A stretch of DNA of 64,000 nucleotides from a virus. Its lineage: Duplodnaviria > Caudoviricetes. The translations under genes were made by a program, and so were the position numbers. Where the stretch lies: positions 1 through 64,000 of the IMG/VR virus record IMGVR_UViG_3300031134_000004, one strand, 5' to 3'. Position 1 is the first letter of the stretch. Every line of letters starts with the position of its first letter. The notes below the pieces were generated by a model that had not been told where the DNA came from, did not search any database, and saw nothing but the letters and a program-made list of their open reading frames with translations. Of the stretch, positions 1 to 64,000 are shown piece by piece.

Positions 1-750
1 CGGCACTTGGTCAATGCAAGTGTGGGTACGCAAAAGCTCACCGTTCGCGGTACGGGTTTTTGTGATGCGAACTTCGGGCGTGTCAAAGCGCTGGACGTGG
101 GTTACGTAGCTTACGGCGTCTTGTCAGACAACAAGCGTTACAATCTGCGGGACGACAAAGTCAACCGTATCGTGGTGGCAGGCAAAACCATGCATCGTAG
201 TAGCTTGAAGTTCAGTGAAAACGATCCAACGGTCACGGTGCCCAATGCTGCCAATGGCTCGCCCTACATGGTGCGTGACATCGTGGTGCCGCTGCGTGGT
301 GAAGCTGTGTCGGACACGTATGGCTTGCGTGATAAGTCCATGGTCATCGATGCGATGGTGTCTGACTACTTGACGGACTTTGCGCCCGAACCTGTTCCAA
401 CCACGCCCAATGTGTTGCCGGGTCTGTACGAATTGTACTCGCCCTTCTTGTCCAAGATCATCCATGACTTGCGTTCCGGTGCGTTGACAAACCCACTGTT
501 GACGACGGACTACAACGACAATGAAGTGATGGAAGTTTGCAAACCGTATGAAGCGCTGCTCAAGTTTGACCCGACGCAGCCTGGCTTGCAACCGGATTCG
601 GACTACACGATCATTCACCCGCACAACCTGATGACCGTACTGGATGTGAACGTCTTTCAGTACCGCTTCATTTTGCGCGTCATCAACATTTACATGCAGG
701 ACGCTGTGACGAGTGTGTCGCACTTCCTGACGCTTACCAAAAGTAACTAG
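1..750 (+). CDS. Virion structural protein, C-terminal part (phiKZ gp27-like position; truncated by window start)
   Basis: Frame is open from base 1 to TAG at 748-750; position two genes upstream of terL matches phiKZ-like synteny (inference). Confidence 0.6.
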   Translation, partial: RHLVNASVGTQKLTVRGTGFCDANFGRVKALDVGYVAYGVLSDNKRYNLRDDKVNRIVVAGKTMHRSSLKFSENDPTVTVPNAANGSPYMVRDIVVPLRGEAVSDTYGLRDKSMVIDAMVSDYLTDFAPEPVPTTPNVLPGLYELYSPFLSKIIHDLRSGALTNPLLTTDYNDNEVMEVCKPYEALLKFDPTQPGLQPDSDYTIIHPHNLMTVLDVNVFQYRFILRVINIYMQDAVTSVSHFLTLTKSN

Positions 751-758
751 GAGAAAAC

Positions 759-2450
759 ATGTCCACTGAACTGTCGTTGGACGGCATTGCTGGTAGTGCC
801 GACGGGGTCAAACCCGTGTGGGAGCCAACAGCGCCTTGGAAGGAGTGGAACATCAACGAGTTGTTCACCGGCACCATCGGCAAAGCACGTTACGTCCCGA
901 AGGTCAATGACTACGCGATCGAACCGCTGACCGGCTACAAGCGCCGTGTGGTGAGCATCGATCCAACCACGATGATTCCAACCTTCACCCCAGTCGAGAC
1001 CATCGATCAAGGTGAATTTAGCGACTTCGACAAACTGCTCGGCGTCGGTCCTGGTGTGGGTGCGGAAACCTTCCGTGTCTACATCAACAAGAAAGTCATG
1101 CCCCATACGCTGTCGGTCGATGGCCGGGCGCTGGTGCCAAATGCTGACGCTGCTGTGGCGCGACTGTATCGTGGTAGTCAACTGTTGGGTACGAGTAAAG
1201 TCATCTCGGCTTACTACGACCAAAGCGGTTCGCTCTTGGGTCAAGACATCCCGCTCAAGCTCGCAGCGATCAACAACGTTACCAACCACACGATCAAGAC
1301 CGTACCGACATGCCATACGACGGAAGACTTGCCTGATGGTGAGATCGTCACGCTCGTGGCTTTCTCGGCAGAAGGTCACTTGGTCTACCAGCGTCAGCTG
1401 ATGGCGGTTAATTCCGAAATCGTGCGTGGTACTGACGTTGGGACCAAGCACGTCAAAGACATCTCGGTACGCTCGGCCTGGGTCTCGAAAGCTGATCAAA
1501 AGCTGATTCAGTACCCGATCAACATTCCACAAGCTGGTTTGGATCTGGTAGGTGTCGTGCATTACAGTGACGGCTCGGAAAAAGAGTATCCGATCGACGA
1601 CGTACGCTTTACGATGTTTGGCTGGCAAGGTCACGTTGCAACGATCGTGGGTCAGCCGTTTAGCGTGGTGATCAAGTACAATCTGGCTGATAACGAAATC
1701 GCTTACGGTAAGACTGTGGGCGGACAACGTTTCATGTCGCAAAAGTACAAGGTCGTGACCAAGAAGGCAGAAGGCGCTTACTCGGTTAAACTGTTCGGTT
1801 ATCCAGTCTGGATTGATTCGCAGCGTGGTTATCGTCTCGAGTGGTTCCTGTACAACCTGGACCGTAACGTGATGTATAACGTCACGCCTTACGTCAAGTA
1901 CAACAGCAACAGTCGTGTGCTCGATCCTGCAGCGTATGGCGTGCACCAGCAATTGAGTGTGGCTGTCGAACTTAGCGACGTCAACGGCACCTACACCAAG
2001 CACCGTCACACCCAAGTGATCGACCTGGTGTTGGCAGCGCCTGGTACGACCCGCGAGACCAACTGGACGATTGGCTTTGATCCTGGCCAAGACCCACGTT
2101 TCGGTGAAGGCAACTTTGCTGCAACGACTTTCGTTAATCAGAACCTGATGCGTGTGCGTCTGGCTGCTGGTGCTAAGACGAAAGAGGAATGGCTCGAACG
2201 GATGTACCGTCGTACGCGTCCACTGGCTGATGCACCTGACCGCGAATCGGAAGCACCGACTCCAGACTTCTTCTCGATCATTGTGGGTTCGACCGACATC
2301 GAATTCCCAATCGAGATGTGGAATGCGGAGCTGACGATCAATCAAACGGTGGCCGATACGTCGACCCTGTTTGTGAAATTTACCAAACGTACTGCCAATG
2401 GCGACATGCATCTCGCTATTGCCGGTGTTCCTGTCTATCAACAGAACTAA
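759..2450 (+). CDS. Virion structural protein (phiKZ gp26-like position), 563 aa
   Basis: GGAG RBS, beta-rich sequence, directly upstream of terL as in phiKZ-like phages. Confidence 0.65.
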   Translation: MSTELSLDGIAGSADGVKPVWEPTAPWKEWNINELFTGTIGKARYVPKVNDYAIEPLTGYKRRVVSIDPTTMIPTFTPVETIDQGEFSDFDKLLGVGPGVGAETFRVYINKKVMPHTLSVDGRALVPNADAAVARLYRGSQLLGTSKVISAYYDQSGSLLGQDIPLKLAAINNVTNHTIKTVPTCHTTEDLPDGEIVTLVAFSAEGHLVYQRQLMAVNSEIVRGTDVGTKHVKDISVRSAWVSKADQKLIQYPINIPQAGLDLVGVVHYSDGSEKEYPIDDVRFTMFGWQGHVATIVGQPFSVVIKYNLADNEIAYGKTVGGQRFMSQKYKVVTKKAEGAYSVKLFGYPVWIDSQRGYRLEWFLYNLDRNVMYNVTPYVKYNSNSRVLDPAAYGVHQQLSVAVELSDVNGTYTKHRHTQVIDLVLAAPGTTRETNWTIGFDPGQDPRFGEGNFAATTFVNQNLMRVRLAAGAKTKEEWLERMYRRTRPLADAPDRESEAPTPDFFSIIVGSTDIEFPIEMWNAELTINQTVADTSTLFVKFTKRTANGDMHLAIAGVPVYQQN

Positions 2451-2457
2451 CGCTTGT

Positions 2458-2503
2458 GCTACCACCACTTCCCTTAAGTAGTAGGAAGTGGTGGTAGCTT
2501 TTC
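2458..2503 (+). terminator. Intrinsic terminator-like hairpin
   Basis: 15-bp perfect stem GCTACCACCACTTCC/GGAAGTGGTGGTAGC followed by TTTTCT. Confidence 0.7.
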
Positions 2504-2521
2504 TGCGTTTTAGGAAGTATC

Positions 2522-4771
2522 ATGATTTTATTTGCAAACGATTGGAAGAAATATCCAACTGCCAAACCTAACGTAAAAACCACCAACCAAAGTTTCGTCG
2601 AGTTAGCTGCCAAGTACCGCTCGATGGGGATCAGGAACCACGCATTCATTCTGGCGCTTGTTGACCAAGACCTCGTGGGCGTCGATCCGTTTGACCCAAA
2701 TCTCTCGATGGAGACGATGGGTAAGATTGCGCTTGAGTGCAGTATCAATCCGTGGTTCTTCTTCCGCGAGATTGCGCGCGCACCAGCAATTGCCGGTAAT
2801 GAGACTGTGATGCTCGAAGCGAACCGAGGCAACATCGCCTTGTTCTGGAGCTTCTTTAATCACGTCATGATTATCTTGATTCAGATTCGTCAGACCGGTA
2901 AATCGTTCTCGACCGATATCTTGATGACGTACCTCATGAACATCCTCTGTCAAAACACAGCAATTAACTTGCTGACGAAGGATGACACGCTGCGCCGTAA
3001 GAACATTGAGCGCTTGAAAGAGATCGCTTCGATCATGCCGCGTTATCTTCAGCAGCGTACTCGTGATGACTCAAACAACGGTGAAGAGATCACAGTCAAA
3101 GCACTGGGTAACAGCTATACCACACACGTCCCACAATCCTCGCCAAAGCGGGCATACAACATGGGTCGTGGTTTGACGTCACCAATCTTCCACATCGATG
3201 AACCACCGTTCCAGTCGAACATCTCGATTGCACTGCCAGCATCCCTAGCAGCAACCGGCGCCGCAGTTGACCGCGCCAAAGCACAAGGCACACCTTACGG
3301 CACCATCTTGACAACCACCGCCGGTAAGAAAGATGACCGTGATGGCAAGTACGTGTTTAAGCTCTTGAACGACGCTGCTGTCTGGACAGAGAAGTTCTTC
3401 GATTGCGAAGACATGGAAGACTTGTACCGGATGATCAAGCGCAATTCAACCGGTGGCGTTATCCGTATCAATGCAACGTTCAATCACCGCCAACTCGGTA
3501 AGACTGACGAATGGCTCAAAGAGAAGATTGATAACTCGGTGGCTGAAGGCGAAGATGCGGACCGAGATTACTTTAACCTCTGGACTTCGGGTAACGAATC
3601 GCACCCACTCACGGTTGATTTGCTCGAACGCATTGTCCGTAGCCAGAAAGATGTGCTGGAAACAGAAATCAGTAAGGAAGGTTACATCTTCCGCTGGTAC
3701 ATTCCGGAAAACGAAATCGAATCACGCATGGACAAAACCTTCTGCATACTGGGTGGTGACCCAAGTGACGCTGGTGGTGGTGATGATATCGGTTTCGTGA
3801 TGAAAGATATTCGTACCTTGGAAGTCATTGGTGCGTGTCAAGTCAACGAGACGAACTTGATTTTGTTCTGCCGCTGGCTGACGAACATGTTTATTCGATT
3901 CCCCAATTTCGCGGCTAACATCGAGCGGCGTAGCTCGGGTGCTGCTATTTTGGACTATCTCCTTATCATGTTGCCTGAACACGGCATCGATCCATTCAAG
4001 CGCCTCTTTAACATGGTGGTGCATGAGTCGGACGAAAAGCGTGAGCGTTTCCGTGAAATCCAAATCCCAATGAACCGTCGTAGTTCAGACGTGTACATTC
4101 GCCACAAGAAAGCCTTCGGGTTTGCAACTTCTGGTGCGGGGATCTTTAGTCGTACTGAGCTGTATTCGACCACACTGAAAAATGCAGCCAAACAGTGCGC
4201 AGACAAGATCAACGACAAGAACTTGATCGACCAGATCACGGGCTTGATTACAAAAAACGGACGGATTGACCACGAAGACGGCAACCACGATGACTTGGTG
4301 ATCGCGTGGCTCATGTGCATGTGGTTCCTAACGAAAGGTAAGAATCTGGCGTTCTACGGCATCAATTCGAAAGACATCGGTGCCGATTGCATCGTAGTCA
4401 AAGAAGACTTGACGCCGACTGATATGGTACAGCGTCACGAGCAGCAACGTATCCGCGCCCGGATCGAAGAAGTCTACAACCGCTTGATGTACGAGCAAGA
4501 CGACTTTGTCTGTCAGCGTCTGGAGCATGAGCTGTTGGCTCTGGATAGCCAGATCATCTTGGAGGACGATGAAATCTACAGTGTGGACGAACTCATCCGA
4601 CAAGCAGGCGACAGTCGTCGTGGCAAGAAACGACAGCAAGTTAGTACGTATCAACACCAGCAAACCTACGGTAATACGGTAGGACACCATTCGGCTGGTG
4701 CGTGGTATAACCAAGGTACATTTGCAGATCGTCCAATGGGCGCTGGAGAAATGATGAACCGGTTCCGTTAA
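2522..4771 (+). CDS. terL: Terminase large subunit
   Basis: Walker A in IRQTGKS, Walker B FHIDE, C-terminal RNase H-like nuclease motifs (GGDPS ... HDDLVIAW); 749 aa. Confidence 0.93.
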   Translation: MILFANDWKKYPTAKPNVKTTNQSFVELAAKYRSMGIRNHAFILALVDQDLVGVDPFDPNLSMETMGKIALECSINPWFFFREIARAPAIAGNETVMLEANRGNIALFWSFFNHVMIILIQIRQTGKSFSTDILMTYLMNILCQNTAINLLTKDDTLRRKNIERLKEIASIMPRYLQQRTRDDSNNGEEITVKALGNSYTTHVPQSSPKRAYNMGRGLTSPIFHIDEPPFQSNISIALPASLAATGAAVDRAKAQGTPYGTILTTTAGKKDDRDGKYVFKLLNDAAVWTEKFFDCEDMEDLYRMIKRNSTGGVIRINATFNHRQLGKTDEWLKEKIDNSVAEGEDADRDYFNLWTSGNESHPLTVDLLERIVRSQKDVLETEISKEGYIFRWYIPENEIESRMDKTFCILGGDPSDAGGGDDIGFVMKDIRTLEVIGACQVNETNLILFCRWLTNMFIRFPNFAANIERRSSGAAILDYLLIMLPEHGIDPFKRLFNMVVHESDEKRERFREIQIPMNRRSSDVYIRHKKAFGFATSGAGIFSRTELYSTTLKNAAKQCADKINDKNLIDQITGLITKNGRIDHEDGNHDDLVIAWLMCMWFLTKGKNLAFYGINSKDIGADCIVVKEDLTPTDMVQRHEQQRIRARIEEVYNRLMYEQDDFVCQRLEHELLALDSQIILEDDEIYSVDELIRQAGDSRRGKKRQQVSTYQHQQTYGNTVGHHSAGAWYNQGTFADRPMGAGEMMNRFR

Positions 4772-4774
4772 TCG

Positions 4775-4817
4775 ACGGCATAAGCCCCCGGCTTAACAGG
4801 CCGGGGGTCTATGACGC
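4775..4817. terminator. Bidirectional hairpin, member of the GCGKCATA...TATGMCG family
   Basis: ACGGCATA-ag-CCCCCGGC/GCCGGGGG-tc-TATGACGC between convergent genes. Confidence 0.75.
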
Positions 4818-4819
4818 TT

Positions 4820-5254
4820 CTATTTGTGCGACACTTTCACGTTCTTCTCATTGGCAAGATCCCGACTGGGACCTAACCGATGGATGAGGAGATCGAGGTA
4901 AGCGTGCACGACTTCTTCACGTTGACCTTCATCGGGCACGAAGGAAGGCAGTAATGCAGGGATATCGAGATCCAATTCACAGGCTTGCTTGAGCACGGTC
5001 GGTGCGTCCGAGGAGACCACACTAAACACATGGTACGCAATGTGGTCTTTGTTCGGCACAAACCAGTTGTCGTAATACCGACGGTAATGTCTTCGCTGGC
5101 AAAAGATCTCGATGGTGTAACCCGAGAGCGAATAACCAGTTAAACTGCCCAAAGCATTTCTAGGGTGTTTAATCTCTTCAACGCTATAGTGCCCTTTAAG
5201 ACGTTGAAAGAACGAAAGCAACCAACACAGCATCCTGGCAAATACGTTGGTCAT
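4820..5254 (-). CDS. Hypothetical protein
   Basis: ORF follows the 5273-6517 gene and ends at the hairpin; ATG at 5254 preferred over GTG at 5266. Confidence 0.6.
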   Translation of the reverse strand: MTNVFARMLCWLLSFFQRLKGHYSVEEIKHPRNALGSLTGYSLSGYTIEIFCQRRHYRRYYDNWFVPNKDHIAYHVFSVVSSDAPTVLKQACELDLDIPALLPSFVPDEGQREEVVHAYLDLLIHRLGPSRDLANEKNVKVSHK

Positions 5255-5272
5255 GGTACAACCCACTTAAAG

Positions 5273-6517
5273 TTATGGGTCTATCGTAGCACCCGTGTTA
5301 TAGTACTTCATCGTGATTGCACGAAGTACAATGTAAAGTAGTGCACCGGTTCGTACGCTGGCAATGATCGAGGGATTCTTGTTACCAGTGGCTTTCTTTA
5401 CGATGGTTTCCATCTTCTCTCGCAGTGCAAAGAGCACTGGGTCGGTCGAACGGGAAGACATGTAAATGCCGCGCAATCGACTGACCAGACCTGGCAAATC
5501 TTGCGTGTGACGAACCACTTCACGGTTCTCACTAAAGTACTCAAAACTATGGATGAGCGCTTCATTGAGTACTTCTTCCACTTCCGTAGCACCACGTTGA
5601 CGATAGTTCGAACTCATCCACTCGAGCGTTTCCCGGAACAACCTTGGGGGCATCGTGTGCATGATCTTCTCAATGATCGACAAGACATCTTCACGCATGA
5701 ACGAATTGCGGTCCGACACGATCGAATTGATGTAACGACCGTATGCCAACAAGTTCTTGCTTTTGTCCTTTAAGATTTCCGCCCCGTCATGTTCGACGAT
5801 GGAACTCGTTGAGGAAATGCGAATACCTTGCTGGTGGACACGAAGGAAAACGTCATAGATGTTTTTCAGCATGTCCCGGATACGACCTTGCGTATCGTTG
5901 AGCATGTAGATGACTTTCTTATCATCGTCCATGTGGGTGATGGTGCGGTAGTGAATACTGGCTTTGTTGATGATGTCTTCTGCGCGAGCGCGGAACAAGG
6001 CCGACCAGCTGCCGTACGTTTTGATGTCAAACTTGTAGGACAGTTGGGCGTACGTCGCTTCTGCTGTTGCCAAGTCTGCTGGGTAGCGGAAGTGACGATA
6101 GTAGCGGCTTGTAAAGAACTTGTACTGCAACACAAGCATGACGTCAATCATGGCATTGTGTCGTTGTTCTTGCGACATAATCTTGCTATTGTAAATGGCG
6201 TGCGTGAGCCAGACACACGACAAGTTCATGGTGTCACTCGAAACGTGGAATTCCGAATTTACCATCGGCAAAGCCAACAGACGTTCTTCCAAGGGGCCAT
6301 CGTCCACTTGAAGGATTTCATCGAACCAACGATCACGATCTTGGTCAAGGAAACGCACGGTCTCCACGCCAAGCAAGTTCCCGCCAAAGAACTTGATGTG
6401 CTCGTTGTTCTTGTTGACAAAGCCAACTTGATAAGCATGCAGTGTCTTGGCGAACTTGGCATCGAACTTCAGATGACCGCATTCGTCCTCGAACACATGT
6501 TTGATACTTTTATCCAT
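5273..6517 (-). CDS. Conserved virion structural protein (phiKZ gp32-like), 414 aa
   Basis: FFGGNLLGV motif recalled from phiKZ-like virion proteins; TATG late-promoter-like motif upstream. Confidence 0.6.
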   Translation of the reverse strand: MDKSIKHVFEDECGHLKFDAKFAKTLHAYQVGFVNKNNEHIKFFGGNLLGVETVRFLDQDRDRWFDEILQVDDGPLEERLLALPMVNSEFHVSSDTMNLSCVWLTHAIYNSKIMSQEQRHNAMIDVMLVLQYKFFTSRYYRHFRYPADLATAEATYAQLSYKFDIKTYGSWSALFRARAEDIINKASIHYRTITHMDDDKKVIYMLNDTQGRIRDMLKNIYDVFLRVHQQGIRISSTSSIVEHDGAEILKDKSKNLLAYGRYINSIVSDRNSFMREDVLSIIEKIMHTMPPRLFRETLEWMSSNYRQRGATEVEEVLNEALIHSFEYFSENREVVRHTQDLPGLVSRLRGIYMSSRSTDPVLFALREKMETIVKKATGNKNPSIIASVRTGALLYIVLRAITMKYYNTGATIDP

Positions 6518-6676
6518 AAGTGGCTTTCTAAATGAATGTTACGACACACAGGATTAAAGTGGTTTAATACCGCAAAAATAGAGCATACCTATGACACGTA
6601 GTATCTTGCTCTAGAGCAACGAGTGTGTAAAGATTAATTCCATTTTTTATTTTGTTGAGTTTATTAGGAGAAGGCA

Positions 6677-6970
6677 ATGCCTTACCGTCTTATCAACAAA
6701 CTCCAGAAACTCATGACCCTGGAGTTTGAATCAAAGCCAGCAACTGACCTTGTCAGTGGTTCGGCTGATTTGCCTGAAGAAGTCTACACGTTGGTAGATG
6801 AGATTTCGGCGCTGGCCCGTGAAACGTTTGGCTCGACCTTGCGTCCATCGGATCGGCACGAATTCATCATGAAGCAAGAAGGCTTTGCTATCGTGCCAGG
6901 GCAAACGCAGCAAACCTGTTGGCGTACCGGGAAGATCCAAACTCCCCGTGGTGTAGTCACGTATTACTAA
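6677..6970 (+). CDS. Hypothetical protein, 97 aa
   Basis: Strong AGGAG RBS; ends just before a hairpin. Confidence 0.7.
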   Translation: MPYRLINKLQKLMTLEFESKPATDLVSGSADLPEEVYTLVDEISALARETFGSTLRPSDRHEFIMKQEGFAIVPGQTQQTCWRTGKIQTPRGVVTYY

Positions 6971-6980
6971 TGCCGCTAAC

Positions 6981-7021
6981 GCGTCATAAAAGGCTGGGGA
7001 ATTCCCCAGCCTCTATGCCGT
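6981..7021. terminator. Bidirectional hairpin, family member
   Basis: GCGTCATA-aa-AGGCTGGGG-aatt-CCCCAGCCT-c-TATGCCGT between convergent genes. Confidence 0.75.
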
Positions 7022-7536
7022 TATTTTACACGGCTGTTTGCGTAGTCCTTGAGCGAGTAGAACACTTTACCGCCATGCGCATTGACCATGCATTCGAGCG
7101 CGGCAGAGATTCGTACGAAGTCTTCCACCGGCGCAGTTGCTTGGTCGCCGTTAGCCCCTGGTGCAACGCCATCGATGACGAGTACGAAGTCATCGTTTTC
7201 CGATTGACTAGCCAGCTCTTGCGTGACGTCAACGACAACATCGTCATTAAGGTCAGTGCGCGAAACACCGTAGACCGTTTGCACGTTCTCCGTTGGCGAC
7301 TCTTGGTTGGCAGCAAGTGAAGCAGCGAGCTTTTGCATGACAGCGACATCCATCTGTTGACTTTCCATCGCAGCGACAGCTTCCGGTGCAGGTTCTTCTG
7401 CATTCGGGTCAGCTTTGGCGTAGGCAACGTCAAGCGCTTGACGGAATACATCCGATAAAGCGCCTTTCAACTCGATGGATGGTTCCGCGTCGGAGGGGTT
7501 AGCATCCTCCAATGCACGTCGGAGCATCTTCATCAT
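7021..7536 (-). CDS. Probable head protein with A-x-E processing motifs, about 171 aa
   Basis: AAGGA RBS before ATG 7536; acidic; ALE, AME, ALE motifs match the phiKZ gp175-type prohead protease consensus S/A/G-x-E. Confidence 0.55.
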   Translation of the reverse strand: MMKMLRRALEDANPSDAEPSIELKGALSDVFRQALDVAYAKADPNAEEPAPEAVAAMESQQMDVAVMQKLAASLAANQESPTENVQTVYGVSRTDLNDDVVVDVTQELASQSENDDFVLVIDGVAPGANGDQATAPVEDFVRISAALECMVNAHGGKVFYSLKDYANSRVK

Positions 7537-7539
7537 AAG

Positions 7540-8210
7540 TTCCTTTAGTGTTGTGGGTGAAAGTAGAACAGAGTTCCACAATATAGAGGGGTACTAAGGT
7601 GTGTTTTTACATCCGGCTCTCTAAGACGTTTATAAGTAAAGGGTAGGGAAGTTATAGATGAGTTCGAGAAAAGCGCTCAGAGAGGCTCTGGTAAAGTCCT
7701 AGGCGCCCTCCCGCGCCGCCCGCCGCCCGCCGAGGACGCCCGCCGCCAGCCGCCTTGCTATCTCTTTCTTTTTGTGGTTTCTTACCCATGGGGTGAATTA
7801 CGATACCATGTAAGCTATGCTGTTTGGCCTTCGGCTTGTCGTTGGATTTCTTCTTAAAAATTTTCTCCTTTTAAAAAGACAAAGAAGGAGACGATCAATC
7901 AAGCAGGGCTCTAAAGGCCCTGCGTTTAATTACTCTCGTAAATAGAATAAAGCAAACACAAGAGAAAAATTACTCGTGTATTCCATGTTTTGTAGAGACC
8001 AGAACAACGGCTCCGCCAATAGTAGATATAGAGAGGTTTTGGGGGATAGGGGGCCTTAACCATAGAGAGCCCCTCGAAGGGGGGCTCTCTCATTATAAGC
8101 GAAAATCGTCTGGGGGAAAGGGGGTTTTCTATTTTCAATTTGATAACACTTGGGGAGTTTCGTAGGTTTCTTACTGAGCTAGGGTATCTCATGATCAACT
8201 AATTGAGGTA
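7540..8210. other. 670-bp non-coding spacer between divergent genes (origin-like or regulatory)
   Basis: No credible ORF; CGCC tract 7703-7754, pyrimidine then purine tracts, hairpins at 7903-7923 and 8064-8090, G5 runs. Confidence 0.55.
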
Positions 8211-8213
8211 ACC

Positions 8214-8372
8214 ATGACAACACCCTTGTTATTGACTTACACCCCAACACCCCCTGTGAACTACCGTGTTTCACTTGTGTCGCCTTACGGCAATGCGAAA
8301 TTACCTACGCTTGCAGAAGTCTTGATGCAAATCCTCTCCTACTACCTGAAAGCCGAAGATGTCCAACAATAA
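8214..8372 (+). CDS. Small hypothetical protein, 52 aa (below ORF-track cutoff)
   Basis: GAGGT RBS; MTTPLLLTYTPTPPVNYRVSLVSP...; stop overlaps start of next gene. Confidence 0.5.
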   Translation: MTTPLLLTYTPTPPVNYRVSLVSPYGNAKLPTLAEVLMQILSYYLKAEDVQQ

Positions 8373-9768
8373 CGATTCCTTTGTCGGCTTTCCAGGCCGC
8401 TGCCCGATTGGTTGCAACTACCCTACCGTGCAAGACACCATCGACTACGAAATGACGATGGGTGAGCTTGCCAAGTTCTACGAGATTCGTCGGATGCAGT
8501 TACCAAGTGGTGCCATGACCAGTGTTCGGTTCCCACAAGGTCTGGACCCAGCTGATCCGTTGTTCATGTACAACGTGGCCAAGCGTGTCAAAGAAAACCA
8601 AATGCGCGCGGCGCAAGCAGCTGGCGTTGGTGATGAAGTTTTCGATAAGGTACTTAGTACTGAAGGCAACCTGATGTCGCTCATTCAGATGGGTCTTAGT
8701 CCTGGTAAGACGCTGCCTGTCACGCGAGAACAACTTACACTGTACACCAAAAACATGGGTGTGCGTCTGGATGTACCGGACAGAAACGGGATGGTCATTC
8801 CGTACGATGAAATGAAAGCGTTTGCTGAAAAGCATCCTGACCGCGTCGCTTCTATTTGTACTGTGGGTTTGAGTGCTAGTCCATCGTCGGCTGCAGAGGT
8901 AGCTGCTGTGAAACGCGCCGTCGAGACGCCGCCCTGGACTTTCTCGCTCAATGGTCTTCCAGATTCGCCAGCTAAAACGCTTGAAGCCATGCTGCAAAAG
9001 CAAGCTGTCGAGACGCTCGGGATTTCGCCAGAGTTACTCTCGCCCGATGTGAACGTTACTTCCATGAGTGAGCTGACCACCCGTTGGCAAAATCAAATCC
9101 GTAATAACAGTAAGCCCAATGCGCTTGCCAAATACATGGAGTACGCGTTTGCAACCTTTGCCAAGGCCGCTACCGATTACCTGGGAACGTTGGTGGTCAC
9201 AACGGTTAAGGACGTGCGAGTACTCAAAGCCAAGCGCGTCCATGCAACTGGCTCGATGCGTAACAAACGTCGCCGCCACTACTACGACTTGACAACGCAT
9301 CAGATCGTTACTAAGCGCTCGAAGTTCTCTGGCGTGTTTCCTGTCTCAATCGGTGAAATGGTGCCGGTGCCGGGAACGGATAAAGTTGAAGTGACTGCCA
9401 CGTTCCAGTACGACAAGCGTGAAAGCACGATGGCTGGTTCACTGAACGACTCGCTCGACAAGCTCACCGATGTGAATGCAGTGGTGGTCTCTCCAAGTGA
9501 GCCTGTTGCCATAGTGCTGCGCGCCAGTAATGAAGCGGACCGCGAAGCACTGCTTAAGGTTCTCGAAGAACATCGCAAAGAAGGACGGTGCGAGTTCAAA
9601 GAGATTGCCAAGAACCACACCGGCTACCGTTTCTGCGCTACGTACAACGACATCGTGAAGGTCGAACCACCAAGTATAACGATCGAGCCACGCATGCATG
9701 TCGATAAGGATGGCAAGATCGAGATCAGTAGTTTCAACATCGTCAGTCCACCACCTGACAAGAAATAG
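8359..9768 (+). CDS. Hypothetical protein, 469 aa
   Basis: Long ORF with phage-typical codon use; no recognisable motif. Confidence 0.75.
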   Translation: MSNNNDSFVGFPGRCPIGCNYPTVQDTIDYEMTMGELAKFYEIRRMQLPSGAMTSVRFPQGLDPADPLFMYNVAKRVKENQMRAAQAAGVGDEVFDKVLSTEGNLMSLIQMGLSPGKTLPVTREQLTLYTKNMGVRLDVPDRNGMVIPYDEMKAFAEKHPDRVASICTVGLSASPSSAAEVAAVKRAVETPPWTFSLNGLPDSPAKTLEAMLQKQAVETLGISPELLSPDVNVTSMSELTTRWQNQIRNNSKPNALAKYMEYAFATFAKAATDYLGTLVVTTVKDVRVLKAKRVHATGSMRNKRRRHYYDLTTHQIVTKRSKFSGVFPVSIGEMVPVPGTDKVEVTATFQYDKRESTMAGSLNDSLDKLTDVNAVVVSPSEPVAIVLRASNEADREALLKVLEEHRKEGRCEFKEIAKNHTGYRFCATYNDIVKVEPPSITIEPRMHVDKDGKIEISSFNIVSPPPDKK

Positions 9769-9775
9769 TAATACC

Positions 9776-9826
9776 GCGGCATAAAGCCTCTATTGGGAAG
9801 GGTTTGGCGCCCTTTCCCAATATGCC
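9776..9826 (+). terminator. Hairpin, family member
   Basis: GCGGCATA ... TATTGGGAAGGG/CCCTTTCCCAATA-TGCC directly after the stop codon. Confidence 0.65.
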
Positions 9827-9855
9827 CTAAAATCATGATCCTAGATTATTTTAAC

Positions 9856-9874
9856 CATATATTCTTAGCTTGAG
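9856..9874 (+). promoter_or_regulatory. Early (virion RNAP) promoter-like motif
   Basis: CATATATTCTTAGCTTGAG; same 19-nt layout at six other intergenic sites; resembles the phiKZ early TATATTAC element. Confidence 0.7.
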
Positions 9875-9943
9875 ATACATGACATATCTCTGTCCGTATC
9901 TTGTCCAAGACACCCTAAATAATCATAGAAAAGAAAATACATC

Positions 9944-10195
9944 ATGAGCCTTATGAACACGACCGCTGTTACCCAAGCCACCCTGGTTAAAGCAGCACAC
10001 AAGCACATCCACTGCCTCTTCATGGCACTGCCTAGCAACCTGAAACACAAAGACATGATGACGATCGCCCTGCGGATGGACGATCTGGAATCGAGCGACA
10101 ATCTAGAGCAACTGTTTAAGTTCGCTGACCAACTCAAAACGTTTGACCTGGACCAAGCTGTTATCGCTTACGAAATGGTGCAGTGCACTTTCTAA
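9944..10195 (+). CDS. Hypothetical early protein, 83 aa
   Basis: First ORF after the early promoter motif. Confidence 0.65.
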   Translation: MSLMNTTAVTQATLVKAAHKHIHCLFMALPSNLKHKDMMTIALRMDDLESSDNLEQLFKFADQLKTFDLDQAVIAYEMVQCTF

Positions 10196-10254
10196 GCAAT
10201 CCCCTTTTTGATGTTAGACAATAGAGTCTGACTATAACTTTTGGAAAATGAATT

Positions 10255-10875
10255 ATGACCACGATCGTTTGGGCTGAAGGCCATCTATACACCGACAGCC
10301 GCGTTACCTTTGGCGCTGGCTTTAATGGCAAGACGCATGATGACAGTTTCCTGAAGATTCGCGAACCTGAGCATTTCTTCTACAATGATGAACGAGTGCT
10401 GGCCTTTACGGCAGCAGGCGACGCACGCATCTTCACGTTCTTCGATTTTCTATCTGAGCACTGCAAGAAGGTCAATCAGAAAATCGACGTCACTGACTTC
10501 GACATGTACACCGGGTTGCAGGTACAGAAAATTGCCTGCAGCATGATGTTCATTACCGAACACAGCATCATCTCCGTGATAGTTGATGCGTTTTACCAGC
10601 TTCACTTTAAACGCCATGAAAAGATCATGCGTGTGGCAACAGGCTCGGGCTACGAAAAGCTCGGCGACCTAGTTTTCCACGGCGTACTCTCTGGCGTAGA
10701 TCTCATGGCGCTTGCCATGGCTAAGGATAACCAAACCGGTGGTCCTATCAACGTATGGTCGCAAGACAAAGGCATTGTGAACAACATCCCTCCAGTTGCA
10801 CACTGGGATGTGATGAAGAAGATCATGAAACACAATGTCAAGCTCACCCTGCGCAATCTGTTCAAACGTAAATAA
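10255..10875 (+). CDS. HslV/proteasome-beta-like Ntn peptidase
   Basis: N-terminal MTTIVW...LYTDSR (Thr nucleophile after Met removal), ATGSG and AMAKDNQTGGPI motifs. Confidence 0.7.
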   Translation: MTTIVWAEGHLYTDSRVTFGAGFNGKTHDDSFLKIREPEHFFYNDERVLAFTAAGDARIFTFFDFLSEHCKKVNQKIDVTDFDMYTGLQVQKIACSMMFITEHSIISVIVDAFYQLHFKRHEKIMRVATGSGYEKLGDLVFHGVLSGVDLMALAMAKDNQTGGPINVWSQDKGIVNNIPPVAHWDVMKKIMKHNVKLTLRNLFKRK

Positions 10876-10903
10876 TTCAATTTCACATTTAAGGAGTATC
10901 ATC

Positions 10904-11026
10904 ATGTCCGCATTCCAACAATCGCAAAAAGCAATCGACCAATCCAAAGGTGGCTGGGGTATCATCCTCGTCGCTTTGGCCGTCATCATCCCAACCATGA
11001 CTTTGCTCGTCAAGGCCATCGGTTAA
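10904..11026 (+). CDS. Small single-pass membrane protein, 40 aa
   Basis: AAGGAG RBS; hydrophobic stretch WGIILVALAVIIPTMTLLV. Confidence 0.6.
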   Translation: MSAFQQSQKAIDQSKGGWGIILVALAVIIPTMTLLVKAIG

Positions 11027-11044
11027 ACGAAAGGAAGAAGTATC

Positions 11045-11212
11045 ATGGCAATGCTCAAAGCTTTTGGTAAGACCTACGGGTCACCAAGGCCGACTACCCA
11101 AGAAGTCGTTCCACCCGCAGCAGAACAAGTGCAACCAGCACCTGTCCCTGAAGCACCGTCCGTAGCGCCTACCCAATCCATGGGTGAGCGCTTGGATTCC
11201 ACGCAGCCATAA
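11045..11212 (+). CDS. Small Pro/Gln-rich protein, 55 aa (below ORF-track cutoff)
   Basis: AAGGAAG RBS; MAMLKAFGKTYGSPRPTTQEVVPPAAEQ...; stop abuts the terminator. Confidence 0.55.
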   Translation: MAMLKAFGKTYGSPRPTTQEVVPPAAEQVQPAPVPEAPSVAPTQSMGERLDSTQP

Positions 11213-11214
11213 TG

Positions 11215-11256
11215 GCGGCATAAAAGAGAGCAGGGTTTCCCCCACTCTCTTTTTTT
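11215..11256 (+). terminator. Intrinsic terminator, family member
   Basis: GCGGCATA-aaAGAGAG...CTCTCT plus T7. Confidence 0.7.
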
Positions 11257-11267
11257 GTTGCAACAGC

Positions 11268-12077
11268 TTACCGTGGACCACCAATGATCGTGCGCAGAAG
11301 ACGTGTGTAGGATTCGACGTCATTCATGAGTGAGATCTTTTGCCACTTTTCCCGCAACTCCGTTTCGTACAGTTCTTCGGCATCAGCAAACCCTTCGATG
11401 ATGTCTTTGAACCGACCGAGACTTTGACCGCCATGCAATTCACCCATGTCCATTTCGATTGCGTACTCGTTGTACACATACGCTTTGACAGCGTACGAGA
11501 CAAGGTTAGCAAAGTCTGGATAGCTCTTCATTTGGAGGTGCGACAAGTTTTCGTCGTTCTCCAAAATGCAGCGCAGGTAAATGTTAGCAGGCAAGACAAC
11601 GGTGTCGCGCACCATGACTACGTTTTCCCCGACCAAGGAAACGCGGGCAGTGGAGGTCACTGGAATGGACCCCATTGCATCCATGACCGAGCTTGCCGCT
11701 TGGAGCATGGTGGTGCTTTGTTGACCCGCCGCCACACCGTAACTCGATGCTTTCGTAGGGTCTGAGAACGTGATGTTGAGCACACTTTGGATCGAGCGAC
11801 CCTGGGTGTGTTCTTTGGGGATACGGTACACTGACGTATAGTCGTTCGTGCGATCAGCAATCAAGCCATTTAAGTCAATGATCGCTTCGGTGCCGCCAAC
11901 CAAGTTACAGTCGACGAATACACGCGGTCGAATTACTTCCCGCAGTATTTGTTCGTCAAGGCTAAGTGGCTGCGGGTTACGCCAACCCGTTTGATGCCGC
12001 TTAATAAACACCGCTTCGAGCACACGTTTGTTGATACGGAATTTCACCTTATCGAGTGCGTAAGATACTGCCATCAT
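11268..12077 (-). CDS. Conserved phiKZ-like protein, probably virion structural, 269 aa
   Basis: AGGAG RBS; late-gene orientation; no catalytic motif recognised. Confidence 0.6.
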   Translation of the reverse strand: MMAVSYALDKVKFRINKRVLEAVFIKRHQTGWRNPQPLSLDEQILREVIRPRVFVDCNLVGGTEAIIDLNGLIADRTNDYTSVYRIPKEHTQGRSIQSVLNITFSDPTKASSYGVAAGQQSTTMLQAASSVMDAMGSIPVTSTARVSLVGENVVMVRDTVVLPANIYLRCILENDENLSHLQMKSYPDFANLVSYAVKAYVYNEYAIEMDMGELHGGQSLGRFKDIIEGFADAEELYETELREKWQKISLMNDVESYTRLLRTIIGGPR

Positions 12078-12102
12078 AACGAGGCTCCTAAAAAGTTTCG
12101 GC

Positions 12103-12121
12103 CATATATCACACTACTGAG
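12103..12121 (+). promoter_or_regulatory. Early promoter-like motif
   Basis: CATATATCACACTACTGAG. Confidence 0.7.
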
Positions 12122-12179
12122 TTGTGAAACAGAATCCATAGAATTCTGTAAGTTTTTATCTTTAACAAGGAGTAAGACC

Positions 12180-12602
12180 ATGAGTACCCAAGAAGCAGAA
12201 AAGCAGTTCAGCGTTGTCAACACCCACGTTACCGATGTCAATGGTAGCCCACTGCACTACTCGTTCACCACGGGCCTTGACGGCTTTGGTTTGAAAGAGA
12301 TGTGCGTCTACGGCGTGAATCCCGGCGTGGCCGTGCCGACCATCAACAAGCTGGTACGCGCTTACCGTGAAGGCAAGATCGCCACCGACCGCAAGTACCC
12401 CGACATCATCAAAGACCTGGACGTTGTACTTAAAGACGTCTCGGCAACCGACTCGATTAAGCGCTTCGGTCCTAGCAACAAGAACCCGGTGATTGCACGC
12501 GACATGGTCCAGATCATCTGGCCTGATGCAAACAACATCTTCCCCTGGGAACCGGGTTTCGACGAAAGCCAGCGTCACCTGCAATACGCCCTGTACCGCT
12601 AA
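12180..12602 (+). CDS. DUF4262-like protein, 140 aa
   Basis: AACAAGGAG RBS; YSFTTGLDGFGLKEMCVYGV and QIIWPDANNIFPWEPGF fit the DUF4262 pattern. Confidence 0.6.
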   Translation: MSTQEAEKQFSVVNTHVTDVNGSPLHYSFTTGLDGFGLKEMCVYGVNPGVAVPTINKLVRAYREGKIATDRKYPDIIKDLDVVLKDVSATDSIKRFGPSNKNPVIARDMVQIIWPDANNIFPWEPGFDESQRHLQYALYR

Positions 12603-12616
12603 ACAAGAAAGGCTTT

Positions 12617-13039
12617 ATGTCCGATCTTCTCAAGAAACTATTGGGTCTGAACGCTTTGACGATGGCGGCTATCAATGCGTTTGCAAGCAATGTCGAGATT
12701 GCAAACAGCGCTGTCTCTTACGCTGAGCTTCCAGAAAAGACAAAGACGATGCTCGAAAAGATTGGGTTTATCCCAAGCGAGCGCGTCTACGATCCGAATG
12801 TAGAATATTCGCCTGAAGCACAAAACGTGTGGAAGATTTTCCAGCAAGCTGTTTTCGATGAAACGCACAACCTCTTGGGAGAATTCCTCGCAGAGCGTTC
12901 TGCAAAGTTCACCGAAGCTGGCTACCCGTCAAAGTTCGTGCATCACCGTTTCGTGATTGAAGGTGCTAAATCAGTGGTGGTGCGTGGTGTCCAGATCATG
13001 ATCAACGACATCGGCTTCATCATGGTCAACTACGATTAA
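12617..13039 (+). CDS. Hypothetical protein, 140 aa
   Basis: AAGG RBS; operon context. Confidence 0.65.
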   Translation: MSDLLKKLLGLNALTMAAINAFASNVEIANSAVSYAELPEKTKTMLEKIGFIPSERVYDPNVEYSPEAQNVWKIFQQAVFDETHNLLGEFLAERSAKFTEAGYPSKFVHHRFVIEGAKSVVVRGVQIMINDIGFIMVNYD

Positions 13040-13056
13040 AACAAGGAGCAATTCCA

Positions 13057-13380
13057 ATGAAACAACTCCCAGCCCGTTTGTCCCTCTTTAAGCGCATCAA
13101 CGAAGCGCTCGATAAAGCCAACGTCGAAGGCGACTTCAAAGTCACCAAGAGCCCGAAGGTTACCATCATCCGTATCGCACCTAAACGTGCTACCGGTATC
13201 CCGACCATCGTCATCCAGAAGAAGGTTGACAACATGATCGTCTACCTGCTCGATCGCTTCGATGTCAAGACCGTCGGCATCATGTCGATTCGCAATGCTG
13301 ACGATGCGAAGAAGTTCGTCAAGTGGTACATGCTGATGCTGGACCTGGCAGCATTTCGTCGCGACCCCGCTGGCATCTAA
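13057..13380 (+). CDS. Hypothetical basic protein, 107 aa
   Basis: AACAAGGAG RBS; strong codon bias. Confidence 0.7.
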   Translation: MKQLPARLSLFKRINEALDKANVEGDFKVTKSPKVTIIRIAPKRATGIPTIVIQKKVDNMIVYLLDRFDVKTVGIMSIRNADDAKKFVKWYMLMLDLAAFRRDPAGI

Positions 13381-13389
13381 GGACGCGTC

Positions 13390-13794
13390 ATGAAGCAACA
13401 ACAGTTCGCAATCAAAGTCGGCAAGATCATGGCCGAAGTGACAAAGCTGGTTAAGAATAGCGACATGTTCCAAGAGGGTATTTTCCTGTCACTCTCGACA
13501 ATCGTGTCTGTGGAAGCTGCCGGCGAAATCCCAATTTACATGGTGCACACGTTTCCTTCGCCAATGTATCCAGAGCGCCATCACCGTGGCGTGGAGATGC
13601 AGTACGTACCGGCTGGCAATGAGATGGGCGTAGTGTTTCATCCCGACTACACGCTGGCACAGATGGCATCTGTATTCATGGTGGTCGGTTTCGAGCCTGA
13701 CGCCGAACCAGTGGCGATCGCGTACCAGATCTTCGACTATCTGTTTCGCAACAATAAGCCGGAAGGTTACACCCTTCCGATGTACAATTTCTAA
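13390..13794 (+). CDS. Hypothetical protein, 134 aa
   Basis: AAGGA RBS; operon context. Confidence 0.65.
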   Translation: MKQQQFAIKVGKIMAEVTKLVKNSDMFQEGIFLSLSTIVSVEAAGEIPIYMVHTFPSPMYPERHHRGVEMQYVPAGNEMGVVFHPDYTLAQMASVFMVVGFEPDAEPVAIAYQIFDYLFRNNKPEGYTLPMYNF

Positions 13795-13866
13795 ACCCTC
13801 CAGCAATTTTTTACACCACCCAAGCTTGTTATAGAGCAAGCCCTATTTTAAACAAGGAAAAATACC

Positions 13867-14856
13867 ATGCAACAAATCAACAAAGGTCGCGTCTCGTTCT
13901 ACGGTCACGGCGGCTGCGGCACCAATATCGGCAGCCAACTCGAACACTTCCGTGAACGCGGTGAAAAGTCGTTCGCCGATCTGACCCTGACCTACGTCGA
14001 CACGAGCCGCTCGAACCTGGCCAAAAGCATCGACCCACGTCACTGCTACCTGATCGACGGCCTGGACGGTTCGGGCAAGGTCCGCGCTGAAAACCACGAA
14101 GTCATCACCCAACACATCCCGGTCCTGATGCAACAGCACCCAGCCCAAGACCTGGCCATCGTCGTGCATTCCCTGGGCGGCGGTTCCGGTTCGGTGAGCG
14201 GTCCTCTGCATGTGTCCAAGCTGATCGAAGCGGGTATCCCAACCATCGTCATCGGCGTGGCATCGGCCGACACCAAGATCGAAGCGTCGAACTCGCTCAA
14301 GACCCTGAAGTCGTACTACTCGATCGCCGGCATGCACGACGAACCACTCGTCCTGGCCCCGATCATGAACTACGCCGACAAGTCGCGTGAAGAATCCGAC
14401 GGCGCCGTTGTCCGTCTGGTGCTGGCCCTGTGCGCGCTGTTCTCCCGTGAAAACGAAGAACTCGATAGCAAAGACCTGACCCATCTGCTGAAGTTCAACA
14501 AGACGACCAGCTTCGGCGCCCAACTGGCAGCACTGACCCTCGTGGAAGCCGGTGGCACCATCGCCGATTTGGGCAACGTGATCTCGGTCGCTACCCTGGC
14601 CAAGCGCGGCGATCGCACTGCCCTGCCGGTGCCGACCGAATACCAGACCGTCGGTTATCTGGCAGACGACGCTGACGAAAAGCTGCGCAAGCGTGCGCCG
14701 CTGCACTTCATCATCAGCGACGGCGTGCTGGGCGACATCGCCAAGGATCTGCAATCTATCGTGGCCCGTTTCGATGCGGCCAGCGGCATCCGTCAAACCC
14801 AGAGCAATCTGCTGGGCAAGAACGACAAGGCTGCCGATAACGGCCTGGTGCTGTAA
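13867..14856 (+). CDS. phuZ: PhuZ tubulin (phage spindle protein)
   Basis: YGHGGCGTNIG, DGSGKVRAEN and SLGGGSGS tubulin/FtsZ motifs; 329 aa; C-terminal GLVL tail. Confidence 0.95.
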   Translation: MQQINKGRVSFYGHGGCGTNIGSQLEHFRERGEKSFADLTLTYVDTSRSNLAKSIDPRHCYLIDGLDGSGKVRAENHEVITQHIPVLMQQHPAQDLAIVVHSLGGGSGSVSGPLHVSKLIEAGIPTIVIGVASADTKIEASNSLKTLKSYYSIAGMHDEPLVLAPIMNYADKSREESDGAVVRLVLALCALFSRENEELDSKDLTHLLKFNKTTSFGAQLAALTLVEAGGTIADLGNVISVATLAKRGDRTALPVPTEYQTVGYLADDADEKLRKRAPLHFIISDGVLGDIAKDLQSIVARFDAASGIRQTQSNLLGKNDKAADNGLVL

Positions 14857-14866
14857 TAACAACAGC

Positions 14867-14884
14867 AAAATGTAGTATAGTGTG
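14867..14884 (+). promoter_or_regulatory. Putative promoter of ncRNA-1
   Basis: AAAATGTAGTATAGTGTG is 15/18 identical to AAATTTTAGTATAGTATG at 19211-19228. Confidence 0.5.
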
Positions 14885-15630
14885 AAAGGATGCCTTCGCC
14901 ATGACTTGCAAAAGTATCTTGGCGAAGGTGATCATCATTGGAGCGGGTAGCGCCTTTTTAGGTGTGAAAGCAATGGCTGAACATATCTTGGAATTTGGGT
15001 ATGTTCATCGGCTGGTGCAGGATAACTTTAAAGACATTACTCGCTTTAGTGCACTCGTAGTACTGGGCAACAATTGGAACTCACGTTCAGCGGAAACTCC
15101 AATTGTTTTTCTTTGTTCTCTAGCTCCCCGTTGGGTGAAACCGCATGCTCCCGGTGCATGTATGGATCTCACATTGGAAAGCTGATACTATGAGTGAGAT
15201 CATCTCGCCCCTTTAGTAATACTCACCTAGAAGCGGCTCCACATGGGGTCACTGGCCATATTGACATAAGTGTAAATTCATATCGTGGCAACCTAAACTT
15301 TACTCCAGAGGGGTAAATGCGGACCTGACCCTATTTTCTGAACTTCCGTCGAACGAGGCTATGAGTACTCGAGTACTCTGAGAACCCGATTGATAGTGGG
15401 AAACTCATCAAAGTCACTCGACCGCCATTGGATCAAATGGAAAACCCTGGCTTCGACCTTGCAGACTCTGTATGGAGTACAACTTGCATCCCGCATTAGG
15501 GGGGTTGAGGCCAGTTACTTGGCTGCCTTATATCGAAATACGCCCTGTGGAATAATCACCCTTTCGAGGACTTTTCCCCACATGTCGTGCTGGATTACGG
15601 GTAGCCAAGTAACTCTGGGTTTTATGCCGT
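14884..15630 (+). ncRNA. Candidate large structured ncRNA-1 (about 750 nt), class unknown
   Basis: No credible ORF; at least ten stems visible by eye, for example CCTTCGCCA/TGGCGAAGG, AACAATTGGA/TCCAATTGTT, GATCTCAC/GTGAGATC, CCAGTTACTTGGCT/AGCCAAGTAACTCTGG. Confidence 0.65.
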
Positions 15631-15690
15631 CAAAATGAAATCAATAAAAACTACACACAACAATCGTATAGTGGTTACAACGGAGCCGTC

Positions 15691-16074
15691 ATGAATGAAC
15701 ACCGCGCCACCTTAATCCAAGATATCCGTGAATACCTTGGCATCCTCCTACCTGTATTGCGTCCGATCTTAGAACAATACGCCTACACTGGGATTGATGA
15801 AGAAAGCGCCATCAAGTGGATCATCACCGAAGAACTCGAACTGATCCACTGCATGTGCGCCAACAACCATATTCGCAGTAACACTTATGAGCGCATCTAT
15901 TCGCAGCTCAATAGTGACTTACCACAGTCGTTGTCGATTCTCACGAACCAATACATCCGTGCACCTAGACTGTACGATGAGTCGTGTATCGACATCCATT
16001 TACATGAGCGTGATTTGTACATCGGGTACTTCTCGCCACCACCTCCTTTCGTTCAATACGAACCTCTGATATGA
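15691..16074 (+). CDS. Small protein, array member 1 (127 aa)
   Basis: GGAG RBS; C-terminal IHLHERDLYIGY. Confidence 0.7.
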   Translation: MNEHRATLIQDIREYLGILLPVLRPILEQYAYTGIDEESAIKWIITEELELIHCMCANNHIRSNTYERIYSQLNSDLPQSLSILTNQYIRAPRLYDESCIDIHLHERDLYIGYFSPPPPFVQYEPLI

Positions 16075-16712
16075 ACCCAAATCTCTTCCCAGTCTCTGAG
16101 ACGTACTTCGGATATTGTACTGACCTTGCCGTGCACATCGAGCAAGTGTTGTACCAGTACCTGAAGAACGACAAGCCAACACCTACCATCGTTACAGGTG
16201 GCAAGCGCCTTATCCAAAACCCGACTGTGGGTGTGGCAATCATCCACGCGTTCGCACAGCGCTACGTCGACGAATTCTGCGCCATGTGGTCGGGCAAAGA
16301 AGTGCCAGCGTTCGAAGAAGTCATGCTGCCATTCATCAAGGTCGAGTGGCGTTGCGTGTACGATGAAGATGCAAAAGAAAACGTGCTGAACTACGAACTG
16401 TTCGAGCAACTCTCGAGTCTGCTGATCGACTTGCGAACAGACTTGCGCGTCTTCATGGGTCAGAACCACTGGGTCATGCATTTCTTCAAGGCCAATGGTT
16501 CGGACTTTTACGTGCGTAAGACAATCGATTATCGCATCTACGACTGGGAACGTCGGATGACTGATGGTTCGTGGACAAACACTGTAGAAGAAGTGGAAGT
16601 CTTGAGCGGCGAATTGACCGCTAACGAACAGTCGCTTCTCGACGAAAAGAAACACCGCGCCAAAGAAGAACGCGAACGCATAGCGAACGACGCTCTCTTC
16701 GGACACATTTAA
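16071..16712 (+). CDS. Array member 2 (213 aa)
   Basis: ATGA overlap; MHFFKANGSDFYVRK. Confidence 0.72.
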   Translation: MNPNLFPVSETYFGYCTDLAVHIEQVLYQYLKNDKPTPTIVTGGKRLIQNPTVGVAIIHAFAQRYVDEFCAMWSGKEVPAFEEVMLPFIKVEWRCVYDEDAKENVLNYELFEQLSSLLIDLRTDLRVFMGQNHWVMHFFKANGSDFYVRKTIDYRIYDWERRMTDGSWTNTVEEVEVLSGELTANEQSLLDEKKHRAKEERERIANDALFGHI

Positions 16713-16721
16713 TGCACTATC

Positions 16722-17126
16722 ATGAACCGTCCAACGAGCATTATCATTTCGCTGTCCGATGCCGCCGGCACGGTCAAGAAGGGTTTTCGTGACTACGTCG
16801 CGATCCTGTTAGCCAGGAACAGTCCACGCTTGGGGCTACTTAAAGACTGTTTGGATTACGACTGCACCGATTACTTGCGGCAGGTTCTCACCGAGATCTT
16901 TGCTGACCAAGGCATCCCTGAACTCTTCGGAGGTATCTCAGGTTCGACGCAGCTCTTACTCCAAGCAGGCATGGATCGTCCTGAAGCCAGCGCCGTGACA
17001 CTTCAAGTGTACCGGATTGTCTTGGCCCAATTAACAGCGTTCTTTCCCACACTGGTGTTGGGACCGGACTCAGGCTACCAGTACGAGATGTGTAGCGAAT
17101 ACGACGCGTTTATCACGCCAGCTTAA
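16722..17126 (+). CDS. Array member 3 (134 aa)
   Basis: Tight operon; C-terminal YQYEMCSEYDAFIT. Confidence 0.7.
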   Translation: MNRPTSIIISLSDAAGTVKKGFRDYVAILLARNSPRLGLLKDCLDYDCTDYLRQVLTEIFADQGIPELFGGISGSTQLLLQAGMDRPEASAVTLQVYRIVLAQLTAFFPTLVLGPDSGYQYEMCSEYDAFITPA

Positions 17127-17137
17127 AAGGAACAATT

Positions 17138-17590
17138 ATGGGAACAACAGGTATCTTCGTGCTTCCCTTTGCTGAGGTTGTGCGGCAACTGGAAAACTTC
17201 GAAGAACTGCTGGCGTTTTATCCGGGCGGCGTTAAGAGTGTCATTCGTGATGCTTTACTGCTGGTCGATGGTCGTCGCGTAATGCGTCACCGCGCAGGGA
17301 ACTTTATCAGTGAGTGGGAAACGGCGTCACTGCCTATCTTGCTCGACAAAGTCATGCGTGTGTACGACAACTCTGCGGAAGCTGTTGTTACGCGGATCAT
17401 GGAAAACACGTCGGCCAGTCCGTACATCGAACTTGTGGTGGAGAAGATCTACCGCGAAACACAGATGGTCATGAGTAGCATGTTCAGTTTCGTCCCCGTT
17501 ACCGTCTCTTCGGATGAAGGTTGCTGGTTGGGCGAAGATTACGTTGCATGGGTTACGCTGCATGATCACTTCGTCCCTAGCGGATTATGA
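17138..17590 (+). CDS. Array member 4 (150 aa)
   Basis: AAGGA RBS; C-terminal GCWLGEDYVAWV. Confidence 0.7.
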   Translation: MGTTGIFVLPFAEVVRQLENFEELLAFYPGGVKSVIRDALLLVDGRRVMRHRAGNFISEWETASLPILLDKVMRVYDNSAEAVVTRIMENTSASPYIELVVEKIYRETQMVMSSMFSFVPVTVSSDEGCWLGEDYVAWVTLHDHFVPSGL

Positions 17591-17987
17591 CACCATTATC
17601 ATTGACTGCACTTCGGAACTCCAGCAGTTTCGCGGTGTAGTCTCTGATCTTTATATGCCCGTGTTAGAACTACCCGTTCTGCTGGGCTATATTCTTCCGA
17701 GCTTGATGAGTCGGAGTAACTTCGATGCCCGTATTACGTACCTAGCGCATCGGTGTGGGGAAGCAGAAGGAGTATATACAGGTCTCCTTGAGACGGATGA
17801 AGATATAGCCGTCTACGATGGAGTTTATGAAAGGTTTGCCAAAGCGCTGATCCAGTTCGGGTATGCTGTCAAAAATAAACTTGAGTCCTACAATGCGTAT
17901 AGGGCTGGTATATTCGCTTACGACCTAAAGGAATACGTTAATGATGCAACAGTGGTCTTTGCAAAAAGAAACCTTAGCCGCGCCTGA
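17562..17987 (+). CDS. Array member 5 (about 141 aa)
   Basis: ATG 17562 preferred; C-terminal AYDLKEYVNDATVVF. Confidence 0.62.
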   Translation: MITSSLADYDTIIIDCTSELQQFRGVVSDLYMPVLELPVLLGYILPSLMSRSNFDARITYLAHRCGEAEGVYTGLLETDEDIAVYDGVYERFAKALIQFGYAVKNKLESYNAYRAGIFAYDLKEYVNDATVVFAKRNLSRA

Positions 17988-18399
17988 TATCATCATCTTG
18001 GGCACGCAGCGAATGGTTGAACAATTCCGTCGCCGCATTCGCATGCTCACCTACGAGCAGTTGCGTAACGACTTGCTGGAAAAGGAAGCAGTGGTTCTTG
18101 AATCGTTGATCCAAGCACTGCAATACGACAACAAAGTACAAACGGAGATTATGTGCGGGACCATGGATGTCATTCGGCATGACTTTGATATTCAGGACCG
18201 GGAAGATATTGGACTGGTGGCAAGTGCATTGATTGAACTTGCTGAAGGGTTGTATTTGGAATTACAACGCGTGGGAGCGTATCAGAACGGGTACTTGTAT
18301 TACCAGTACCACAGTTTTGAAGACCGCGATTTGGTCATGGCGCGTTTGACGCTACCTGAAATTTCAGCGAAGGGTAACTATGGCCGACAACGACGTTGA
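17941..18399 (+). CDS. Array member 6 (152 aa)
   Basis: AAGGA RBS; C-terminal YYQYHSFEDRDLVM. Confidence 0.68.
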   Translation: MMQQWSLQKETLAAPDIIILGTQRMVEQFRRRIRMLTYEQLRNDLLEKEAVVLESLIQALQYDNKVQTEIMCGTMDVIRHDFDIQDREDIGLVASALIELAEGLYLELQRVGAYQNGYLYYQYHSFEDRDLVMARLTLPEISAKGNYGRQRR

Positions 18400-18790
18400 T
18401 GAAGAAGACACCACAAGGCACCCCGATGCGCCTATGAGAATCATCGTTCCGACCGAGGACATTTTCAAGGCGTTTCATCAAAGTACTGACAACCAAGTGT
18501 TTAGCACCGACTTGTACGAAATCGTCACCCAAGTCATCGTTATCCTTCTTAACAATACGGTCAATAACGTCGATGCCTTAAATGGCTTACCGTTACTTGA
18601 TCGTATGACTGACGAACGCTTTCATTCAGACACAGCGTTTGAACAGAAAGTGCGTCTTGCGACAAACACTATGGCGTGGGAAATCTATCGGCGCGTTAAG
18701 GCACTAGGCATTCACTACGAAGGCATCTTCTCGTATTTCTTCGATGGGTTTGTTGGCCAAGACATTGTGTTGTACAATTTCCCTTATTAA
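18380..18790 (+). CDS. Array member 7 (136 aa)
   Basis: C-terminal FSYFFDGFVGQDIVLY. Confidence 0.7.
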   Translation: MADNDVDEEDTTRHPDAPMRIIVPTEDIFKAFHQSTDNQVFSTDLYEIVTQVIVILLNNTVNNVDALNGLPLLDRMTDERFHSDTAFEQKVRLATNTMAWEIYRRVKALGIHYEGIFSYFFDGFVGQDIVLYNFPY

Positions 18791-18807
18791 CTTTGACTGG
18801 ATGCATT

Positions 18808-19212
18808 ATGCTTAACCTTCCTGACCTTAAGAACAAAGTCACGTATAACTTCGACGTGTACCCAACTGCCTTCATTGGCAACAACTATAAGAACGTGACC
18901 GTATTGGGCACCATCACCCGTGAGATGGCCAACATGGAAATCGACACGGCAGCGCTGCACATCCAATGCTTTAACACGCTGCCTGCGGGTACACCGAATG
19001 ATCCAGATGCGTACGACTACGTCAAGCTGCGCTTCCCTGACGGCAGCACAACCGTCATTGGCTTGGCCTGGATCAAACCAGAAACAGTTGAACTGATCGA
19101 CGCCCGTGTCATTACGGTCAAGATCGGCGGCCGTACGCCTGCTGACTTGGCCCGCATCAAAAACATCCTGGTGCAAAACGGGTTAAACGATCTGGAATTT
19201 AGTATCAGCTAA
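18808..19212 (+). CDS. Conserved phiKZ-like hypothetical protein (gp49-like position), 134 aa
   Basis: Beta-rich (TYNFDVYP...NYKNVTV); last gene before the DNA polymerase as in phiKZ synteny. Confidence 0.65.
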   Translation: MLNLPDLKNKVTYNFDVYPTAFIGNNYKNVTVLGTITREMANMEIDTAALHIQCFNTLPAGTPNDPDAYDYVKLRFPDGSTTVIGLAWIKPETVELIDARVITVKIGGRTPADLARIKNILVQNGLNDLEFSIS

Positions 19213-19228
19213 ATTTTAGTATAGTATG
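19211..19228 (+). promoter_or_regulatory. Putative promoter of ncRNA-2, ending in TATG
   Basis: Ends in TATG, the phiKZ late-promoter core with G as +1; this G is the first base of the predicted closing stem. Confidence 0.55.
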
Positions 19229-19600
19229 CAGAACCATGGAGAAGAGTTTTTTTACTGGCTTGCCCCCATGATTTGCGACAGAGGCGTGACACGTCTTGGT
19301 TGCTGTGCTTAGCGTTTCGTGCTAGAACGTTAGGTAGAGAACTTTCAATAACCAGTTACCCCTCTGGGTGTTGAAAGGATGTTAGGGCAATCAAACTTTC
19401 CATTATCGCTACGGGATTTCACTTCCTTGTTTGACCGTATCGATAGCAACTCTTTGGCTGGATGCGAGGGTCAGGTCTGCGTCTCCCCCGACGCACATAC
19501 CCCTTTCGGCGTCGCTCGAGAGTTGGAGAGGGTGGTTGTTCTGCTGGGAAAAAAGGGCTATTTAGGGAGAGGATCGAAAGGTCTTCTCCCATTTTTTTTT
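19228..19600 (+). ncRNA. Candidate structured ncRNA-2 (about 370 nt) with its own terminator
   Basis: 5' GCAGAAC (19228-34) pairs with GTTCTGC (19538-44); internal stems CATGG/CCATG, TATCGCTACGG/CCGTATCGATA, CAACTCT/AGAGTTG, TGCGTC/GACGCA; terminator at the 3' end. Confidence 0.68.
19565..19600 (+). terminator. Intrinsic terminator
   Basis: GGGAGAGGATC-GAAA-GGTCTTCTCCC followed by a T9+ tract. Confidence 0.85.
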
Positions 19601-19719
19601 TATGCCCCCAAAATAGGCTTCGGCCTTTATGCCGTATCTTTTTTTATTTGTCTAGCTCATGGAAAACAAAGAAAAATTATCGAGCGGGCTCATGGTGTAG
19701 ACCAAACAAGGAGCCGTTC

Positions 19720-21930
19720 ATGTCTGACGAAGTTCTCGATAATAATCCCTTCGTACTCCCTAAGCCAGAGTACACCCGCGACATCGCGGTGATTCGCCAT
19801 TACATCAACGATGGCGCGCTGTATTTGCACAAAATGTCGGGCAAGCCACTTGAACAGTGCGAAGCGTTTATTCGCGAAAGCTTGCAACCGGGTGGTCAGT
19901 TCGAATTTAAAGATCCTGAAGTTCACTTCCTGCTGCGTAAAGACAACGGCGATCGCGTCAAAGCCAAGACCACGCTGTCGAACTACATTAACGATGCAGT
20001 CAAGAACAATGAACTCATCGCCCCAACCTTAACGACGTATTTGCCAGCCTCGAAAGTCAGTTCGCTGTTGGTGGACTTCATTGACATCAACGTCAAAAAG
20101 CGTGGTGTGGCAAAGAAGGCCCAGTTCAAAGCCATGATGGCAGGCGACAAAGAAGTCGAGACGCTTAAGAAGGGTGAGCAAACAACGTACAAGCTCGGGA
20201 ACAACTCGATCTCCGGTGCCCACGTCTCAGCTTCGACGCCACTGTTTAACCGCACGGCGCACAGCACCTTGACGTCGAACTGCCGCTCGACTTCGGGTTA
20301 CGGTAACGCCAACAATGAAAAGTTCCTGTGTGGTAATCGCCACTACTGGAGTCCTGACATCGTTCGGGCAAATATCATCTCGATTGTGAACCATACGAAC
20401 TATCCGCAGATGGAAGCGGCGATGCAAAAGTTCGGTATCCGTGTTCCGACCGTGGATGAAACCATGCAAGTGATCGAGTATTCAGCCAAGCTGTACTGGA
20501 ACGGTCAAGACCAGTACGACCGGGTCCGTGAACTTGTCAATACCTTGACTGACCTGGAACGTGCTGCATTTGTCTACACGGGCGACCTGTACCACTTGCG
20601 TCAGTTTAACGATAACGTAGCGCGTCAATTCATCGACAAGCTCTCACGCCGTGTTGCGGACCGTACGTACGACGATCCTGATGCGATCATCACCAGTACG
20701 TCAGAAGACAGCCACCACTTGGCTACGCAAATCTGCTGCAATGAGATGCGCGGTAAGACGCTTGGTAAGAATGTCCACACTGGCAAGTACGAAGTCGAAG
20801 AAGGCGACAAGAAAAAGCCACGTCTGGAAGCTGCCGATAAGCACGCGCGTTTGATGATCGTCACGGGCACCATCGAGAACATTGACAATGTCTTGAAAGA
20901 GTACTGGGACTTGATCCGTGCATTCTGGGTAACGCCAAACATTCCTGCTTCAGTCGCTGTGTTCCCTGACAGTATCCGCCGCTCGGCCGTCACGTCAGAT
21001 ACTGACTCGACCATCTTCTCGGTGCAAGACTGGGTCATGTGGAGCGAAGGACGCATTACGTTCACCGACAAAGCCATGGGTGTGGGCGCTTCGATGATCT
21101 TCTTGGCAGCGCAGACCATCACGCACGTCTTGGCTCGCATGTCGGCGAACTTTGGTGTCGAGCAAAAACGCTTGAACCAGATTGCCATGAAGAACGAGTT
21201 TTACTTCCCGGTCTTCGTGCCAACCCAAGTGGCCAAGCACTATTACGCCAAGCGTTCGGTGCAAGAGGGTAACGTGTTCGGTGAGATGGACATGGAGATC
21301 AAGGGCGTTCACTTGAAATCCTCGAACGCACCGAAAGAAGTCATGGATGCGGCCAAGGACATGATGGACTTTATCATGTCGTCTGTCTTGCGTGAAGAAA
21401 AGATCAGCATTAACAAGATCATGACTGACATCGCTAACATCGAACGTAGCGTCATCAATTCGATTAAGCGCGGTGGTCACGAATACTTCCGCAAGGGTCA
21501 GATCAAAACGCCAAGTTCATACGTCGATGGCGAGACGGCCACGCCTTACCAACAGTATCTGCTCTGGCACGATTGCTTTGCGTGTAAGTACGGCGAGATT
21601 CAAGAACCGCCTTACATGTCGATTAAGATCTCGGCAGACTTGTCGTCACCGGCCAAGACGAAAGAATGGTTGCGTAAGATCGAAGACAAAGCACTTGTTG
21701 AACGTATCGAACGCTGGATGGATCGTCAAGGTAAGAAGCACTTGGGTACAGCCTTCATGTTGCCTGAACAAGTCTTGCAACAAGGCGGCATCCCAGAAGA
21801 AATCCTGGCTGCTGTTGATGTGCGTAAGATCGTGCTCGAAACCACCAAGGTGTTTTACCTCGTCCTCGAAACGCTTGGTATCTACATGCTCAATGGCAAA
21901 ATGTCGCGCTTGTGCGTTGACACTCACTAA
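19720..21930 (+). CDS. Family B DNA polymerase, polymerase-containing half of the split enzyme (phiKZ gp50-like)
   Basis: YKLGNNSISG (motif B-like) and SDTDSTIF (motif C); AACAAGGAG RBS before ATG 19720; 736 aa. Confidence 0.88.
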   Translation: MSDEVLDNNPFVLPKPEYTRDIAVIRHYINDGALYLHKMSGKPLEQCEAFIRESLQPGGQFEFKDPEVHFLLRKDNGDRVKAKTTLSNYINDAVKNNELIAPTLTTYLPASKVSSLLVDFIDINVKKRGVAKKAQFKAMMAGDKEVETLKKGEQTTYKLGNNSISGAHVSASTPLFNRTAHSTLTSNCRSTSGYGNANNEKFLCGNRHYWSPDIVRANIISIVNHTNYPQMEAAMQKFGIRVPTVDETMQVIEYSAKLYWNGQDQYDRVRELVNTLTDLERAAFVYTGDLYHLRQFNDNVARQFIDKLSRRVADRTYDDPDAIITSTSEDSHHLATQICCNEMRGKTLGKNVHTGKYEVEEGDKKKPRLEAADKHARLMIVTGTIENIDNVLKEYWDLIRAFWVTPNIPASVAVFPDSIRRSAVTSDTDSTIFSVQDWVMWSEGRITFTDKAMGVGASMIFLAAQTITHVLARMSANFGVEQKRLNQIAMKNEFYFPVFVPTQVAKHYYAKRSVQEGNVFGEMDMEIKGVHLKSSNAPKEVMDAAKDMMDFIMSSVLREEKISINKIMTDIANIERSVINSIKRGGHEYFRKGQIKTPSSYVDGETATPYQQYLLWHDCFACKYGEIQEPPYMSIKISADLSSPAKTKEWLRKIEDKALVERIERWMDRQGKKHLGTAFMLPEQVLQQGGIPEEILAAVDVRKIVLETTKVFYLVLETLGIYMLNGKMSRLCVDTH

Positions 21931-21939
21931 GGAAAAAGA

Positions 21940-22863
21940 ATGTTCCCTCCGAAACTAACTGGTTACGATGCTAGTTACAAAGTACCGTGCGGTCGTCCTA
22001 CGTGGTATCGGGGGTTCCCTTGCCACGATGTGATGTTGTGTCCTACCTGTAAAAAGGTTCAGGCTGACCGCAGGCTCATGACTGCAGTTGCCAGTTACGA
22101 AAAGAAAGAAAGCATGCATTACACTTTGGAACAAGCAGCAAGAAAGTCAGCGGGTTCTTTCTACTCGCCTGAATTCGATAACCATACGCCATGCGCGCCT
22201 GATGCTGACTTCGTGACGGAACACGGGATTGGCTTTTGGTATCCAACGAGCATGTTTGCGTACGGCAGCGCAATCTACCGCTGCATGGTTGACTTGATGA
22301 TCAAGCGGATCGAAGCAGCTGGTGCCGAGCCCCAATTGCGTTATCTGCCCTCCATGCCGGCATTGCCACCGGCTGATTGTGTCCACCGTGGTAATAGCGC
22401 CTATCGTACTGCTGGTGTGGAAGCGTTCGGTAAAGCAGTCATTGAAGTTCTGGACAAATACGTGAAAGACAGAATTGCTTCCGTCACGGTGGAAGAAAAG
22501 CAAAAGTTCTGTCAAACGGGCCAAGTGTACGTAAAGGAGCTGAGCTTCTTTACACCACAAGCGCCGGTTCGCGATTACGTCAGTGAAGACTCGAAGCCCT
22601 ACTGGGGCTGGACAAGTATGGGTAACTTCATCCGCGCCGTCGGGCAAGCGATGTGGAAAGAACTCAACAGCCACGCAGACAAAGCAGGCGGCGTCTCGCT
22701 GGGAGCGTTTCCTGACTATCCACCTTATCCAGTAGCGGCGCTGAAGATTGGTGACAATTGCTACTTCAGTGAGCAGCAACTGCTGGACGTGGCCAACGAG
22801 ATCATCGAAAACGCTCTTCACCGTGCCTTACCCATCATCATCAAAGCCAAGGAGAAAATGTGA
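21940..22863 (+). CDS. Hypothetical protein with Cys/His-rich N-terminus, 307 aa
   Basis: AAGGA RBS; CG...CHD...CPTC putative Zn site. Confidence 0.65.
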   Translation: MFPPKLTGYDASYKVPCGRPTWYRGFPCHDVMLCPTCKKVQADRRLMTAVASYEKKESMHYTLEQAARKSAGSFYSPEFDNHTPCAPDADFVTEHGIGFWYPTSMFAYGSAIYRCMVDLMIKRIEAAGAEPQLRYLPSMPALPPADCVHRGNSAYRTAGVEAFGKAVIEVLDKYVKDRIASVTVEEKQKFCQTGQVYVKELSFFTPQAPVRDYVSEDSKPYWGWTSMGNFIRAVGQAMWKELNSHADKAGGVSLGAFPDYPPYPVAALKIGDNCYFSEQQLLDVANEIIENALHRALPIIIKAKEKM

Positions 22864-23396
22864 ACGACCATAAAGTACCATGCGGGACGGTTTCCGCTTA
22901 CGACAAACAGTGCGATAGCGAACAGCTTTGCGCGGCCTGTAAAGAGATCACCCAACTGCGTGATCGGGTGCGTGAACTGGAAGGGTTGAAGCTTTTTGTC
23001 AATCTCCAACAGATCGGTCACTTCGCCGATGCAATGGCGCAAACGCGTGCTCTGTTGTCCGGTGCTGAAGCCGATGATATTGCACGCTCCGTTGCGCGGG
23101 GTCGACTCGCTGCCTTGGTTCGCGATATCACGGAAACGGTGATCCCAACCAGCGATCCAAAGTTCGTGGTCAAAGGCGGGATCATCTGCAATGCCAAGAC
23201 GAACGAACCGATTCCGGACGATGAACCAATCATGATCTTCCGGGCCAAAGACGCCCTTGCAGCAAAGACGATCTTTGATTACGGCATGAACTTCCAACCC
23301 GGCACGCCACACCGTGTGGCAATCGACAACCAACACATGGCCTTCGTCGACTTCTCGCACGCGCATCCCGATCGCATGAAACAACCCGATACTTAA
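22860..23396 (+). CDS. Hypothetical protein, 178 aa
   Basis: AAGGAG RBS, GTGA overlap; DEPIMIFRAKD motif seen in many phage proteins. Confidence 0.65.
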   Translation: MNDHKVPCGTVSAYDKQCDSEQLCAACKEITQLRDRVRELEGLKLFVNLQQIGHFADAMAQTRALLSGAEADDIARSVARGRLAALVRDITETVIPTSDPKFVVKGGIICNAKTNEPIPDDEPIMIFRAKDALAAKTIFDYGMNFQPGTPHRVAIDNQHMAFVDFSHAHPDRMKQPDT

Positions 23397-23400
23397 ATCG

Positions 23401-23440
23401 GCGTCATAGAGGCTGGGGTCATCCCCAGCCCTTATGCCGT
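23401..23440. terminator. Bidirectional hairpin, family member
   Basis: GCGTCATA-g-AGGCTGGGG-tcat-CCCCAGCCCT-TATGCCGT. Confidence 0.75.
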
Positions 23441-23625
23441 TAGCACATGATGGATTTTGCCCGGAACTGCAAACTACCGAAATCGCTTTCGTCTTGATCG
23501 ACCCGAGCTTGGCATTGGGTTTGCTCGTCATCTTCCAACTCGTGCTGATGGCGAACTTCAAGTTCCCGACCGTAGTCGCGATTGCGGGTCAAGTGCTTGG
23601 GAATCAGATTCGAGTTGGTTTGCAT
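23440..23625 (-). CDS. Small acidic protein, 61 aa
   Basis: TAGGT RBS; follows the 23637 gene and stops exactly at the hairpin. Confidence 0.55.
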   Translation of the reverse strand: MQTNSNLIPKHLTRNRDYGRELEVRHQHELEDDEQTQCQARVDQDESDFGSLQFRAKSIMC

Positions 23626-23636
23626 GATGAATTTAC

Positions 23637-24731
23637 CTATACGCTAGAGAGAACCACTTCGTCAATTTCGTCCTGGATGAAATAGTACTCTTCCAAGGGC
23701 AGCATGTTCTTCATGAGATTGTTCGTTCTCCAACGAATAACTTCACGTAGCACGCGATTGACTTGATGGCGATTATTAGAGCCTGGGCCTTCTTCCAAAA
23801 TCTGGAACAAGAACGAGACAGAGGGAAGTCGGGCGATGACTAATGCCCAGAGCGCTTGCTGTGTGGGTGCAATGTCTGGCAATACGAATGCTTGTTCGAG
23901 ATTGTCTTTGGTAACAAGTGGGACAGAGCGCAGAATTTCAGTAAAATCTTTACCACGACCACGTAGGTTATGTAAGATTTCTGCCTGCATGCGATCGACC
24001 TTGCTTACATAGTCATTGAGGAAGAAAGAATGCTCTTTGGTGGTCGCGCCCAGTGGTGCTCCTTTACGCCGGTTGTTAAGACGGTTAAAGAGTGCCTGGT
24101 CCAGATGCGAGAACAACATGTTCGGAATGACATACATGTGGATGAACTGCATGATGGAACGTTCCGACACACTTTGTCCATCTGAGAGCATTGTTTCATT
24201 TAAACGAAACGCCCGGTATTGAATAGCCAGCATCGGGATGTTAATCGCAATGACAGCAAGACCGGATTCTGACCCTGAACGTGTCCCGTCTGGTAAGTTC
24301 AGTGCCAAGTCACTCTTAGCGTGACGCAGTACTTTAACAGGGCAGACGTTTTGCCAATTGCGATGCGCTTCGAAGATGTCAAAGCTTTCCGTATGGGCGA
24401 TCAAGACTTCTGGATTGCCTTGTCCATAGAACACGCCATCAAAGAGTCGACCCTTTGCAATGGACGAAGTCATTTTTAACGCCATTGATACATGTAATGC
24501 GAGAGCATCCACATTGTCATAGTAGCGTTCCAGATTATGCGAATGGGGCACCGTGATGGTTTGCAAAAGCTTGACTAAGAAGTGCGAGCTTTGGACCGCC
24601 ATGGGGTTTTTGCGATAGAAGCGAATCACCGTGCCAAGGTTTCGCTTTAACCCATCGCGAACGTACTGCCACTCGGGGTACTTATAAGTACCAAAGGCAG
24701 CCGTGGACATCAAGTTAAACAGATTGTACAT
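23637..24731 (-). CDS. Conserved virion protein (phiKZ gp52-like position), 364 aa
   Basis: Size, strand and position between DNA polymerase and chmA; TATG motif upstream. Confidence 0.6.
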   Translation of the reverse strand: MYNLFNLMSTAAFGTYKYPEWQYVRDGLKRNLGTVIRFYRKNPMAVQSSHFLVKLLQTITVPHSHNLERYYDNVDALALHVSMALKMTSSIAKGRLFDGVFYGQGNPEVLIAHTESFDIFEAHRNWQNVCPVKVLRHAKSDLALNLPDGTRSGSESGLAVIAINIPMLAIQYRAFRLNETMLSDGQSVSERSIMQFIHMYVIPNMLFSHLDQALFNRLNNRRKGAPLGATTKEHSFFLNDYVSKVDRMQAEILHNLRGRGKDFTEILRSVPLVTKDNLEQAFVLPDIAPTQQALWALVIARLPSVSFLFQILEEGPGSNNRHQVNRVLREVIRWRTNNLMKNMLPLEEYYFIQDEIDEVVLSSV

Positions 24732-24784
24732 GGTGATGGTCCGGTGGAGATGAGTGGGAATTTAGCATAAAATGAGGAGGTCTC

Positions 24785-25174
24785 TTGGACCAGAAGAAGA
24801 AGCGTACATTGCATAAGCAAGACGCGAAGCTTGTATTGGCAGTGGCAACGCACCTTGGCTGGACGGAGATCTTCCAAATTGGTAACTCGTTCATGGGACG
24901 ACCACCGGGTGGTTCTCCTAATAGTCGAGACCAAGCCATGGTTCCTGACTGGGTCAATAGCTTCGATGCAGCGTGCTCTCTCGCCGTCGAACACAACTGT
25001 TACCCAGACAGGTCACACATGCAACATGAACATTACTGGGCAGCGCAAAGCGAGCGAGTCATTAAGCCAGAGCATGCTTACCGCTTGGCGATTTTGCGTA
25101 ACGTCTTAATGCTCATGAAACACATCAACCATGAAAAACAGGAAAGGGGACAGGGGGCTGCAAATCAAGGATAA
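24785..25174 (+). CDS. Phage ABA-sandwich-domain-like protein, 129 aa
   Basis: VATHLGW ... VPDWVNSFDAACSL pattern; GAGGAGG RBS. Confidence 0.5.
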   Translation: MDQKKKRTLHKQDAKLVLAVATHLGWTEIFQIGNSFMGRPPGGSPNSRDQAMVPDWVNSFDAACSLAVEHNCYPDRSHMQHEHYWAAQSERVIKPEHAYRLAILRNVLMLMKHINHEKQERGQGAANQG

Positions 25175-25332
25175 CGACCAGGGTGATAACATCTTGGTAA
25201 AAATTTACTAGCACACTCCTTATTCTATAGACCAAGAACTCACCTTCTTGACTATACAGCCAAGGTACACGCCTTGACTGTAAGGACGTATAATGTCGTT
25301 CCTTGTTTTTAACGATTCTAAAAAGTTTCACA

Positions 25333-25351
25333 CACATATCACAAAATTGAA
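25333..25351 (+). promoter_or_regulatory. Early promoter-like motif upstream of chmA
   Basis: CACATATCACAAAATTGAA, two mismatches to the 19-nt consensus. Confidence 0.55.
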
Positions 25352-25414
25352 CATAGTAGAGTAATCGAACTGTTTGCGCAAACATTTAACTCTTGTACAT
25401 AAAAGGAAATAGCC

Positions 25415-27358
25415 ATGGCCGTCAATGGAAACAACAACAACAATGCATCCCAGTCCCAAACCCAGATGGGCGAGAAGATGAGCGACGCATTCACGCAACA
25501 AGCACGCACCGGCAATACCGACCGCCGCAACCAAGACCAGGGTCAAGGCAACCGTCAGGACAACCCGGCCAACCAGGCACACCGCGCCTCGGACGACCAA
25601 CAGCAGAAAGCATTCAGCTTCCGCAACATGGGCGCCATGGGCCGCTCGGCAATGGGTCGCAGCCCGACCTCGGAAGCGCTGGCCAAACTCGTTTCCTCGA
25701 TCAACGAGGTCTACGAGAAGAACGCTGACAAGAGCTTCGAGATCACCGTTCTGCCGATCGACATGAACTCGAACACCCAGCTGTCGGTTTCGGTCGCCAT
25801 CATCGGCCTGCGCGACAAGCAGCGTCCGCAACTGGGCGCCGCGTTCCACACGCTGATCATCGCCGGCTCGATCGACGAACCAGCACCGCGCTTCGAAAAC
25901 ATCGGCGGCGTCAACACCGAGATCACCCGCGTGGTCGGCGAAGCCTACGAAAGCACGATGATCGCTGTCGTGCGCGATGCAGTCGCTCGCCACTTCGGCA
26001 CGCAACTGCCGCTGTTTGATGCCGATGCTGAAGTTGTTCCACGCAGCTTCGATCTGAACGATCCACAAGCGATCTACACGCTGGCAGCGAACGCCCTGTT
26101 CGCCTGCTCGCAGGAACTCGAAACCCACGCCGATGACTTCCAGGACCTGAACCTGGCTTTCGTCGAACGCGATTCGAACCTGAACGTGCGCATCAACTAC
26201 GGCCAACCGCAATTCGTCGACTCGACCAGCCTGCCTAACCGCGGCGACATCGAGATCAACTTCTCGGCCGCGCCGACCAACCAAGGTCAGCAACAAGTCG
26301 AACGCACCAGCAACGTCTCGAGCACCCGCGGCTTCCTGGATCTGGCCTGGTCGCCAGTGCAACAGCAGCAGAACCAAGGCGGCTGGGCACAACCTGTCCA
26401 GTCGTTCCAGCGTTACGCTGCACGCTTCGTCATGACCGGTCTGGAATCGCAACAGCTGCTGACCATCCCGGCCCAGCTGCTCGCGCTGATCCCAGCACTG
26501 TCGCTGCGTGAAAACAACCAGTGGGTGCAAGCGTTCCGCAACACCGGCTTCGCGTCGGACGGCGTGGACCTGCACGATATCGGCGCCGTCGGCATCGAAG
26601 TCAACTTCGAGAACAACGCCAACGGTATCGGCTCGCGTATCGACACCAAGAGCGACAGCTTCAAGCCGGAACACCTGCACAAGCTGGTCGCTTCGACCGT
26701 GCAGCCTGGCCTGATCGTTTCGCTGGACGTGCCAGAATGCGGCGCCTCGACCTGGTACAACGGCGTGTTCGCAGCAGCAGCTGCCGGCAACCCACGTGCC
26801 AACCAGGCAATCATCGATGCAGCGAACCAGCTGACCAACGGCAAGTTCAGCAACTACTTCGGTGGTGGCCGCGTTGCCGTCGATGAAGACAACCGCATCC
26901 ACCTGGGCCACTACGCCGACCGTTCGGGCGTGCGTCGTGACATCCGTGACATCGACTACCTGGCCGTGCTGAATCTGGTCGGCGAGAAAGACCTGTCGGT
27001 GGTGCGTGACTGGTCGGACAGCTTCGTCAAGACCGGCTACCCGCTGGCTCTGCGCCTGGCTGGCCGTAAGCGCATCCTGACCAACCTGGTCAACGATGTG
27101 AAGATCACCGGCTACGCACGCCGCGTGACCTTCGAAGCGAACTTCCTGGACGCGCTGGCCAAAGCCGTCATCGACTGCGGCCTGTCGATCCGTACCCATG
27201 CTCCGTACGCGGACCTGGGTTCGATGGAACGTGCTTCGGGCGACTACCTGCGTTCGGCAATGCTGGATTCGGGCAACTCGGGCGTCTTCAACAGCGGTGG
27301 CGGCTTCGGCAACAACGCTGGCGTGGGCAACCGTGGCTTCGGCTTCAGCCGCTGGTAA
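25415..27358 (+). CDS. chmA: Chimallin, phage nuclear shell protein
   Basis: 647 aa, extreme high-expression codon bias, Q/N-rich N-terminus and G/F/N-rich C-terminus, immediately upstream of the nvRNAP beta' N subunit as in phiKZ gp54-gp55. Confidence 0.88.
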   Translation: MAVNGNNNNNASQSQTQMGEKMSDAFTQQARTGNTDRRNQDQGQGNRQDNPANQAHRASDDQQQKAFSFRNMGAMGRSAMGRSPTSEALAKLVSSINEVYEKNADKSFEITVLPIDMNSNTQLSVSVAIIGLRDKQRPQLGAAFHTLIIAGSIDEPAPRFENIGGVNTEITRVVGEAYESTMIAVVRDAVARHFGTQLPLFDADAEVVPRSFDLNDPQAIYTLAANALFACSQELETHADDFQDLNLAFVERDSNLNVRINYGQPQFVDSTSLPNRGDIEINFSAAPTNQGQQQVERTSNVSSTRGFLDLAWSPVQQQQNQGGWAQPVQSFQRYAARFVMTGLESQQLLTIPAQLLALIPALSLRENNQWVQAFRNTGFASDGVDLHDIGAVGIEVNFENNANGIGSRIDTKSDSFKPEHLHKLVASTVQPGLIVSLDVPECGASTWYNGVFAAAAAGNPRANQAIIDAANQLTNGKFSNYFGGGRVAVDEDNRIHLGHYADRSGVRRDIRDIDYLAVLNLVGEKDLSVVRDWSDSFVKTGYPLALRLAGRKRILTNLVNDVKITGYARRVTFEANFLDALAKAVIDCGLSIRTHAPYADLGSMERASGDYLRSAMLDSGNSGVFNSGGGFGNNAGVGNRGFGFSRW

Positions 27359-27385
27359 TAGTACGGCAAGATAGTTGAGTAGAGA

Positions 27386-27416
27386 AAAGAGGGAGCTTCG
27401 GCTTCCTCTTTTTTTT
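27386..27416 (+). terminator. Intrinsic terminator after chmA
   Basis: AAAAGAGGGAGC-TTCG-GCTTCCTCTTTT plus T tract. Confidence 0.85.
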
Positions 27417-27482
27417 CCCTTAACAAAAACAACAACGTAGTGAACCCTTAACTTCCTAGCATTATTCACAAAGGAGACTTCA

Positions 27483-29033
27483 ATGGGTGTAGCCCTCGAA
27501 TTGGTAGACTTCGATGACATGTTTCATCGCGGCATTTCCAAAGCGCCCATCATCATCAACGATTACTCGGAAGCATCCGAGGACGATAAGGAATCCTTCA
27601 ATCGGCTGATCTACACGAAATACTCCAACGACCTTTTGAGCAACTTGCCGAGTTGCGAATGCGGTGAGGTCCAAGGAAAACTGAACGCACGGGACCGGGA
27701 TCAACCTGGCGTTATCTGTGGTAACTGTCACACCGAGTGTGTGGCACCCATGGAACAAGAACTCGAACCGATCGTGTGGATGCGAGCGCCAAAAGAAGTT
27801 GAGCGCTTGATGAATCCGATCATGCTCACGATGCTGAATGAAAAGTTCACGCGTAGTGGCTTTGAGATCATCCGCTGGATTTGCGACACCACGTACAAAC
27901 CACAAGTGCGTACGCCGGCGATCATGGAACAAGTGCAAGAACTCGGTATCGAGCGTGGCTACAACAACTTCGTGAAGAACTTCGACGACATCATCGAAGC
28001 GCTTTTCGATTTGAAGTACGGGAAAGCCAAACGCACGTCGCCGACTGATCCACTGCATGCACTAATTAAGATGCAGCGCAATTGCGTGTTCTCGGAATTC
28101 ATGCCGTTGCCTAACCGCGCCCTCATCGTGATCGAGGAAACCAACGTGGGTATCTACGTTGATCCAATCATCACTGGCGCCGTCGATGCAATTCGCACCA
28201 TGGTCGGTATCGATGCTCCGACCTCGAACTACAGCACCCGCACCAAAGAGAACCGGACATTTAAGACTCTGTTCGGCCTGGCAGCATTTAACGACGACTT
28301 GGCTCGCTCCACGCTGGCTAAGAAAGAAGGCATCTTCCGTAAGCACGTCTTTGGCACCCGCAGTCACTTCTCGTGTCGCGGCGTCATTACCTCGACAACG
28401 GACGACCATGTCTACGACGAGATCTACGTGCCGTGGGGTATGGGCGTAGCATCGCTCAGTGTTCATCTGACGAACAAGCTGCTGCGTGACGGGTTCGAAC
28501 CCAACTCAGCCAAAGCGTACCTGTACGAACATGCACAAACGTACAGCGCGCGACTGGAAGGGTACTTCCGCGAATTCATCGAGGAGTGTCCGTACAAAGG
28601 CTTGCCGGTTGTGTTCCAGCGTAACCCATCGCTCGAACGTGGTTCTGCCCAAGCGATGTTCATCACGCGTATCAAAACGCAAGTGGACGATCCAACCATC
28701 TCGATGTCGATCCTGTCGGTCGTTGGCTTTAATGCCGACTTCGATGGTGACCAACTGAACTGCACGCACGCCATTGATGGCTGGTCGGCTGACAAGTTGC
28801 AAAAGCTTGCGCCGCACATGAGTGTGTTTGGTCTGGACCAGCCTCGCGCTGTGTCACGTAATCTGTCAATGCCCAAGCCCGTGGTAGCGACGATTGCGAG
28901 TTGGATGCACCGTCCGCTCGATCCGGCAGATCCAATCAAGCTGGCCCGGATGGATGAACTGCTCGGCCAAGCACCAGTGGGTACGATTACCACCCCGCGT
29001 CGCCGCGCAACGGATCGCGAAACTCTTCAATAA
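27483..29033 (+). CDS. Non-virion RNA polymerase beta' N-terminal subunit (phiKZ gp55-like), uninterrupted
   Basis: Zn finger CECG...CGNC, KEGIFRKHVFGTR, QRNPSL, catalytic NADFDGD. Confidence 0.92.
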   Translation: MGVALELVDFDDMFHRGISKAPIIINDYSEASEDDKESFNRLIYTKYSNDLLSNLPSCECGEVQGKLNARDRDQPGVICGNCHTECVAPMEQELEPIVWMRAPKEVERLMNPIMLTMLNEKFTRSGFEIIRWICDTTYKPQVRTPAIMEQVQELGIERGYNNFVKNFDDIIEALFDLKYGKAKRTSPTDPLHALIKMQRNCVFSEFMPLPNRALIVIEETNVGIYVDPIITGAVDAIRTMVGIDAPTSNYSTRTKENRTFKTLFGLAAFNDDLARSTLAKKEGIFRKHVFGTRSHFSCRGVITSTTDDHVYDEIYVPWGMGVASLSVHLTNKLLRDGFEPNSAKAYLYEHAQTYSARLEGYFREFIEECPYKGLPVVFQRNPSLERGSAQAMFITRIKTQVDDPTISMSILSVVGFNADFDGDQLNCTHAIDGWSADKLQKLAPHMSVFGLDQPRAVSRNLSMPKPVVATIASWMHRPLDPADPIKLARMDELLGQAPVGTITTPRRRATDRETLQ

Positions 29034-29077
29034 CAAGGTCCCCCTAGTGATAGGGGGTTTAAACAAGGGAGCCCAAT

Positions 29078-29707
29078 ATGGTTCAAGTAGTAGTTGGGGG
29101 TTCCGGAGACTTCAACGCCATGGTGTATGGTTACGACCGTCATCCGGGCACAATGAATTATCTGGAAAACCAGTTCTCCAATTTCAGTAGCACGCTGACG
29201 GATGCTGGTCGTAGTTTCTTCTCCAACGCCAAGAGTACGTTTGAATCGCTCACCAACTCCGACGCAATGCGCGCTGCGCGTAATGCATTGCGTAAAGCTG
29301 GTGGTCTGTTCCAACGTGATGAAATTCGTTCCATCTGGGATTTGGCAGACTTCCAAACTGCCAAGCCAGTCATGCAGCGTTACATCATGGCGATCCCAGA
29401 AGTTCGCTCGCTGTGGCAACAACAGCGCATCGATGGTTACTCCGACACGTATGTCGACTTGTACCCTGGTGCAATTGGTGAAAACCATTACGACTTCCGC
29501 CGCATGACGACGGGGATCGTGCAAGAGTTGCCCGATGATGATGAAGCAGAATACGTCATCCGCGAGCATCTGGATGATCTGGTGGAAGATGATCGTGAAC
29601 TCGATACGGATGAAAAGGCCGATCTGGACTACACGCGCGAAGTGGCAAAAGCCTTCGCCGAGTTGGGTCAGGATGACTTGACGTCTGTATTTGGCGGTAA
29701 GCGTTAA
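29078..29707 (+). CDS. Conserved core protein (phiKZ gp59-like position), 209 aa
   Basis: Synteny downstream of the beta' N subunit; AACAAGGGAG RBS. Confidence 0.6.
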   Translation: MVQVVVGGSGDFNAMVYGYDRHPGTMNYLENQFSNFSSTLTDAGRSFFSNAKSTFESLTNSDAMRAARNALRKAGGLFQRDEIRSIWDLADFQTAKPVMQRYIMAIPEVRSLWQQQRIDGYSDTYVDLYPGAIGENHYDFRRMTTGIVQELPDDDEAEYVIREHLDDLVEDDRELDTDEKADLDYTREVAKAFAELGQDDLTSVFGGKR

Positions 29708-29711
29708 ACGC

Positions 29712-29755
29712 AAAAAAAGTAACTCGACTCTTCACAGGGTTGGGTTACTTTTTTT
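29712..29755. terminator. Bidirectional intrinsic terminator
   Basis: A7-GTAACTCGACTC/GGGTTGGGTTAC-T7. Confidence 0.75.
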
Positions 29756-29814
29756 TGCCCGCATTTTTAGATCCGTCGATTTTATGTATCTATCTTACTT
29801 CGACTGGATCTTTT

Positions 29815-30207
29815 ATGATTATCCCCGTCCCTACACTTTCCTCTGCTGGCTGGGTCACAGCGTTTGCTGATAAAGCAGACAAAATCATGGCGCACTTCTT
29901 TGAAGCTGAGAAGTCCCAAACGTTCATCTACGGCAGCAACGTATCGAGTCTTCAATGGCTCGTGCAAGAATACGGCAACCGTCCTGTGGCAATGACCCAA
30001 GAGTTGCGTGAAGCGCTTGAGCGTTATCTGAAGCGCTATTACACTGGCGTGATTGTTGACGTTGCAATTCGCGATGATGGTACGCCGCGTTACGAGCTGC
30101 GCGTGTCGATTCAAGTTACTGAAGAAGGTCGCAACTACTCCTTCGGTAAAGAACTGCAAATGAACAACGGCGCTCTTGCCAAGATCATTGACCTTAATAA
30201 CGGCTAA
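29815..30207 (+). CDS. Conserved core hypothetical protein, 130 aa
   Basis: MIIPVPTLSSAGWV start; synteny within the core block. Confidence 0.65.
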   Translation: MIIPVPTLSSAGWVTAFADKADKIMAHFFEAEKSQTFIYGSNVSSLQWLVQEYGNRPVAMTQELREALERYLKRYYTGVIVDVAIRDDGTPRYELRVSIQVTEEGRNYSFGKELQMNNGALAKIIDLNNG

Positions 30208-30234
30208 GCCTACTAATAACAAGGAGTAACGAAC

Positions 30235-30810
30235 ATGAGTGATGAATACGATCCGTCTGAATTTGTCCGCCAACGCATGGCAGATGAAATCAGTGAAATT
30301 GCAGCCAATGTGGAAAAGGCTGCTCATGAAGTGCGCGCTCGTTTGCCAGAACGCCACTTCCGTGAAATCTACCTGCCGATGTTTGCAGGCGATGCTAAGC
30401 TTAACTATCCGGTGGACTTGAACCACTGGGTCAACTTTGCTGGCAATCCGTACCGGGAAGTGGACATCATCAACGAACGTGGTGAAGTGCTCTACACCGT
30501 ACCACCAGTTCTGGATCGGCATTCTGTCAATCCAATGGACGGTAGCGAGACTCGCACTTCGATTGCCCACGCCATTTCAACTGCCCAACAGTATGGTCGC
30601 ATTCATCCATCGCAAGGTGTGAACTATCTGAATGCAGAACTTACTGAGCGCGCATTAATTATGAAGGTGCCAGCGAACGTGCTCAAAGATCTTGAGACGT
30701 GGAATGCTATTTTCCAACGCTACAATCGCCCGCCCATTATTCAGGCACAAGCCGAGCAGGTCAAACCTGTTGTTCGTCCTGACGACGATTTCGATTTCGA
30801 ACCGTTCTAA
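30235..30810 (+). CDS. Conserved core hypothetical protein, 191 aa
   Basis: AACAAGGAG RBS; acidic C-terminus DDDFDFEPF. Confidence 0.7.
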   Translation: MSDEYDPSEFVRQRMADEISEIAANVEKAAHEVRARLPERHFREIYLPMFAGDAKLNYPVDLNHWVNFAGNPYREVDIINERGEVLYTVPPVLDRHSVNPMDGSETRTSIAHAISTAQQYGRIHPSQGVNYLNAELTERALIMKVPANVLKDLETWNAIFQRYNRPPIIQAQAEQVKPVVRPDDDFDFEPF

Positions 30811-30867
30811 CCAATTGCAAATACGCATGGGGAGAACTTGTGGTTCATGTCCATTTAGGAATTTCCC

Positions 30868-32019
30868 ATGCTGTTTCGTGTAAAGAACGAACTTAATATC
30901 GCATCAGTGAGTGACATCCATCTAGGTCACCGTCGTAACCCAACTAGGCGCATTATCGGAAACCTCTTTACTGCGCTGCCAGACGACGAAGTCACTGCTG
31001 CACTTGACCTCCTCTTAATTCCAGGGGATGTGTTTGATAACCTCAAATCGCTGCCCGATACCGATGTTGTTGACATCGACTATTGGATTTACCAGACGCT
31101 GCGTCTTGCCAAGAAACACAACATCGTTGTGGTGGTTCTGGAAGGCACCCCTGGTCATGATTGGAAACAATCGCGGCGCTTTGTGGAGATCAACGAGAAT
31201 GCAGGTATTGGCGCTGACCTTCGTTACATAGAGACCCTTTCCATCGAGTACATAGAGCAATACGGGATCTCCGTGCTCTGTGTACCCGATGAGTGGGATA
31301 CCCCTGAAAACACCCTAAGCCAAGTACACGACCTGCTGCGAGCCAAAGGCTTGAGCCAAGTGGACTTTGCGATCATGCACGGACAATTCCCACACCAATT
31401 GCCCGAGCACATCAAAGCACCCAAGCACGACCCGGAAGCGTACATGGCGCTTGTGAAGTATGTGATCTTTATCGGTCACGTCCACACCTTTAGCGTCTAC
31501 CGTAGTCTGGTTAATCCAGGCGGCTCTTTCATTGTGGCGCAAGGATCATTCGATCGCTTAACCCATGGTGAAGAAGGACCAAAGGGACACGTCAGGGCAA
31601 AGGTGCGTGCTGTGGGTGACATTGATTTGCAGTTCATCGAAAACGAAAACGCCATGAAGTTCGTGACCGTAACGTGTAACTCGATGAGTCTGGAAGAAAC
31701 ACTCGCTACCATTACTGCGCAGGTAAAGGATTTGCCAGATGGTTCGTTCGTGCGCGTGAAAGCCGATTGGGATAACCCGATCCTCACCAACATGGAAGAA
31801 CTCATTCGCCGCTTCCCGCTGGCGAACTGGACCAAGCTCTCAACTGAAGCTGTGGTGGAAGAAGAACAAAAGGTGATGGAAGAAGATACGCCATTTGTCC
31901 CTATCGTATTGACCCGTGATAACTTGCCGGGCTTACTCATGGAACGCATTGCGCGCTCTGGCGCAAGTGGCAGTGTGATTGATGCAGCAACTGACATCTT
32001 AATGGAGATTATCAAATGA
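30868..32019 (+). CDS. sbcD: SbcD/Mre11-like metallophosphoesterase nuclease
   Basis: SDIHLG, GDVFD, GTPGHD, MHGQF and GHVH motifs. Confidence 0.88.
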   Translation: MLFRVKNELNIASVSDIHLGHRRNPTRRIIGNLFTALPDDEVTAALDLLLIPGDVFDNLKSLPDTDVVDIDYWIYQTLRLAKKHNIVVVVLEGTPGHDWKQSRRFVEINENAGIGADLRYIETLSIEYIEQYGISVLCVPDEWDTPENTLSQVHDLLRAKGLSQVDFAIMHGQFPHQLPEHIKAPKHDPEAYMALVKYVIFIGHVHTFSVYRSLVNPGGSFIVAQGSFDRLTHGEEGPKGHVRAKVRAVGDIDLQFIENENAMKFVTVTCNSMSLEETLATITAQVKDLPDGSFVRVKADWDNPILTNMEELIRRFPLANWTKLSTEAVVEEEQKVMEEDTPFVPIVLTRDNLPGLLMERIARSGASGSVIDAATDILMEIIK

Positions 32020-32855
32020 CGCTTAACAGCATGATTGCAGAACGGGCTGTGGGGAAGTTTCCCATTTCCGTTGCAACATCGCTGGCGTTGGAAGCGGCGT
32101 GCGGTATCCACGATGATTATCCCGTGAACCGCGCGCCCATTCTCGACTACCCAGCTTTCTGGGTTAATGTGCGAACCCTGATTCGGAACTTTATCGGATC
32201 ACTTGACCGTCATTCTGTTAATAGCCTCGTGCCGGAAGATATTGCCGAGACCATTGCAGAAGAGATGCAGCACATCAGTGGTATCATTGCGGAGTATTCA
32301 GAACACCGTAGTAACGTGACGTATTACTACAGCGACTACCATGACATGGAAAGTAAGTACAAACATGCCACGGTGCGCCGGGATAATACGGACAACCAAA
32401 AAGAATACACCGCCATGCATGAAGTGGCTATGAAAGCGCTTCTTGAAATCACTGGCAACCAGATTCACCTCTTTACCTTAAAGCTCGAACCTGAGGCTTT
32501 CCCTACGGCGATGATATTGACGAACTATGCGTACGACCTTGTGTCTTACAAGAAGTTCAACAAGCTCGTGTTACTTGAATCGCACACCGGAAGAATTAAG
32601 GAACGGGCCCAATGGTACACGAAGTACTATCAAGGTGAGGGATTGTCAATGATCCCTTTCCGCGAAGACTTCCTACAAGTCTTTGGTGACAGTACCACTT
32701 TTCGACCGATGGATCACCGCTTGCGCAAAGACATCATCGAAATTGCTACCAAGTACAACTGGAGCGCGGTCACAACCAAGGACAAGATTTTGTACGGGAT
32801 CAATGCCATGAAGAACGACTATTACAAGACGATTCTGAAGGACATTCTCGTATAG
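32016..32855 (+). CDS. Conserved core protein (phiKZ gp66-like position), 279 aa
   Basis: ATGA overlap with sbcD; synteny. Confidence 0.65.
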   Translation: MTLNSMIAERAVGKFPISVATSLALEAACGIHDDYPVNRAPILDYPAFWVNVRTLIRNFIGSLDRHSVNSLVPEDIAETIAEEMQHISGIIAEYSEHRSNVTYYYSDYHDMESKYKHATVRRDNTDNQKEYTAMHEVAMKALLEITGNQIHLFTLKLEPEAFPTAMILTNYAYDLVSYKKFNKLVLLESHTGRIKERAQWYTKYYQGEGLSMIPFREDFLQVFGDSTTFRPMDHRLRKDIIEIATKYNWSAVTTKDKILYGINAMKNDYYKTILKDILV

Positions 32856-32949
32856 AACGGCCTTGCCTAAATAGCATTAGGTAAGATTTAACTACACTCG
32901 CTCATCATCTGAGAGGCGCTACGGCGTCAAATAACAAAGGAAAACGAAC

Positions 32950-33654
32950 ATGGCTGGTCCATTCCCACAACGCGTGAAGAACGCACTCGACCATCGCAAG
33001 CTGAACCTGTCGGCACCAACGCCCGGCCAACAAGGCAAATGGTCGAGCCTTATCTGGGGCTTCCACGCGAACAACCCACGCATCACCGTCTGGACCAACG
33101 TGCCGGAAGATCAGACGGAAAAGAACGGCAACGGTAAGATCGCTGCCAACATGGACATGCCGACGATGTTCGCCATGGTCAACCTGCTGAACATGGCAGT
33201 CGATGCTGAAGGCGAAAAGCGCTGGAAGATCGAAAACAAGAACTTCATCTTCCCAGGCGGCAAGCGTTCGGAAAAACCGGTCGTGGTTTCCGAGACCTGG
33301 ATCGGCAAAGACGCCGAAGGTTGCGTGTTCATCAGCGTCACCGCGCGCGATCGGCCGAAGATCAAATTCGTGTTCGGTTCGTCGGACTTCCACCAGTTCT
33401 TCCACCAGAGCGGTGAACCGATGACCAAGGGCGAAACGTCCGTGCTGTTTGCACGCGGCTACGCACGCATCCTCGAAGGCATCCTGCCGGGTCTGGCAAT
33501 TGCCAACTACGAAGAACCGAAACCGAAAGAAGATCGCGGTGGCGGTGGCGGCAACCGTGGCAACTACGGTAGCGGCGGTGGCGGTGGCAATCGTTCGGGT
33601 GGTGGCGGCGGTGGTTCGTCGTTCGACGCTGGCGGGGACGACATGCCGTTTTAA
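32950..33654 (+). CDS. chmC: ChmC-like nucleic-acid-binding protein with Gly-rich tail and SSB-like C-terminus
   Basis: Directly upstream of the sigma-like subunit and PicA-like gene; about 190-aa domain plus RGG/G-rich tail; ends FDAGGDDMPF. Confidence 0.65.
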   Translation: MAGPFPQRVKNALDHRKLNLSAPTPGQQGKWSSLIWGFHANNPRITVWTNVPEDQTEKNGNGKIAANMDMPTMFAMVNLLNMAVDAEGEKRWKIENKNFIFPGGKRSEKPVVVSETWIGKDAEGCVFISVTARDRPKIKFVFGSSDFHQFFHQSGEPMTKGETSVLFARGYARILEGILPGLAIANYEEPKPKEDRGGGGGNRGNYGSGGGGGNRSGGGGGGSSFDAGGDDMPF

Positions 33655-33672
33655 GTAACACGGTAATACTCT

Positions 33673-33726
33673 AGCTTGAGAACCTAATCCTGCTCGGAAG
33701 GCGGGGTTAGGTTCTCAAGCTTTTTC
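33673..33726 (+). terminator. Long intrinsic terminator
   Basis: About 21-bp stem AGCTTGAGAACCTAATCCTGC/GCGGGGTTAGGTTCTCAAGCT plus T tract. Confidence 0.85.
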
Positions 33727-33767
33727 TTCCCTTACTCTGGCACGAGAGTAATCTAGGAAACTTCAGG

Positions 33768-33786
33768 CATATATCACGTACTTGAG
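33768..33786 (+). promoter_or_regulatory. Early promoter-like motif
   Basis: CATATATCACGTACTTGAG upstream of the sigma-like subunit. Confidence 0.72.
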
Positions 33787-33819
33787 CAGTATCGTTCTGT
33801 TCTATAAAAGGGGATTGAT

Positions 33820-35361
33820 TTGAAACTAGAAATTAACCGATTCGGTCTTCAAGGGGCACCGTCGCAAGTGAACCTGGAGCATCGTGGTGTAGTGCTCGAA
33901 TGGAACATCGCTTTGTTTGACAAGGCAAGTTTCAATGGTGAGTTCGATATCTTCGAACAAATCAACGGGTACTGGGGGCACCTGGCGATGGAAGTACAAG
34001 ACAAGATCTTCAATGTGTATCAACGCATTAAAGATGTGTTCGATTCCGTCTGGGAAAACAGTGAACTGACCAAGCAGTTGTACCAGCTCATCAAAGAGCT
34101 GTACGTGCACCATCAGTTAAGCGACATCAAGTTCTGGATCTCGTTTCGCAGTAACGTCGTGGTGCCGGCTGGCCTGCGTGAAGAATTCAAAGAGTCGCAC
34201 GAAACACCAGGCACGCGTGAACGCACGTACCTGAAGGCAGACTACGAGTGGCTCGTGGCACTGTCTGTTGCACTGCGTCCCATGGTTCCAATCTGGGGCG
34301 AGTTCATCAACCGCACGCGTCGCGATGCCGGTACGGTGTTTAAAGAGTACTACGCATTCCAGTTGCTGGCGTACTCGAGCTTGTACAACTCTGAACCAAT
34401 GGAGCGCCTGCGTGTCTACGTGGAGCATTCCTTGCCAGCGGAGAAGTCCAAAGCAGCAGCCATCTTCGGCGGCATTTCGTCAGAAGACTTTCCGATGTGG
34501 GTGTTGGGTCTGGTCGTTGTTCGGCGTTTGTCTATCGGCGACGTACGCGGCACTGATCCAGGCACCACGCTTGTGAGCTTTATCTACAAGTACATCGGGC
34601 AAAAGGTGAAGGGGCATGACAACAACTTCATCGGCATGGTCAAAGACAAGCAAGTCGAAGGTCAGGGGCAAGAAGGGGAAAACAACCTGTCCAAACTCGA
34701 AGGGTACAAGATCAAGCAGGAAATTCCTGCGGGCGATATCGCCATCATCGAGTACCGTGCACGTCAACCGCTGCATCTGGCCAAGAAGCTGTGTCCTGAC
34801 ATCAGTGAAGAACTGGTGAAGGAATCGATCGCTACGGTGACGGCGGCGCTGCAAAACAGCACGATCTTCAATCCGCAAATGACCATGGTGCAATGGGTCA
34901 TGGCTGGCGTCTTGCCACCACGCGGCTTGTTGCATCTGAAGAAGACCACGGTCTTGATGGTCATGGGTGTCGTGCAAGCGATCCTGTGGCACAAAGGTCA
35001 CCGTGAGTTGGCAGGACTCATGACGGCGCTCGAACAAGACAGCGACGATGAGATGCTGCTCGGTGGTACGGATTCCCGTGCCCGCATTCCCAAAGACATG
35101 CTCGAGCAACTCGATGCGCTGTTCCCATACTCGCGTCGTCCAACGGGCAAGATGCGTCAAGTCAAGCGTACCAACGCTGCGATCGAGACCATCGAAGAAC
35201 TCAACAAAGGGTTCGGTAGTAACGTGTGGCGTCTCACCCTCCCAGCAGCTTGGGTCGAGCAAGTCACCGGTAATAAAAACAATCGGCGGTATAGCACCCC
35301 GCACGATATCAAAGTCAAGTTGGCAGCCCTTGCCATTCAATTAGCACAACGTACGTTTTAA
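33820..35361 (+). CDS. Non-virion RNAP sigma-like specificity subunit (phiKZ gp68-like), TTG start
   Basis: 513 aa, helical; size and synteny between the chmC-like and picA-like genes. Confidence 0.72.
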   Translation: MKLEINRFGLQGAPSQVNLEHRGVVLEWNIALFDKASFNGEFDIFEQINGYWGHLAMEVQDKIFNVYQRIKDVFDSVWENSELTKQLYQLIKELYVHHQLSDIKFWISFRSNVVVPAGLREEFKESHETPGTRERTYLKADYEWLVALSVALRPMVPIWGEFINRTRRDAGTVFKEYYAFQLLAYSSLYNSEPMERLRVYVEHSLPAEKSKAAAIFGGISSEDFPMWVLGLVVVRRLSIGDVRGTDPGTTLVSFIYKYIGQKVKGHDNNFIGMVKDKQVEGQGQEGENNLSKLEGYKIKQEIPAGDIAIIEYRARQPLHLAKKLCPDISEELVKESIATVTAALQNSTIFNPQMTMVQWVMAGVLPPRGLLHLKKTTVLMVMGVVQAILWHKGHRELAGLMTALEQDSDDEMLLGGTDSRARIPKDMLEQLDALFPYSRRPTGKMRQVKRTNAAIETIEELNKGFGSNVWRLTLPAAWVEQVTGNKNNRRYSTPHDIKVKLAALAIQLAQRTF

Positions 35362-35378
35362 ACAAGGAGTCAATAATC

Positions 35379-36824
35379 ATGGAACATCTCAAGTCTTTCC
35401 GTATCAGCAAACTGCTCTTGCAAGAGAGTGGCACGTATAACGATCAGATGCGTCGTCGTTACGATACGGTATTGCAAAACAACACGATGAACATGATGGC
35501 CGAACGTTTGGCTGGCGTGTCCGAATACCAAGCACCGCTCTTTGCTGGTATTGCCAACCAATTCATCGCGCCGCAAGCAACGCCTGAAAAGCAGATCGAC
35601 ATCAGCAACGGCTGGTCCGAACGCCGCATGCGCTTCATGATGGAAATCGAGATCGACTTGTACATGGGCGGTCGTATCAAGGAAGTCATCCTGGGCTGGA
35701 CGAGCCACCTGGGTATTTCGACTGCCGGCCAGATCGATCCGCAAATGGAATTCTTCGTGAATTCCACGCTGCAAATTCGCGAGACCATCGCCAATACGCC
35801 TGTCGGTCGTCAGACCTACTCGTCGGTCGTGGACAACTCGCACATCCTGGTTGACCCAAGCTGGAGCAGTATCTACACCGCGCAAGCCGATACGCGCCTG
35901 CGTCCAGAAGACGTCTTTACCACGATGAGCCGTACGCACCTGTCCGGTCTGGGCAAAGTCGCTGACGGTCGCACGATGTCGATGAACACGGCTGTCAAGT
36001 CGCGTCGCAGCAATGGTTCGGCAGCGAACTACATGGCTGACATCCTGCGCAGCCACAAGCAAGCATCGGTGCTCGAAGAAGCCGGTGCGGGTGAACAGGA
36101 AATCCTGATGAAAGCCCGTGGGTTCGCTCAGGAAAACATCGCTGCTGCCGACTACTTCCTCGCCGCTATCTCGCAACTGCGGGGCATGGGTGTGTCGAAC
36201 GTGTTCCAGTACAGCGACCTGATCTCGCTCGATGAAGGCGTCACGCATAACACCGTGGCGTCGTTCCTGGGCCAGACCCAAAAGTCGAGCGTACACCAAC
36301 AAGGTCAGACGCAGCACTGGGCAGGCGCCGATGCAGAAACCGTAGCAGCTACGGTACTGAGCCAATCGGTGCCAGCAGCCATGATGGAAGTGGGCCTGAC
36401 GAACGTCATGTTCAAGTCCACCAACCAAGACATCGGTAGCCAGATGCATACGGTCTTCATGGACATTCGTGGTTTCGTCCACGGCGACCTGTCGACCCAA
36501 GCGCAATACCTGCGTAACCAACTCGAGCAGACCATCCTGCGCGATTTGACCTACAACAACTCGATCTCGTATTCGGTCGAGATGAGCGTGGACTTGCTGG
36601 GGGAAACCTGGATCAAGATCTCGCTCAATGGTGGTCCGTTCATCGACTACGTCACGCCAAGCTTCTGCGATGCGCTGACGGTGCCGGTCCTGACCAACAA
36701 CAGCAATGCGGCAACGCAACTGGCGAGTGACTTCGAACTCCTGGCCAGTGCTTTGAGCGAAGCGTCCAAAGACGCACATCCAACGATCCAGTCGGCCGGC
36801 GGCACGGCGTGGGGTAACATTTAA
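35379..36824 (+). CDS. picA: PicA/Imp1-like phage-nucleus protein import factor (phiKZ gp69-like)
   Basis: 481 aa; synteny directly after the gp68-like gene; no motif-level proof. Confidence 0.62.
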   Translation: MEHLKSFRISKLLLQESGTYNDQMRRRYDTVLQNNTMNMMAERLAGVSEYQAPLFAGIANQFIAPQATPEKQIDISNGWSERRMRFMMEIEIDLYMGGRIKEVILGWTSHLGISTAGQIDPQMEFFVNSTLQIRETIANTPVGRQTYSSVVDNSHILVDPSWSSIYTAQADTRLRPEDVFTTMSRTHLSGLGKVADGRTMSMNTAVKSRRSNGSAANYMADILRSHKQASVLEEAGAGEQEILMKARGFAQENIAAADYFLAAISQLRGMGVSNVFQYSDLISLDEGVTHNTVASFLGQTQKSSVHQQGQTQHWAGADAETVAATVLSQSVPAAMMEVGLTNVMFKSTNQDIGSQMHTVFMDIRGFVHGDLSTQAQYLRNQLEQTILRDLTYNNSISYSVEMSVDLLGETWIKISLNGGPFIDYVTPSFCDALTVPVLTNNSNAATQLASDFELLASALSEASKDAHPTIQSAGGTAWGNI

Positions 36825-36867
36825 TCACATCCCCCTTCTAAGATAGAGGGGGTTACGGGAGTACTAC

Positions 36868-38196
36868 ATGAAAATCCTCGAACTCTACAGCGCAGTACTG
36901 AAGATGGCCAAGCGCCACGTCAATGAAGATGGCACCGTCTCGCAAGTCTTCGGCGGCAAGAACGAGCCATCGCTCATCAAAGGCAAACGCATCGTCGTGC
37001 CAACGCGTGAACACCTGTCCAATCCCGACTGGTCCAATCGCGTCGTGTTCCATCCGCTGTCGGAAAACATCCTGCGCGGTGAATCGGCTGTGCTGGAAGA
37101 CTTCCGTCACGCACTGAACCTGCGCATCAACTGGACGATCGGCCTGGTCGGCTTCCAACTCCTGATGATCGCAGCGTCGAACGAAGAGCACGCCAAGCTC
37201 AGTCCGTACCAATCGGAATACCTGCGCTTTGTCAAGAACGCAAACAAGACCACGCTCGAAGCGTTCAAGAAACTGATGAAGGCCATGCCACTGGACCAAA
37301 CCCAGAAGGCGTTCGTCTCGATCTATCTGAAACGTGCTGGCACCATCGGCGAGCGTCGCTATTCGCGCGTCGGCGTCGTCAACTTCCCACTCTACCAAGA
37401 GCTGTGCAAGCCTGACGTCAAGGAAATCTGGGGCGTGAAGTTCGCCAACAAGAAAGATCCGGAAACCATCAAGAAGCTGCTCGAGCAGATGATTCCGGGC
37501 ATTGACGTTGACCACAGCCACAGCCGTGGTTCCGATTCGGGCGTGGCGCCGTATCTGGACGCCTTGATGAAATCGGTGATGGCAGTCTCGGCTGACCTGA
37601 ACGCACAGATCGACCTGTTCCAAAACGTTCTCGACGCCAATAGCCCTGACGAAGATGACGATGCGAACTCGAAGAACCTGCGGTTCAACGACGAATGGGT
37701 GGAAGTCTTCGACAACCTGGACGTCATGATCCCAGAAGTGCGCATGATCCCGATGCAAGCCGGTAACGACGGCGGCAAACCAGCAGCGCCTGCCCAACAA
37801 CCGACGGCCGCTACGGCGCCGGCAGCAGCACCGGCAGGTCCACTGCCAGCAGCATTGAGTGGTAACGGCTGGAACCAGCAAGCACAACCGCAAGCGCAAT
37901 CGGTCTTTGCGCAAGCAGCTGCTGCACCTGGCCCTGTTCACACCGGTCGTGGTCTGGACTTCGAATCGCTGCTGCGCTCGAACGGCGCTCTGGCCCAAGC
38001 AGTCGGTGGTGTCTCGGCACCGCAAAGCAATGGCTGGAATGGCAACCAGAGCCAAGGCAACAATGCACCATCGTGGGCACGTCCTTCCGGTAACTCCGGT
38101 AACAACTGGAACGGCGGCGGCAATGGTCCAAGCTGGGCACAAGGCGGCAACAATGGCGGCGGTAACTGGGGTGGCGGTTACAGCCCGTCGATCTAA
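36868..38196 (+). CDS. Conserved core protein (phiKZ gp70-like) with long P/A/Q then G/N/W low-complexity tail
   Basis: Synteny; tail visible in translation. Confidence 0.68.
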   Translation: MKILELYSAVLKMAKRHVNEDGTVSQVFGGKNEPSLIKGKRIVVPTREHLSNPDWSNRVVFHPLSENILRGESAVLEDFRHALNLRINWTIGLVGFQLLMIAASNEEHAKLSPYQSEYLRFVKNANKTTLEAFKKLMKAMPLDQTQKAFVSIYLKRAGTIGERRYSRVGVVNFPLYQELCKPDVKEIWGVKFANKKDPETIKKLLEQMIPGIDVDHSHSRGSDSGVAPYLDALMKSVMAVSADLNAQIDLFQNVLDANSPDEDDDANSKNLRFNDEWVEVFDNLDVMIPEVRMIPMQAGNDGGKPAAPAQQPTAATAPAAAPAGPLPAALSGNGWNQQAQPQAQSVFAQAAAAPGPVHTGRGLDFESLLRSNGALAQAVGGVSAPQSNGWNGNQSQGNNAPSWARPSGNSGNNWNGGGNGPSWAQGGNNGGGNWGGGYSPSI

Positions 38197-38207
38197 GTAA
38201 TTAGGTC

Positions 38208-38247
38208 GCGGCATAAAGAGAGAGGGGGTCACCCTCTCTCTTTTTTT
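38208..38247 (+). terminator. Intrinsic terminator, family member
   Basis: GCGGCAT-AAAGAGAGAGGG/CCCTCTCTCTTT plus T tract. Confidence 0.8.
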
Positions 38248-38287
38248 CTTTCAAGGAGCACAAAATGTCTTTCAAGGAATACAAAAA

Positions 38288-38449
38288 ATGGCTCTCGATC
38301 GTCGTAAAATGCAATTCGTTAAAGGGGTTGTCCTTACCCGAGCACAAGAAGAAGAACGACAACGAAACGCTCGCAAGTACAAAGGCGATCCCCGTCTTGC
38401 CGCTGCCCTTATTTTTGGGCTGACTGCACTAGGTTCGCCGTATCGTTAA
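38288..38449 (+). CDS. Small basic protein, 53 aa (below ORF-track cutoff)
   Basis: AAGGA RBS; MALDRRKMQFVKGVVLTRAQEEERQRNARK...; converges on the 38446 gene. Confidence 0.5.
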   Translation: MALDRRKMQFVKGVVLTRAQEEERQRNARKYKGDPRLAAALIFGLTALGSPYR

Positions 38450-38799
38450 ATTGTACGTTTGGTTTTATGAGCGCTTGCAATGCGGGCAACTAACTGCGTG
38501 TCAGGCAACAGCAAGTTACTGATAGTGCGGTCATTGTCCGTGGGTGATGTGAAGTTATTCATCCGCATTACGATCCAATGCATGTTGTCAGGCACCTTGT
38601 GAAACGAGAGCAGACTAAAAAAATCGAACTCGTACTTATATGCTGCCGCAGGATCAATCGCAACAATTTCTCGTACATTTTGACGCAGCACCGTCATGTG
38701 CGCTTCCAACACATTCCGGAAGTCCGGGTCGTAGTAGATGGAGGCGCCTGGGTCCCGCATGAGGTTATCCACAAGCATTTTTATTCCTTTTGGTTTCAA
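38446..38799 (-). CDS. Conserved protein, possible T4 gp53/LysM-like baseplate wedge protein
   Basis: AYKYEFDF ... MHWIVMRMNNFTSP resembles the HW(V/I)ILxxNN motif of gp53/tail-X proteins. Confidence 0.45.
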   Translation of the reverse strand: MKPKGIKMLVDNLMRDPGASIYYDPDFRNVLEAHMTVLRQNVREIVAIDPAAAYKYEFDFFSLLSFHKVPDNMHWIVMRMNNFTSPTDNDRTISNLLLPDTQLVARIASAHKTKRTI

Positions 38800-38800
38800 T

Positions 38801-38819
38801 TACATATTACTAAAGTGTA
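38801..38819 (+). promoter_or_regulatory. Early promoter-like motif for the RNAP beta-C operon
   Basis: TACATATTACTAAAGTGTA contains TATTAC and the TG at the consensus distance. Confidence 0.55.
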
Positions 38820-38868
38820 CCGTAGTTAGGTATTCAAATAATTAGTTCTTAAAAACAAGGAAAGCCCA

Positions 38869-39117
38869 ATGAAGAAACTGAAACTGAAAGAAGGGTACGA
38901 GGTCTTTGACGAACCGATCTGCGATCCAGATGAACTCAGAGACGTGAACATTCTGATCGAGACTTGTAAGCAACAGGGCTACGAGATCGATCAGGCAACC
39001 GTGCGTGATGCATGGACTGCGCATAGTGAAGAGTACTGTGCGAGTTGGTTGAACATCAATGGTCATGGCGACCGGTTGGTGGAGATCATTCTCCACTATA
39101 CTAAAGTCGTTGAGTAG
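38869..39117 (+). CDS. Hypothetical protein, 82 aa
   Basis: AACAAGGA RBS. Confidence 0.7.
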   Translation: MKKLKLKEGYEVFDEPICDPDELRDVNILIETCKQQGYEIDQATVRDAWTAHSEEYCASWLNINGHGDRLVEIILHYTKVVE

Positions 39118-39146
39118 TAAAGTGTGGTACAAACAAGGAGAGCATC

Positions 39147-39314
39147 ATGAAGTCGATACCCAAGATCAAGATGGAGCCAAACAAGCTCTGCGATCCTAAA
39201 CAAATGCCAGCACTGGGCCTGAATCCTTGGGAACAGCATTGCTGCATCGGCCCACGTAAGCTGATGTTTAGTAGCTTTCATCAGCAACAAGCGCAACAGG
39301 GGAAAAGCAAATGA
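39147..39314 (+). CDS. 55-aa protein homologous to the N-terminus of the downstream RNAP beta-C subunit (below ORF-track cutoff)
   Basis: AACAAGGAG RBS, ATGA overlap with the beta-C start; PNKL...M...GLNPWEQH....RKLMFSS versus PNEL...M...GLNPWDGH...RKQMFSS. Confidence 0.7.
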   Translation: MKSIPKIKMEPNKLCDPKQMPALGLNPWEQHCCIGPRKLMFSSFHQQQAQQGKSK

Positions 39315-41446
39315 AACAACAACCCAACGAATTGCGTCGCGATTTGATGGGCGTGAACGGTCTCAATCCTTGGGACGGGCACGATTCCAGTAGCCGCAAA
39401 CAAATGTTCTCGAGCCACATCGGCCAGACTCTCGTCATCAAGGGAGCAACGGAACGTTACGTGCAAACCGGCATGGAGCGCGAATACGGCAAGTACACCT
39501 TCTCGATGAAGATGCCTGTCGATGCGGAAATCATCCGCGTCATTGATCGCTATCCACAAAAGCTCGGCCTGGATACCATCCGGATGAATCCACAAAGCGT
39601 GGTGATCTTCGAAGACTTCAATACCAAAGAAGTCGGCATGATCGACTTGCGCAAGTACTGTTCTTACCACCAGTACTTCGGTTTCGAATACCAGCAACGT
39701 GAAGCGTTATCGCGCGTGCGTGCTGGTGCTCATTTGCAAGCCGGTGAAATCCTGATGGACTCGCCTTCGGTGAAAGCCAACGGCGGCTACGCATACGGTC
39801 GTCAACTGAACATGGCGTTCATGTCGATCCCAGGCGTATCTGAAGACGGTATTGCGATCTGTGACGACGTACTGCCGCACTACCGCTTCAACACTTACGA
39901 GCACCGCGTGGGTGAATGGGGTAGCAAACGCTTTGCGCTCAATCTGTACGGGGACGATGAGAACTATAAACCGTTCCCAGACATTGGCGACAAGATCCGT
40001 CCTGACGGGCTCTTGATGTGTCTGCGCAGTTACGACCGTGATCTGTCGGTGGTCGAGCAAAACATCAACAGCATGCGCGAGCCGGACTTCACGTTCGACA
40101 AGCTGATCTACGCAGCAGGCGCCGGCGGCACCATCGTGGACATCCGTGTTCACCATGATCCAACGCAAGGCTACCTGGGCGGCATGGATGCGCAGCCGGA
40201 GAAGTACGACAAAGCCCGTCGTGAATTCTACCAGCAGATCGCCAACGAGTACTTCCGCTTGAAGCGTGAGCGGGGTGACCGTTTGCAGTTGACGCCAGAG
40301 TTTCACCGCATGGTCGTGGAAGCCTTGTCCGTTATCGACAACGATCCACAGCGCGTCATCAAGCTGTACCGTCAAGCACCGCTGGATGAATGGCGTGTCG
40401 AATTTACGATCCAGTACGAGATCACGCCAACCATTGGCTTTAAGCTGACGGACTGCCACGGCGGTAAGGGCGTTATCTGTAAGATCATGAAGCGCAGCGA
40501 GATGCCGGTTGACGAAGCAGGTAACTCTGCCGACATCATCATGGACCCGAACTCGACGATCAGCCGGATGAACATCGGCCGTTTGTACGAGCAATACATC
40601 AACGCAGCTTCGCGTGACGTGGCCAAGCAGATTCGCTTTGAACTGGGGATCGAACAAGGCGACAAGCACGCTGGACGTAAGATCGAAGAGATCGAAAAGG
40701 TCAATCCAGCTCTGGTGGACAAGGTGTGGAACTACTTGATGGGCTACTACGCCATCGTCTCGCCCAAGCAGTACGGCTGGTTCGCCAACAAGCAATATAC
40801 AAAACCCCGTGCGGAACACTTGGGTAAGATCGTCGAGACCCACATCTACCTGTACATGCCACCGGACAATGAGCCCGAGTCGGTGGACATCATCAACGAA
40901 CTGCAAAAGCACTACCGGCCAACGTATGGTCCTGTGTCGTACGTGGGCAATTCGGGCAAGCGCGTCACAACGAAGAACCCAGTGCGTGTCGGCAGTATGT
41001 ACATCATCTTGCTCGAGAAGATCGGCGATGATTGGACAGCAGTCTCGTCCGGCAAGCTGCAACACTTCGGTGTTCTCTCGCAAGTGACAAATACCGACAA
41101 GTACGCAACGCCAACGCGTAACCAAGCAATTCGTGCATGGGGCGAATCCGAAGTGCGTATCGGTGTGTCGTACGTGGGACCAGAGTTCGTGGCGGACATG
41201 ATGGACCGTAATAACAATCCAGCCACGCACCGCATGATCCTCGAATCGATCCTGGAAGCTGACAAGCCAACGGCGATTCGCATGGCGGTGGACCGTAACG
41301 TCATTCCGCTCGGTGGTGCTAAGCCACTGCAACTGGTCAAGCACATTGCTGAGACTGGTGGTTGGCGGTTTGTGTACAGGGATTACCTGCCGAACTGGCC
41401 GGACTACAATCCACAGCGTTACCAATTCAAACCAGCCTTTGTTTAA
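39311..41446 (+). CDS. Non-virion RNA polymerase beta C-terminal subunit (phiKZ gp71-73-like), uninterrupted
   Basis: SEDGIAI, GDKIRPDG, GFKLTDCHGGKGVICKI, DIIMDPNSTISRMNIG, RAWGESE motifs. Confidence 0.93.
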   Translation: MKQQPNELRRDLMGVNGLNPWDGHDSSSRKQMFSSHIGQTLVIKGATERYVQTGMEREYGKYTFSMKMPVDAEIIRVIDRYPQKLGLDTIRMNPQSVVIFEDFNTKEVGMIDLRKYCSYHQYFGFEYQQREALSRVRAGAHLQAGEILMDSPSVKANGGYAYGRQLNMAFMSIPGVSEDGIAICDDVLPHYRFNTYEHRVGEWGSKRFALNLYGDDENYKPFPDIGDKIRPDGLLMCLRSYDRDLSVVEQNINSMREPDFTFDKLIYAAGAGGTIVDIRVHHDPTQGYLGGMDAQPEKYDKARREFYQQIANEYFRLKRERGDRLQLTPEFHRMVVEALSVIDNDPQRVIKLYRQAPLDEWRVEFTIQYEITPTIGFKLTDCHGGKGVICKIMKRSEMPVDEAGNSADIIMDPNSTISRMNIGRLYEQYINAASRDVAKQIRFELGIEQGDKHAGRKIEEIEKVNPALVDKVWNYLMGYYAIVSPKQYGWFANKQYTKPRAEHLGKIVETHIYLYMPPDNEPESVDIINELQKHYRPTYGPVSYVGNSGKRVTTKNPVRVGSMYIILLEKIGDDWTAVSSGKLQHFGVLSQVTNTDKYATPTRNQAIRAWGESEVRIGVSYVGPEFVADMMDRNNNPATHRMILESILEADKPTAIRMAVDRNVIPLGGAKPLQLVKHIAETGGWRFVYRDYLPNWPDYNPQRYQFKPAFV

Positions 41447-41491
41447 CATTGATGTCTCCCCCTTAAATTGGGGGAGATGGGGAAATCAATA

Positions 41492-43537
41492 ATGCGACGT
41501 TATTTAGCACGCCGACTACTCGACTTTAGTATCGAGGACTTGTGGTCGGTCTTGGATGGTGAATTCATCCTGATCTTTGATGATGGCGAAGTCCAGACCA
41601 ACTGGAAAGAAACCGTCTACAGCGTCTACGCTTGGGACTTCCACCGGAACTTCCCAGCTACGCCGTTGCTTACACAACACCACGTCACGACGGTCCTGGG
41701 GGGCGATCGTCTGGGTTCGGATACCCATTTGCAGTTGTTGGGCAATGCCATGTGGTCGGTCTACGATGAGTACGTGCCGTCGGGCCGGTTCCACAACACG
41801 AACTTGAGCGAAGTGCAGTTCCGTGACAAGCTGGCAGAGAAAGTGTACCAAGTCACGAACCTGATGTACAACGAACTGAGCTACAAGCTTGAAGACATGG
41901 TGGTCTCGCTCGACATCGTGGACTTCCTGGACGTTGTCAATCACCCAGCCATCAAGAAAGCGAACGACACGGTTGTCGGTACACAGCGTTCGATCGATGA
42001 ATCTTACGCAATCGGTAAAGCCACACTGCTCGATGGTGTGTCGTTGCCAGACAACCCAATCTCGCTGGCTGCGCGTTCCAAGCTCGTGAACATGAACCAA
42101 GTGCTGCAATGCATCATGTCGCGTGGTTTCTTGACCGACACCGATTCGCACCTGTTCTATAAGCCGGTGCTGCGCGGTTACGTGCATGGCATGCGCTCGT
42201 TCCACGATTCGCTCATCGAGTCGCGTTCGGCTGCGAAGTCCTTGATCTTCTCGAAGACGCCGCTGCAACAGGCCGAGTACTTCTCGCGGCGTTTGCAGTT
42301 GATGTCGCAAGTGGTCAAGAACCTACACTACGGCGATTGCGGTACGGATCGCTACACGCTCTGGCATGTGCGTGGTCCACGAAGCGAGAACGGCGAACTC
42401 AAGCGTCCGGGCGATTTGAAGATGCTGGTCGGTAAGAAATACATCGACGAGAACGGCAACCTGCGTTCGATCAAGGGTAGCGACAAACACCTGATCGGCA
42501 CCACGATTAAGATGCGTAACACGATCCACTGCGCGCATCCTGATCCGTACGGTGTGTGCTCGACCTGCTTCGGCGAACTGGCTCTGTCGATTCCGGAAGG
42601 TACGAACATCGGCCAGATGTGCTGCACGAGCTTGGCACAGAAGTCTTCGCAGAACGTGCTGTCCGTGAAACACTTGGATGGTTCGTCCGTGGTTGACGGT
42701 ATCGTGCTGGAACGGGAAGATCGTCGCTTCGTGAAGGTTGCGGCTGACGAAAACTCGTACATGCTTGCCGATGAACTGAAAGGTTCCCAAGTACGCCTGG
42801 TGCTGCGCGCAGAAAACGCAGCGAACATCACGGACATCAAAGACGCCAAGGACGTCAGCGAACTGAACATTACGCGTGTGTCGGAATTGGCAGAGATTGG
42901 TCTGCAAGTGACGAACCAAAAAGGCGTGGTGTTCGAGCCTGTGCAAATTAACGTCAGCCTCGGTCGCCGCTTGGCCAGCATGACGTACGAAATGCTCGAG
43001 CACATCCGTAAGCACGGCTGGACGATTGATGATCGTTCGGGTAACTACATAGTGGACATGACGCAGTGGGATTGGAGCAAACCGTTCCTGACCCTGCCGC
43101 TGAAACACTTTAACATGAGCGACCACTCGCGTGACATCGCTTCCATGCTCGAATCGTCGGTCGATAAGCTGCAAGAGCGCGACCAAAACAAAGCATCGCC
43201 TGACGCTGCCCTGATCGAGTTGTTTGACCTGGTCAACGACAAGCTGACGGTGAACGTGGCGGTACTGGATGTTGTGCTGTACGGCAGCATGGTGGTGTCG
43301 ATCGAGAAAGGCGACTACAGCTTGCCAAAACCGTGGACGAGTTCAAACTTGGGTGTCATGAAGTTGTCGATGGCGTATCGCAGTGGTGCATCTGCCATGG
43401 CGTACGAAGGTCACCGCGACTTCATCACCGATCCGTTGAGCTACGTGAATACCAACCGCATTGATCACCCAATGGATGGCGTCTTGATGCCAGCCGAAGT
43501 GATCATGCCTAAGCGCGTGGAGTATAACTTCACATGA
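41492..43537 (+). CDS. Non-virion RNA polymerase beta' C-terminal subunit (phiKZ gp74-like)
   Basis: Bridge-helix-like EYFSRRL...GDCGT, Zn site CAHP...CSTCFG, trigger-loop-like VLSVKH. Confidence 0.9.
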   Translation: MRRYLARRLLDFSIEDLWSVLDGEFILIFDDGEVQTNWKETVYSVYAWDFHRNFPATPLLTQHHVTTVLGGDRLGSDTHLQLLGNAMWSVYDEYVPSGRFHNTNLSEVQFRDKLAEKVYQVTNLMYNELSYKLEDMVVSLDIVDFLDVVNHPAIKKANDTVVGTQRSIDESYAIGKATLLDGVSLPDNPISLAARSKLVNMNQVLQCIMSRGFLTDTDSHLFYKPVLRGYVHGMRSFHDSLIESRSAAKSLIFSKTPLQQAEYFSRRLQLMSQVVKNLHYGDCGTDRYTLWHVRGPRSENGELKRPGDLKMLVGKKYIDENGNLRSIKGSDKHLIGTTIKMRNTIHCAHPDPYGVCSTCFGELALSIPEGTNIGQMCCTSLAQKSSQNVLSVKHLDGSSVVDGIVLEREDRRFVKVAADENSYMLADELKGSQVRLVLRAENAANITDIKDAKDVSELNITRVSELAEIGLQVTNQKGVVFEPVQINVSLGRRLASMTYEMLEHIRKHGWTIDDRSGNYIVDMTQWDWSKPFLTLPLKHFNMSDHSRDIASMLESSVDKLQERDQNKASPDAALIELFDLVNDKLTVNVAVLDVVLYGSMVVSIEKGDYSLPKPWTSSNLGVMKLSMAYRSGASAMAYEGHRDFITDPLSYVNTNRIDHPMDGVLMPAEVIMPKRVEYNFT

Positions 43538-43542
43538 AATAA

Positions 43543-45075
43543 ATGGCCGAATTAACCGTCATCATTGCGTCGGATCATTTCGTTGTCACGCGTATCAGTG
43601 CGCGTGGCAGAGAGGCGGTATCGTCGTTTGCAAAGAAGTTCGTGCAATTCGGTTTGCAGCGTAAGCCCGGTGGGCGCTACGTTCAAGAACCAATGAAAGT
43701 CTTTGCAGCGGCAACCGCCGATCGTACGGAGTTCCGGTTCCACATCAACACGCTGACAGATTTCCATCAGCATCTTAAGCTCCACTTACTCCAGCCACAT
43801 CAGGTTGAGTTTATCGACCGTCCGAAGTTCGTGGCAAGGAAGGTGGAGCTAAAGGTATTCCCGCACTGGCAAGACCGGGATCACCAAATACCGTTCATTG
43901 ATTACTTGCTTGCGCCTACGCCACGGCGCAAACTCGGGGCGATCCAAACTGGTAAAGGCAAGTCGTACTCTTCAATGCGTGCGCTGGCTAAAATCGGTGA
44001 AGTGGTCATCACGATTGTCAAACCGAAGTACATCGAGAAGTGGATCGAGGACTACCGCCGTACGTACGACCTCGAACTCGATGACATCATGCTCGTGCAA
44101 GGTTCTAAGCACTTGCAAGCCCTCCTTGAATTGGCGATGAACGATGAAATCACAGCCAAGATCATCATGGTTAGTAACAAGACCATGCAGAACTGGATCA
44201 AGCTGTACGAAAAGTTCAAGGAAGGCACGCTTGACATGGGTTACGCGGTGTTGCCGGATCAGTTCTTTGAAGCATTAAAGGCTGGCTCGAAACTCGTGGA
44301 TGAAGTACACGAAGACTTCCACCTCAACTGGAAGATCGACATGTACACCCATGTGGAGCATTCGATCTCATTGTCGGCAACGCTCTTGCCAGATGATCCG
44401 TTCTTAAAGAACATGTGTGAGATAGCGTATCCGAGTATGGAGCGCTACAATGGCGAAGCGTACCACAAGTACATCTCGGCGCGCGCCGTCATTTATAAGA
44501 CGAGAAAACCCGAACAGATTCGTTCACGCGAACCGGGTGCCTCGAATTACTCACACTACGCTTTCGAGAAGTACGTCATGAAGCATCCCGACGTGCTCAA
44601 GAACTATCTTGCTTTAATTAGTGAGATCGTTGAGAAGGGGTACGTGGCAAAGCGTAGTGAAGGTCACCGCTGTTTGGTGTTTGCCTCGCTCATCGAGATG
44701 TGCACCTTAATTACGGAGCACCTCAAGAAGAAGTTCCCGCACTTGGATGTCCGCCGTTACATGGAGGACGATCCGTACGAGGACTTGGTCGAGCCAGACA
44801 TCATTGTCTCATCGTTGCAAAACGCTGGTACTGCGGTGGACGTGCCGGGCTTACTGACCGTTGTCATGACGACTGCTATTACGAGTAGTCAAGGTAACGT
44901 GCAAGGCTTTGGCCGACTGCGTGAACTCTTTGGGGATTTGGCAGCCACGCCATGGTTCTACTACCTTGTGTGCGAAGATGTGCAAAAGCACCTCGACTAT
45001 CATGAGAAGAAGAAGGACCTCCTTAAAGACCGGGCATTGACGTACAACGTCGTGTACATGCCCAATCAGATTTAA
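43543..45075 (+). CDS. SF2 DExH-box helicase (phiKZ gp75-like)
   Basis: QTGKGKS, DEVHED, SLSAT, AGTAVDVPGL, QGFGRLR. Confidence 0.9.
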   Translation: MAELTVIIASDHFVVTRISARGREAVSSFAKKFVQFGLQRKPGGRYVQEPMKVFAAATADRTEFRFHINTLTDFHQHLKLHLLQPHQVEFIDRPKFVARKVELKVFPHWQDRDHQIPFIDYLLAPTPRRKLGAIQTGKGKSYSSMRALAKIGEVVITIVKPKYIEKWIEDYRRTYDLELDDIMLVQGSKHLQALLELAMNDEITAKIIMVSNKTMQNWIKLYEKFKEGTLDMGYAVLPDQFFEALKAGSKLVDEVHEDFHLNWKIDMYTHVEHSISLSATLLPDDPFLKNMCEIAYPSMERYNGEAYHKYISARAVIYKTRKPEQIRSREPGASNYSHYAFEKYVMKHPDVLKNYLALISEIVEKGYVAKRSEGHRCLVFASLIEMCTLITEHLKKKFPHLDVRRYMEDDPYEDLVEPDIIVSSLQNAGTAVDVPGLLTVVMTTAITSSQGNVQGFGRLRELFGDLAATPWFYYLVCEDVQKHLDYHEKKKDLLKDRALTYNVVYMPNQI

Positions 45076-45118
45076 GCGTCATAAAGGCTGGGGTTTCGCG
45101 CCCCAGCCGATATGCCAT
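45076..45118 (+). terminator. Hairpin, family member
   Basis: GCGTCATA-aa-GGCTGGGG/CCCCAGCC-ga-TATGCCAT. Confidence 0.7.
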
Positions 45119-45136
45119 AATGAAAGAGAATTCAGC

Positions 45137-45155
45137 CATATATTCCCTAAGTGAG
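45137..45155 (+). promoter_or_regulatory. Early promoter-like motif
   Basis: CATATATTCCCTAAGTGAG. Confidence 0.72.
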
Positions 45156-45201
45156 AAGGAAACATATCCTTCCGCCTATTAATTAAACAAGGAAATAAAT
45201 C

Positions 45202-45636
45202 ATGCGACTTTATGGCAGCAGTGCAAAAGAAGTAGGTACGACATTCGAGCAAGACGTTCGCGCGAAACTTGCGCGGCTTTGCATGCCCGAAGAACGGATC
45301 GAAGAATTCATGGCGTTTCACAAGAAGCAGTATGTGCACCCTACGGGTTTCGATGGTATCGAATGGGATCACGATATCGGACTGTATCACGTAGGTCGAC
45401 AAGAAGCTGTGTTTTCACCCGTTCAGTCGTATGCAGCAGCATGGGTCGGTAAGAATTACAACTCGGACTGGTATCTGCCTGTTCTTAATGCGCCGTATCT
45501 GGCAAACTACCGTGAATCGGACGATCCGGAACAAAACGTTCTGTTCATGAAAGAAGTGGTGGATGAGTGGGAACGTAAGCGTCGTGTTCCGCTTTATCCT
45601 GACGACATCAAAGAGTACATGCGCAACCGTAAGTAA
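45202..45636 (+). CDS. Hypothetical early protein, 144 aa
   Basis: AACAAGGA RBS. Confidence 0.7.
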   Translation: MRLYGSSAKEVGTTFEQDVRAKLARLCMPEERIEEFMAFHKKQYVHPTGFDGIEWDHDIGLYHVGRQEAVFSPVQSYAAAWVGKNYNSDWYLPVLNAPYLANYRESDDPEQNVLFMKEVVDEWERKRRVPLYPDDIKEYMRNRK

Positions 45637-45655
45637 CTATAATAAGGAAACCGTG

Positions 45656-46129
45656 ATGAGCACGTTCAAATCTGTAATGATGGAAAAGCTGCAGGAGAAT
45701 GGTCTGTTTGAAGAACAGGCTGCAACCGTTATCGTCGTGGCGATGCAACATGATTCGCTCGACAACATGATGGGTCGCTGGAACAATGATCCAAGCGGCT
45801 ACCCAGCAGGGCTCGTGAACATCGTCTGGTCGTTGGTGCGCAAGGTTGCGTACGAATGGATCTGCATCAACGCGCCACAAGCGTGGTTCCGTCCAGCATT
45901 TGCACCGGGTGCTGACACGGCAGAAGATCCAGAAGCATTCGTGGACAACTACCTCAAGCAACTCAACGCTGGCGTTCAAGCGATTGATCCCGTGATGCGT
46001 GAACACCTGAAAAGCGTCAAGCATCTCGACACCAACAGCACGCCGCTGTACAACCCACGCAGCCACGCCGAGCTTACCGAACAGTGCCGGGCACAATCAC
46101 CTTACCCTCAAAAACCAGACAATGGCTGA
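45656..46129 (+). CDS. Hypothetical protein, 157 aa
   Basis: AAGGA RBS before ATG 45656. Confidence 0.68.
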   Translation: MSTFKSVMMEKLQENGLFEEQAATVIVVAMQHDSLDNMMGRWNNDPSGYPAGLVNIVWSLVRKVAYEWICINAPQAWFRPAFAPGADTAEDPEAFVDNYLKQLNAGVQAIDPVMREHLKSVKHLDTNSTPLYNPRSHAELTEQCRAQSPYPQKPDNG

Positions 46130-46550
46130 GATCCTCACTGGTCAGATCACCACCGCTCCAGGGCATGAACACACCGTGCCTTGGGGGACGGTGTGCGACA
46201 ACCATCCAGAAGACCGCGCGCATTACCGTGTGCAAGGTGAAACGGATGCATTGAGCGCAAAGCTTACCGACATGTGTGAGTTTTGTTACCAGCGTCACCA
46301 AATGCAAGAACCCGACAAGGAAGTCGAAGAATGCGAATGGTGCACTACTCCCTCAACCAACCTGGCTGACTACCGCGACCTGAAAGAAGGGTTGCTGGGC
46401 GACATTTACCGCGTCTGTCCGAAGTGCATCCATGAAGATCAGCACAACATCATCGACGAAGTACCATCGGAAAAGATGGGCTTTAACGTACGCAATGCTG
46501 ACGAAGACAACGACGACGACACGGTCTTTCTGAACGAAGACAACGGCTAA
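46122..46550 (+). CDS. Putative Zn-binding protein, 142 aa
   Basis: CDNH, CEFC, CEWC and CPKC pairs; acidic tail. Confidence 0.6.
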   Translation: MAEILTGQITTAPGHEHTVPWGTVCDNHPEDRAHYRVQGETDALSAKLTDMCEFCYQRHQMQEPDKEVEECEWCTTPSTNLADYRDLKEGLLGDIYRVCPKCIHEDQHNIIDEVPSEKMGFNVRNADEDNDDDTVFLNEDNG

Positions 46551-46568
46551 TTAAACAAGGAACCAATC

Positions 46569-46973
46569 ATGAGCTTGAACAACCCAACCAATGCTACCCA
46601 GATCCACGCCATTCACGAAGATGACAATCCGCGTGGCATGATCGCAGCACTCATCGCACTGTACGGTCAGCAGCGCCTGATCAATGAAGCGAACATCGAA
46701 CTCGTCGCCGCCAATGTGTTGGCACATCCGAAGTTCGGTCCGCACGTCTCGATCACCTGCAAACACCTGACGGGCGAGAATGCCGGCGCGCTTAGCACCC
46801 GCTTCGTCGTCATTCCCAATACCCCGTACACGGTGCCGATGCAGTCGGTGCGCTTCATGGAGTTTAACAACGAGTACGATATTCGTACCTATACGCCAGG
46901 ACAAGTGGCCATCATCGCCATGGACGCTGTGCACTTCCTGATCAACGGCGACCTGCCGGATCTGGACGACTAA
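46569..46973 (+). CDS. Hypothetical protein, paralogue of 47034-47453
   Basis: GENAGALSTRFVVI versus GEEAGALTTRKVII. Confidence 0.72.
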   Translation: MSLNNPTNATQIHAIHEDDNPRGMIAALIALYGQQRLINEANIELVAANVLAHPKFGPHVSITCKHLTGENAGALSTRFVVIPNTPYTVPMQSVRFMEFNNEYDIRTYTPGQVAIIAMDAVHFLINGDLPDLDD

Positions 46974-47033
46974 GCATTAACCATTTAGTGAAGAGGGAGC
47001 AATCCCTCTTCTATGCCAACAAGGAAAAAACAA

Positions 47034-47453
47034 ATGACTACCAATAACACCCATGAACCCGTTCGTCAAGAAACGGAGATCACCCCAAGCAACAATCCAC
47101 TGGGCCAAGCTGCTGCAATTTTTGTTGTGGCCTTTAACCAGCAGCTGAACAATCCTAAGCTGCCTGCTTCGTTTGACAACATGGAGTACAAAGCGGCGAT
47201 GGTGGAAAACGACCCGCAGTACGGAGACCATGTCCGGATTGACGCCATGGTAATTAAAGGCGAAGAGGCTGGTGCTTTGACCACGCGCAAAGTCATCATC
47301 CATAGCGCGCCGGGTGTGAAGACGCGCCACACGGTTCGTTACGTGAACTTTGGCCGGGACGAAGAAGTCGGCAACTACCACTACGGACAAATCTCCCAGC
47401 TCGTTCAATCCATCATCAGCTATATTCGTCGTGGCGACACGATCGCAGAATAA
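47034..47453 (+). CDS. Hypothetical protein, paralogue of 46569-46973
   Basis: AACAAGGA RBS; see alignment in findings. Confidence 0.72.
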   Translation: MTTNNTHEPVRQETEITPSNNPLGQAAAIFVVAFNQQLNNPKLPASFDNMEYKAAMVENDPQYGDHVRIDAMVIKGEEAGALTTRKVIIHSAPGVKTRHTVRYVNFGRDEEVGNYHYGQISQLVQSIISYIRRGDTIAE

Positions 47454-47857
47454 TGACCATTTACCCTACCCTCGAACTGGCCGGCGCCATCATCCCTGGT
47501 GAACCGACTTTCACGGACATACAGCTGGCGTTTGCCAAAGAGTGCGGCTTTACTAACACCATCGATTTACTCGAGCACGAAAAGCACAAGTTCGCCACCG
47601 AGAAGATGATTCCCGAAGGCGTTGATTCGCGCTGCACGCTGCCGGTTATCGAAGGCGATGAAGTCAAAGGCTACCGCCGGATGACGGAAGTTGAAATCAA
47701 AGCCTACGTTCTGGGCGTAGCGTTTAACACTGAAGACGGTGGTGTTAAGATGGATAGCGTTCCAGAAGAAGTCCACGCTGCTTACCTGGAAATACGCGCT
47801 ACCCGGATCAAGTTCATGCAGATCCTCCAATACATGTTTGCTGGCTCTTTTCAATAA
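47453..47857 (+). CDS. Hypothetical protein, 134 aa
   Basis: TAATG overlap with the previous gene. Confidence 0.65.
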   Translation: MTIYPTLELAGAIIPGEPTFTDIQLAFAKECGFTNTIDLLEHEKHKFATEKMIPEGVDSRCTLPVIEGDEVKGYRRMTEVEIKAYVLGVAFNTEDGGVKMDSVPEEVHAAYLEIRATRIKFMQILQYMFAGSFQ

Positions 47858-47869
47858 AAAGGATTCATC

Positions 47870-48760
47870 ATGATTCGCACCAATATTCTGTTTGACAGTT
47901 TCGAAATCCCAAATCCAATTGGCACCGCCCTGGGTTTGTTGGTTGGCCAAGCGATCGCCAACATGTACTTCACTACCCACTACAAGATCGAGCACGTCAC
48001 TGTGCGGTTCGACGAAATGGGTAAGGGCCTGCGTTCTTATACGGAACTCTCGCTCGACGACGACAAGACGATCCAAGACAACCACATCGACGTTGAGCCA
48101 GGTCAAGGCATCACCCGTGTGCGCATCTACGAGCGTGAATTTGCTGGCTGGTGCGATGTTGAATTTCTCAACAACGACATGCAAGTTCTCTACAAGAAGG
48201 AAAGCGTCCTGCCGTACTACACTGGCGCTCTCGTTCCCATGATGGCTGAGTTCTTGTTCAGTGCCCAAGTACAACTCGACATGGAACCTAAGCCTCTGGA
48301 CGACGATCGCGCTGAAGGTACGGGTTCGGGTTGGTTCTTGCAAGAAGGCCGCCCAGAGCACGTCTACGACTCGCCACAAGAGGCGTTTGAGAAAGACACG
48401 CGTACGCCGAAGTTCTTCCTGCGTCTGGAGAAGGCAGCGGCGGACTTGGGCATGCTCGATGTTGCTGCTTACTTCAACAAAATCCACAAGCAACTCGAAA
48501 TCATGGGTTACCGGGACAACAAACCAACCCCGCATCCTGATGAGATGACAGTTAATATCGTCAGTGGAAAGCGTGACGGCAGCCGCAAGTGGAATGAGGA
48601 CGAGATCAAAGGCGTGGCAGTTTCGCAAGCTATCGAAGCTGGCCTTATCGACGCCGATTTCCTCACACCAGAACAGATGCATTTCTATTGCATCTATCTC
48701 AAGCAGCGCGCTTACTGGAAGGACGCAGTCAAGCGTGAGCAAAAGCTCGCCAGTAAATAA
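47870..48760 (+). CDS. Hypothetical protein, 296 aa
   Basis: AAGGA RBS; stop abuts the hairpin. Confidence 0.7.
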   Translation: MIRTNILFDSFEIPNPIGTALGLLVGQAIANMYFTTHYKIEHVTVRFDEMGKGLRSYTELSLDDDKTIQDNHIDVEPGQGITRVRIYEREFAGWCDVEFLNNDMQVLYKKESVLPYYTGALVPMMAEFLFSAQVQLDMEPKPLDDDRAEGTGSGWFLQEGRPEHVYDSPQEAFEKDTRTPKFFLRLEKAAADLGMLDVAAYFNKIHKQLEIMGYRDNKPTPHPDEMTVNIVSGKRDGSRKWNEDEIKGVAVSQAIEAGLIDADFLTPEQMHFYCIYLKQRAYWKDAVKREQKLASK

Positions 48761-48801
48761 GCGGCATAAGGCCAGGGGAAGTTCCCCTGGCTCTATGACA
48801 T
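48761..48801. terminator. Bidirectional hairpin, family member
   Basis: GCGGCATA-ag-GCCAGGGGA/TCCCCTGGC-tc-TATGACAT plus T tract. Confidence 0.78.
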
Positions 48802-48815
48802 CTTTTTTTTGTCGA

Positions 48816-49259
48816 TTACGGCAAGTAGACCGTCACGGGAAGTTCGATCCTGTCACCCAACCAATGCTTGATTAAGTTATGGACGTCTTCCCATTCCAAA
48901 CCACCTTCACCACAACCGAAAGCAGGAATCGCCAGCGATGTAATGCCGAGCTTTTCGTAATCTTGGGATAAGCGAACCAATGCAGCGTCCACCCACTCAA
49001 TCTTCGATTTGTATTTCCAGTGCCGCTTTGTGGGAAAGCAAAGCACCTTCTTACCTGGCTCGACATCAACTGCCAAAACACCTTCACGTTTGAAGTGACT
49101 GATGTAACAGGCATCGCGGTACGGGTAGATAAGCTTTGGCCACTTTTCCTTGAAAGCCAACGCCAATCCTTTTCCCATTACACCGACTGTATTCACAGGG
49201 CAAACAAGCGTCTGCGCTGGATCAGTTAAGATGTTGCCTGTTGATTCTGCAATGATCAT
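48816..49259 (-). CDS. DarG-like macrodomain ADP-ribosylglycohydrolase
   Basis: GNILT...LVCPVNTVGVMGKGLALAFK...FPTKRHW...SLAIPAFGCGEGGLEW. Confidence 0.82.
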   Translation of the reverse strand: MIIAESTGNILTDPAQTLVCPVNTVGVMGKGLALAFKEKWPKLIYPYRDACYISHFKREGVLAVDVEPGKKVLCFPTKRHWKYKSKIEWVDAALVRLSQDYEKLGITSLAIPAFGCGEGGLEWEDVHNLIKHWLGDRIELPVTVYLP

Positions 49260-49663
49260 GGCTTTCCTTTCCCCATTTCATCGAGCACCTCTTGGGCCAT
49301 TTTACCCGTGTCCTTCGCCATCTCGGCAGCAGTTTCAAAGATCATCTGGCAAACGTCTGGAGGAAACTCCATGAATTCTGTCAGACTCACTCCTGTGTGC
49401 TTAAACACTTCCCGCTTACCAAACTCACGAATTCTCTCGCGCAAAAGACTTGTGGTCGTGACATCTTCTTTAGGATGCATACCAACCAGTGCCAATTCCC
49501 GGCCAGCCATGGGGGCGTCGTGGTTATAGATGCCGTAGGTCGTTTCGTACCGATCCCGCATCAACAACGCAACGTCAGGAGAGACAAGGGAAGGTGAGAC
49601 ACGCATCAACTCCCGGATGGGGTTGTTAATGTCTACCTTCTCCCCGAATCCCATTTCACCCAC
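49256..49663 (-). CDS. Conserved core hypothetical protein, about 135 aa
   Basis: Operon with the 49681 gene; GVSLTEFMEFP segment. Confidence 0.6.
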   Translation of the reverse strand: MGEMGFGEKVDINNPIRELMRVSPSLVSPDVALLMRDRYETTYGIYNHDAPMAGRELALVGMHPKEDVTTTSLLRERIREFGKREVFKHTGVSLTEFMEFPPDVCQMIFETAAEMAKDTGKMAQEVLDEMGKGKP

Positions 49664-49680
49664 ATGACTATTAGGGTCGT

Positions 49681-51276
49681 TTAGCGATCCCGGATTTGCG
49701 GGATCTTCTGCACGAGCAGGGTAAAAAAAACCGACAGCGTATCGAGAACCAAGAGGTTCGGGAAACGCGGCAGCGTAGCGGTGTCTTCCTTTTCAGTCGC
49801 TGGAATAGCGACGATGGAAATCACGCTGTCTTCGATGTAACCCTTGATCCCGTCGAAGTACTTCTTGCGGGTGTCCGGATCACTCGAGAGCGCATCGATG
49901 ATCGAGTCGATGGTGTCTTCGTCGACGATGATGTCGTCCGGCTGACCTTCACCGCCCGTGACCTTGATCGATTCAACGAAGTGCGCGTACTGCCGCATGT
50001 TCGTCGCTTTACCTTGGTCCCAGATGTACGAGTCACGCACCTGCTCGTTGGTAGGCTGCTCGAAGGTCTTGTCGACCATGTGGACGATGTTGTTGATCCA
50101 CTTTTGACCGGAGTTCAGGTACTGCGTCATCGTTGGCGAACGCAGCTGGATCGACATGTCCTCGTTGATGACGATCTCGCGACCATGACCACGCGTGAAC
50201 TCTTTGCGATAGCGCTCCAGATCGGTGACGGCGTGATGGTGACCGTGGATCTTGCTCATGTGCGTAATCTGCCAAGCAGTCAAGGCCGAGTTATCGACCC
50301 ACAACAGCTTGTTGATGTTGAGCTTTTCCTTGATGACCTTCTCGCCAGCTTTCGGATCGAGCACAGCGCGGGCGTACGGGAAGCCTTGTGGCCAGCACAC
50401 GCAAGCCAGACCCCAGGCGATCAGCGGGATGTCTTCAGCGCGAATGAGTTCACGCATGTTCGATTCCGCTTCTGGTGTCAGGGTGCTGTCGTAGACGTGC
50501 GACAAAGCAAAGTCCATGATCCAGCCAGCGAAGAAGACGGTCGTGTTAGCAAACGCCATACCGAAGGTCGAACGACCCAGGGTAATCTTCTCTTCGGTCA
50601 GCTTGCGGTTCAGTTCCAGGAGCGACGCTTCCGACGGTGCCTTGAGCGAAATCCAGAAGCCCGAATGCCACAGTGGAATACGGATGACGCTACCCAGACC
50701 GAGCAGACCACGCACACGCAGCACAGCACGTTCGCCAGTCAAGCGTGCATCGCCCGTATCACGGAAGCGCACGTTACCGGCGTTCAGGATGCCTTTTTCA
50801 GCCAGCACACCTTGACGGTACTGGGCGCCGGGACGCAGGGTCGCTTTGTTAAGCAGACCACCGTACGAGACAGCCACGCGCGAAGCGTTCAGGTTGTTCA
50901 CCCATTCCAGGCCGGATTGGGTATCGGTGATGTCGATGTTCGGGCGAGCATCGATGGCTTGTTGAATGGTTTTAGCATCGTCACCAGGCACTGCCAAAAG
51001 CAGTTGCGATGGGTCCCATGGTTTATCCAGCGGGGAAGTAACTTCGAAGTCTTGACGCACGGTCGTCGATTGGGCAGGCGTACGGTCCCAGCCATCGTGT
51101 TCGTCGTCATTGGCGCCAGCAGGCGCATCTTCGATAGGCGCTTTAGCGGCCGGTTCGACGTAATCGCTTTCGTGATCGATTTCCACGAGCACAGGCGTTG
51201 CCACCTGTGCTTCAAGAGGAGCGACCTTTTGGTTATCATTGTCCATGGGGGCTCGTGTTGTTGTGTTACGCGGCAA
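49681..51276 (-). CDS. Conserved core protein, 531 aa (possible T4 gp26-like hub/assembly fold)
   Basis: Acidic N-terminal extension; IRIPLWHSGFWISLKAPSE is only weakly reminiscent of gp26-like proteins. Confidence 0.55.
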   Translation of the reverse strand: MPRNTTTRAPMDNDNQKVAPLEAQVATPVLVEIDHESDYVEPAAKAPIEDAPAGANDDEHDGWDRTPAQSTTVRQDFEVTSPLDKPWDPSQLLLAVPGDDAKTIQQAIDARPNIDITDTQSGLEWVNNLNASRVAVSYGGLLNKATLRPGAQYRQGVLAEKGILNAGNVRFRDTGDARLTGERAVLRVRGLLGLGSVIRIPLWHSGFWISLKAPSEASLLELNRKLTEEKITLGRSTFGMAFANTTVFFAGWIMDFALSHVYDSTLTPEAESNMRELIRAEDIPLIAWGLACVCWPQGFPYARAVLDPKAGEKVIKEKLNINKLLWVDNSALTAWQITHMSKIHGHHHAVTDLERYRKEFTRGHGREIVINEDMSIQLRSPTMTQYLNSGQKWINNIVHMVDKTFEQPTNEQVRDSYIWDQGKATNMRQYAHFVESIKVTGGEGQPDDIIVDEDTIDSIIDALSSDPDTRKKYFDGIKGYIEDSVISIVAIPATEKEDTATLPRFPNLLVLDTLSVFFTLLVQKIPQIRDR

Positions 51277-51847
51277 CTGCTTCGTCGACTTCTTTGAACG
51301 CGACGTCGGTGATGACGTCTGGGTTCGTAGCCGATTCGGCGGCCAGTGCTTCGCGCTTTTTGGTCATCAGCTTGTTTTCTGCCAGCTGGATCTGTTCCAG
51401 GATGTGGTACGCGGTTGGCAGGATGCACGAATCGTGACGCTCGCGGAACAGGTTGTACTGTTCGAAGATCGCGTAGGTCTGCATCAGCAGGTCAGGGTCC
51501 GACACGCCGCCGGTCTTGCCAGCGTGTTGCGTGTAGATCTCTTTCAGCTCGCTGGTCAGTTGACGCAGGTCAGCGGCCAGGGAACGGATCTTCAGAACCA
51601 GCGAGGACGTGTCTTCGACGCACGCCAGCAGTTCTTTGTCGTTCAGTTCGCGGCCCAGGCTGATGTGCTTGAGCAGCAGAGCGTTGCAGTCGCCGTAGAT
51701 ACCGTTCAGGTCGTCCCAGCAGGTGTTGTTGCCGCTGGCGATTTCAGCGCGCATGTCTGCTTCACGTTGCTTAGCAGCTTGTGCTGCCAGCTTCTGGTTC
51801 TTCTCCGCGAGATCGCGTGCTTGACGGCCGGTGCTTTTCTTGGTCAT
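51266..51847 (-). CDS. Conserved coiled-coil protein, 193 aa
   Basis: GGAG RBS before ATG 51847; heptad-like stretches; strong codon bias. Confidence 0.68.
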   Translation of the reverse strand: MTKKSTGRQARDLAEKNQKLAAQAAKQREADMRAEIASGNNTCWDDLNGIYGDCNALLLKHISLGRELNDKELLACVEDTSSLVLKIRSLAADLRQLTSELKEIYTQHAGKTGGVSDPDLLMQTYAIFEQYNLFRERHDSCILPTAYHILEQIQLAENKLMTKKREALAAESATNPDVITDVAFKEVDEAVAA

Positions 51848-52052
51848 GGTAATACTCCGTGTATAAACAGTGAAATTGTAAAATTGAGTTTTGATAGCCA
51901 AATGATTTGACCATCCTAAAAGCAGAACGCCTCGTTTCATAATAAAACGCTGCGCAGTATTCTTTACGCTACCACGGCAGTCTAGTTGCGTGGTTCTCGC
52001 TAAACGATTGATGCTTTCGATTTAATTTTACTTACTTACAGGAATCATTTTC

Positions 52053-52883
52053 ATGTTGACGATTTTGAGCGACTACTTAAAAGAAGCAGCCACGCCTGAA
52101 TTGCGTGAAGCGCTTGAAGGTGCGCATGATGCGTTTGACCGGATTAACCTCGAGAATTACACGCTCGAGTTTGAAAAGCACTTGATGCAAGACGGTTCGG
52201 TTGACCGTGGCAATACCTTGGTGTTCGTCACAGAACTGACGCGCTTAATGCTCACGGACTTGCTGCGTCAACACGAAATCATCCCAGCGCACGACGCCAG
52301 CATCGAAACCTTGACGCTCTTCCTGAACGGCATTCTCGACATTCAAGAGTACGAGAACTACGCCGACATCATCAACATCGTGGCCATGGAAAGTAACGCA
52401 CAAGAAACTTTCGCTGAACTCATGACGCTTGTCTCGCCTCGCTCTGTGGAAGACTTGCTTGTGGATCTGGAAGAAGTACACTTTGCCGTCATCACCCGCA
52501 TTCGTGACATGGCAATCCAGATGGACATTCCACCACCGTCAGTGCAAGAGCAAGAACAAGAGCGCGCCTACATTGAAAAGCTCAATCGCTTCCTGGGTTA
52601 CATCCAGCAAAAGCCATTGCAGATCGTGGCGATGCTCAAGAACGGCCTGGACGTGGGCTTCCCATTCTTGACCTACGTGGGTTTGATCGGGGCTGAAATC
52701 GAACAGTGGCCGGTGGACAAGATTGCCAACGAACTCATGGCGATGGCGCTCGTGTCAAATGACGGGACGAACAATCCCTTGAGCATCATCAAAGAACATT
52801 TGGAGAACTACATCTCCGACATGAACAAACTCACCAAGGTTGACATTAAACTCGGTGAGATTTCCTTAGGACTGCAGCGATGA
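52053..52883 (+). CDS. Conserved core helical protein, 276 aa
   Basis: AGGA RBS; ATGA overlap with the vRNAP subunit. Confidence 0.68.
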   Translation: MLTILSDYLKEAATPELREALEGAHDAFDRINLENYTLEFEKHLMQDGSVDRGNTLVFVTELTRLMLTDLLRQHEIIPAHDASIETLTLFLNGILDIQEYENYADIINIVAMESNAQETFAELMTLVSPRSVEDLLVDLEEVHFAVITRIRDMAIQMDIPPPSVQEQEQERAYIEKLNRFLGYIQQKPLQIVAMLKNGLDVGFPFLTYVGLIGAEIEQWPVDKIANELMAMALVSNDGTNNPLSIIKEHLENYISDMNKLTKVDIKLGEISLGLQR

Positions 52884-54190
52884 ACAAGAAAGACTTTTTC
52901 CTAGCCGCGATGCATGCAGAAGAATTCCTACGCCGTGCGTGGGTCTTTTCTGCCTTTGCGCTTATTAATGAAGACGCGGACAAGTGGAAGGAAAACCCTT
53001 ACCCTTACCGGATTGTGCAAACGCCGTCTGGTCACTTTTTCGTTGACCCCAACAACGGCAACCAGCTCTCGCCCATTGAAGGCACCAAAGCGGGCGAACC
53101 ACCATTTGCTCCCAAGGAACGCCAGCAACTCAAAGCGAATGACTTGCCAAACCTTAAAGTCGATGTTGACACCACGTACGGTCGCATCCTCTTTAACTGT
53201 GTGGTGATTGTCTGGGCACTCAATAACAAGATCGACTATCTGAACGAACGCGTTAATCCTCGCGCTTTGGAAGACATGATCCTGCCGCGCTTGACTGACA
53301 CCCCAGCTGAAGGCGAACCACGCGAAGACCAACCGATTTACGTCGATGAGTATCTGGATTTTTGCGATGCAATGTTTTTCATGGCAGGCTTCACGCAGAT
53401 CTGCGCGCCGGCCGGATCACGGAAAGCCATGGTCCAAGCCCCAGGCATGCGGGAGCTGCGGGCGAAACTCATTGCTGAAAACAAAGACCGCCTGCATGAC
53501 CCGGCAGTCGTGGCGAAGATCGATGCTGAATTGGTGGCGTTCGATAAAGCGTACCTTAAAGGCGACCCAGCAGAAGGGTTCCTCATGGGTAAGAGTAAGA
53601 GTTACAACATCGTGCGTAAGAAGCTCTTTGGCATGCATGGTGCTGAAGTCGGTCTGTCTGAAGGCGTGGACGTGGACCTGATTCAAAACTCCCTGTCTGA
53701 AGGTTGGGACATCACCAAATTCCCAGCGATGAACAACTCGCTGCGTGCTGGTTCCTTTAACCGTGGTCACCAGACGATGATGGGTGGTGAGGAAGTCAAG
53801 TGGATGCTGCGCGCTTCGTCGAACATGGCAGTTACCGCGGATGACTGTGGCACCAAGCTTGGTCTTCCCATGCACGTTGACAACACCAATTACAAAAAGC
53901 TCGTGGGCTTTAGTGTCGTATCTGAGAAAGGCAGCATCAAAGTCAATACTGACGATGAAGCCAAATCCTATCTCGGCAAACACATCATGCGGCGCAGCCC
54001 GATGTTGTGTAAGTTACCCAAGACTGACTTTTGTAAAGTCTGTGTGGGCGATCGTCTGGCAGAAAACCCAACCTCTCTGTCGTCGGCTGTGTCAGCTTAC
54101 GGTAGTGCCTTCATGGACATTTACATGCAGGCAGGTCACGGTAAAGCTCTGACGGTTGCACACTTGGATTACAAGAGCGCGATCCGGTAA
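52880..54190 (+). CDS. Virion RNA polymerase beta' C-terminal subunit (phiKZ gp80-like)
   Basis: GSFNRG, DDCGT, RRSPMLC...CKVCVG Zn site, MQAGH. Confidence 0.87.
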   Translation: MNKKDFFLAAMHAEEFLRRAWVFSAFALINEDADKWKENPYPYRIVQTPSGHFFVDPNNGNQLSPIEGTKAGEPPFAPKERQQLKANDLPNLKVDVDTTYGRILFNCVVIVWALNNKIDYLNERVNPRALEDMILPRLTDTPAEGEPREDQPIYVDEYLDFCDAMFFMAGFTQICAPAGSRKAMVQAPGMRELRAKLIAENKDRLHDPAVVAKIDAELVAFDKAYLKGDPAEGFLMGKSKSYNIVRKKLFGMHGAEVGLSEGVDVDLIQNSLSEGWDITKFPAMNNSLRAGSFNRGHQTMMGGEEVKWMLRASSNMAVTADDCGTKLGLPMHVDNTNYKKLVGFSVVSEKGSIKVNTDDEAKSYLGKHIMRRSPMLCKLPKTDFCKVCVGDRLAENPTSLSSAVSAYGSAFMDIYMQAGHGKALTVAHLDYKSAIR

Positions 54191-54270
54191 GAATTTGCTG
54201 CGTTTCACCATTCTTTGACTACGAGGTTTGTAGAAGAGGAACTGTTTCATTTATCCCATAGGAGAGCCAC

Positions 54271-55032
54271 ATGGCTGAGCAACAAAACGATCAAACCCAA
54301 ACGAATCAAACCACCCAAGCTACCACCGGCGCCGAGCAAGTCACGCAGCAACCAGCTGCTTCGACCGAAACCGCACCTGCAACCCCAGCACCAACCGCAC
54401 CAACTGCAACGACCACCCCTGTCGCGCCAGCTCCGAAGCCGGCCGTCACCACCGTGACCAAGGTCACGCAGCAGCAGCCTGCCAAGCAAACCCTGGCCGA
54501 CGCCATCAAGAGCGGCGCCCCAGTTGTGACCAACACCAAAGCACCTGCTACCACCGTTACCCCGACCGAAACCGCCACGCAAGAACTGATCGCCAAAGCG
54601 CAAGCTGAAGCCTCGAGCGCCGGCCGCGTGATCCTGCAAAACGTGCTGGACTACATGCAAGCCATGGACCCGAAGAAGCCAGTGAACGCTGACATCGGCT
54701 CGCGTTACCAAGTATCGCTGTACCGCGCCATCACCCGCACCATCAACAACCTGGGCGACGACTTCGACCTGGTCTTCACCGCCATCCTGCGCCTGTTCGC
54801 CGACAACGGCAGCGACGTGTTCGCCGAACGTTTCGTGTTCCGCTTCATGGACAGCGTGAACCTGAGCAGCGACGAGATCAAAGGCTACCAGCGTCTGCTG
54901 AACCTGCTGATCAACACCGCTGATCCGAAAGGCCGCGCTTCGGGCCTGAAGATGACGGACTTCAACAAGACGCTCGAATTCGGTCTGACCGAAGAAGGCC
55001 GTGCTCGTGTCCTGACGTACTTCAACAAGTAA
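54271..55032 (+). CDS. Highly expressed conserved protein with T/P/A-rich N-terminus, 253 aa
   Basis: AGGAG RBS; extreme codon bias; low-complexity N-terminal 100 aa. Confidence 0.72.
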   Translation: MAEQQNDQTQTNQTTQATTGAEQVTQQPAASTETAPATPAPTAPTATTTPVAPAPKPAVTTVTKVTQQQPAKQTLADAIKSGAPVVTNTKAPATTVTPTETATQELIAKAQAEASSAGRVILQNVLDYMQAMDPKKPVNADIGSRYQVSLYRAITRTINNLGDDFDLVFTAILRLFADNGSDVFAERFVFRFMDSVNLSSDEIKGYQRLLNLLINTADPKGRASGLKMTDFNKTLEFGLTEEGRARVLTYFNK

Positions 55033-55044
55033 TCCTTGTTGTCA

Positions 55045-55081
55045 AGCCAGAGGGGAGAAATCCCTTCTGGTTTTATGCCGC
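55045..55081 (+). terminator. Hairpin, family member (right flank only)
   Basis: AGCCAGAGGGGA-GAAA-TCCCTTCTGGTT-t-TATGCCGC. Confidence 0.7.
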
Positions 55082-55113
55082 CTTGAAAAAAAACGATCCT
55101 AATTTATCTCAGA

Positions 55114-55132
55114 CGTATATTCTACAAGTGAG
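55114..55132 (+). promoter_or_regulatory. Early promoter-like motif
   Basis: CGTATATTCTACAAGTGAG, followed by ATACAT as at 9856. Confidence 0.7.
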
Positions 55133-55179
55133 ATACATTCGTTATCAAGACACCCATTTCACTTTTAAAGGAAAAAATC

Positions 55180-55548
55180 ATGACCATGTCCCTCGTCCAG
55201 ACTATCTTAGCTGCTGCGAAGAACAACCACTCAATTCTTAATTGGGATGGCCAGTCGTGCAAAGACGATATTCTGGAAAACATCCGGCATTATGTTTCGC
55301 GCTTTACTGGCTACAAGAAGTTGGCCGTAACGTTTGAAAACGGGAAACTGGAGATCCATGCGGAGACGACTTACACCCCGCATCAAGTGTGGGACTCCAT
55401 GCTTCCTGCACCAGAACCGCTGGTGGACTACGTGCACCTGCTTTCTTACAACGTCGTAAGTGGTCGCGAGACGTATGGTCGCCTTCATCACGTCGGCTTT
55501 TATTATCCGCACCTTGCTGAACTTGAAGTATTGGGAACAGCGCAGTAA
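55180..55548 (+). CDS. Hypothetical early protein, 122 aa
   Basis: AAGGA RBS. Confidence 0.68.
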   Translation: MTMSLVQTILAAAKNNHSILNWDGQSCKDDILENIRHYVSRFTGYKKLAVTFENGKLEIHAETTYTPHQVWDSMLPAPEPLVDYVHLLSYNVVSGRETYGRLHHVGFYYPHLAELEVLGTAQ

Positions 55549-55589
55549 TACCTTCCTTTTTGTCTACCTATCTACCTGAGGATTCCACC

Positions 55590-56117
55590 ATGGCCCAAGC
55601 CAAACCTGCCTTTGATTATCAAGCATTTCAACAGGCCCTCGCACAATTTACCGAAGACCTTCTCGAACACACTTGGTCGTTCCAGACGTCCAGTTACTTC
55701 CAACTGATGGAAGCGCAAAGCGCAGAGAGCGAACTCTTTAAGCGCGCCCTGCTTCTGGGTATCCAAGGCGTCGATGCGTTTAACTATCGCCGCATTGAAA
55801 CCTTGAAAGAAATTCGTGATGCCGAATACGAACGTGGTCGCAAAGCGCAAGAAGAGCGGATGCAGTCCAGCGTCGATTACTACAAGAACAAGCTCGAAGA
55901 AACGCGCACCATGTACATGAAGCCGATTGACTTCTATAACGAGAAGCTCGAAAAGCATGATTGGTACTACGATTTCAGTGACGACATCACGGTGTATCGC
56001 CGTGGTAAGAAAGTGCGAGAAGAACTGGAAAAAGAAGCCCAAGAAGGTGGTCCAGAATTCGCTGCTGCACTTGCTGCTGCAAAACAACGTCTTTACGACA
56101 ACATCCGCAAGCAATAA
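55590..56117 (+). CDS. Hypothetical coiled-coil protein with HDWYYxFSDD motif, 175 aa
   Basis: GAGGA RBS; HDWYYDFSDDITVYRRG recalled as a widespread phage motif of unknown function. Confidence 0.68.
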   Translation: MAQAKPAFDYQAFQQALAQFTEDLLEHTWSFQTSSYFQLMEAQSAESELFKRALLLGIQGVDAFNYRRIETLKEIRDAEYERGRKAQEERMQSSVDYYKNKLEETRTMYMKPIDFYNEKLEKHDWYYDFSDDITVYRRGKKVREELEKEAQEGGPEFAAALAAAKQRLYDNIRKQ

Positions 56118-56179
56118 TTTAATCAGATGGCCGGGAAAGACCCGGCCTTTACTACTTACAAGTGTAAAAGGAAACTACC

Positions 56180-56707
56180 ATGAAGAACAATCTTCTGGGC
56201 GGCAATATCTTCATCCAACCATCCAAGAGCACAATCGAGCGTTTGAAGATGATCAAGGCAGTATTTGACACCATCATGCTCGGTCCTATTGCAAGGCGTC
56301 CTCTGACCATAGAAGTCGGTGTGTCAGCTTCGACGATCACGAAGATCATGAAGCTCTTTTACGAAGCTGGCATTGCAAACCAAGCGCCCGTAACTGGTTT
56401 TGCCCAACCCGTGTCGTATTCGTTTATTCCTGACCATGAGTTGCTGGTGGAATTTAATACGCAGCTTACCAACCACATTCTTTATTCCGAACAGTGTGTC
56501 GCTGGTGTTGTTGAGTGGCAGCCACCTACCGGGGAAGCACCGGTGCCAAGGAAAGAAAAGTTCGGCAGGACCAATCTCTTTACCGTATTTGAGTACGCAC
56601 CAGGACGTCGTATCTATTCGTCCGATGCACACTCAGCGCACTCGATGCGTCAACTCAGTAAAGAGCAAATGCAAATCGATCCCCTGCGCAAAGCAGGTCT
56701 TCTGTAA
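56180..56707 (+). CDS. Winged-HTH DNA-binding protein (ROK/MarR-like N-terminus)
   Basis: GPIARRPLTIEVGVSASTITKIMKLFYEAGI matches the GPISRxxLAxxxGLSxxTISxIVxxLxxxGL pattern. Confidence 0.6.
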   Translation: MKNNLLGGNIFIQPSKSTIERLKMIKAVFDTIMLGPIARRPLTIEVGVSASTITKIMKLFYEAGIANQAPVTGFAQPVSYSFIPDHELLVEFNTQLTNHILYSEQCVAGVVEWQPPTGEAPVPRKEKFGRTNLFTVFEYAPGRRIYSSDAHSAHSMRQLSKEQMQIDPLRKAGLL

Positions 56708-56751
56708 CATCAAGTGCCGGGGTAAGTCCCGGCTATAACTGGAGAAACAAA

Positions 56752-57540
56752 ATGAGCGAACGCAAAATCAACAAAGCCATTGAGCTGCTTAAAGAAAACA
56801 ACTTCATCGTCGTGCCGCGTCCTGAAGACCATTACGATGAATTCAAATACAAGGAAATCTTCGACACTCCACTCAAGGACTTCTTGCAGCCACATCTGCC
56901 AAAAGCGACCGCCACGCGGATTTACAATTCGCTCAATTATCCAACTGACCCAGACACTCGTTATGTCGGTCAGCTCGTTGCGCGTCCGGATTTCATGGTG
57001 CAGGCTTATCCTAACCTGGGTAAGAAGTCGTTTGAAGACCTGCAGCGGGTTCTTTACAAGCACGTACTTACCTTCAGCATGAACACGCAAGGTTGGATGC
57101 CACCGACGCCACGACCGGCGAAAGAGAAGTCCAATGTACAAGACTATGTCGCCCCAGAAAGCTATCGTCGTGGTTTTATCGAGCGCTACCAACCTGGTGC
57201 CCGCTTTCCTATCGGCGCTACTGCCAGCCTGTTGTTAAACCAGATCGAAAAATGGCCCATCATGAATGACCGTGATGTTCATGCCATGGTGGTCATGAAA
57301 AACGAACGTGGACATTTCCAGACAGTTCATGCCATTAGTCTGGGTGAAGACAGGCGTTACTATTCGCGCGGTTTGGCGGTTGCTGAATTCCGTTACCTCA
57401 TGGAAGAGTGGAAAGATAAAAATGGCGAAGTACGTGCCGGCTTGGGACGCAATGAGTTTCGTATCAAGGAACTTACCTCCGTTAAACCCCTTGTCATGGA
57501 AGGTGGCTGGGAAGCAAATGAGCTGGCTCTCTTGACTTAA
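56752..57540 (+). CDS. Protein with an RNAP alpha-CTD-like domain (residues about 36-110) plus an unknown C-terminal domain
   Basis: TRIYNSL...YVGQLV...PNLGKKSFEDLQRVL...LTFSM versus E. coli RpoA VRSANCL...YIGDLV...PNLGKKSLTEIKDVL...LSLGM. Confidence 0.75.
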   Translation: MSERKINKAIELLKENNFIVVPRPEDHYDEFKYKEIFDTPLKDFLQPHLPKATATRIYNSLNYPTDPDTRYVGQLVARPDFMVQAYPNLGKKSFEDLQRVLYKHVLTFSMNTQGWMPPTPRPAKEKSNVQDYVAPESYRRGFIERYQPGARFPIGATASLLLNQIEKWPIMNDRDVHAMVVMKNERGHFQTVHAISLGEDRRYYSRGLAVAEFRYLMEEWKDKNGEVRAGLGRNEFRIKELTSVKPLVMEGGWEANELALLT

Positions 57541-57551
57541 CTAAAGAAATA

Positions 57552-57968
57552 ATGATGAAGAAAAATACCTACGAAAAGATTGGTGGTGGCATTCAGCCAA
57601 TCCCGCGCAAGCAACTCGTGCCCGTGCGTTTCCCGATGGGCGCAACAGCCGAAGCGTTGTGGAAAGTGTTGCACGACTGGCCTGAACTGGATCGTGATGA
57701 CGACTTGCAAATGGTGTGCATTGATAAGGGTGGCTTGTCCAGCACCGTCAAGTGCATTTACTTCGGTGATGAGCGTCACACGTACACTGGCGGCCTGTCG
57801 ATCCGGGCCATCAAGATCTTGCTTGCTACCCGTCGTCGTATGAAGGGTGAAGTCAAGGTCGATACGGTCGATGGTGAAGTGGTCAGTATCCGGAACTTCT
57901 GGCCACTTGACCGGCGTGAACTCGATGATGGCAGCCAAACGGCTGAAATCATTATCAACGCTGACTAA
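57552..57968 (+). CDS. Hypothetical protein, 138 aa
   Basis: Last gene of the early operon; stop abuts the hairpin. Confidence 0.65.
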   Translation: MMKKNTYEKIGGGIQPIPRKQLVPVRFPMGATAEALWKVLHDWPELDRDDDLQMVCIDKGGLSSTVKCIYFGDERHTYTGGLSIRAIKILLATRRRMKGEVKVDTVDGEVVSIRNFWPLDRRELDDGSQTAEIIINAD

Positions 57969-58010
57969 GCGGCATAAGGCTGGGGAGAAATCCCCAGCCT
58001 CGTATGACCT
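57969..58010. terminator. Bidirectional hairpin, family member
   Basis: GCGGCATA-AGGCTGGGGA-GAAA-TCCCCAGCCT-cg-TATGACCT plus T tract. Confidence 0.78.
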
Positions 58011-58026
58011 CTTTTTTTTTGCCTGT

Positions 58027-59754
58027 TTAGATGCTTGGCTCGTAGACTTTGTCACCAGTGTGAATCAAGAACGCTTCCAGCAACTTTTCTTGGGTAGGCA
58101 TCGAGTACATGTCCACGCAAAACTCGGTAGCGTTGACGTGACCAGCACTCAGGTTCACACCTTGTGTCCGCTGAATGCTCTCTGGTACACCCAGAATACG
58201 AACGAGTTCCTTGTGCGTGGTTTCCTTGGAGATGTTAAAGACCGCACCGCCATTTGGATACGATGCCGATACGTCCAAGTCACCAACGTGCGCACGGATG
58301 TTCGTCATCTGGAATTCGTTCTCCATGATCACGTTCAATCCGTTGTCGTCCACAAGGTGAGCAGGTAAGGTAACGATCCACCCATCCAGGCCCACAGTAA
58401 ATTCATCCAACTCCGTACTCATCTCGTCCGAGGTCGAACCGAACACCTTCTCGTTTTCCAAGCAGAAGTAATGAAGCTTATCTGCCAGACGACGTGGTTG
58501 CGACTTGAAGTTCTCGAAGTCCGAGTGCGCCGAATACAGCGGCAGCGTCACGCACAAGTCCAGCGTCTTCTCATCGAGCATTTGCATGCAGACCGAATCG
58601 AACACGTTATAGATCACGTATTCCAGCGGGTGCTTTGCTTGCATGAATTGGTGCCACTCCAGTCCACTGTAGCTGTCGGCTTCCTTGAACTTGAGCTTGC
58701 CCCCCAGGTCGTGCTTTTTCAAGATCGAGTCCAGCGAGTACGACGGCTCTTCTTGGTTACCAGTACGAATGTGGCGGTAAGCACACATGGCGTCCATGAA
58801 GTAGAACGAGGCTGGCGCGTAAGCGGTGTGCCATTGCGCTGACGGTTTAATGGGTGTGACTTTACCAGAAGCGGTTACTTTCTGGTTGGGCCCCTTCTTG
58901 AACTTGAAGAACTGGAAACCAGCTTCAATGACTTTCGGGTCAGAAAACACCATGGCAGGATCGATGCCGTCTTTCTCGAGCGCCTTGAGCATCTTGTCCA
59001 TGTCGAACGTGATGTTCCAGATCGAGACGAAGTCAGGTTGCCATTCATGCGCTTTCTTAAAGCACTCGATGACGATGTCCGATTCCTTCTCAACGATCTT
59101 GATCTCCCACTCAAGACCACGCTTTTCCACTTGCTCACCCATGTAGGCACGCAAGAGCTTTTGCAGACGCTCTTCCACTTCAGCATGGCCTTCAACGAAC
59201 CACGCACGAATGGCAGTAAAGACTTTGTTACCATGGGAGATCGTTCCCATGATGATTTCATCCGTACCACGATTAACGTCCGTTTCCGTATCGAACGGTG
59301 CTGCCGTGTAGCGGGTGACTAAGTCAGGCCACTTTTCTTGGTAGCTGCGTTTGAGCACAGCAGTGGAGAGAATATCCGTACCGTAGAGATACGGGTTGCG
59401 GTTCAAGCGACGCATGTCGCCTTTAAACCATGGCTCACCCACGGCGCGCGCTGCGCTGTCGATCAGGTTAATTTGCGTCGATTCAAAACGCGAGACCCGG
59501 TCTTCGTGTTCCCATTCTTTTTTGTCGTTGTGGTCACGGAAACCCTTCTTCGTAACCCAGAAAGGACGCTTATAGTTGGTGATCAAGCGCAGGTTTGGCA
59601 CTTGGATGATTTGGTCACCTTGCTTAACGTGCAAGATCTCTTTAACGACGTGCAAGTCATTGCGTGAATTGTCGTTAGGCATGCAGTGCGTAGCGAAGCG
59701 ACACTCGATACCAACGACATCTTCACGAGCGTATTTGGGCATAGGGGTATTCAT
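58027..59754 (-). CDS. Family B DNA polymerase, 3'-5' exonuclease-containing half of the split enzyme (phiKZ gp82-like)
   Basis: Exo I FDTET, Exo II WNITFDM, YSLDSI, Exo III YNVFDS, and DLDVSASYP (polymerase motif A). Confidence 0.87.
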   Translation of the reverse strand: MNTPMPKYAREDVVGIECRFATHCMPNDNSRNDLHVVKEILHVKQGDQIIQVPNLRLITNYKRPFWVTKKGFRDHNDKKEWEHEDRVSRFESTQINLIDSAARAVGEPWFKGDMRRLNRNPYLYGTDILSTAVLKRSYQEKWPDLVTRYTAAPFDTETDVNRGTDEIIMGTISHGNKVFTAIRAWFVEGHAEVEERLQKLLRAYMGEQVEKRGLEWEIKIVEKESDIVIECFKKAHEWQPDFVSIWNITFDMDKMLKALEKDGIDPAMVFSDPKVIEAGFQFFKFKKGPNQKVTASGKVTPIKPSAQWHTAYAPASFYFMDAMCAYRHIRTGNQEEPSYSLDSILKKHDLGGKLKFKEADSYSGLEWHQFMQAKHPLEYVIYNVFDSVCMQMLDEKTLDLCVTLPLYSAHSDFENFKSQPRRLADKLHYFCLENEKVFGSTSDEMSTELDEFTVGLDGWIVTLPAHLVDDNGLNVIMENEFQMTNIRAHVGDLDVSASYPNGGAVFNISKETTHKELVRILGVPESIQRTQGVNLSAGHVNATEFCVDMYSMPTQEKLLEAFLIHTGDKVYEPSI

Positions 59755-59906
59755 GGGCTAATGGCTTCCTAGAAACTGTTGGTAATCAGTATGAACTGTA
59801 CGGTCCAATTATGCTCTATCTTATTTGACCGACTCTCTCAAACAATCAGTCGGGTATGTTAAATCTGACCCGAAAAGTCTTTCCCATCTATCAACGAGGA
59901 ATCCCC

Positions 59907-61139
59907 ATGCGTTTTCTGAAAACCCAACCCAGCTTGGAAAGTGTGGATTTTCAATCGACTACCTTCTTTAAAGAACTCACCAACGCTTTCGCAGAGCTGC
60001 AGTCGGAGAAGAAGGATGCGTCGGAAAGTCCTGTTGTCCAGCAAGTGTCCAAGATCATTGCCAACCACACCGGCATGAACATCGACATCCTGATCGACGA
60101 CTACGATCCATGTATCGAAGTCCCCCACGTCGACAAGAACCATCCGCTTGTCAATGAATTCTGGCGCAACGCCGTCAATAGCAACGACGGCTTGGCCTTG
60201 ATCAACAAAGCCGAAGGCGCCGTGCGCGGCACCGTCAATACCCGCACGGGTAAAGTTACCGGGATCTTCACCGAACTCAAGGGTAAGATCCATCTGAACA
60301 AAACGCTCTTTTCTGGCAAGAAGTTCGAAGCCGATGAGATTGCTGCGATCACGCTGCATGAAGTGGGTCATCTGTTCACCTACTTCGAGTACATCACTCG
60401 TTCAGTTACCACCAACCAAGTGCTCGCCGGTGTGGCAAAAGCACTGGATCAGTCCGGTACTATCGAAGAGCGCGAAGCCGTGCTCATCAGCGCTAAACAA
60501 GCGCTCAAGCTGTCGGACCTCGATACCAAGGAATTGGCCAAGTCGACCAACAAGAAAGTCGTTGAAATCGTCATCATCACCAACGCTGCCCGTAAAGCCG
60601 AATCGGAACTGGGAAGCAACGTGTACGACTTCTCGAGCTGGGAAATGCTGGCAGACCAATACGCTTCCCGCTACGGCGCTTACCGCCCACTCGTGACGGC
60701 ACTGGCTAAGTACTACAAAGGCGTGTACAACATCGCTTTCCGTGGCACCGTCGGTTACATCGTGATGGAAGTGGTCAAGCTCATCACTATCCTTAGCCCT
60801 GTTTTGTTCATCGTTCTCGTGGCGATGGATGGTTCGGGTGACGGCACGTACGACGTACCAGGAGCGCGCTTTAAGCGTGTACGTAATCAGATCGTGGAAA
60901 ACCTCAAGGACAAGAAACTGTCCAAGGACGACCATGAACGCCTGATGGCCGATATCGCTGCGATCGATGAAATCCTTTCGCAAATGAACAGTCGTCGTCA
61001 AGTGTTTGGCTTGCTGTACGATTCGCTCGTACCGTCGGGACGTAAAGCGTACCGTCAGGAAAAGCAACAACAAGAACTGGAAAAGCTGGCAATGAATGAC
61101 CTGTTCGTCAAAGCAGCTGAACTGCGTCAGATGACCTAA
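59907..61139 (+). CDS. Virion protein with zincin metalloprotease signature
   Basis: LHEVGH plus downstream EMLADQYA; SLE processing-like motif near the N-terminus; hydrophobic segment; GAGGA RBS. Confidence 0.65.
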   Translation: MRFLKTQPSLESVDFQSTTFFKELTNAFAELQSEKKDASESPVVQQVSKIIANHTGMNIDILIDDYDPCIEVPHVDKNHPLVNEFWRNAVNSNDGLALINKAEGAVRGTVNTRTGKVTGIFTELKGKIHLNKTLFSGKKFEADEIAAITLHEVGHLFTYFEYITRSVTTNQVLAGVAKALDQSGTIEEREAVLISAKQALKLSDLDTKELAKSTNKKVVEIVIITNAARKAESELGSNVYDFSSWEMLADQYASRYGAYRPLVTALAKYYKGVYNIAFRGTVGYIVMEVVKLITILSPVLFIVLVAMDGSGDGTYDVPGARFKRVRNQIVENLKDKKLSKDDHERLMADIAAIDEILSQMNSRRQVFGLLYDSLVPSGRKAYRQEKQQQELEKLAMNDLFVKAAELRQMT

Positions 61140-61154
61140 CCTAGAAAGAAGACC

Positions 61155-62576
61155 GTGGAAGATTTCAACCAAGAAGTTGAAGAACTGGTGGCGCTTGAAA
61201 GCGTCCTTACCCGGATTGGTCAAATCCAAGATCGCGTAGCAGCTGAAGGCATGTCCAAGCAGGTGGCGATGGAAGCACAGTCGCTCATCAATGGTTTTAA
61301 CAAGAACCGTCCTTTGGCATTCTACAGCCAAAGCCCGTCGTTTGTTGCCGAGTATAACACAGCGCTCGAAGCACTCTCGACTGGCAGTGCGCCTGCCTTG
61401 ACGTTGGTTTTGATCGCCTTGGCTGCCCTCATCGGTCGCTTCCTTGCTTACTTCTTTAGTAAGCAGGGAAAATCAAGCGGCGGTGGCGGCAGTAGTGGTG
61501 GTGGTGGCTTTAAAGTCATTTGGACTTACAAGGGCAAGAAGTACGATAACTACGCCGACGTCTCGAAAGCGCAGCAAGAAGACTTGAGGCGCTATAACGA
61601 ACAGTTTTGCAAAGACTTCGAGCAATGGGTTGACCGGGGAGAGAAAGACGCTCGCCACAACCGTAAAGATTCGTCCGACAGCAAAGCACCGCCGTTTAAA
61701 GCAAAGCCTGCTGGCAAGAGCATGCCGAGTAACCCACATCAAGCGTTTGATCAACTCTTTGAAGAAGAGATCAAAAACAATGGCGAGAAAAGCCAGATCG
61801 TGGGACTTCTCGAAACGCAAGACGGTTTGATGCATGACTTGCTAAACGATGGCGCCTACACACGTTTCATGCACGATGCTGTGAACCTGGCACCGGAACT
61901 GAAGAAATCCCTGTCCGCCATGCAAGGCCACATCAACGGCATGCTGCGCGATACCAAGCACTTCTTGGACAACCGTGACAAACTCACGGCTGAGAGCAAG
62001 AAGGAACTCGTCGATCGCCTGCAAGATGCGTTCTACACCAAGCTTAGTGTTTCGGTCCAAGGTAAGCCATACGACATCCATGAGGTCGTGGAAATCATGG
62101 TTGCGCAAAAGCACGACATGCAGGCTGGTCAAGGCACGAAGAAATTCAAGTACAGCCAGTTGGTTAGCACCTTCACCGCTGCCACCCAGAAGTTCCCAGT
62201 TAAGACAATGGTCGATGCGTTTTACGACGCCCAAGAAACGTTACCAGAAATTCAGAGTAAAACTGAAGAGTACGCTAACGTCATCAAAGGCGTAGAGAAC
62301 TTGAAGAACTTCGACGACTGGGACCAAGCGTACGTCAAAGGCTTGCGTGACACAGCAGCGAAGTTTAGCAAGACCATCAAAGACATCGTCATGTACCTGG
62401 CCCATCTCGATAGCTACAGCAAAGCACTGCGCCGCGCTGAAAGTCAAGTCACGAAGCTTAATCGCGAAGGCGTTAAGCTCTTGACGGAAGCTGCTAAGAA
62501 AGACGGCTTTGAACCAAGCGCTGCCACGAAAAAGATGACCAAGGAAATCTTGGACGACATGACTGTCGAAATGTAA
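61155..62576 (+). CDS. Processed internal head protein, paralogue family member 1
   Basis: ALE, AME, ALE cleavage-type motifs, then a hydrophobic helix and Gly linker. Confidence 0.65.
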   Translation: MEDFNQEVEELVALESVLTRIGQIQDRVAAEGMSKQVAMEAQSLINGFNKNRPLAFYSQSPSFVAEYNTALEALSTGSAPALTLVLIALAALIGRFLAYFFSKQGKSSGGGGSSGGGGFKVIWTYKGKKYDNYADVSKAQQEDLRRYNEQFCKDFEQWVDRGEKDARHNRKDSSDSKAPPFKAKPAGKSMPSNPHQAFDQLFEEEIKNNGEKSQIVGLLETQDGLMHDLLNDGAYTRFMHDAVNLAPELKKSLSAMQGHINGMLRDTKHFLDNRDKLTAESKKELVDRLQDAFYTKLSVSVQGKPYDIHEVVEIMVAQKHDMQAGQGTKKFKYSQLVSTFTAATQKFPVKTMVDAFYDAQETLPEIQSKTEEYANVIKGVENLKNFDDWDQAYVKGLRDTAAKFSKTIKDIVMYLAHLDSYSKALRRAESQVTKLNREGVKLLTEAAKKDGFEPSAATKKMTKEILDDMTVEM

Positions 62577-62600
62577 CGAACCCATTTATTAGGATTTACC

Positions 62601-63062
62601 ATGCAAACGAAATTTATCTCCTTTCACGATCAGGCCAACCGCTTGATTACCGACGTCCTGGCGCGTTCGAACATCTTGGCTGCAGCCATTGGTCGCGCCG
62701 TCGCAAACGTTCAGCCACTGCCCTCCTCGCCCGTTGAAAGTGCATCCGGTTACTTTAACACCCATGCGCTGCCACAACTGCGCACGATCGTGTCGGAGTG
62801 GAACGAAAACATGACGGTCAACACCGCCATCTGCACCGAGTACGCTCGCATCTTCTGGCTGCTGCGCTACAATGCGGCGCACCCGAACTCGCGTCCACTG
62901 TACGACAGCCCGTACGACTTCTTCTGCACCACGATGGGTGTGAAAAGCTACGTAAGCGATGAGCAGTACGCGTTCCTTAACACCCACAAGGAAACCATCC
63001 TGGCCCTGTCCTCGAGCGTCTCGCGCATGCTGTGCGCAGAGCAGGAGCAGCGCAATGGCTAA
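62601..63062 (+). CDS. Probable virion protein, 153 aa
   Basis: AGGA RBS; within the head-gene operon. Confidence 0.65.
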   Translation: MQTKFISFHDQANRLITDVLARSNILAAAIGRAVANVQPLPSSPVESASGYFNTHALPQLRTIVSEWNENMTVNTAICTEYARIFWLLRYNAAHPNSRPLYDSPYDFFCTTMGVKSYVSDEQYAFLNTHKETILALSSSVSRMLCAEQEQRNG

Positions 63063-63999
63063 AGCACCTCGCCGTGGTCTCATGGCGATGGAAGCGATAG
63101 ACGGTGTTACGGATCTGGGGTACTCGGTCAACAAGCTTGGCCAGATTGCCCCACTCGTACCAATGGAAAACGCCGCCTATGTGCAGCCGTTGTATCCTGA
63201 GCATTTCGATCCTGGTGTTAAGCCAGGCATGAAGCTGTTTGCTAACGGCACCGACAATGAAGGGACAGACTTCTTCGCTGTGCCGATCATGGAAGACGAA
63301 GAGCTTGATGTGGCTGAGAACCTCGACGGCATTGCCGCACTCGAGTCGCAGTTGCAAGACTTGCTGTACCTTGAAAACGATTTGCTCCAAGCTGGCGGGA
63401 TGAACAAGCACTTTGCCATGGAAGCGCAGAAAGTCATTCCCAACTTCGGTGGTGTCCCGATGGGCTACTACACTGAAGCGACGACCGCTACCCGTTACAA
63501 GGTTTCGCTGGAAGAACTCTCCCGTGGTGTCTGGGCGGCTATTGCTGCTGGTGTGGCAGTTGTGATTGCGGCCATTGGCAAATTCATCTTCTGGATGATG
63601 GGTCGTCGTAACAAAGGTGACTCCACGCCAAGTAGCGGTGAGGTGACCAATGCTGATGTGAAAGCGGCTGTGCAATCGGCCAAAGAAATGCCAGCAGAAG
63701 TCAAAGCCATGGCCAAGTCGATGGATGTCGGGCAAAAGGCGGTTGTCAAAGCAGAAGGCATGCTCTCGAACAACCCCTTGACGCTTAAGAATGAACACGG
63801 CAAGGAATACACCGTGCATTCGTTCCAAGACATCATCAACAATGTCTTTACGGACCAAGAGCGCTATGGTCGGGCTAAGCAGTTCTTCGACAACCGTGAC
63901 GCTTACACCCACGACATCATCAATGGGGGCGAGTTCTCCAAAAAGATGGCGGCGCTCTCGCAGAGCATGGGGGCGGTCTCGTCGGCACTGTCGATTAAG
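63055..63999 (+). CDS. Processed internal head protein, paralogue family member 2 (truncated by window end; missing from the ORF track)
   Basis: AGGAG RBS; frame open to the end; ALESQL...GGMNKHFAMEAQ...SLEELS aligns with the 61155 protein. Confidence 0.72.
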   Translation, partial: MAKAPRRGLMAMEAIDGVTDLGYSVNKLGQIAPLVPMENAAYVQPLYPEHFDPGVKPGMKLFANGTDNEGTDFFAVPIMEDEELDVAENLDGIAALESQLQDLLYLENDLLQAGGMNKHFAMEAQKVIPNFGGVPMGYYTEATTATRYKVSLEELSRGVWAAIAAGVAVVIAAIGKFIFWMMGRRNKGDSTPSSGEVTNADVKAAVQSAKEMPAEVKAMAKSMDVGQKAVVKAEGMLSNNPLTLKNEHGKEYTVHSFQDIINNVFTDQERYGRAKQFFDNRDAYTHDIINGGEFSKKMAALSQSMGAVSSALSIK

Positions 64000-64000
64000 G

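What the first reader, a model, noticed from the sequence alone, without database searches (positions are those of the whole stretch)
14884..15630. About 750-nt hairpin-dense non-coding region after phuZ: candidate novel large ncRNA-1
Seen: in an otherwise tightly packed genome, 830 bp between phuZ and the next gene lack any ORF with RBS or phage codon bias. The region instead holds consecutive stems: CCTTCGCCA/TGGCGAAGG (14893-14928), CATTG/CAATG, TGAACATATC/GGTATGTTCA, GTGCA/TGCAC, AACAATTGGA/TCCAATTGTT (15069-15107), CATGC/GCATG, GATCTCAC/GTGAGATC (15165-15201), TTTACTCC/GGGGTAAA, GAGTAC-TCGA-GTACTC, CCATT/AATGG, and a multibranch domain closed by CCAGTTACTTGGCT/AGCCAAGTAACTCTGG (15511-15618) containing a TTCG-capped hairpin. 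It starts behind an 18-nt motif shared with ncRNA-2. Inference: an independently transcribed structured RNA. I could not match it to group I/II introns, RNase P or tmRNA.
Basis: partly seen in the sequence, partly recalled or inferred. Interest (0 to 1): 0.82.

Follow-up and report, generated by a model that had tools for sequence, protein, structure and literature searches.

The report
Conserved folded RNA after phage phuZ
The 834 bases after the tubulin gene phuZ of this uncultured nucleus-forming jumbo phage hold a small conserved protein gene followed by a roughly 500-560-base conserved folded RNA that matches no catalogued family, turns up on its own in four environmental RNA data sets, and has no known job.

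Summary
Single-sequence folding energy does not separate the region from neighbouring genes. Comparison with relatives does.

In four to five related metagenomic phages (PhuZ 52-63% identical), window 15070-15634 keeps one fold:
- Consensus-fold z is -8.3, against -2.0 and -2.6 for flanking genes.
- 23 of 99 pairs carry compensatory changes, against 0-2 for slid partners.
- The plus strand folds better than the minus strand.

The RNA ends in a 102-nt long-stem domain followed by TTTTATGCCGTC. That is the hairpin+TTAT terminator signal mapped in phiKZ.

Contigs from four RNA libraries of four studies cover only 15073-15696. None covers phuZ or the body of the next gene.

Rfam, tRNA and tmRNA searches find nothing.

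The first 330 nt are not ORF-free. A 94-aa ORF (14901-15185) has a Shine-Dalgarno site and stays open in six relatives with a coding-type substitution pattern.

My reading: one transcript that is both an mRNA and the source of a stable, structured 3' RNA. Its function is unknown.

A long gene-poor slot after phuZ is common in this PhuZ subfamily. The cultured Burkholderia phage FLC9 has its own conserved ~700-nt fold there.

This scan noted similar post-phuZ RNAs in two other genomes.

The parts
13867..14856 (+). phuZ (phage tubulin), the upstream neighbour. No terminator hairpin lies between its stop codon and the element.
   Evidence: Pfam Tubulin and TubZ_C_2; PHROG 4733 tubulin PhuZ at E 1.5e-76. 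Sequence.
14867..14884 (+). Promoter-like motif (A-rich stretch, then TAGTATAGTGTG), shared 15/18 with 19211-19228 ahead of the second structured RNA. Kept in L002, L003 and L090.
   Evidence: Calling it a non-virion RNA polymerase promoter is inference from the phiKZ TATG start motif (PMC4666361). This copy reads TGTG/TTTG, not TATG.
14886..14928 (+). Shine-Dalgarno site (AAAGGA) followed by a 9-bp hairpin, CCTTCGCCA/TGGCGAAGG. The ATG (14901) begins at the last base of the 5' arm and runs into the loop.
   Evidence: Sequence. Arms kept in L002, L003 and L090, with one G-U in L003. Shorter version in L007.
14901..15185 (+). Small ORF of 94 aa with a hydrophobic N-terminus (M..NVAKVIIIGxG). 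A lineage-specific protein of unknown fold. Conserved RNA hairpins overlap it.
   Evidence: Open in win, L002, L003, L007 and L090, plus the 101-aa gene called on the record of P0002, whose product is P0125. Codon-position pattern. Only 5 family members in 5.8 billion proteins. No Pfam or PHROG match. ESM model pLDDT 0.36.
15069..15107 (+). Hairpin AACAATTGGA/TCCAATTGTT inside the 3' third of the ORF. Roughly where the RNA-library cover begins (15073).
   Evidence: Sequence. Kept with A-U to G-C and G-U changes in L002 and as a related hairpin in L007 (my reading of the alignment). Contig X7 spans 15073-15492.
15131..15211 (+). Two hairpins (15143-15161 and 15165-15201), then an invariant single-stranded YUCGCCC.
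   Evidence: All five orthologues fold the same way on their own, with compensatory changes, e.g. GAUCUCAC/GUGAGAUC against GUCUUACUUG/CAAGUAAGAU.
15235..15407 (+). Central domain. Hairpin 15235-15250; a multi-branch closed by GGCC/GGCU (15254-15360); an invariant palindromic hairpin GAGUAC-UCGA-GUACUC (15363-15378); hairpin 15379-15407.
   Evidence: Covariance model R2 scores 153-167 bits in the four relatives and finds nothing elsewhere.
15438..15629 (+). 3' half, closed by a long-range helix between UGGAAAACCC (15438-15447) and GGGUUUU..CCG (15617-29). It encloses sub-domain 15449-15512 and the long-stem domain.
   Evidence: The helix is predicted, with one compensatory position and 4 of 28 non-canonical cells in its main run (15441-15447/15617-15623), plus 2 of 12 in the outer three pairs, so it is tentative.
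15513..15614 (+). Long-stem 3' domain: a 16-bp closing stem (GUUACUUGGCUGC.../...GUAGCCAAGUAAC) around an invariant internal helix (AUCGAAAUACG/CGUGCUGGAU) and a UUCG-capped hairpin.
   Evidence: Model R1 also finds it after phuZ in more distant relatives: L087 at 45.8 bits, L009 at 36.5, then L041, L010, L045 and L012. The middle of the stem is fully compensated and a GGUUAYC...GRUAAC frame is shared.
15619..15631 (+). TTTTATGCCGTC, the terminator tail used throughout this genome.
   Evidence: About 40 intergenic hairpin+TTATGCC sites on both strands. Same form as the mapped phiKZ terminator motif, hairpin + TTATKYYGT (PMC10914365), which is functional in 201phi2-1 (PMC11512511).
15640..15672 (+). 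Conserved block AATAAAAACTACACAC..CAATCGTATAG. A likely middle-type promoter of the next gene, not part of the RNA.
   Evidence: Invariant in win, L002 and L003; TATG replaces TATAG in L007, L009 and L010. Resembles the phiKZ AAanTTACc motif at about -24 plus a TATG start (PMC4666361). Inference.
15691..16074 (+). Next gene (127 aa), first of a run of small genes. The downstream boundary.

Best explanation
The interval is one transcription unit with two products. Transcription comes from the promoter-like motif at 14867-14884, from read-through out of phuZ, or both. It ends at a chimallivirus-type intrinsic terminator, whose 'hairpin' is the elaborate 102-nt 3' domain followed by UUUUAUGCCGU. 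The 5' third is translated into a 94-aa lineage-specific protein, and a conserved hairpin holding the start codon probably limits initiation. The 3' two thirds (about 15070-15630) fold into a conserved multi-domain RNA. Capped by the terminator domain, this RNA outlives the rest of the transcript and accumulates as a stable non-coding RNA. I think it acts in trans as a structured scaffold or decoy for a protein partner, or as a self-assembling particle, rather than by base-pairing. Shown: the conserved fold, its strand, the terminator-type end, the conserved ORF, and presence in RNA libraries without its neighbours. Inferred: the promoter, processing, stability and trans action. Unknown: the partner and the biological role. 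The confidence of 0.55 is for the whole account, trans action included. That a conserved, expressed, plus-strand structured RNA is here I hold at about 0.9.
For: Conservation. The core is 77% identical between the window and L002, where phuZ DNA is 69%, the next gene 60%, and third codon positions differ at 44-61%.

Conserved structure. Consensus-fold z is -8.3, against -2.0 and -2.6 for the flanking genes. It is -6.65 on the + strand and -3.2 on the reverse complement. Of 99 pairs, 92.9% of cells are canonical and 23 pairs have double changes, against 0-2 when partners are slid. Hairpins refold alike in five orthologues.

No conserved ORF lies in the core.

The end signal equals the genome-wide terminator motif and the mapped phiKZ and 201phi2-1 terminators.

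Expression. Four RNA libraries from four studies and habitats each hold one contig, 99-100% identical: 15073-15492, 15141-15381, 15254-15450 and 15532-15696. None lies on phuZ, the 5' ORF part or the body of the next gene. By my estimate, uniform placement would give this about 1 time in 1000.

No complementarity of 13 nt or more to the phage's own genome beyond the terminator motif, which argues against an antisense role.

In relative L023 the same slot holds tRNA-Thr and tRNA-Ser genes ahead of the terminator, so it is a place for stable RNAs.
Against: - The contigs cannot show ends, strand or level, and DNA can contaminate RNA libraries.
- One contig (15532-15696) runs through the terminator into the next gene's start, so termination is not complete, or that piece is DNA.
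- Only four full and one partial distinct sequences align, so covariation power is low and the consensus fold was derived from the same alignment.
- The central domain is not detectable outside the closest relatives.
- No partner protein, processing site or transcription start is known.
- The promoter-like motif lacks the canonical TATG.
Confidence: 0.55

Rival explanations
1. A cis-acting 3' untranslated region. The fold exists only to stabilise the phuZ/small-ORF mRNA against 3' exonucleases, to tune translation of the small ORF, or possibly to mark the mRNA for export or localisation. It has no life of its own.
For: No terminator lies between phuZ and the element. The start codon sits in a conserved hairpin, and conserved structure extends into the ORF (z -6.55). 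The RNA ends at the operon terminator.
Against: Five hundred nucleotides with invariant loops and internal helices is far more than protection needs; ordinary terminators in this genome are 8-12-bp hairpins. RNA-library contigs cover the fold and not phuZ or the 5' ORF part, which suggests the fold persists separately from the mRNA.
Confidence: 0.2
2. A long leader or attenuator for the downstream run of small genes. The fold senses a signal and decides between termination at 15622 and read-through, like the phiKZ 5'UTR elements that yield short RNAs by premature termination.
For: phiKZ and 201phi2-1 have many 5'UTR terminators with two read-through modes (PMC10914365; PMC11512511). Contig X19 bridges the terminator and the next start codon. 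The U-tract can pair with an upstream A-rich strand.
Against: A separate, conserved middle-type promoter block lies between the terminator and the next gene. The element carries its own translated ORF. The known phiKZ-type leaders are under 250 nt. No Rfam riboswitch or leader matches.
Confidence: 0.12
3. A DNA-level element (replication origin, packaging site or a PhuZ-related centromere) whose palindromes merely look like RNA stems.
For: Position between phuZ and a block that ends at the DNA polymerase gene. A second conserved non-coding block sits just before the polymerase. The origin of these phages is unknown.
Against: There is strand asymmetry. Many conserved G-U pairs would be A-C on the other strand. 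There are no repeats or iterons. GC skew gives no signal. RNA contigs cover it.
Confidence: 0.04
4. Decaying or mis-called coding sequence: the core is a frameshifted or fast-evolving gene, not an RNA.
For: Short ORFs exist, such as 15390-15638 at 82 aa. The first third really is coding.
Against: None of the core ORFs is kept in relatives. Their codon scores are negative. There are no family matches. Changes are compensatory across helices rather than periodic.
Confidence: 0.03

Closest known systems
GOLLD and ROOL large 'ornate' RNAs of phages and prophages (cryo-EM: PMC12286853)
   Same: Several hundred nucleotides long, multi-domain and conserved by covariation. Phage-borne, with no known function. 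In one relative the same slot carries tRNA genes, the usual company of GOLLD and ROOL. An invariant perfectly palindromic hairpin (GAGUAC-UCGA-GUACUC) could mediate self-association.
   Different: No Rfam match even at E up to 10. The window itself has no tRNA genes. It is fused to a small ORF and to the operon terminator. Narrow, fast-diverging distribution. Self-assembly untested.
phiKZ and 201phi2-1 UTR-derived small RNAs (3'UTR_PHIKZ298, 5'UTR_p40, sRNA005; PMC8545117, PMC10914365, PMC11512511)
   Same: Same virus family and the same terminator grammar. Non-coding RNA species that accumulate apart from the mRNA they are made with.
   Different: Those are 70-250 nt with one or two hairpins and lie at other loci. 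phiKZ has only 54 nt between phuZ and gp40. This RNA is 500-560 nt with about ten helices.
Dual-function RNAs such as Staphylococcus RNAIII (hld) and E. coli SgrS (SgrT)
   Same: One transcript carries a small ORF and a large conserved fold that overlap in part.
   Different: Those act by base-pairing with target mRNAs. No target complementarity was found here, and the host is unknown.
Post-phuZ conserved block of Burkholderia phage FLC9 and its metagenomic relatives
   Same: Same slot and the same layout: a short ORF of about 75 aa, then a long conserved fold, then hairpin+TTTATGCC. About 700 nt, 207 predicted pairs, 46 with double changes, consensus-fold z -13.9.
   Different: No sequence or covariance-model similarity to the window's RNA. 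Homology is open. Unannotated in the FLC9 record.

Membership tests
GOLLD / ROOL / OLE and all other Rfam 15 families | Match to the family covariance model at or near its gathering score | tested here: not met
   No hit in the whole window at gathering thresholds. Over 14800-15750 at E up to 10, the only hit is a 22-nt chance match outside the element.
GOLLD / ROOL | Frequent adjacency to tRNA genes in phage or prophage DNA | tested here: inconclusive
   No tRNA in the window or in the close relatives. Relative L023 has tRNA-Thr and tRNA-Ser in the same slot.
GOLLD / ROOL | Homo-oligomeric RNA-only assembly | not testable with these tools
   Only a lead: an invariant palindromic hairpin at 15363-15378.
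Chimallivirus intrinsic terminator (phiKZ motif: hairpin + TTATKYYGT) | A stable stem immediately followed by TTATGCCGT, recurring at the ends of transcription units | tested here: met
   15513-15614 stem, then TTTTATGCCGTC. About 40 like sites genome-wide. Motif as published. The stem-loop here is about 100 nt rather than about 20.
phiKZ-type 5'UTR-derived small RNAs | Under 250 nt, made by premature termination just downstream of a start site and upstream of a gene | tested here: not met
   Length is about 560-750 nt and it contains a conserved ORF. A separate promoter block precedes the next gene.
tRNA / tmRNA | ARAGORN detection | tested here: not met
   0 genes in the window.
Group I / group II introns, RNase P RNA | Rfam model match; for introns, interruption of a host gene | tested here: not met
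   No Rfam match. The element lies between complete genes.
Dual-function (coding + structured) RNA | A translated small ORF and a conserved RNA fold on one transcript | tested here: inconclusive
   The ORF is conserved and coding-like. The fold is conserved. Translation and a single transcript are not shown.

The most novel reading that the evidence does not exclude
Nucleus-forming jumbo phages of this PhuZ subfamily keep, right after phuZ, a fast-evolving but structurally constrained large RNA. It forms a stable particle, either an RNA-only assembly or an RNP with a phage or host protein, and is needed for the infection cycle. Possible roles are organising replication or transcription inside the phage nucleus, or soaking up a host RNA-binding defence or ribosome factor. 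On this reading the window-clade RNA, the FLC9-clade RNA and the other post-phuZ folds are divergent versions of one ancient RNA gene.
Probability: 0.15. Interest if true: 0.85.

Novelty: new variant of a known kind. Interest (0 to 1): 0.62.

Why it matters
Large structured RNAs of unknown function are rare, and each one has so far revealed unexpected biology or architecture. Nucleus-forming phages separate transcription from translation, so an abundant non-coding RNA in them raises direct questions about where it resides and what it binds. No paper in the searched library links phuZ to a structured RNA, and the known chimallivirus non-coding RNAs are short. The cultured phage FLC9, on Burkholderia glumae, has an unannotated element with the same layout (though not detectably homologous in sequence), so that layout can be tested at the bench. 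The result also corrects annotation: a real small gene and a real RNA gene lie in what records show as empty space.

Tried and rejected
- BLASTN of the interval against 50,697 phage records: no match.
- PhuZ single-sequence scan of IMG/VR: nothing.
- Exact-pattern scan of IMG/VR for the palindromic-hairpin block: nothing.
- Pattern scan of JGI metagenome contigs for TCGAAATACG..CGTGCTGGAT: 34 hits, none related by nhmmer, so all chance.
- nhmmer profile of the core: finds only the four closest relatives plus L090.
- Covariance model of the central domain: no distant hits.
- I first thought phiKZ's '5'UTR_p40' RNA was syntenic because phiKZ PhuZ is gp39. The phiKZ record shows phuZ followed by gp40 after 54 nt, and p40 is a different locus tag, so I rejected this.
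- GC skew as an origin marker: flat.
- Sigma-70 promoter and canonical terminator scans: none, as expected for a phage with its own polymerases.
- Antisense targets in the phage genome: none beyond the terminator motif.
- ESM Atlas look-up of the small protein: low-confidence model, no usable hit.
- Strict ungapped search for extra covarying helices or pseudoknots: only two helices pass, because variable regions are not structurally aligned.
- Two close relatives (the records of P0002 and P0005) and the more distant record of P0008 could not be fetched as DNA.
- Parts of the 2301-nt stretch without RNA-contig cover are not evidence of silence in themselves.

Full report
**Setting.** The window is the first 64 kb of a 224,654-bp IMG/VR virus record. 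ORF 13867-14856 is PhuZ: Pfam Tubulin and TubZ_C_2, and PHROG 4733 at E 1.5e-76. The closest named phage is Burkholderia phage FLC9, with PhuZ 42% identical. The phage is therefore an uncultured chimallivirus. Near-identical DNA occurs in phyllosphere, biofilm, plant and food metagenomes.

**The observation.** The motif at 14867 matches 19211 at 15 of 18 positions.

Folding energy is a weak test here:
- 14884-15630 has z -4.1 on the plus strand and -1.4 on the minus strand.
- The core 15070-15634 has z -3.3 against -0.6.
- A coding stretch just downstream also reaches -3.2, while the 3' part of phuZ gives +0.6.

The region is not ORF-free. ORF 14901-15185 (94 aa) has AAAGGA about 10 nt upstream of its ATG.

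**Relatives.** A PhuZ search of 5.8 billion proteins gave 560 hits. The closest were at 62-63% identity, followed by a series around 50%. Fetched contigs show conserved gene order:
- DUF7484 gene (minus strand), one or two small genes, then phuZ.
- A small called ORF of 97-111 aa, or none called.
- A gap of about 470-870 nt, then a 126-131-aa gene and a run of small genes ending in SH3DP.
- A gap of about 500 nt, then the divergent DNA polymerase.

The interval aligns well with L002, L003 (identical to L004 and L005), L007 (identical to L008) and, partially, L090. Core identity between the window and L002 is 77%. In the same pair phuZ DNA is 69% identical, the next gene 60%, and third codon positions differ at 44-61%. 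The non-coding core is therefore under selection at least as strong as that on the neighbouring genes.

**The small ORF.** Four lines of evidence favour a real gene:
- It stays open at 94-105 aa in six diverged genomes. By my estimate a random 94-codon frame of this composition stays open about 0.6% of the time.
- The Shine-Dalgarno site and ATG are kept.
- In all six pairwise comparisons, differences run position 2 < position 1 < position 3, and many identical residues use different codons.
- Gene callers called it in most relatives.

Two points weaken the case. The family has only five members in the large protein collection. It has no Pfam or PHROG match, and its language-model structure is of low confidence.

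The 5' part also carries conserved RNA structure, with consensus-fold z -6.55. This includes a 9-bp hairpin in which the ATG begins at the last base of the 5' arm. I read this part as both coding and structured.

**The RNA.**
- RNAalifold on four sequences gives 107 pairs, 29 of them with compensatory double changes.
- Column-shuffled alignments give z -6.65 on the plus strand and -3.2 on the reverse complement.
- With flanking genes of the same four genomes as controls, z is -8.3 for the core, -2.0 for phuZ and -2.55 for the downstream genes.
- Adding L090 gives 99 pairs, 92.9% canonical cells, and 23 pairs that are canonical throughout with a double change. Sliding the 3' partners by 1-3 columns gives 32-44% canonical cells and 0-2 such pairs.

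This control is generous, because the fold was derived from the same alignment. The gap is nonetheless large.

Individual orthologues fold on their own into the same two 5' hairpins, with compensations. The best-supported helices are 15143-48/15156-61, 15165-72/15194-15201, 15235-40/15245-50, the GGCC/GGCU-closed multi-branch at 15254-15360, the invariant palindromic hairpin at 15363-78, and the 16-bp closing stem at 15513-28/15599-15614. No ORF in the core is kept between relatives. The element is single-copy in the genome.

**The 3' end.** The genome has about 40 intergenic sites where a GC-rich hairpin is followed at once by (T)TTATGCC(G), on both strands. This is the form of the terminator motif mapped by ONT-cappable-seq at 61 phiKZ terminators, hairpin then TTATKYYGT (PMC10914365). 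The motif recurs in 201phi2-1, and eight 201phi2-1 terminators stopped transcription in a terminator trap (PMC11512511). The RNA ends in just such a signal, except that the 'hairpin' is a 102-nt domain.

A covariance model of this domain also finds it after phuZ in more distant relatives: L087 at 45.8 bits, L009 at 36.5, then L041, L010, L045 and L012. In these the middle of the stem is fully compensated, and they share a GGUUAYC...GRUAAC frame that ordinary terminators of this genome lack. Long hairpins score on both strands with this model, so the weaker hits should be read with care.

**The 5' end.** No terminator separates phuZ from the element. The A-rich + TAGTATAGTGTG motif is kept in relatives and recurs before the second structured block. 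It resembles the phiKZ non-virion polymerase start motif TATG, where G is +1 (PMC4666361), but does not equal it. Between the terminator and the next gene lies a separate conserved block, AAAAACTAC about 24 nt before TATAG/TATG. This fits the phiKZ middle-promoter layout. Both promoter readings are inference.

**Expression.** A 31-mer index search with 13800-16100 found four RNA libraries of four studies: phyllosphere, soil, freshwater sediment and mosquito. When laid, each holds one contig, 99-100% identical: 15073-15492, 15141-15381, 15254-15450 and 15532-15696. Nothing lies on phuZ, the first 170 nt of the ORF or the body of the next gene. A second search with the core alone returned the same four.

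Contigs cannot give strand, ends or level, and DNA carry-over is possible. Even so, by my estimate four of four contigs falling wholly inside 27% of the stretch has a chance of about 0.001 under uniform placement. This is a moderate indication that the folded part accumulates apart from its neighbours. One contig crosses the terminator.

**What it is not.**
- Rfam 15 gives nothing at gathering thresholds over the window, and nothing relevant at E up to 10 over the region.
- ARAGORN finds no tRNA or tmRNA.
- phiKZ has only 54 nt after phuZ and RSL2 has 240 nt.
- The known chimallivirus non-coding RNAs are 70-250 nt and lie elsewhere.
- No paper in the library holds both 'PhuZ' and 'structured RNA'.

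**Distribution.** Of 46 phuZ loci from this subfamily, 29 have at least 400 nt and 23 at least 600 nt before the first ORF of 110 aa or more; 15 have under 250 nt.

The FLC9 clade (FLC9 plus five metagenomic relatives) has its own post-phuZ block of about 700 nt. It is 81% identical on average, with 207 predicted pairs, 46 with double changes, and consensus-fold z -13.9. The layout matches: a short ORF, then a fold, then hairpin+TTTATGCC. It shows no detectable sequence or model similarity to the window's RNA.

L023 carries tRNA-Thr and tRNA-Ser in the slot. The slot is therefore a conserved home for stable RNAs, but the RNAs diverge fast or have been replaced.

**Reading.** The best account is a dual-product transcript: a small protein, plus a terminator-capped, stable RNA of about 500-560 nt. 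This RNA most likely works as a structured particle, meaning a protein scaffold or decoy or a self-assembly. It has no antisense targets in the phage and carries invariant internal loops. Function is unknown. The rivals are a purely cis-acting 3' UTR, an attenuating leader for the downstream genes, a DNA element, and decayed coding sequence.

**Earlier notes of this scan.** Similar post-phuZ structured RNAs with a small ORF in the first third were reported on two other genomes (e1-5322514, e1-5354451). I did not test those genomes. They agree with the picture here.

Noticed in passing
window 19213-19640: The second non-coding block, before the divergent DNA polymerase gene, is also conserved in L002, L003 and L007. 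It has 97 predicted pairs, 33 with compensatory changes. It starts at TATAGTATG and ends in two hairpin+TTATGCC terminators.
   Followed up: partly
whole genome (G000), e.g. window 23432, 55073, 4783(-), 38216(-): About 40 intergenic GC-rich hairpins are followed by (T)TTATGCC(G). Many also have GTCATAG on the left flank, so the signal reads alike on both strands (bidirectional terminators). Same grammar as the published phiKZ terminator motif.
   Followed up: partly
L023:3973-4139: A relative carries tRNA-Thr(tgt) and tRNA-Ser(tga) in the post-phuZ slot, followed by a terminator hairpin + TTATGCC.
   Followed up: no
L015 (Burkholderia phage FLC9, LC667451) 7985-8754 and 12530-13065: Two unannotated gaps of 770 and 536 nt lie at the same two positions as the window's structured blocks. 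The first is a strongly conserved ~700-nt fold shared with five IMG/VR contigs.
   Followed up: partly
window 13867-14856: phuZ is much richer in G+C (58-65%) than its neighbours (44-50%). As a side effect, a 341-aa antisense ORF (13843-14868) is longer than phuZ itself.
   Followed up: no
L090:583-989 versus L003 and window: Within the central RNA domain, L090 has the window/L002 form of one sub-domain and is nearly identical to L003 in the next. This suggests recombination inside the RNA gene.
   Followed up: no
window 15700-16264: The coding region downstream folds better than its shuffles (z -3.2) although its consensus fold is weak (z -2.55). Single-sequence z-scores mislead in this genome.
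   Followed up: yes
window 15640-15672: A conserved block, AAAAACTAC then about 12 nt then TATAG (TATG in L007, L009 and L010), lies ahead of the small-gene run. It fits the phiKZ middle-promoter layout.
   Followed up: partly

What the first reader, a model, noticed from the sequence alone, without database searches (positions are those of the whole stretch)
14867..19600. Cassette architecture: two co-regulated ncRNAs bracketing a tandem paralogue array, a candidate undescribed RNA-protein module
Seen: AAAATGTAGTATAGTGTG (14867) and AAATTTTAGTATAGTATG (19211) are 15/18 identical and each lies directly before a structured non-coding block. A partial copy (GTATAGTG, about 15666) precedes the gene array. 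Both blocks are followed by the TATGCCGT motif (15623, 19628). Between them lie seven small paralogue-like genes and one beta-rich gene, and the unit sits between phuZ and DNA polymerase in the nucleus-related core. Inference: the RNAs and proteins may act together, for example as scaffold or guide RNAs for nucleus-associated trafficking or replication. Physical linkage alone does not prove this.
Basis: inference. Interest (0 to 1): 0.72.

Follow-up and report, generated by a model that had tools for sequence, protein, structure and literature searches.

The report
Two folded RNAs beside phage polymerase
A giant nucleus-forming phage makes two abundant, folded RNAs on either side of a conserved set of small genes next to its DNA polymerase; they look like separate elements rather than one RNA-protein machine, and one displays a loop that resembles the ribosome's mRNA-docking sequence and matches the phage's own ribosome-binding sites.

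Summary
The observation largely holds. Both 18-mers, the partial copy and both TATGCCGT sites are present, as are seven small genes plus an SH3-fold gene between PhuZ and a divergent family-B polymerase. Both intergenic blocks fold far better than shuffles and keep their pairing through compensatory changes in relatives. In a leaf metatranscriptome they are, bar one gene start, the only parts of the 8-kb stretch assembled from RNA.

The cassette reading fails on five points:
- TATGCCGT is the genome-wide phiKZ-type terminator tail.
- The TATAGT box also precedes an internal head protein gene.
- The first third of block 1 is a conserved 94-codon ORF with a ribosome-binding site.
- The large block-1 RNA is missing from relatives that keep the array.
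- Only four of the seven array genes are demonstrably related, and they show no RNA-binding fold.

Block 2 is the more interesting element. It is a ~370-nt self-contained RNA family kept between the SH3 gene and the polymerase in many chimalliviruses, including cultured FLC9 and Goslar. Its hallmark apical loop (UUCCUUGUUU) resembles the 16S anti-Shine-Dalgarno tail and complements the phage's commonest ribosome-binding site (AAACAAGGA). I infer translational control by RNA pairing. This scan noted a similar RNA before in a Goslar-like phage.

The parts
13867..14856 (+). PhuZ tubulin gene (329 aa). Its RBS is TAAACAAGGAA at about 13848-13858.
   Evidence: phrog_4733 1.5e-76; PF00091 and PF22334; RBS
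14873..14884 (+). Promoter-like box TAGTATAGTGTG ahead of block 1. It is kept in L082, L083 and L092 but not in L093 or L094.
14901..15185 (+). ORFx, 94 codons. It has an SD 8-10 nt upstream and a hydrophobic N-terminus (VAKVIIIGxG). It is poorly conserved after about residue 70, and its start codon sits in a conserved hairpin.
   Evidence: An ORF is kept open in W, L082, L083, L093, L094, FLC9, L004, L020 and L014. Shuffles give an ORF of at least 79 codons in 4-20% of cases per sequence. No family match.
15069..15107 (+). Hairpin followed by a U-run, inside ORFx: an attenuator-like element. The RNA contig of run X6 begins here (15073).
   Evidence: fold; compensatory changes between W and L082 read from alignment A3
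15150..15632 (+). Structured 3' domain of block 1 (RNA-1). It has 87 consensus pairs and includes the palindromic hairpin GAGUACUCGAGUACUC.
   Evidence: 94.2% of cells paired; 25 pairs with changes on both sides against 0-5 in slid controls. RNA contig covers 15073-15492. The X2 variant shows 0 changes in 15186-15690.
15513..15632 (+). Terminal long hairpin of RNA-1 followed by GUUUUAUGCCGU, a phiKZ-type terminator tail.
   Evidence: model R2 and alignment A8; terminator motif from PMC10914365
15664..15673 (+). Partial box TCGTATAGTG, 18 nt before the start of array gene 1. Relatives have CGTATAGC or CCTATAGC here.
15691..17590 (+). Array genes 1-4 (127, 213, 134 and 150 aa): 15691-16074, 16071-16712, 16722-17126, 17138-17590.
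   Evidence: One-to-one orthologues in L082, L083, L093 and L094, 30-78% identical. No Pfam or PHROG match. The AF2 model of gene 4 (pLDDT 79.7) shares topology and BFVD hits with gene 6.
17562..18790 (+). Array genes 5-7 (141, 152 and 136 aa), true paralogues: 17562-17987, 17941-18399, 18380-18790.
   Evidence: hhalign prob 87-96%, E 3e-7 to 3e-9. The gene-6 AF2 model has pLDDT 86.8. It hits many uncharacterised chimallivirus proteins, several per phage, and has no PDB match.
18808..19212 (+). SH3DP gene: the SH3-fold protein associated with phage DNA polymerases.
   Evidence: PF20287 1e-32; phrog_3235
19217..19228 (+). Promoter box TAGTATAGTATG ending in TATG. The inferred +1 is G19228, by analogy with phiKZ late promoters.
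   Evidence: TATAGTATGC is invariant in 5 relatives. TA..TATG lies at the same place in L093, L094, L006, L007, L010, L014 and L069. PMC4666361.
19228..19600 (+). RNA-2: a self-contained structured RNA of about 370 nt.
   Evidence: z -4.4. 125 consensus pairs, 42 with changes on both sides against 9-15 in slid controls. RNA contig covers 19246-19556 at word depth 86.5. Model R1 hits fall in the same gap in L093, L010, L094, L020, L014, L006, L007 and L001.
19403..19446 (+). Hairpin whose 20-nt apical loop (19415-19434) carries the invariant UUCCUUGUUU (19423-19432). The motif is anti-SD-like and complementary to the phage RBS AAACAAGGA.
19565..19635 (+). Tandem terminators. The first is a GAAA-capped hairpin (19565-19590) plus a U10 run and UUAUGCC. 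The second is the hairpin GGCUUCGGCC plus UUUAUGCCGU.
   Evidence: motif from PMC10914365
19703..21930 (+). PolB RBS CAAACAAGGAG (19703-19713) and the divergent family-B DNA polymerase gene (19720-21930).
   Evidence: PF20286 5e-246; RBS

Best explanation
This stretch is the conserved chimallivirus core block PhuZ ... SH3DP-PolB. It holds two separate RNA elements, not one cassette.

Element 1 (14.88-15.63 kb), shown: a transcript that starts with a small conserved ORF (ORFx, 94 codons, with an SD) and continues into a ~480-nt covariation-supported structured domain. The domain ends in a phiKZ-type terminator. Only the nearest relatives have it.

Element 2 (19228-19600), shown: a self-contained ~370-nt structured RNA. 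A TATG-type promoter box sits right after the SH3DP stop codon and a strong intrinsic terminator closes the unit. The family is kept at this position across a wide clade, including the cultured phages FLC9 and Goslar.

Inferred mechanism for element 2: its invariant apical loop (UUUCACUUCCUUGUUUGA) acts as an anti-Shine-Dalgarno-like sequence. It would pair with the phage's stereotyped ribosome-binding site (AAACAAGGA[A/G]). That site is found before PhuZ, PolB, thymidylate synthase, dCTP deaminase, an RNA-polymerase-like gene and about 30 other genes. Pairing would tune or time their translation, in trans or on read-through PolB transcripts.

Inferred mechanism for element 1: translation of ORFx through the internal hairpin plus U-run controls how much of the downstream structured RNA is made. 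The role of that RNA is unknown.
For: Expression: in metatranscriptome X6 the only contigs on 13800-22000 are 15073-15492 (word depth 15), 19246-19556 (86.5) and a gene start at 21894-22000+ (6.7). The flanking genes have none.

Structure:
- z-scores of -6.2 and -4.4.
- RNA-2: 88.7% of cells paired, 42 double-change pairs against 9-15 in slid controls, 0/500 shuffles as good.
- With 8 divergent members, 50 of 55 pairs show double changes, though this alignment was fitted to the model.
- RNA-1 3' domain: 94.2% paired, 25 double-change pairs against 0-5.

Constraint: the 1.2%-diverged variant X2 has 0 changes in 15186-15690. About 6.6 would be expected at the rate of the flanking genes (34 in 2617 nt).

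Family breadth:
- All new R1 hits lie in the SH3DP-PolB gap.
- That gap is 400-600 nt, and ORF-free in many of them, in most loci with PolB at least 44% identical.
- A YUCCUU(G) motif occurs in about 20 such gaps, including FLC9 and Goslar.
- The motif sits in the apical loop in 9 of 9 folds, with differing stems.

Loop and RBS:
- AAACAAGGA occurs 28 times in the genome, 25 of them 3-12 nt before a start codon.
- AAACAAG, AACAAGG and ACAAGGA are the commonest 7-mers upstream of genes.
- Genes carrying the site are listed.

Punctuation:
- The phiKZ terminator motif ...YTTATKYYGT (PMC10914365) matches TTTATGCCGT, which is intergenic genome-wide.
- phiKZ late promoters are TATG with +1 at the G (PMC4666361).

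ORFx: the SD and open frame are kept in 9 of 10 relatives.
Against: - No transcript ends, strand or timing could be read, because only contigs were available.
- The contigs could come from RNA fragments stabilised by structure rather than from discrete RNAs.
- A test of whether each phage's loop fits its own RBS regions better than other phages' loops gave no signal. Pairing therefore rests on the shared core only.
- Any pyrimidine-rich loop containing UCCUU is complementary to SD sequences.
- The strong terminators argue against cis action on PolB, while the fixed position next to PolB argues for it, so trans versus cis is open.
- R1 did not score FLC9, L005, L019, L022 or L025. Their membership rests on position and the loop motif.
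- ORFx residues beyond about 25 are barely conserved, and codon-position bias is weak.
Confidence: 0.6

Rival explanations
1. One reading: the two RNAs and the seven array proteins form one RNA-protein module. The RNAs would serve as scaffold or guide RNAs for nucleus-linked trafficking or replication, co-regulated by the shared box.
For: - The RNAs are physically linked to the array and share a promoter-like box.
- The array and RNA-2 co-occur throughout the clade.
- The array proteins belong to a chimallivirus-restricted family of unknown function.
Against: - RNA-1 is absent where the array is kept: L001, L006, L007, L011 and L019, with no model hits.
- The box before RNA-1 is not kept in L093 or L094.
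- The same box precedes a head protein gene.
- TATGCCGT is generic.
- The array proteins have no known RNA-binding fold and no PDB match.
- Co-occurrence of RNA-2 with the array is no more than general synteny, which also holds for PhuZ, SH3DP and PolB.
Confidence: 0.08
2. RNA-2 is a cis-acting leader of the polymerase gene. Transcripts that read through the terminators carry the anti-SD loop, which pairs with the PolB RBS (CAAACAAGGAG, 19703-19713) about 270 nt downstream. This would gate PolB translation, with the terminators acting as an attenuator.
For: - RNA-2 always lies upstream of PolB, usually 230-360 nt from its start.
- An 11-bp pairing with the PolB RBS is possible, and both partners are invariant in the near relatives.
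- T4-like phages autoregulate polymerase translation through an RNA operator (my own knowledge, not tested here).
Against: - Two or three strong terminators separate RNA-2 from PolB, and fresh TATG(CC) motifs follow them.
- In L001 a 77-codon gene lies between the RNA and PolB, and in L003 about 900 nt do.
- The same RBS is shared by about 30 other genes.
- The RNA contig stops at 19556 and does not run into PolB.
Confidence: 0.2
3. The RNA-2 loop is a protein-binding mimic of the 16S rRNA 3' tail. It would act as a decoy or recruiter for a ribosomal or translation factor such as bS21 or S1, as OLE RNA P6 does for bS21. It would not pair with mRNA.
For: - The loop CACUUCCUU differs from the anti-SD CACCUCCUU at one base, and L005 has CCUCCUU exactly.
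- The anti-SD mimic of OLE RNA binds bS21 (PMC12054373).
Against: - In OLE the mimic is paired with an SD-like strand. Here it lies in an open loop.
- The conserved 3' extension GUUU matches the phage RBS context AAAC rather than the 16S tail.
- No binding could be tested.
Confidence: 0.1
4. Block 1 is simply the mRNA of a small membrane-like protein (ORFx) with a long, stable, structured 3' UTR. The structure serves only to stabilise or terminate the transcript and has no function of its own.
For: - The ORF and SD are kept.
- The structured part ends in the terminator hairpin.
- Goslar also has a small gene plus a terminator right after PhuZ.
Against: - 480 nt with 87 conserved pairs, invariant unpaired islands and zero changes in a 1.2%-diverged strain is far more constraint than a terminator needs.
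- The RNA contig covers the structured part, not the ORF.
- Goslar gp235 is unrelated to ORFx.
Confidence: 0.2
5. The blocks are origin or primer transcripts (R-loop origins), or decayed mobile elements such as intron or homing-endonuclease remnants, next to the replication genes.
For: - The blocks lie beside PolB.
- L001 carries a ligase-like gene and an HNH gene at the block-1 site, so the site accepts insertions.
Against: - No Rfam intron or other family matches, even at E up to 10.
- There is no GC-skew turning point here.
- Covariation and strain-level constraint show present function as folded RNA.
Confidence: 0.04

Closest known systems
phiKZ ncRNA candidates, above all '5'UTR_gp40' (196 nt, just after PhuZ gp39), found by Grad-seq and ONT-cappable-seq (Gerovac 2021 as cited in PMC10914365)
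   Same: These are chimallivirus-encoded short transcripts ended by premature or intrinsic termination. One lies directly downstream of PhuZ, as block 1 does.
   Different: They are about 90-200 nt candidates defined by read ends. The passages I read mention no covariation-supported fold and no anti-SD-like loop. Here the RNAs are about 370 and about 750 nt, with conserved multi-helix folds. Sequence homology to the phiKZ RNAs was not shown.
About 200-nt folded RNA with an anti-SD-like loop upstream of PolB in a Goslar-like phage
   Same: It has the same position (SH3DP-PolB gap), the same hallmark (a pyrimidine UUCCUU loop on a hairpin) and the same terminator tail. I checked this in Goslar itself.
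   Different: It is shorter (298-nt gap). Model R1 was not run on Goslar, and R3 (RNA-1) found nothing there. The link rests on position and loop motif, not on an alignment.
OLE RNA P6 anti-Shine-Dalgarno mimic bound by ribosomal protein bS21 (PMC12054373)
   Same: It is a large structured non-coding RNA that displays a copy of the 16S anti-SD sequence.
   Different: OLE is bacterial (Bacillota). Its mimic is paired with an SD-like strand and binds a protein. Here the motif lies in an open apical loop, differs at one base from CCUCC in most members, and is extended to fit the phage's own RBS.
Phage translational repression of early and replication genes: T4 RegA, and the gp43 operator for polymerase autoregulation (my own knowledge, not checked here)
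   Same: The proposed outcome is the same: occlusion of the ribosome-binding sites of a set of replication and nucleotide-metabolism genes, polymerase included.
   Different: Those systems use proteins that bind mRNA. Here an RNA would do it by base pairing, and nothing has been tested experimentally.
phiKZ-type intrinsic terminator motif (hairpin + TTATKYYGT) and TATG late promoter (PMC10914365, PMC4666361)
   Same: TTTATGCCGT after G+C-rich hairpins occurs genome-wide here and at the ends of both RNAs. TATG lies at the start of RNA-2.
   Different: Nothing differs; this part of the finding is ordinary chimallivirus punctuation. The box before block 1 reads TGTG, not TATG.

Membership tests
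Any Rfam 15 family (introns, GOLLD, ROOL, OLE, 6S, riboswitches, etc.) | Covariance-model score at or above the family's gathering threshold | tested here: not met
   There were 0 matches in the whole window at gathering thresholds. In 14800-19800 at E up to 10 there were only chance-level hits of at most 23 bits.
phiKZ-type intrinsic terminator | G+C-rich hairpin followed by TTATKYYGT (PMC10914365) | tested here: met
   The motif follows hairpins at 15619-15630 and 19626-19635, with a weaker TTTATGCCC at 19598. The same motif lies at about 30 other intergenic sites.
phiKZ nvRNAP late promoter | TATG with transcription starting at the G | tested here: inconclusive
   The motif is present and conserved before RNA-2. 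Block 1 has TGTG or TTTG instead. Start sites cannot be read from contigs.
RNA-2 family (SH3DP-PolB gap RNA) | Position between SH3DP and PolB, the R1 core fold, and an apical loop with YUCCUU(G) | tested here: met
   The window scores 118 bits. Untrained members are L093 (70 bits), L010, L094, L020 (29-31 bits) and L014, L006 (about 21 bits), all in the gap. Loop motif.
Trans-acting antisense regulator of ribosome-binding sites | Accessible conserved region complementary to target RBSs | tested here: met
   The 10-nt loop core complements AAACAAGGAA, the commonest RBS context; 25 of the 28 genomic AAACAAGGA sites lie before start codons.
Trans-acting antisense regulator of ribosome-binding sites | Co-variation of regulator and targets across lineages | tested here: not met
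   An own-loop versus own-RBS pairing test across 19 loci gave ranks scattered from 1 to 19. The test has low power.
Anti-SD mimic that binds bS21 (OLE P6 type) | Exact CCUCC(U) copy paired with an SD-like strand, and bS21 binding | tested here: not met
   Most members have UUCC rather than CUCC, and the motif is in an open loop. Binding cannot be tested with these tools.
CsrB/RsmZ-type protein sponge (considered for RNA-1) | Many GGA motifs displayed in hairpin loops | tested here: inconclusive
   There are 16 GGA in 746 nt, against a genome mean of 9.1 (sd 2.9). The enrichment is mild, several of the motifs lie in stems, and the density is far below CsrB.
Tandem paralogue array | Detectable homology among the seven genes | tested here: inconclusive
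   Genes 5-7 are related (hhalign E 3e-7 to 3e-9). Genes 1-4 are unrelated by profile. Gene 4 shares topology and BFVD hits with gene 6. Genes 1-3 were not modelled.
SH3DP / divDNApol / PhuZ core genes of chimalliviruses | Pfam or PHROG profile match above cut-off | tested here: met
   PF20287 112.8 bits, PF20286 818.7 bits, phrog_4733 258.6 bits.

The most novel reading that the evidence does not exclude
RNA-2 is a virus-encoded mimic of the ribosome's anti-Shine-Dalgarno tail. An abundant structured RNA of nucleus-forming jumbo phages would use one conserved loop to pair with the phages' own stereotyped ribosome-binding sites. It would thereby time, silence or escort the mRNAs of replication and nucleotide-metabolism genes. 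This would be an RNA counterpart of T4 RegA, possibly tied to mRNA export from the phage nucleus.
Probability: 0.25. Interest if true: 0.85.

Novelty: new variant of a known kind. Interest (0 to 1): 0.6.

Why it matters
Chimalliviruses make their mRNAs inside a protein-walled nucleus and translate them outside. How translation is ordered in time and space is unknown. Phage-encoded regulatory RNAs in this family are so far only lists of candidates.

This work yields two covariation-supported RNA families with no Rfam match. One has a concrete, testable mechanism (an anti-SD-like loop against a stereotyped RBS), and members exist in cultured phages with tractable hosts: Goslar on E. coli and FLC9 on Burkholderia glumae. 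Antisense knock-down methods for such phages already exist (PMC12571901).

It also removes a false lead. The 'cassette' signals are ordinary chimallivirus promoter and terminator punctuation. Part of the 'non-coding' block 1 is an unannotated small gene, which is also left unannotated in FLC9.

Tried and rejected
- Known RNA families: Rfam gave nothing at gathering or permissive thresholds.
- Sequence searches: blastn against phages and blastn or nhmmer of the window's blocks against 80 metagenome loci found no similarity. Closer relatives had to be reached through proteins.
- False positive: the exact-motif scan of viral contigs gave one chance hit inside a coding region (L088), which I discarded. 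The RNA-1 motif had no hit.
- ORFx has no homologue at database-wide E-values and no PHROG match.
- RNA-1 models R2 and R3 find only their training sequences. L093, L004, L020 and FLC9 have long gaps after PhuZ, but relatedness to RNA-1 is unproven. A shared ATGCGTATGGA-like stretch in L004 and L020 is only a hint.
- Origin idea: cumulative GC skew shows no turning point here.
- CsrA-sponge idea for RNA-1: only mild GGA excess.
- Loop-RBS co-variation: none detected.
- Array proteins: the Atlas gave no usable neighbour and Foldseek found no PDB match.
- Goslar gp235, the small gene after PhuZ, is a Cys-rich protein unrelated to ORFx.
- Metatranscriptome: parts of the stretch without RNA contigs are not evidence of silence, since contigs only show presence.
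- No complex prediction was run, because nothing pointed to a specific protein pair.

Full report
**What the DNA is.** The window is the first 64 kb of a single 224,654-bp contig. It was recovered from a phyllosphere metagenome, and near-identical DNA occurs in plant, biofilm and food metagenomes. Markers show a chimallivirus-like jumbo phage:
- PhuZ at 13867-14856 (phrog_4733, 1.5e-76);
- the SH3-fold protein that accompanies jumbo-phage polymerases at 18808-19212 (PF20287, 1e-32);
- a divergent family-B polymerase at 19720-21930 (PF20286, 819 bits).

The nearest cultured relative is Burkholderia phage FLC9, with PhuZ 42% identical.

**Check of the observation.** The core TAGTATAGTRTG matches exactly only at 14873 and 19217 in the window. 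Two long gene-poor blocks exist, at 14857-15690 and 19213-19719. Both fold much better than dinucleotide shuffles, with z of -6.2 and -4.4. Rfam has no match.

**The shared 3' motif is punctuation.**
- TATGCCG occurs 37 times in the genome, 30 of them intergenic, typically right after G+C-rich hairpins.
- It fits the conserved phiKZ terminator motif, a hairpin followed by TTATKYYGT, described from ONT-cappable-seq (PMC10914365).
- The same tail closes the corresponding RNA in Goslar and FLC9.
- The motif therefore marks the 3' ends of both RNAs, as it marks many other transcripts.

**The shared 5' box is a small promoter-like class, not an RNA-specific signal.**
- TAGTATAGTG also lies at 71728, about 110 nt before an internal head protein gene (phrog_2497).
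- It also lies at 39103 on the minus strand, before a small gene.
- Before RNA-2 the box ends in TATG. phiKZ late promoters are TATG with transcription starting at the G (PMC4666361).
- A TA..TATG box sits a few bases after the SH3DP stop codon in most relatives.
- Before block 1 the box reads TGTG or TTTG and exists only in the closest relatives. L093 and L094 have none, and there the ORF follows PhuZ directly.

**The RNAs are made.** One public metatranscriptome (X6, phyllosphere) holds this phage. On the 8.2-kb stretch laid, its contigs cover:
- 15073-15492 (word depth 15);
- 19246-19556 (word depth 86.5);
- about 150 nt at the start of the gene after PolB (word depth 6.7).

PhuZ, the array, SH3DP and PolB have none. 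DNA carry-over would be even, so this argues for abundant, stable RNAs. Contigs cannot give ends, strand or timing.

**Relatives.**
- Protein-guided searches gave 80 metagenome loci with PolB 34-60% identical.
- They also gave nearer relatives: L082 (168-kb contig), L083-87, L090, L091, L093 and L094.
- The order PhuZ, gap, seven small genes, SH3DP, gap, PolB is kept in these and in FLC9 (770-nt and 536-nt unannotated gaps).
- Goslar and, in looser form, phiKZ show the same block.

**RNA-2.**
- Five sequences 67-78% identical align over the whole unit. They share invariant islands and an invariant GAAA-capped terminator.
- The consensus fold has 125 pairs. 88.7% of cells are paired and 42 pairs changed on both sides, against 9-15 when partners are slid. 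No shuffle out of 500 does as well.
- A model of the 155-nt core (R1) then found untrained members in L093 (70 bits), L010, L094 and L020 (29-31 bits). Without filters it found L014 and L006 (about 21 bits) and L007 and L001 (13-14 bits).
- Every one of these hits lies on the + strand inside the SH3DP-PolB gap.
- On the model-fitted alignment of eight members, 50 of 55 pairs show double changes. Such an alignment leans towards the structure, but slid controls stay at 36-46% paired.
- The gap is 400-600 nt, and ORF-free in many of them, in most loci with PolB at least 44% identical. It is 55-200 nt in many of the more distant loci.

**The hallmark of RNA-2.**
- The longest invariant stretch, GGGAUUUCACUUCCUUGUUUGACCG, forms the 20-nt apical loop of a hairpin at 19403-19446.
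- Its complement contains AAACAAGGAA. AAACAAGGA occurs 28 times in the genome, and 25 of these lie 3-12 nt before the start of an ORF of at least 50 codons.
- AAACAAG, AACAAGG and ACAAGGA are the commonest 7-mers upstream of genes.
- The 36 genes with AACAAGGA all lie on the + strand. They include PhuZ, PolB, thymidylate synthase, dCTP deaminase and an RNA-polymerase-like gene.
- The loop also resembles the 16S anti-SD tail: CACUUCCUU against CACCUCCUU. L005 has CCUCCUU exactly.
- A YUCCUU(G) motif is present at the matching place in about 20 long-gap loci, in FLC9 and in Goslar. It is absent from most short-gap loci.
- In nine of nine members folded, it sits in the apical loop of hairpins with different stems.
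- I infer that the loop engages ribosome-binding sites.
- A test of whether each phage's loop fits its own RBS regions better than other phages' loops gave nothing. The inference therefore rests on the shared core.
- Whether it acts in trans, on read-through PolB transcripts, or as a protein decoy is open. OLE RNA's anti-SD mimic binds bS21 (PMC12054373).

**Block 1 is composite.**
- Right after the box comes an SD (AAAGGAUG here, AAAGGAGG in relatives) and an ATG that opens a 94-codon frame.
- An ORF of 75-111 codons starts 11-45 nt after the PhuZ stop in W, L082, L083, L093, L094, FLC9, L004, L020 and L014. Shuffles give an ORF of at least 79 codons in 4-20% of cases per sequence.
- The N-terminus is conserved and hydrophobic in the near group; the rest is not conserved. 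Codon-position bias is weak.
- The frame runs through a conserved hairpin plus U-run at 15069-15107, exactly where the RNA contig begins.
- Downstream, 15150-15632 has 87 consensus pairs across W, L082, L083 and L094. 94.2% of cells are paired and 25 pairs changed on both sides, against 0-5 in slid controls. A first count used a mistyped structure and should be ignored.
- In the 1.2%-diverged strain X2, all three changes in block 1 fall inside ORFx (one synonymous, two not). None falls in 15186-15690, where about 6.6 would be expected at the rate of the flanking genes.
- Models of two sub-domains find no member beyond those four sequences.
- L001, L006, L007, L011 and L019 keep the array with only 166-205 nt after PhuZ. 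L001 instead carries a ligase-like gene and an HNH gene there.
- phiKZ has a reported 196-nt RNA candidate just after PhuZ. That is a positional analogue only.

**The array.**
- All seven genes have one-to-one orthologues that are 30-78% identical.
- Profile comparison relates only genes 5, 6 and 7 (E 3e-7 to 3e-9). Genes 1-4 match nothing.
- AlphaFold models of gene 6 (pLDDT 86.8) and gene 4 (79.7) share a topology: an N-terminal strand, a helical bundle, a long helix and a C-terminal beta-hairpin.
- The two models share many BFVD hits to uncharacterised chimallivirus proteins, several per phage.
- There is no PDB match and no known RNA-binding fold.

**Verdict.** The stretch holds ordinary chimallivirus punctuation, an unannotated small gene, a lineage-restricted structured RNA domain and a widely conserved structured RNA. 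No paper found in my searches describes the conserved RNA's anti-SD-like loop.

Noticed in passing
whole genome; e.g. window 13848-13858, 19703-19713, 35360-35378, 39128-39146: There is a stereotyped translation start region, (T/A)AAACAAGGA(A/G) followed by about 8-10 nt and ATG. It precedes about 36 ORFs, and all 36 lie on the + strand; none was found on the - strand.
   Followed up: partly
window 15356-15371: RNA-1 holds a perfect 16-nt palindrome, GAGTACTCGAGTACTC. L094 keeps it palindromic through paired changes (GAGCACTCGAGTGCTC). It folds as a 6-bp hairpin with a self-complementary UCGA loop, so RNA-RNA dimerisation (a kissing loop) is conceivable.
   Followed up: no
L001 4301-5948: In one relative, the site after PhuZ holds an ATP-dependent-ligase-like ORF (KLDG motif) and an HNH/AP2-like endonuclease ORF in place of block 1. 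The site appears to accept insertions.
   Followed up: no
L096 (Burkholderia phage FLC9, LC667451) 8485-9254 and 13030-13565: The deposited FLC9 annotation leaves both gaps empty. The first holds a 75-codon ORF that starts MFGQFR. The second holds a hairpin with the loop UUUCUUCCUUGUUU. One array gene (gp6) is annotated on the opposite strand to its neighbours.
   Followed up: partly
window 19556 onward, in run X6: The RNA contig leaves the reference at 19556 and continues for 29 nt with different sequence that contains its own small hairpin (CGAGAG..CUCUCG). The strain in that sample seems to have another 3' end for RNA-2.
   Followed up: no
L004 4699-5494 and L020 4644-5486: Two GC-rich relatives have 800-840-nt gaps after PhuZ that are 70% identical to each other. 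Each holds a Trp/Arg-rich ORF that starts MFSFRW. The RNA-1 models do not detect them, so this may be a second, diverged version of block 1.
   Followed up: partly
window 14893-14928: The ORFx start codon lies in the 5' arm of a conserved hairpin (GCCUUCGCCAUG ... UGGCGAAGGU). The 3' arm encodes the conserved residues AKV and contains AGGUGAUC, an 8-nt match to the extended SD consensus. The hairpin may occlude the start codon.
   Followed up: no
G000 156219-157400: A 393-aa ORF with the AAACAAGGA RBS matches a PHROG annotated as transposase (phrog_4285, 2.5e-26).
   Followed up: no

Follow-up and report, generated by a model that had tools for sequence, protein, structure and literature searches.

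A conserved structured RNA with an exposed anti-Shine-Dalgarno-like loop, very probably encoded as a separate gene upstream of the DNA polymerase gene of a chimallivirus-like jumbo phage

What occupies the gap in front of the DNA polymerase gene is the question raised by the 64,000-nucleotide stretch of DNA analysed here (the window), which derives from an uncultured chimallivirus-like jumbo phage. The gap extends over positions 19213–19719, between the SH3DP gene and the gene of a divergent family-B DNA polymerase, and six relatives, with polymerases that are 60–82% identical, have likewise retained a gap of about 500 nt. The original prediction placed a structured RNA there, upstream of the polymerase gene, a position that is borne out by the present analysis. 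A coding function of the gap was rejected, as the longest open reading frames (7 to 185 codons) vary between relatives and none is conserved. An in-frame extension of the polymerase from position 19462 was also rejected, since it crosses the terminator and is absent in relatives; the Pfam divDNApol match starts at residue 15 of the polymerase. In the window, Rfam 15 returned only a rimP match over the terminator region (22.8 bits, the gathering score being 47; E = 0.87) and no intron match, and ARAGORN detected no tRNA or tmRNA gene, while at twelve related loci nothing reached the Rfam gathering threshold.

The folding of this region exceeds chance, in agreement with the claim that it encodes a structured RNA. 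The minimum free energy is -142.4 kcal/mol (z = -4.7 versus shuffles), 86% of cells are paired across six homologues versus 46–50% with slid partners, and compensatory changes occur at 45 of the 83 predicted pairs versus 12–21 with slid partners. G-U pairs, of which the covarying fold has many, fix the strand as plus, and since the terminator also points this way, a minus-strand RNA was rejected. The modelled architecture consists of four 5' hairpins, one long anti-SD hairpin and a composite 3' hairpin, with two further C-rich loops apparently exposed besides the anti-SD-like loop (Table 1).

Table 1. Features of the gap between the SH3DP and DNA polymerase genes (positions in the window)
Feature	Position	Strand	Details
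Promoter-like motif TATAGTATG	19220..19228	+	TATG at 19225-19228; G19228 is the predicted first transcribed base
Predicted ncRNA transcript, ~370 nt	19228..19601	+	covarying fold, RNA-library contigs, no conserved ORF, no Rfam match
Helix H1	19231..19274	+	19231-43 with 19263-74; conserved U-rich loop GUUUUUUUACU
Helix H2, GAGGCGU/ACGUCUU	19281..19297	+	90% of cells paired; 2 compensatory pairs
Helix H3, long hairpin, loop UUUCGUG	19303..19339	+	11/15 pairs compensatory
Helix H4, C-rich loop UUACCCCU	19342..19377	+	loop at 19356-19363; 7/11 pairs compensatory
Anti-SD hairpin	19404..19445	+	stem 19404-14 with 19435-45; 20-nt loop 19415-19434; core CUUCCUUGUUUG at 19422-19433
Composite 3' hairpin	19447..19525	+	outer helix CAACUCU/AGAGUUG; inner hairpin 19478-19495, loop UCCCCC
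GUUCUGC, 3' arm of the proposed closing stem	19538..19544	+	partner 19228-19234; both arms present
Intrinsic terminator	19565..19601	+	11-bp stem 19565-19590, GAAA loop, then ten T; terminator scan
Second hairpin GGCUUCGGCC, then TTTATGCCG	19616..19634	+	one of 35 genome copies of hairpin plus TTATGCCG
Polymerase promoter-like motif	19672..19700	+	AAAAATTATC, 9 nt, CATGGTGTAG; conserved in 8/8 aligned relatives
Polymerase RBS CAAACAAGGAG and start codon	19703..19722	+	RBS 19703-13; start codon at 19720

Covariation in related gaps had been proposed as a check, and in the six homologues most of the internal stems listed beforehand do covary. Helix H1, in which 7 of 12 pairs show compensatory changes and the loop is invariant among close relatives, includes the stem CATGG/CCATG. 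The stem GAGGCGT/ACGTCTT corresponds to H2 and is still recognisable in Burkholderia phage FLC9 and L002, CTTTC/GAAAG is recovered within H4 (19345-49 with 19373-77), whose loop retains CCCC in six relatives, and TATCGCTACGG/CCGTATCGATA is likewise backed by covariation. Only ACCC/GGGT did not hold up, the comparative fold having CCAG/CTGG instead. The nested arrangement of CAACTCT/AGAGTTG around TGCGTC/GACGCA was also supported by covariation. It forms the composite 3' hairpin, in which an invariant GAUGCG (19461-66) is paired with GGCGUC (19508-13), the outer helix and inner hairpin contain the covarying pairs CUCU/AGAG, CCUC/GAGG, CCU/AGG and AACU/AGUU, and the inner loop reads UCCCCUU, UUCCUU or AUCCUU in relatives.

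The signals flanking this fold suggest an independent transcription unit. G19228 is the most likely first base of the RNA, which would be transcribed from a TATG promoter of the kind that the phage non-virion RNA polymerase uses, and its 3' end most likely falls at the terminator near 19600. The late promoter of phiKZ is a TATG with G at +1 (PMC4666361, PMC12809450). The predicted overlap of a TATG at 19225-19228 with GCAGAAC at 19228-19234 is correct in the sequence; GTATAGTATGC is invariant in the four closest relatives, the bases preceding it being variable. The TATG is conserved in seven of eight aligned relatives and, in 20 of 43 gaps, lies at most 35 nt from the stop codon of SH3DP, which speaks for a promoter of the RNA's own. 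The GAAA-capped terminator with its T run is present as described; relatives keep it at the corresponding place, and L013, L016, L017 and L002 show compensatory changes in it. TTTATGCC, located 3' of the terminator, is also retained in relatives.

The original prediction had additionally proposed that GCAGAAC pairs with GTTCTGC and thereby closes the whole region. Both arms are found at the predicted positions, but the pairing is not conserved: the 7-bp stem is intact only in the window and in L010, is reduced to 5 bp in L011 and is absent from L013, L016 and L017. The minimum-free-energy fold keeps just 3 bp of it. Conservation of the closing stem had been set beforehand as a test of the idea, and it failed among the relatives.

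Contigs matching the RNA were found in three RNA libraries from three studies. They cover only 19246-19556 and neither flanking gene (individual contigs span 19246-19556, 19284-19472 and 19362-19555) and are silent on transcript ends, strand and timing; unlike them, a DNA run extends into both flanking genes. The RNA reached a depth of 86 in one metatranscriptome from which the flanking genes were absent. All four runs carry the variant A19439G, which converts a U-A pair of the anti-SD hairpin to U-G. The conserved TATG, the conserved terminator and the RNA-only contigs together support the stand-alone option of the original prediction, and we hold with high confidence that a structured, non-coding RNA of about 370 nt has its own gene at this locus.

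The signals of the polymerase gene bear on the other option, an attenuator or riboswitch-like leader. Between the terminator and the polymerase start codon lies a conserved promoter-like motif, which recurs elsewhere in the genome, is similar to the motif of phiKZ middle promoters (AAanTTACc, with its centre near -24; PMC4666361) and is followed by a leader of about 20 nt. With a conserved promoter of the phiKZ middle type thus lying 3' of the terminator and belonging to the polymerase gene itself, a stand-alone RNA is favoured over a leader or attenuator. A cis-acting role would require that transcripts from the TATG either terminate or read through into the polymerase gene, with the anti-SD loop of the read-through RNA sequestering the polymerase RBS about 280 nt downstream. 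The constant strand and upstream position in most relatives and the 11 bp possible between the loop and the polymerase RBS agree with such a role, as does a C-rich loop, UCUCCC (19484-89), that could form 6 bp with GGGAGA in the 5' arm of the terminator; L011 retains this pairing, L010 and L013 have a weaker form of it, and in L016 and L017 it differs. Nevertheless, the terminator is strong, with ten T, and is followed by a second hairpin, no riboswitch family is matched, and no RNA contig bridges into the polymerase gene, the last being a weak argument (a search of RNA runs for the polymerase gene listed none, which has no bearing on its expression). A riboswitch leader would carry the sole promoter of the downstream gene, whereas here a promoter-like motif lies 3' of the terminator, and in Ralstonia phages RP31 and FLC1-1B an additional gene stands between the RNA and the polymerase gene. 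Given the gene's own promoter motif and the missing match to an aptamer family, a cis-acting leader appears very unlikely.

A role in replication, as a primer or an R-loop-forming origin transcript like ColE1 RNA II or the T4 origin transcripts, draws its sole support from the constant place beside replication genes and the stable structure. Neither GC nor AT skew shows an inflection near the locus at about 19 kb, so the origin idea gains nothing from them. Moreover, a strong terminator and a conserved single-stranded loop are untypical of primer RNAs, and nothing in the analysis ties the RNA to DNA, which leaves this role exceedingly unlikely.

The RNA appears to represent a family with a fixed genomic position. 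About half of 69 SH3DP–polymerase gaps contain an anti-SD-type hairpin, among them those of the cultured phages FLC9, RP31 and FLC1-1B; Ralstonia phage RP12 is listed beside RP31 as a further cultured carrier. In phiKZ, the gp49–gp50 gap occupies the equivalent position; a TATG is present there, as are two hairpins and a tail rich in pyrimidines. When the gap of the window was searched as nucleotide sequence against 50,697 phage records, nothing matched, and blastn and nhmmer comparisons with distant relatives gave only weak matches in the 5' region; homology to distant relatives is visible in structure and motifs only. A covariance model of the 3' half of the RNA (R1) found full-length matches in the six close relatives only, partial hairpin matches elsewhere and no second copy in the source phage genome. 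Small proteins encoded upstream show no recognisable relation to SH3DP or to any Pfam family, so an RNA–protein module is not supported.

The most conserved part of the RNA is the anti-SD-like, U-rich loop, which the original prediction overlooked. The loop (19415-34) is single-stranded in the consensus fold as well as in that of minimum free energy, it is invariant in close relatives, and 11 of 13 pairs of its stem show compensatory changes. A long covarying hairpin bearing a U-rich loop with an anti-Shine-Dalgarno-like sequence is the hallmark of the whole family: a hairpin with YUCCUU or CCUCCUU in the loop is the one feature common to diverged members, the stem sequence being wholly different in each lineage. 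The density of these hairpins is 1.2 per kb within the gaps versus 0.2 per kb in the remainder of the loci.

These loops, together with the C-rich loops and the U-rich loop of the RNA, could serve a protein-binding scaffold or decoy, in which they would mimic the 3' tail of 16S rRNA or other pyrimidine-rich ligands. Candidates for a protein bound or titrated in this way would be the ribosomal proteins bS21 and S1, Hfq, an RNase, or a protein of the phage itself, for instance the SH3-fold protein encoded next door. The exact anti-SD CCUCCUU is found in the loops of L021, L024, L031, L054 and L082, and the size, high conservation and many hairpins of the RNA, together with two or three pyrimidine-rich loops per molecule that recall multi-site sponges, are in keeping with such a function. 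The RNA is, additionally, invariably encoded beside the SH3DP and polymerase genes, and a precedent exists in OLE RNA, an anti-SD mimic that binds bS21 (PMC12054373). However, the loop in the window is CUUCCUU rather than CCUCCUU, and fits the AAGGAA ribosome-binding sites of the phage better than mimicry of the 16S tail. In some genomes the loop flanks also follow the RBS flavour of their own genome, which would be needless for a universal mimic of the rRNA tail. We therefore regard a scaffold or decoy as rather unlikely.

The fit to phage ribosome-binding sites is extensive. The loop core is complementary to the polymerase RBS over 11 bp, this RBS ranking 12th among 227 gene starts, and the loop is likewise complementary to AACAAGGA, the RBS word used most often by the phage, of whose 46 genomic copies 36 lie at ORF starts. 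Stretches of 9 nt or more that complement the loop perfectly occur in 14.7% of the RBSs of the genome (p ~0.01 upon shuffling of the loop flanks). The RNA thus displays a conserved single-stranded seed complementary to target RBSs, as expected of a trans-acting antisense sRNA. Duplexes of the loop with polymerase leaders are more stable for cognate pairs (-10.9 kcal/mol) than for non-cognate ones (-9.0 kcal/mol; permutation p = 0.002), and in four of the five genomes compared, the RBS set is matched best by the loop of that genome itself. In L016, UUUUU in the loop lies opposite AAAAA in the target, and in L049 loop and target can form 10 bp, including flanks outside the SD.

The evidence for loop–target covariation is nevertheless modest, being confounded by base composition and shared ancestry, and any pyrimidine-rich loop complements an SD core. 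The flank-shuffle test was significant in just two of the five genomes, the loops of L034, L043 and L056 pair over only 5–6 bp with their own polymerase RBSs, L011 has an uncompensated loop–target mismatch, and at the annotated polymerase starts of RP31 and FLC1-1B there is no RBS matching the loop. No single target stood out in a genome-wide duplex scan, whose top matches, in coding regions, are unclear in meaning. Most AACAAGGA RBSs are internal to operons, so that no temporal class can be assigned to their genes.

As the most conserved loop is complementary to phage RBSs, the RNA probably controls translation. An antisense translational regulator that represses through RBS pairing is its best reading, which we put forward tentatively. 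The exposed loops would base-pair with extended Shine-Dalgarno regions of phage mRNAs, of the form AAACAAGGAA/G, and the neighbouring DNA polymerase mRNA may be one of the targets. Once paired, the ribosome-binding site would be inaccessible and translation would fall, probably late in infection, because the promoter of the RNA is of the late type and that of the polymerase of the middle type. Such a mechanism is feasible, as antisense oligomers of 11 nt directed to the RBS silence phiKZ mRNAs (PMC12571901). Many of the matching RBSs probably belong to late structural genes, the late repression of which would be odd. A conserved structure of about 370 nt goes far beyond the needs of a seed-bearing sRNA, pointing to further partners.

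The same pairing might instead have a positive or sorting role, marking phage mRNAs without repression, so that they would be protected from nucleases, handled after export from the phage nucleus or preferentially loaded onto ribosomes. In favour of such a role, the RBS word most frequent among the phage's own genes, probable structural genes included, is complementary to the loop, and the RNA appears abundant. The AAAC part of this word can find no partner in 16S rRNA, the anti-SD being the end of that molecule; much of it, however, derives from the TAA stop codons of upstream genes in tightly packed operons. Furthermore, an SD duplex should block 30S binding, the covariation evidence is modest, and we know of no precedent for sorting by SD pairing, which makes this role improbable. 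In its broadest form, the RNA would be a phage-encoded, trans-acting 'second anti-Shine-Dalgarno' that selects phage messages as part of the translation take-over by nucleus-forming jumbo phages, among which it would be widespread. The loop would read the extended, phage-specific word AAACAAGGAA/G, in which AAGGA alone is able to pair with 16S rRNA, and the messages would then be protected, handed over from the phage nucleus to ribosomes or preferentially initiated. We consider this idea doubtful to a similar degree.

Nucleus-forming jumbo phages are intensively studied, but their non-coding RNAs are hardly known, and the published candidates are short and without assigned function. Here, an RNA family has a fixed place between an SH3-fold gene and the replicative polymerase gene and is detectable alone in environmental RNA libraries. 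The cultured carriers FLC9, RP12/RP31 and FLC1-1B make it testable at the bench, and the invariant loop complementary to phage RBSs provides a concrete experimental handle. If antisense pairing of the loop with RBSs is true, the RNA would exert global control of phage translation, as an RNA counterpart of the T4 proteins RegA and RegB, and would offer a target for antisense knock-down studies and possibly a phage-engineering tool.

The closest parallels come from regulatory RNAs of several kinds. RNAIII and RsaE of Staphylococcus aureus are multi-hairpin regulatory RNAs with C/U-rich anti-SD loops. Like them, the RNA described here is a predicted stand-alone molecule of several hundred nucleotides with many hairpins, its own terminator and two or three apical loops, rich in pyrimidines, with complementarity to Shine-Dalgarno regions. 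It differs in lacking any sequence or Rfam relationship to them, in being encoded by a phage at a fixed site before the polymerase gene and in its much longer U-rich loop, its targets and effect being putative. The c4 RNA of phages P1 and P7, about 77 nt long, is processed from a precursor, belongs to the immunity operon of temperate phages and has one defined target. Both are phage RNAs with an exposed loop complementary to RBS regions of the phage's own mRNAs (the pairing being predicted here), but the present RNA is about 370 nt long, stems from a lytic jumbo phage and has many possible targets. With GOLLD and ROOL it shares phage carriage, a high degree of structure, an unassigned function and abundance in RNA libraries; those RNAs, however, are about 600–800 nt long, have other architectures and Rfam models of their own, and neither matches here. 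OLE RNA's P6 region mimics an anti-SD/SD duplex and binds bS21 (PMC12054373). Both are large conserved non-coding RNAs containing an anti-SD-like sequence, but this sequence is paired within a stem in OLE, a cellular RNA of Bacillota, and lies in a single-stranded loop of a phage RNA here, with no homology between the two. A literature search found no published description of an RNA at this locus or of its anti-SD loop. The sRNA candidates of phiKZ and 201phi2-1 are short (<250 nt) and 5'UTR-derived or intergenic, and the conserved published candidate of chimalliviruses precedes a tail gene, not the polymerase gene (PMC11512511; PMC8244752). The present RNA nevertheless resembles them in being a chimallivirus unit in which a transcription start, here a predicted one, is closely trailed by a terminator.

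In the 224,654-base IMG/VR virus record, of which the window forms the first 64 kb, the putative ~370-nt RNA occupies the gap between the genes of an SH3-fold protein and a DNA polymerase (see the table below). The two genes likewise lie side by side in phiKZ (as gp49 and gp50) and in 152 phage records; the nearest cultured relatives of the SH3 protein belong to Ralstonia phages RP31 and RP12 and Burkholderia phage FLC9, all with less than 46% identity. A protein search with the polymerase revealed metagenomic relatives of 82, 80, 78, 65, and 64% identity, whose contigs all retain a 469–508-nt gap between the same two genes, and comparison of the gap ORFs across relatives revealed no conserved one. 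The best-supported reading is that the RNA is a stand-alone regulatory RNA with anti-Shine-Dalgarno (anti-SD) loops acting on phage messages. A role in replication finds no support in the data.

Coordinates of the features at the SH3-polymerase locus and of the recurring motifs
Feature	Position	Remark
SH3-fold protein associated with phage DNA polymerases (PF20287)	18793/18808-19212	one flank of the gap
Intergenic gap holding the RNA	19213-19719	507 nt
Additional pyrimidine-rich loop UUACCCCU, window RNA	19356-63	
Additional pyrimidine-rich loop UCCCCC, window RNA	19484-89	
Polymerase promoter-like motif, AAAAATTA(T/C)C + ~10 nt + CAT-NN-TGTAG	19672-19700 (window)	recurs at genome 181421, 188545
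Divergent family-B DNA polymerase (PF20286, E = 5e-246)	19720-21930	other flank of the gap
TATGCCG copies in the window, examples	7014, 15623, 19628, 23433, 55074	
Extended RBS word, example gene starts	13851, 35361, 46554, 94098, 112852, 120141, 159157	

The region 19228-19600 folds at -142.4 kcal/mol (z = -4.7 versus dinucleotide shuffles), and all coordinates of the original prediction proved correct on re-reading the sequence. A terminator scan recovered the terminator it proposed at 19565-19590 (11-bp stem, GAAA loop, then ten T), which is kept in the aligned relatives with compensatory changes. No Rfam family matched the window RNA (the best, rimP, reached 22.8 bits over the terminator versus a gathering score of 47) or any of twelve related loci, and ARAGORN found nothing in the window. 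In the gap alignments, conserved blocks alternate with variable ones: GTATAGTATGC is invariant while the sequence ahead of it varies, the 26-nt stretch GGGAUUUCACUUCCUUGUUUGACCG is wholly invariant, and another conserved block immediately precedes the polymerase start codon. The RNAalifold consensus of six sequences contains 83 predicted pairs; by our own count, 86% of its cells are paired, versus 46–50% with partners slid by 1–3 columns, and compensatory changes occur at 45 pairs, versus 12–21. The numerous G-U pairs and the direction of the terminator fix the plus strand. The comparative fold retained the internal stems predicted from the window, namely CATGG/CCATG, GAGGCGU/ACGUCUU, CUUUC/GAAAG (pairing through the upstream CUUUC), UAUCGCUACGG/CCGUAUCGAUA, and CAACUCU/AGAGUUG enclosing UGCGUC/GACGCA, with the exception of ACCC/GGGU, which gave way to CCAG/CUGG. 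The 5'-3' closing stem, on whose conservation the original prediction had staked its claim, is intact in the window and one metagenomic relative (L010) only, is shortened to 5 bp in L011, and is absent from L013, L016, and L017; therefore, it is not a family feature.

Three RNA libraries from three different studies (two phyllosphere metatranscriptomes and one freshwater-sediment transcriptome) each yielded one contig with at least 99% identity to the RNA region, spanning 19246-19556 (depth 86), 19284-19472, and 19362-19555. In the same comparison, none of these libraries gave contigs over the flanks 18600-19245 or 19557-20400, whereas in a DNA run coverage continues across both flanking genes. 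Although the contigs give no ends, strand, or level, a stable, abundant ncRNA would be expected to produce such an RNA-only signal, confined in three studies to the non-coding block. The variant A19439G, common to all four runs, converts a U-A pair of the main hairpin to U-G and is thus neutral for the structure. Beyond 19556, the contig of one RNA run (X4) no longer follows the window but carries 29 unrelated letters, which may reflect a strain with another 3' end or an assembly chimera.

In phiKZ, experiments have defined the late promoter used by the non-virion RNA polymerase as TATG with G as +1 (PMC4666361, PMC12809450). Of 43 gaps examined, 20 have TATG at most 35 nt after the SH3 gene stop codon (~13% expected by chance), and AATG or AGTG takes its position in other lineages. 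The sequence TAGTATAGTATG before the RNA is nearly the same as TAGTATAGTGTG at 14872-14884, which precedes the other large ncRNA of the window, after phuZ. GTATAGTG (15666-15673) also precedes the gene at 15691 and is found again at 71730, 133475, and 39101 (minus strand); motifs of the TAGTATAGTGTG and GTATAGTG type may constitute a distinct promoter class. The genome also holds 37 copies of TATGCCG, 35 of them directly preceded by a G+C-rich hairpin, giving a hairpin plus (C/T)TTATGCCG between genes; this unit may be a combined terminator/TATG-promoter junction. The same arrangement, a hairpin and then TTTTATG, follows phiKZ gp49.

The original prediction also considered the RNA as an attenuator leader of the polymerase gene, and the loop UCUCCC could indeed pair with the terminator arm GGGAGA. 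However, 3' of the terminator, all eight aligned relatives carry AAAAAT(A/T)(T/C)C, a ~10-nt spacer, CAT-NN-TGTAG, and, after ~20 nt, the start codon. A similar motif, AAanTTACc centred near -24, is the middle-promoter element of phiKZ (PMC4666361). Judging by the conserved motif and short spacing, the polymerase gene appears to be transcribed from a promoter of its own, with a short leader, which makes a cis attenuator unlikely.

Among 69 non-redundant SH3-polymerase gaps, obtained with 80 further polymerase loci taken from IMG/VR, 53 are at least 275 nt long. Sequence similarity among gaps drops off fast with distance, and the lasting feature is a long hairpin with a U-rich 13–20-nt loop containing YUCCUU or the exact anti-SD CCUCCUU, on a stem of quite different sequence in each lineage. 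A strict scan detected such hairpins in 28/69 gaps, at 1.2 per kb versus 0.2 per kb elsewhere in these loci; as it misses the window, L010, L011, L013, FLC9, L031, L039, and L049 (stem mismatch near the loop), the true share is about half. One or two additional pyrimidine-rich loops are present in many members. Among cultured phages, the RNA is carried by Burkholderia phage FLC9 and by two Ralstonia phages, RP31 and FLC1-1B; in the Ralstonia phages, one or two small genes separate it from the polymerase gene. A ~605-residue gene is inserted between their SH3-fold gene and the RNA (L003 3898-5715 in RP31, L004 3887-5710 in FLC1-1B), and a 58%-identity relative (L002 2600-2900) has an 835–850-nt gap that holds the RNA and, after it, an inserted 77-codon ORF with a good ribosome-binding site (RBS). 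Miniature versions occur in short-gap lineages, down to a single hairpin with the loop AUCCUCCUUG (L082). The phiKZ gp49-gp50 gap (L006 3921-4121, 201 nt) contains a terminator hairpin, TATG, two hairpins, and the pyrimidine tail CUUUCCUUUUCUUUUUU, and looks like a miniature unannotated counterpart of ~100 nt.

The core of the main loop, CUUCCUUGUUUG, could form 11 bp with the polymerase RBS CAAACAAGGAG (19703-13). Across 18 lineages, duplexes of loop and polymerase leader were more stable for cognate than for non-cognate pairs (-10.9 versus -9.0 kcal/mol, permutation p = 0.002). Pairing extends beyond the SD core in L016 (UUUUU opposite AAAAA), L049 (10 bp, UGUAAAGGAG), L036 (11 bp), and L037 (on the other side); it is limited to 5–6 bp in L034, L043, and L056, L011 has an uncompensated mismatch, and RP31 and FLC1-1B lack a matching RBS at their annotated polymerase starts. 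Other genes are candidate targets as well. The polymerase RBS ranks 12th of 227 gene starts by duplex energy with the loop, and AACAAGGA, the commonest RBS 8-mer of the phage genome, has 46 copies versus ~7 expected, 36 of them 3–11 nt ahead of an ORF with a minimum length of 50 codons. Perfect complementarity to the loop extends over 9 nt or more in 14.7% of RBSs (p = 0.0095 by flank shuffles keeping UCCUU). When the comparison was repeated on 100 kb from each of four other family genomes, flank-shuffle p values were 0.03, 0.49, 0.07, and 0.84; in four genomes the cognate loop was the best of five for the RBS set of its own genome, and it tied in the fifth. These matches, uncontrolled for base composition or shared ancestry, are suggestive, not decisive, and part of the AAAC upstream of the SD derives from TAA stop codons in tightly packed operons. 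The extended RBS word (U)AAACAAGGA(A/G) is unusually uniform at 36 gene starts. The ACAAGGA within it also resembles the CsrA/RsmA binding consensus, and host Rsm proteins might bind these sites.

We propose that ribosome binding to phage messages, among them the mRNA of the adjacent polymerase gene, would be blocked through pairing of their extended SD with the exposed anti-SD loops. By analogy with phiKZ alone, the promoter types, late for the RNA and middle for the polymerase gene, suggest that the RNA would shut down earlier messages late in infection. Antisense action at the RBS is feasible in jumbo phages like this one, since phiKZ genes are silenced by 11-mer antisense oligomers directed to the SD or AUG (PMC12571901). 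The main rival is a protein-binding or decoy molecule, for which OLE RNA, whose anti-SD mimic binds bS21, offers a precedent (PMC12054373). A less likely and more novel possibility is that the RNA acts positively in the handling of phage messages. Because the rest of the regulatory RNA is large and strongly conserved, it probably has additional partners.

Neither an RNA at the SH3-polymerase locus nor a jumbo-phage RNA with an anti-SD loop is described in Rfam or the literature searched. Published chimallivirus sRNA candidates are short units, a start closely followed by a terminator, and the candidate described as conserved precedes a tail gene (PMC11512511). In how they work, RNAIII-like RNAs with several hairpins and C-rich loops, and the c4 antisense RNA of phages P1 and P7, come closest; the RNA is a member of neither group and represents a new family whose mode of action is probably of a known type.
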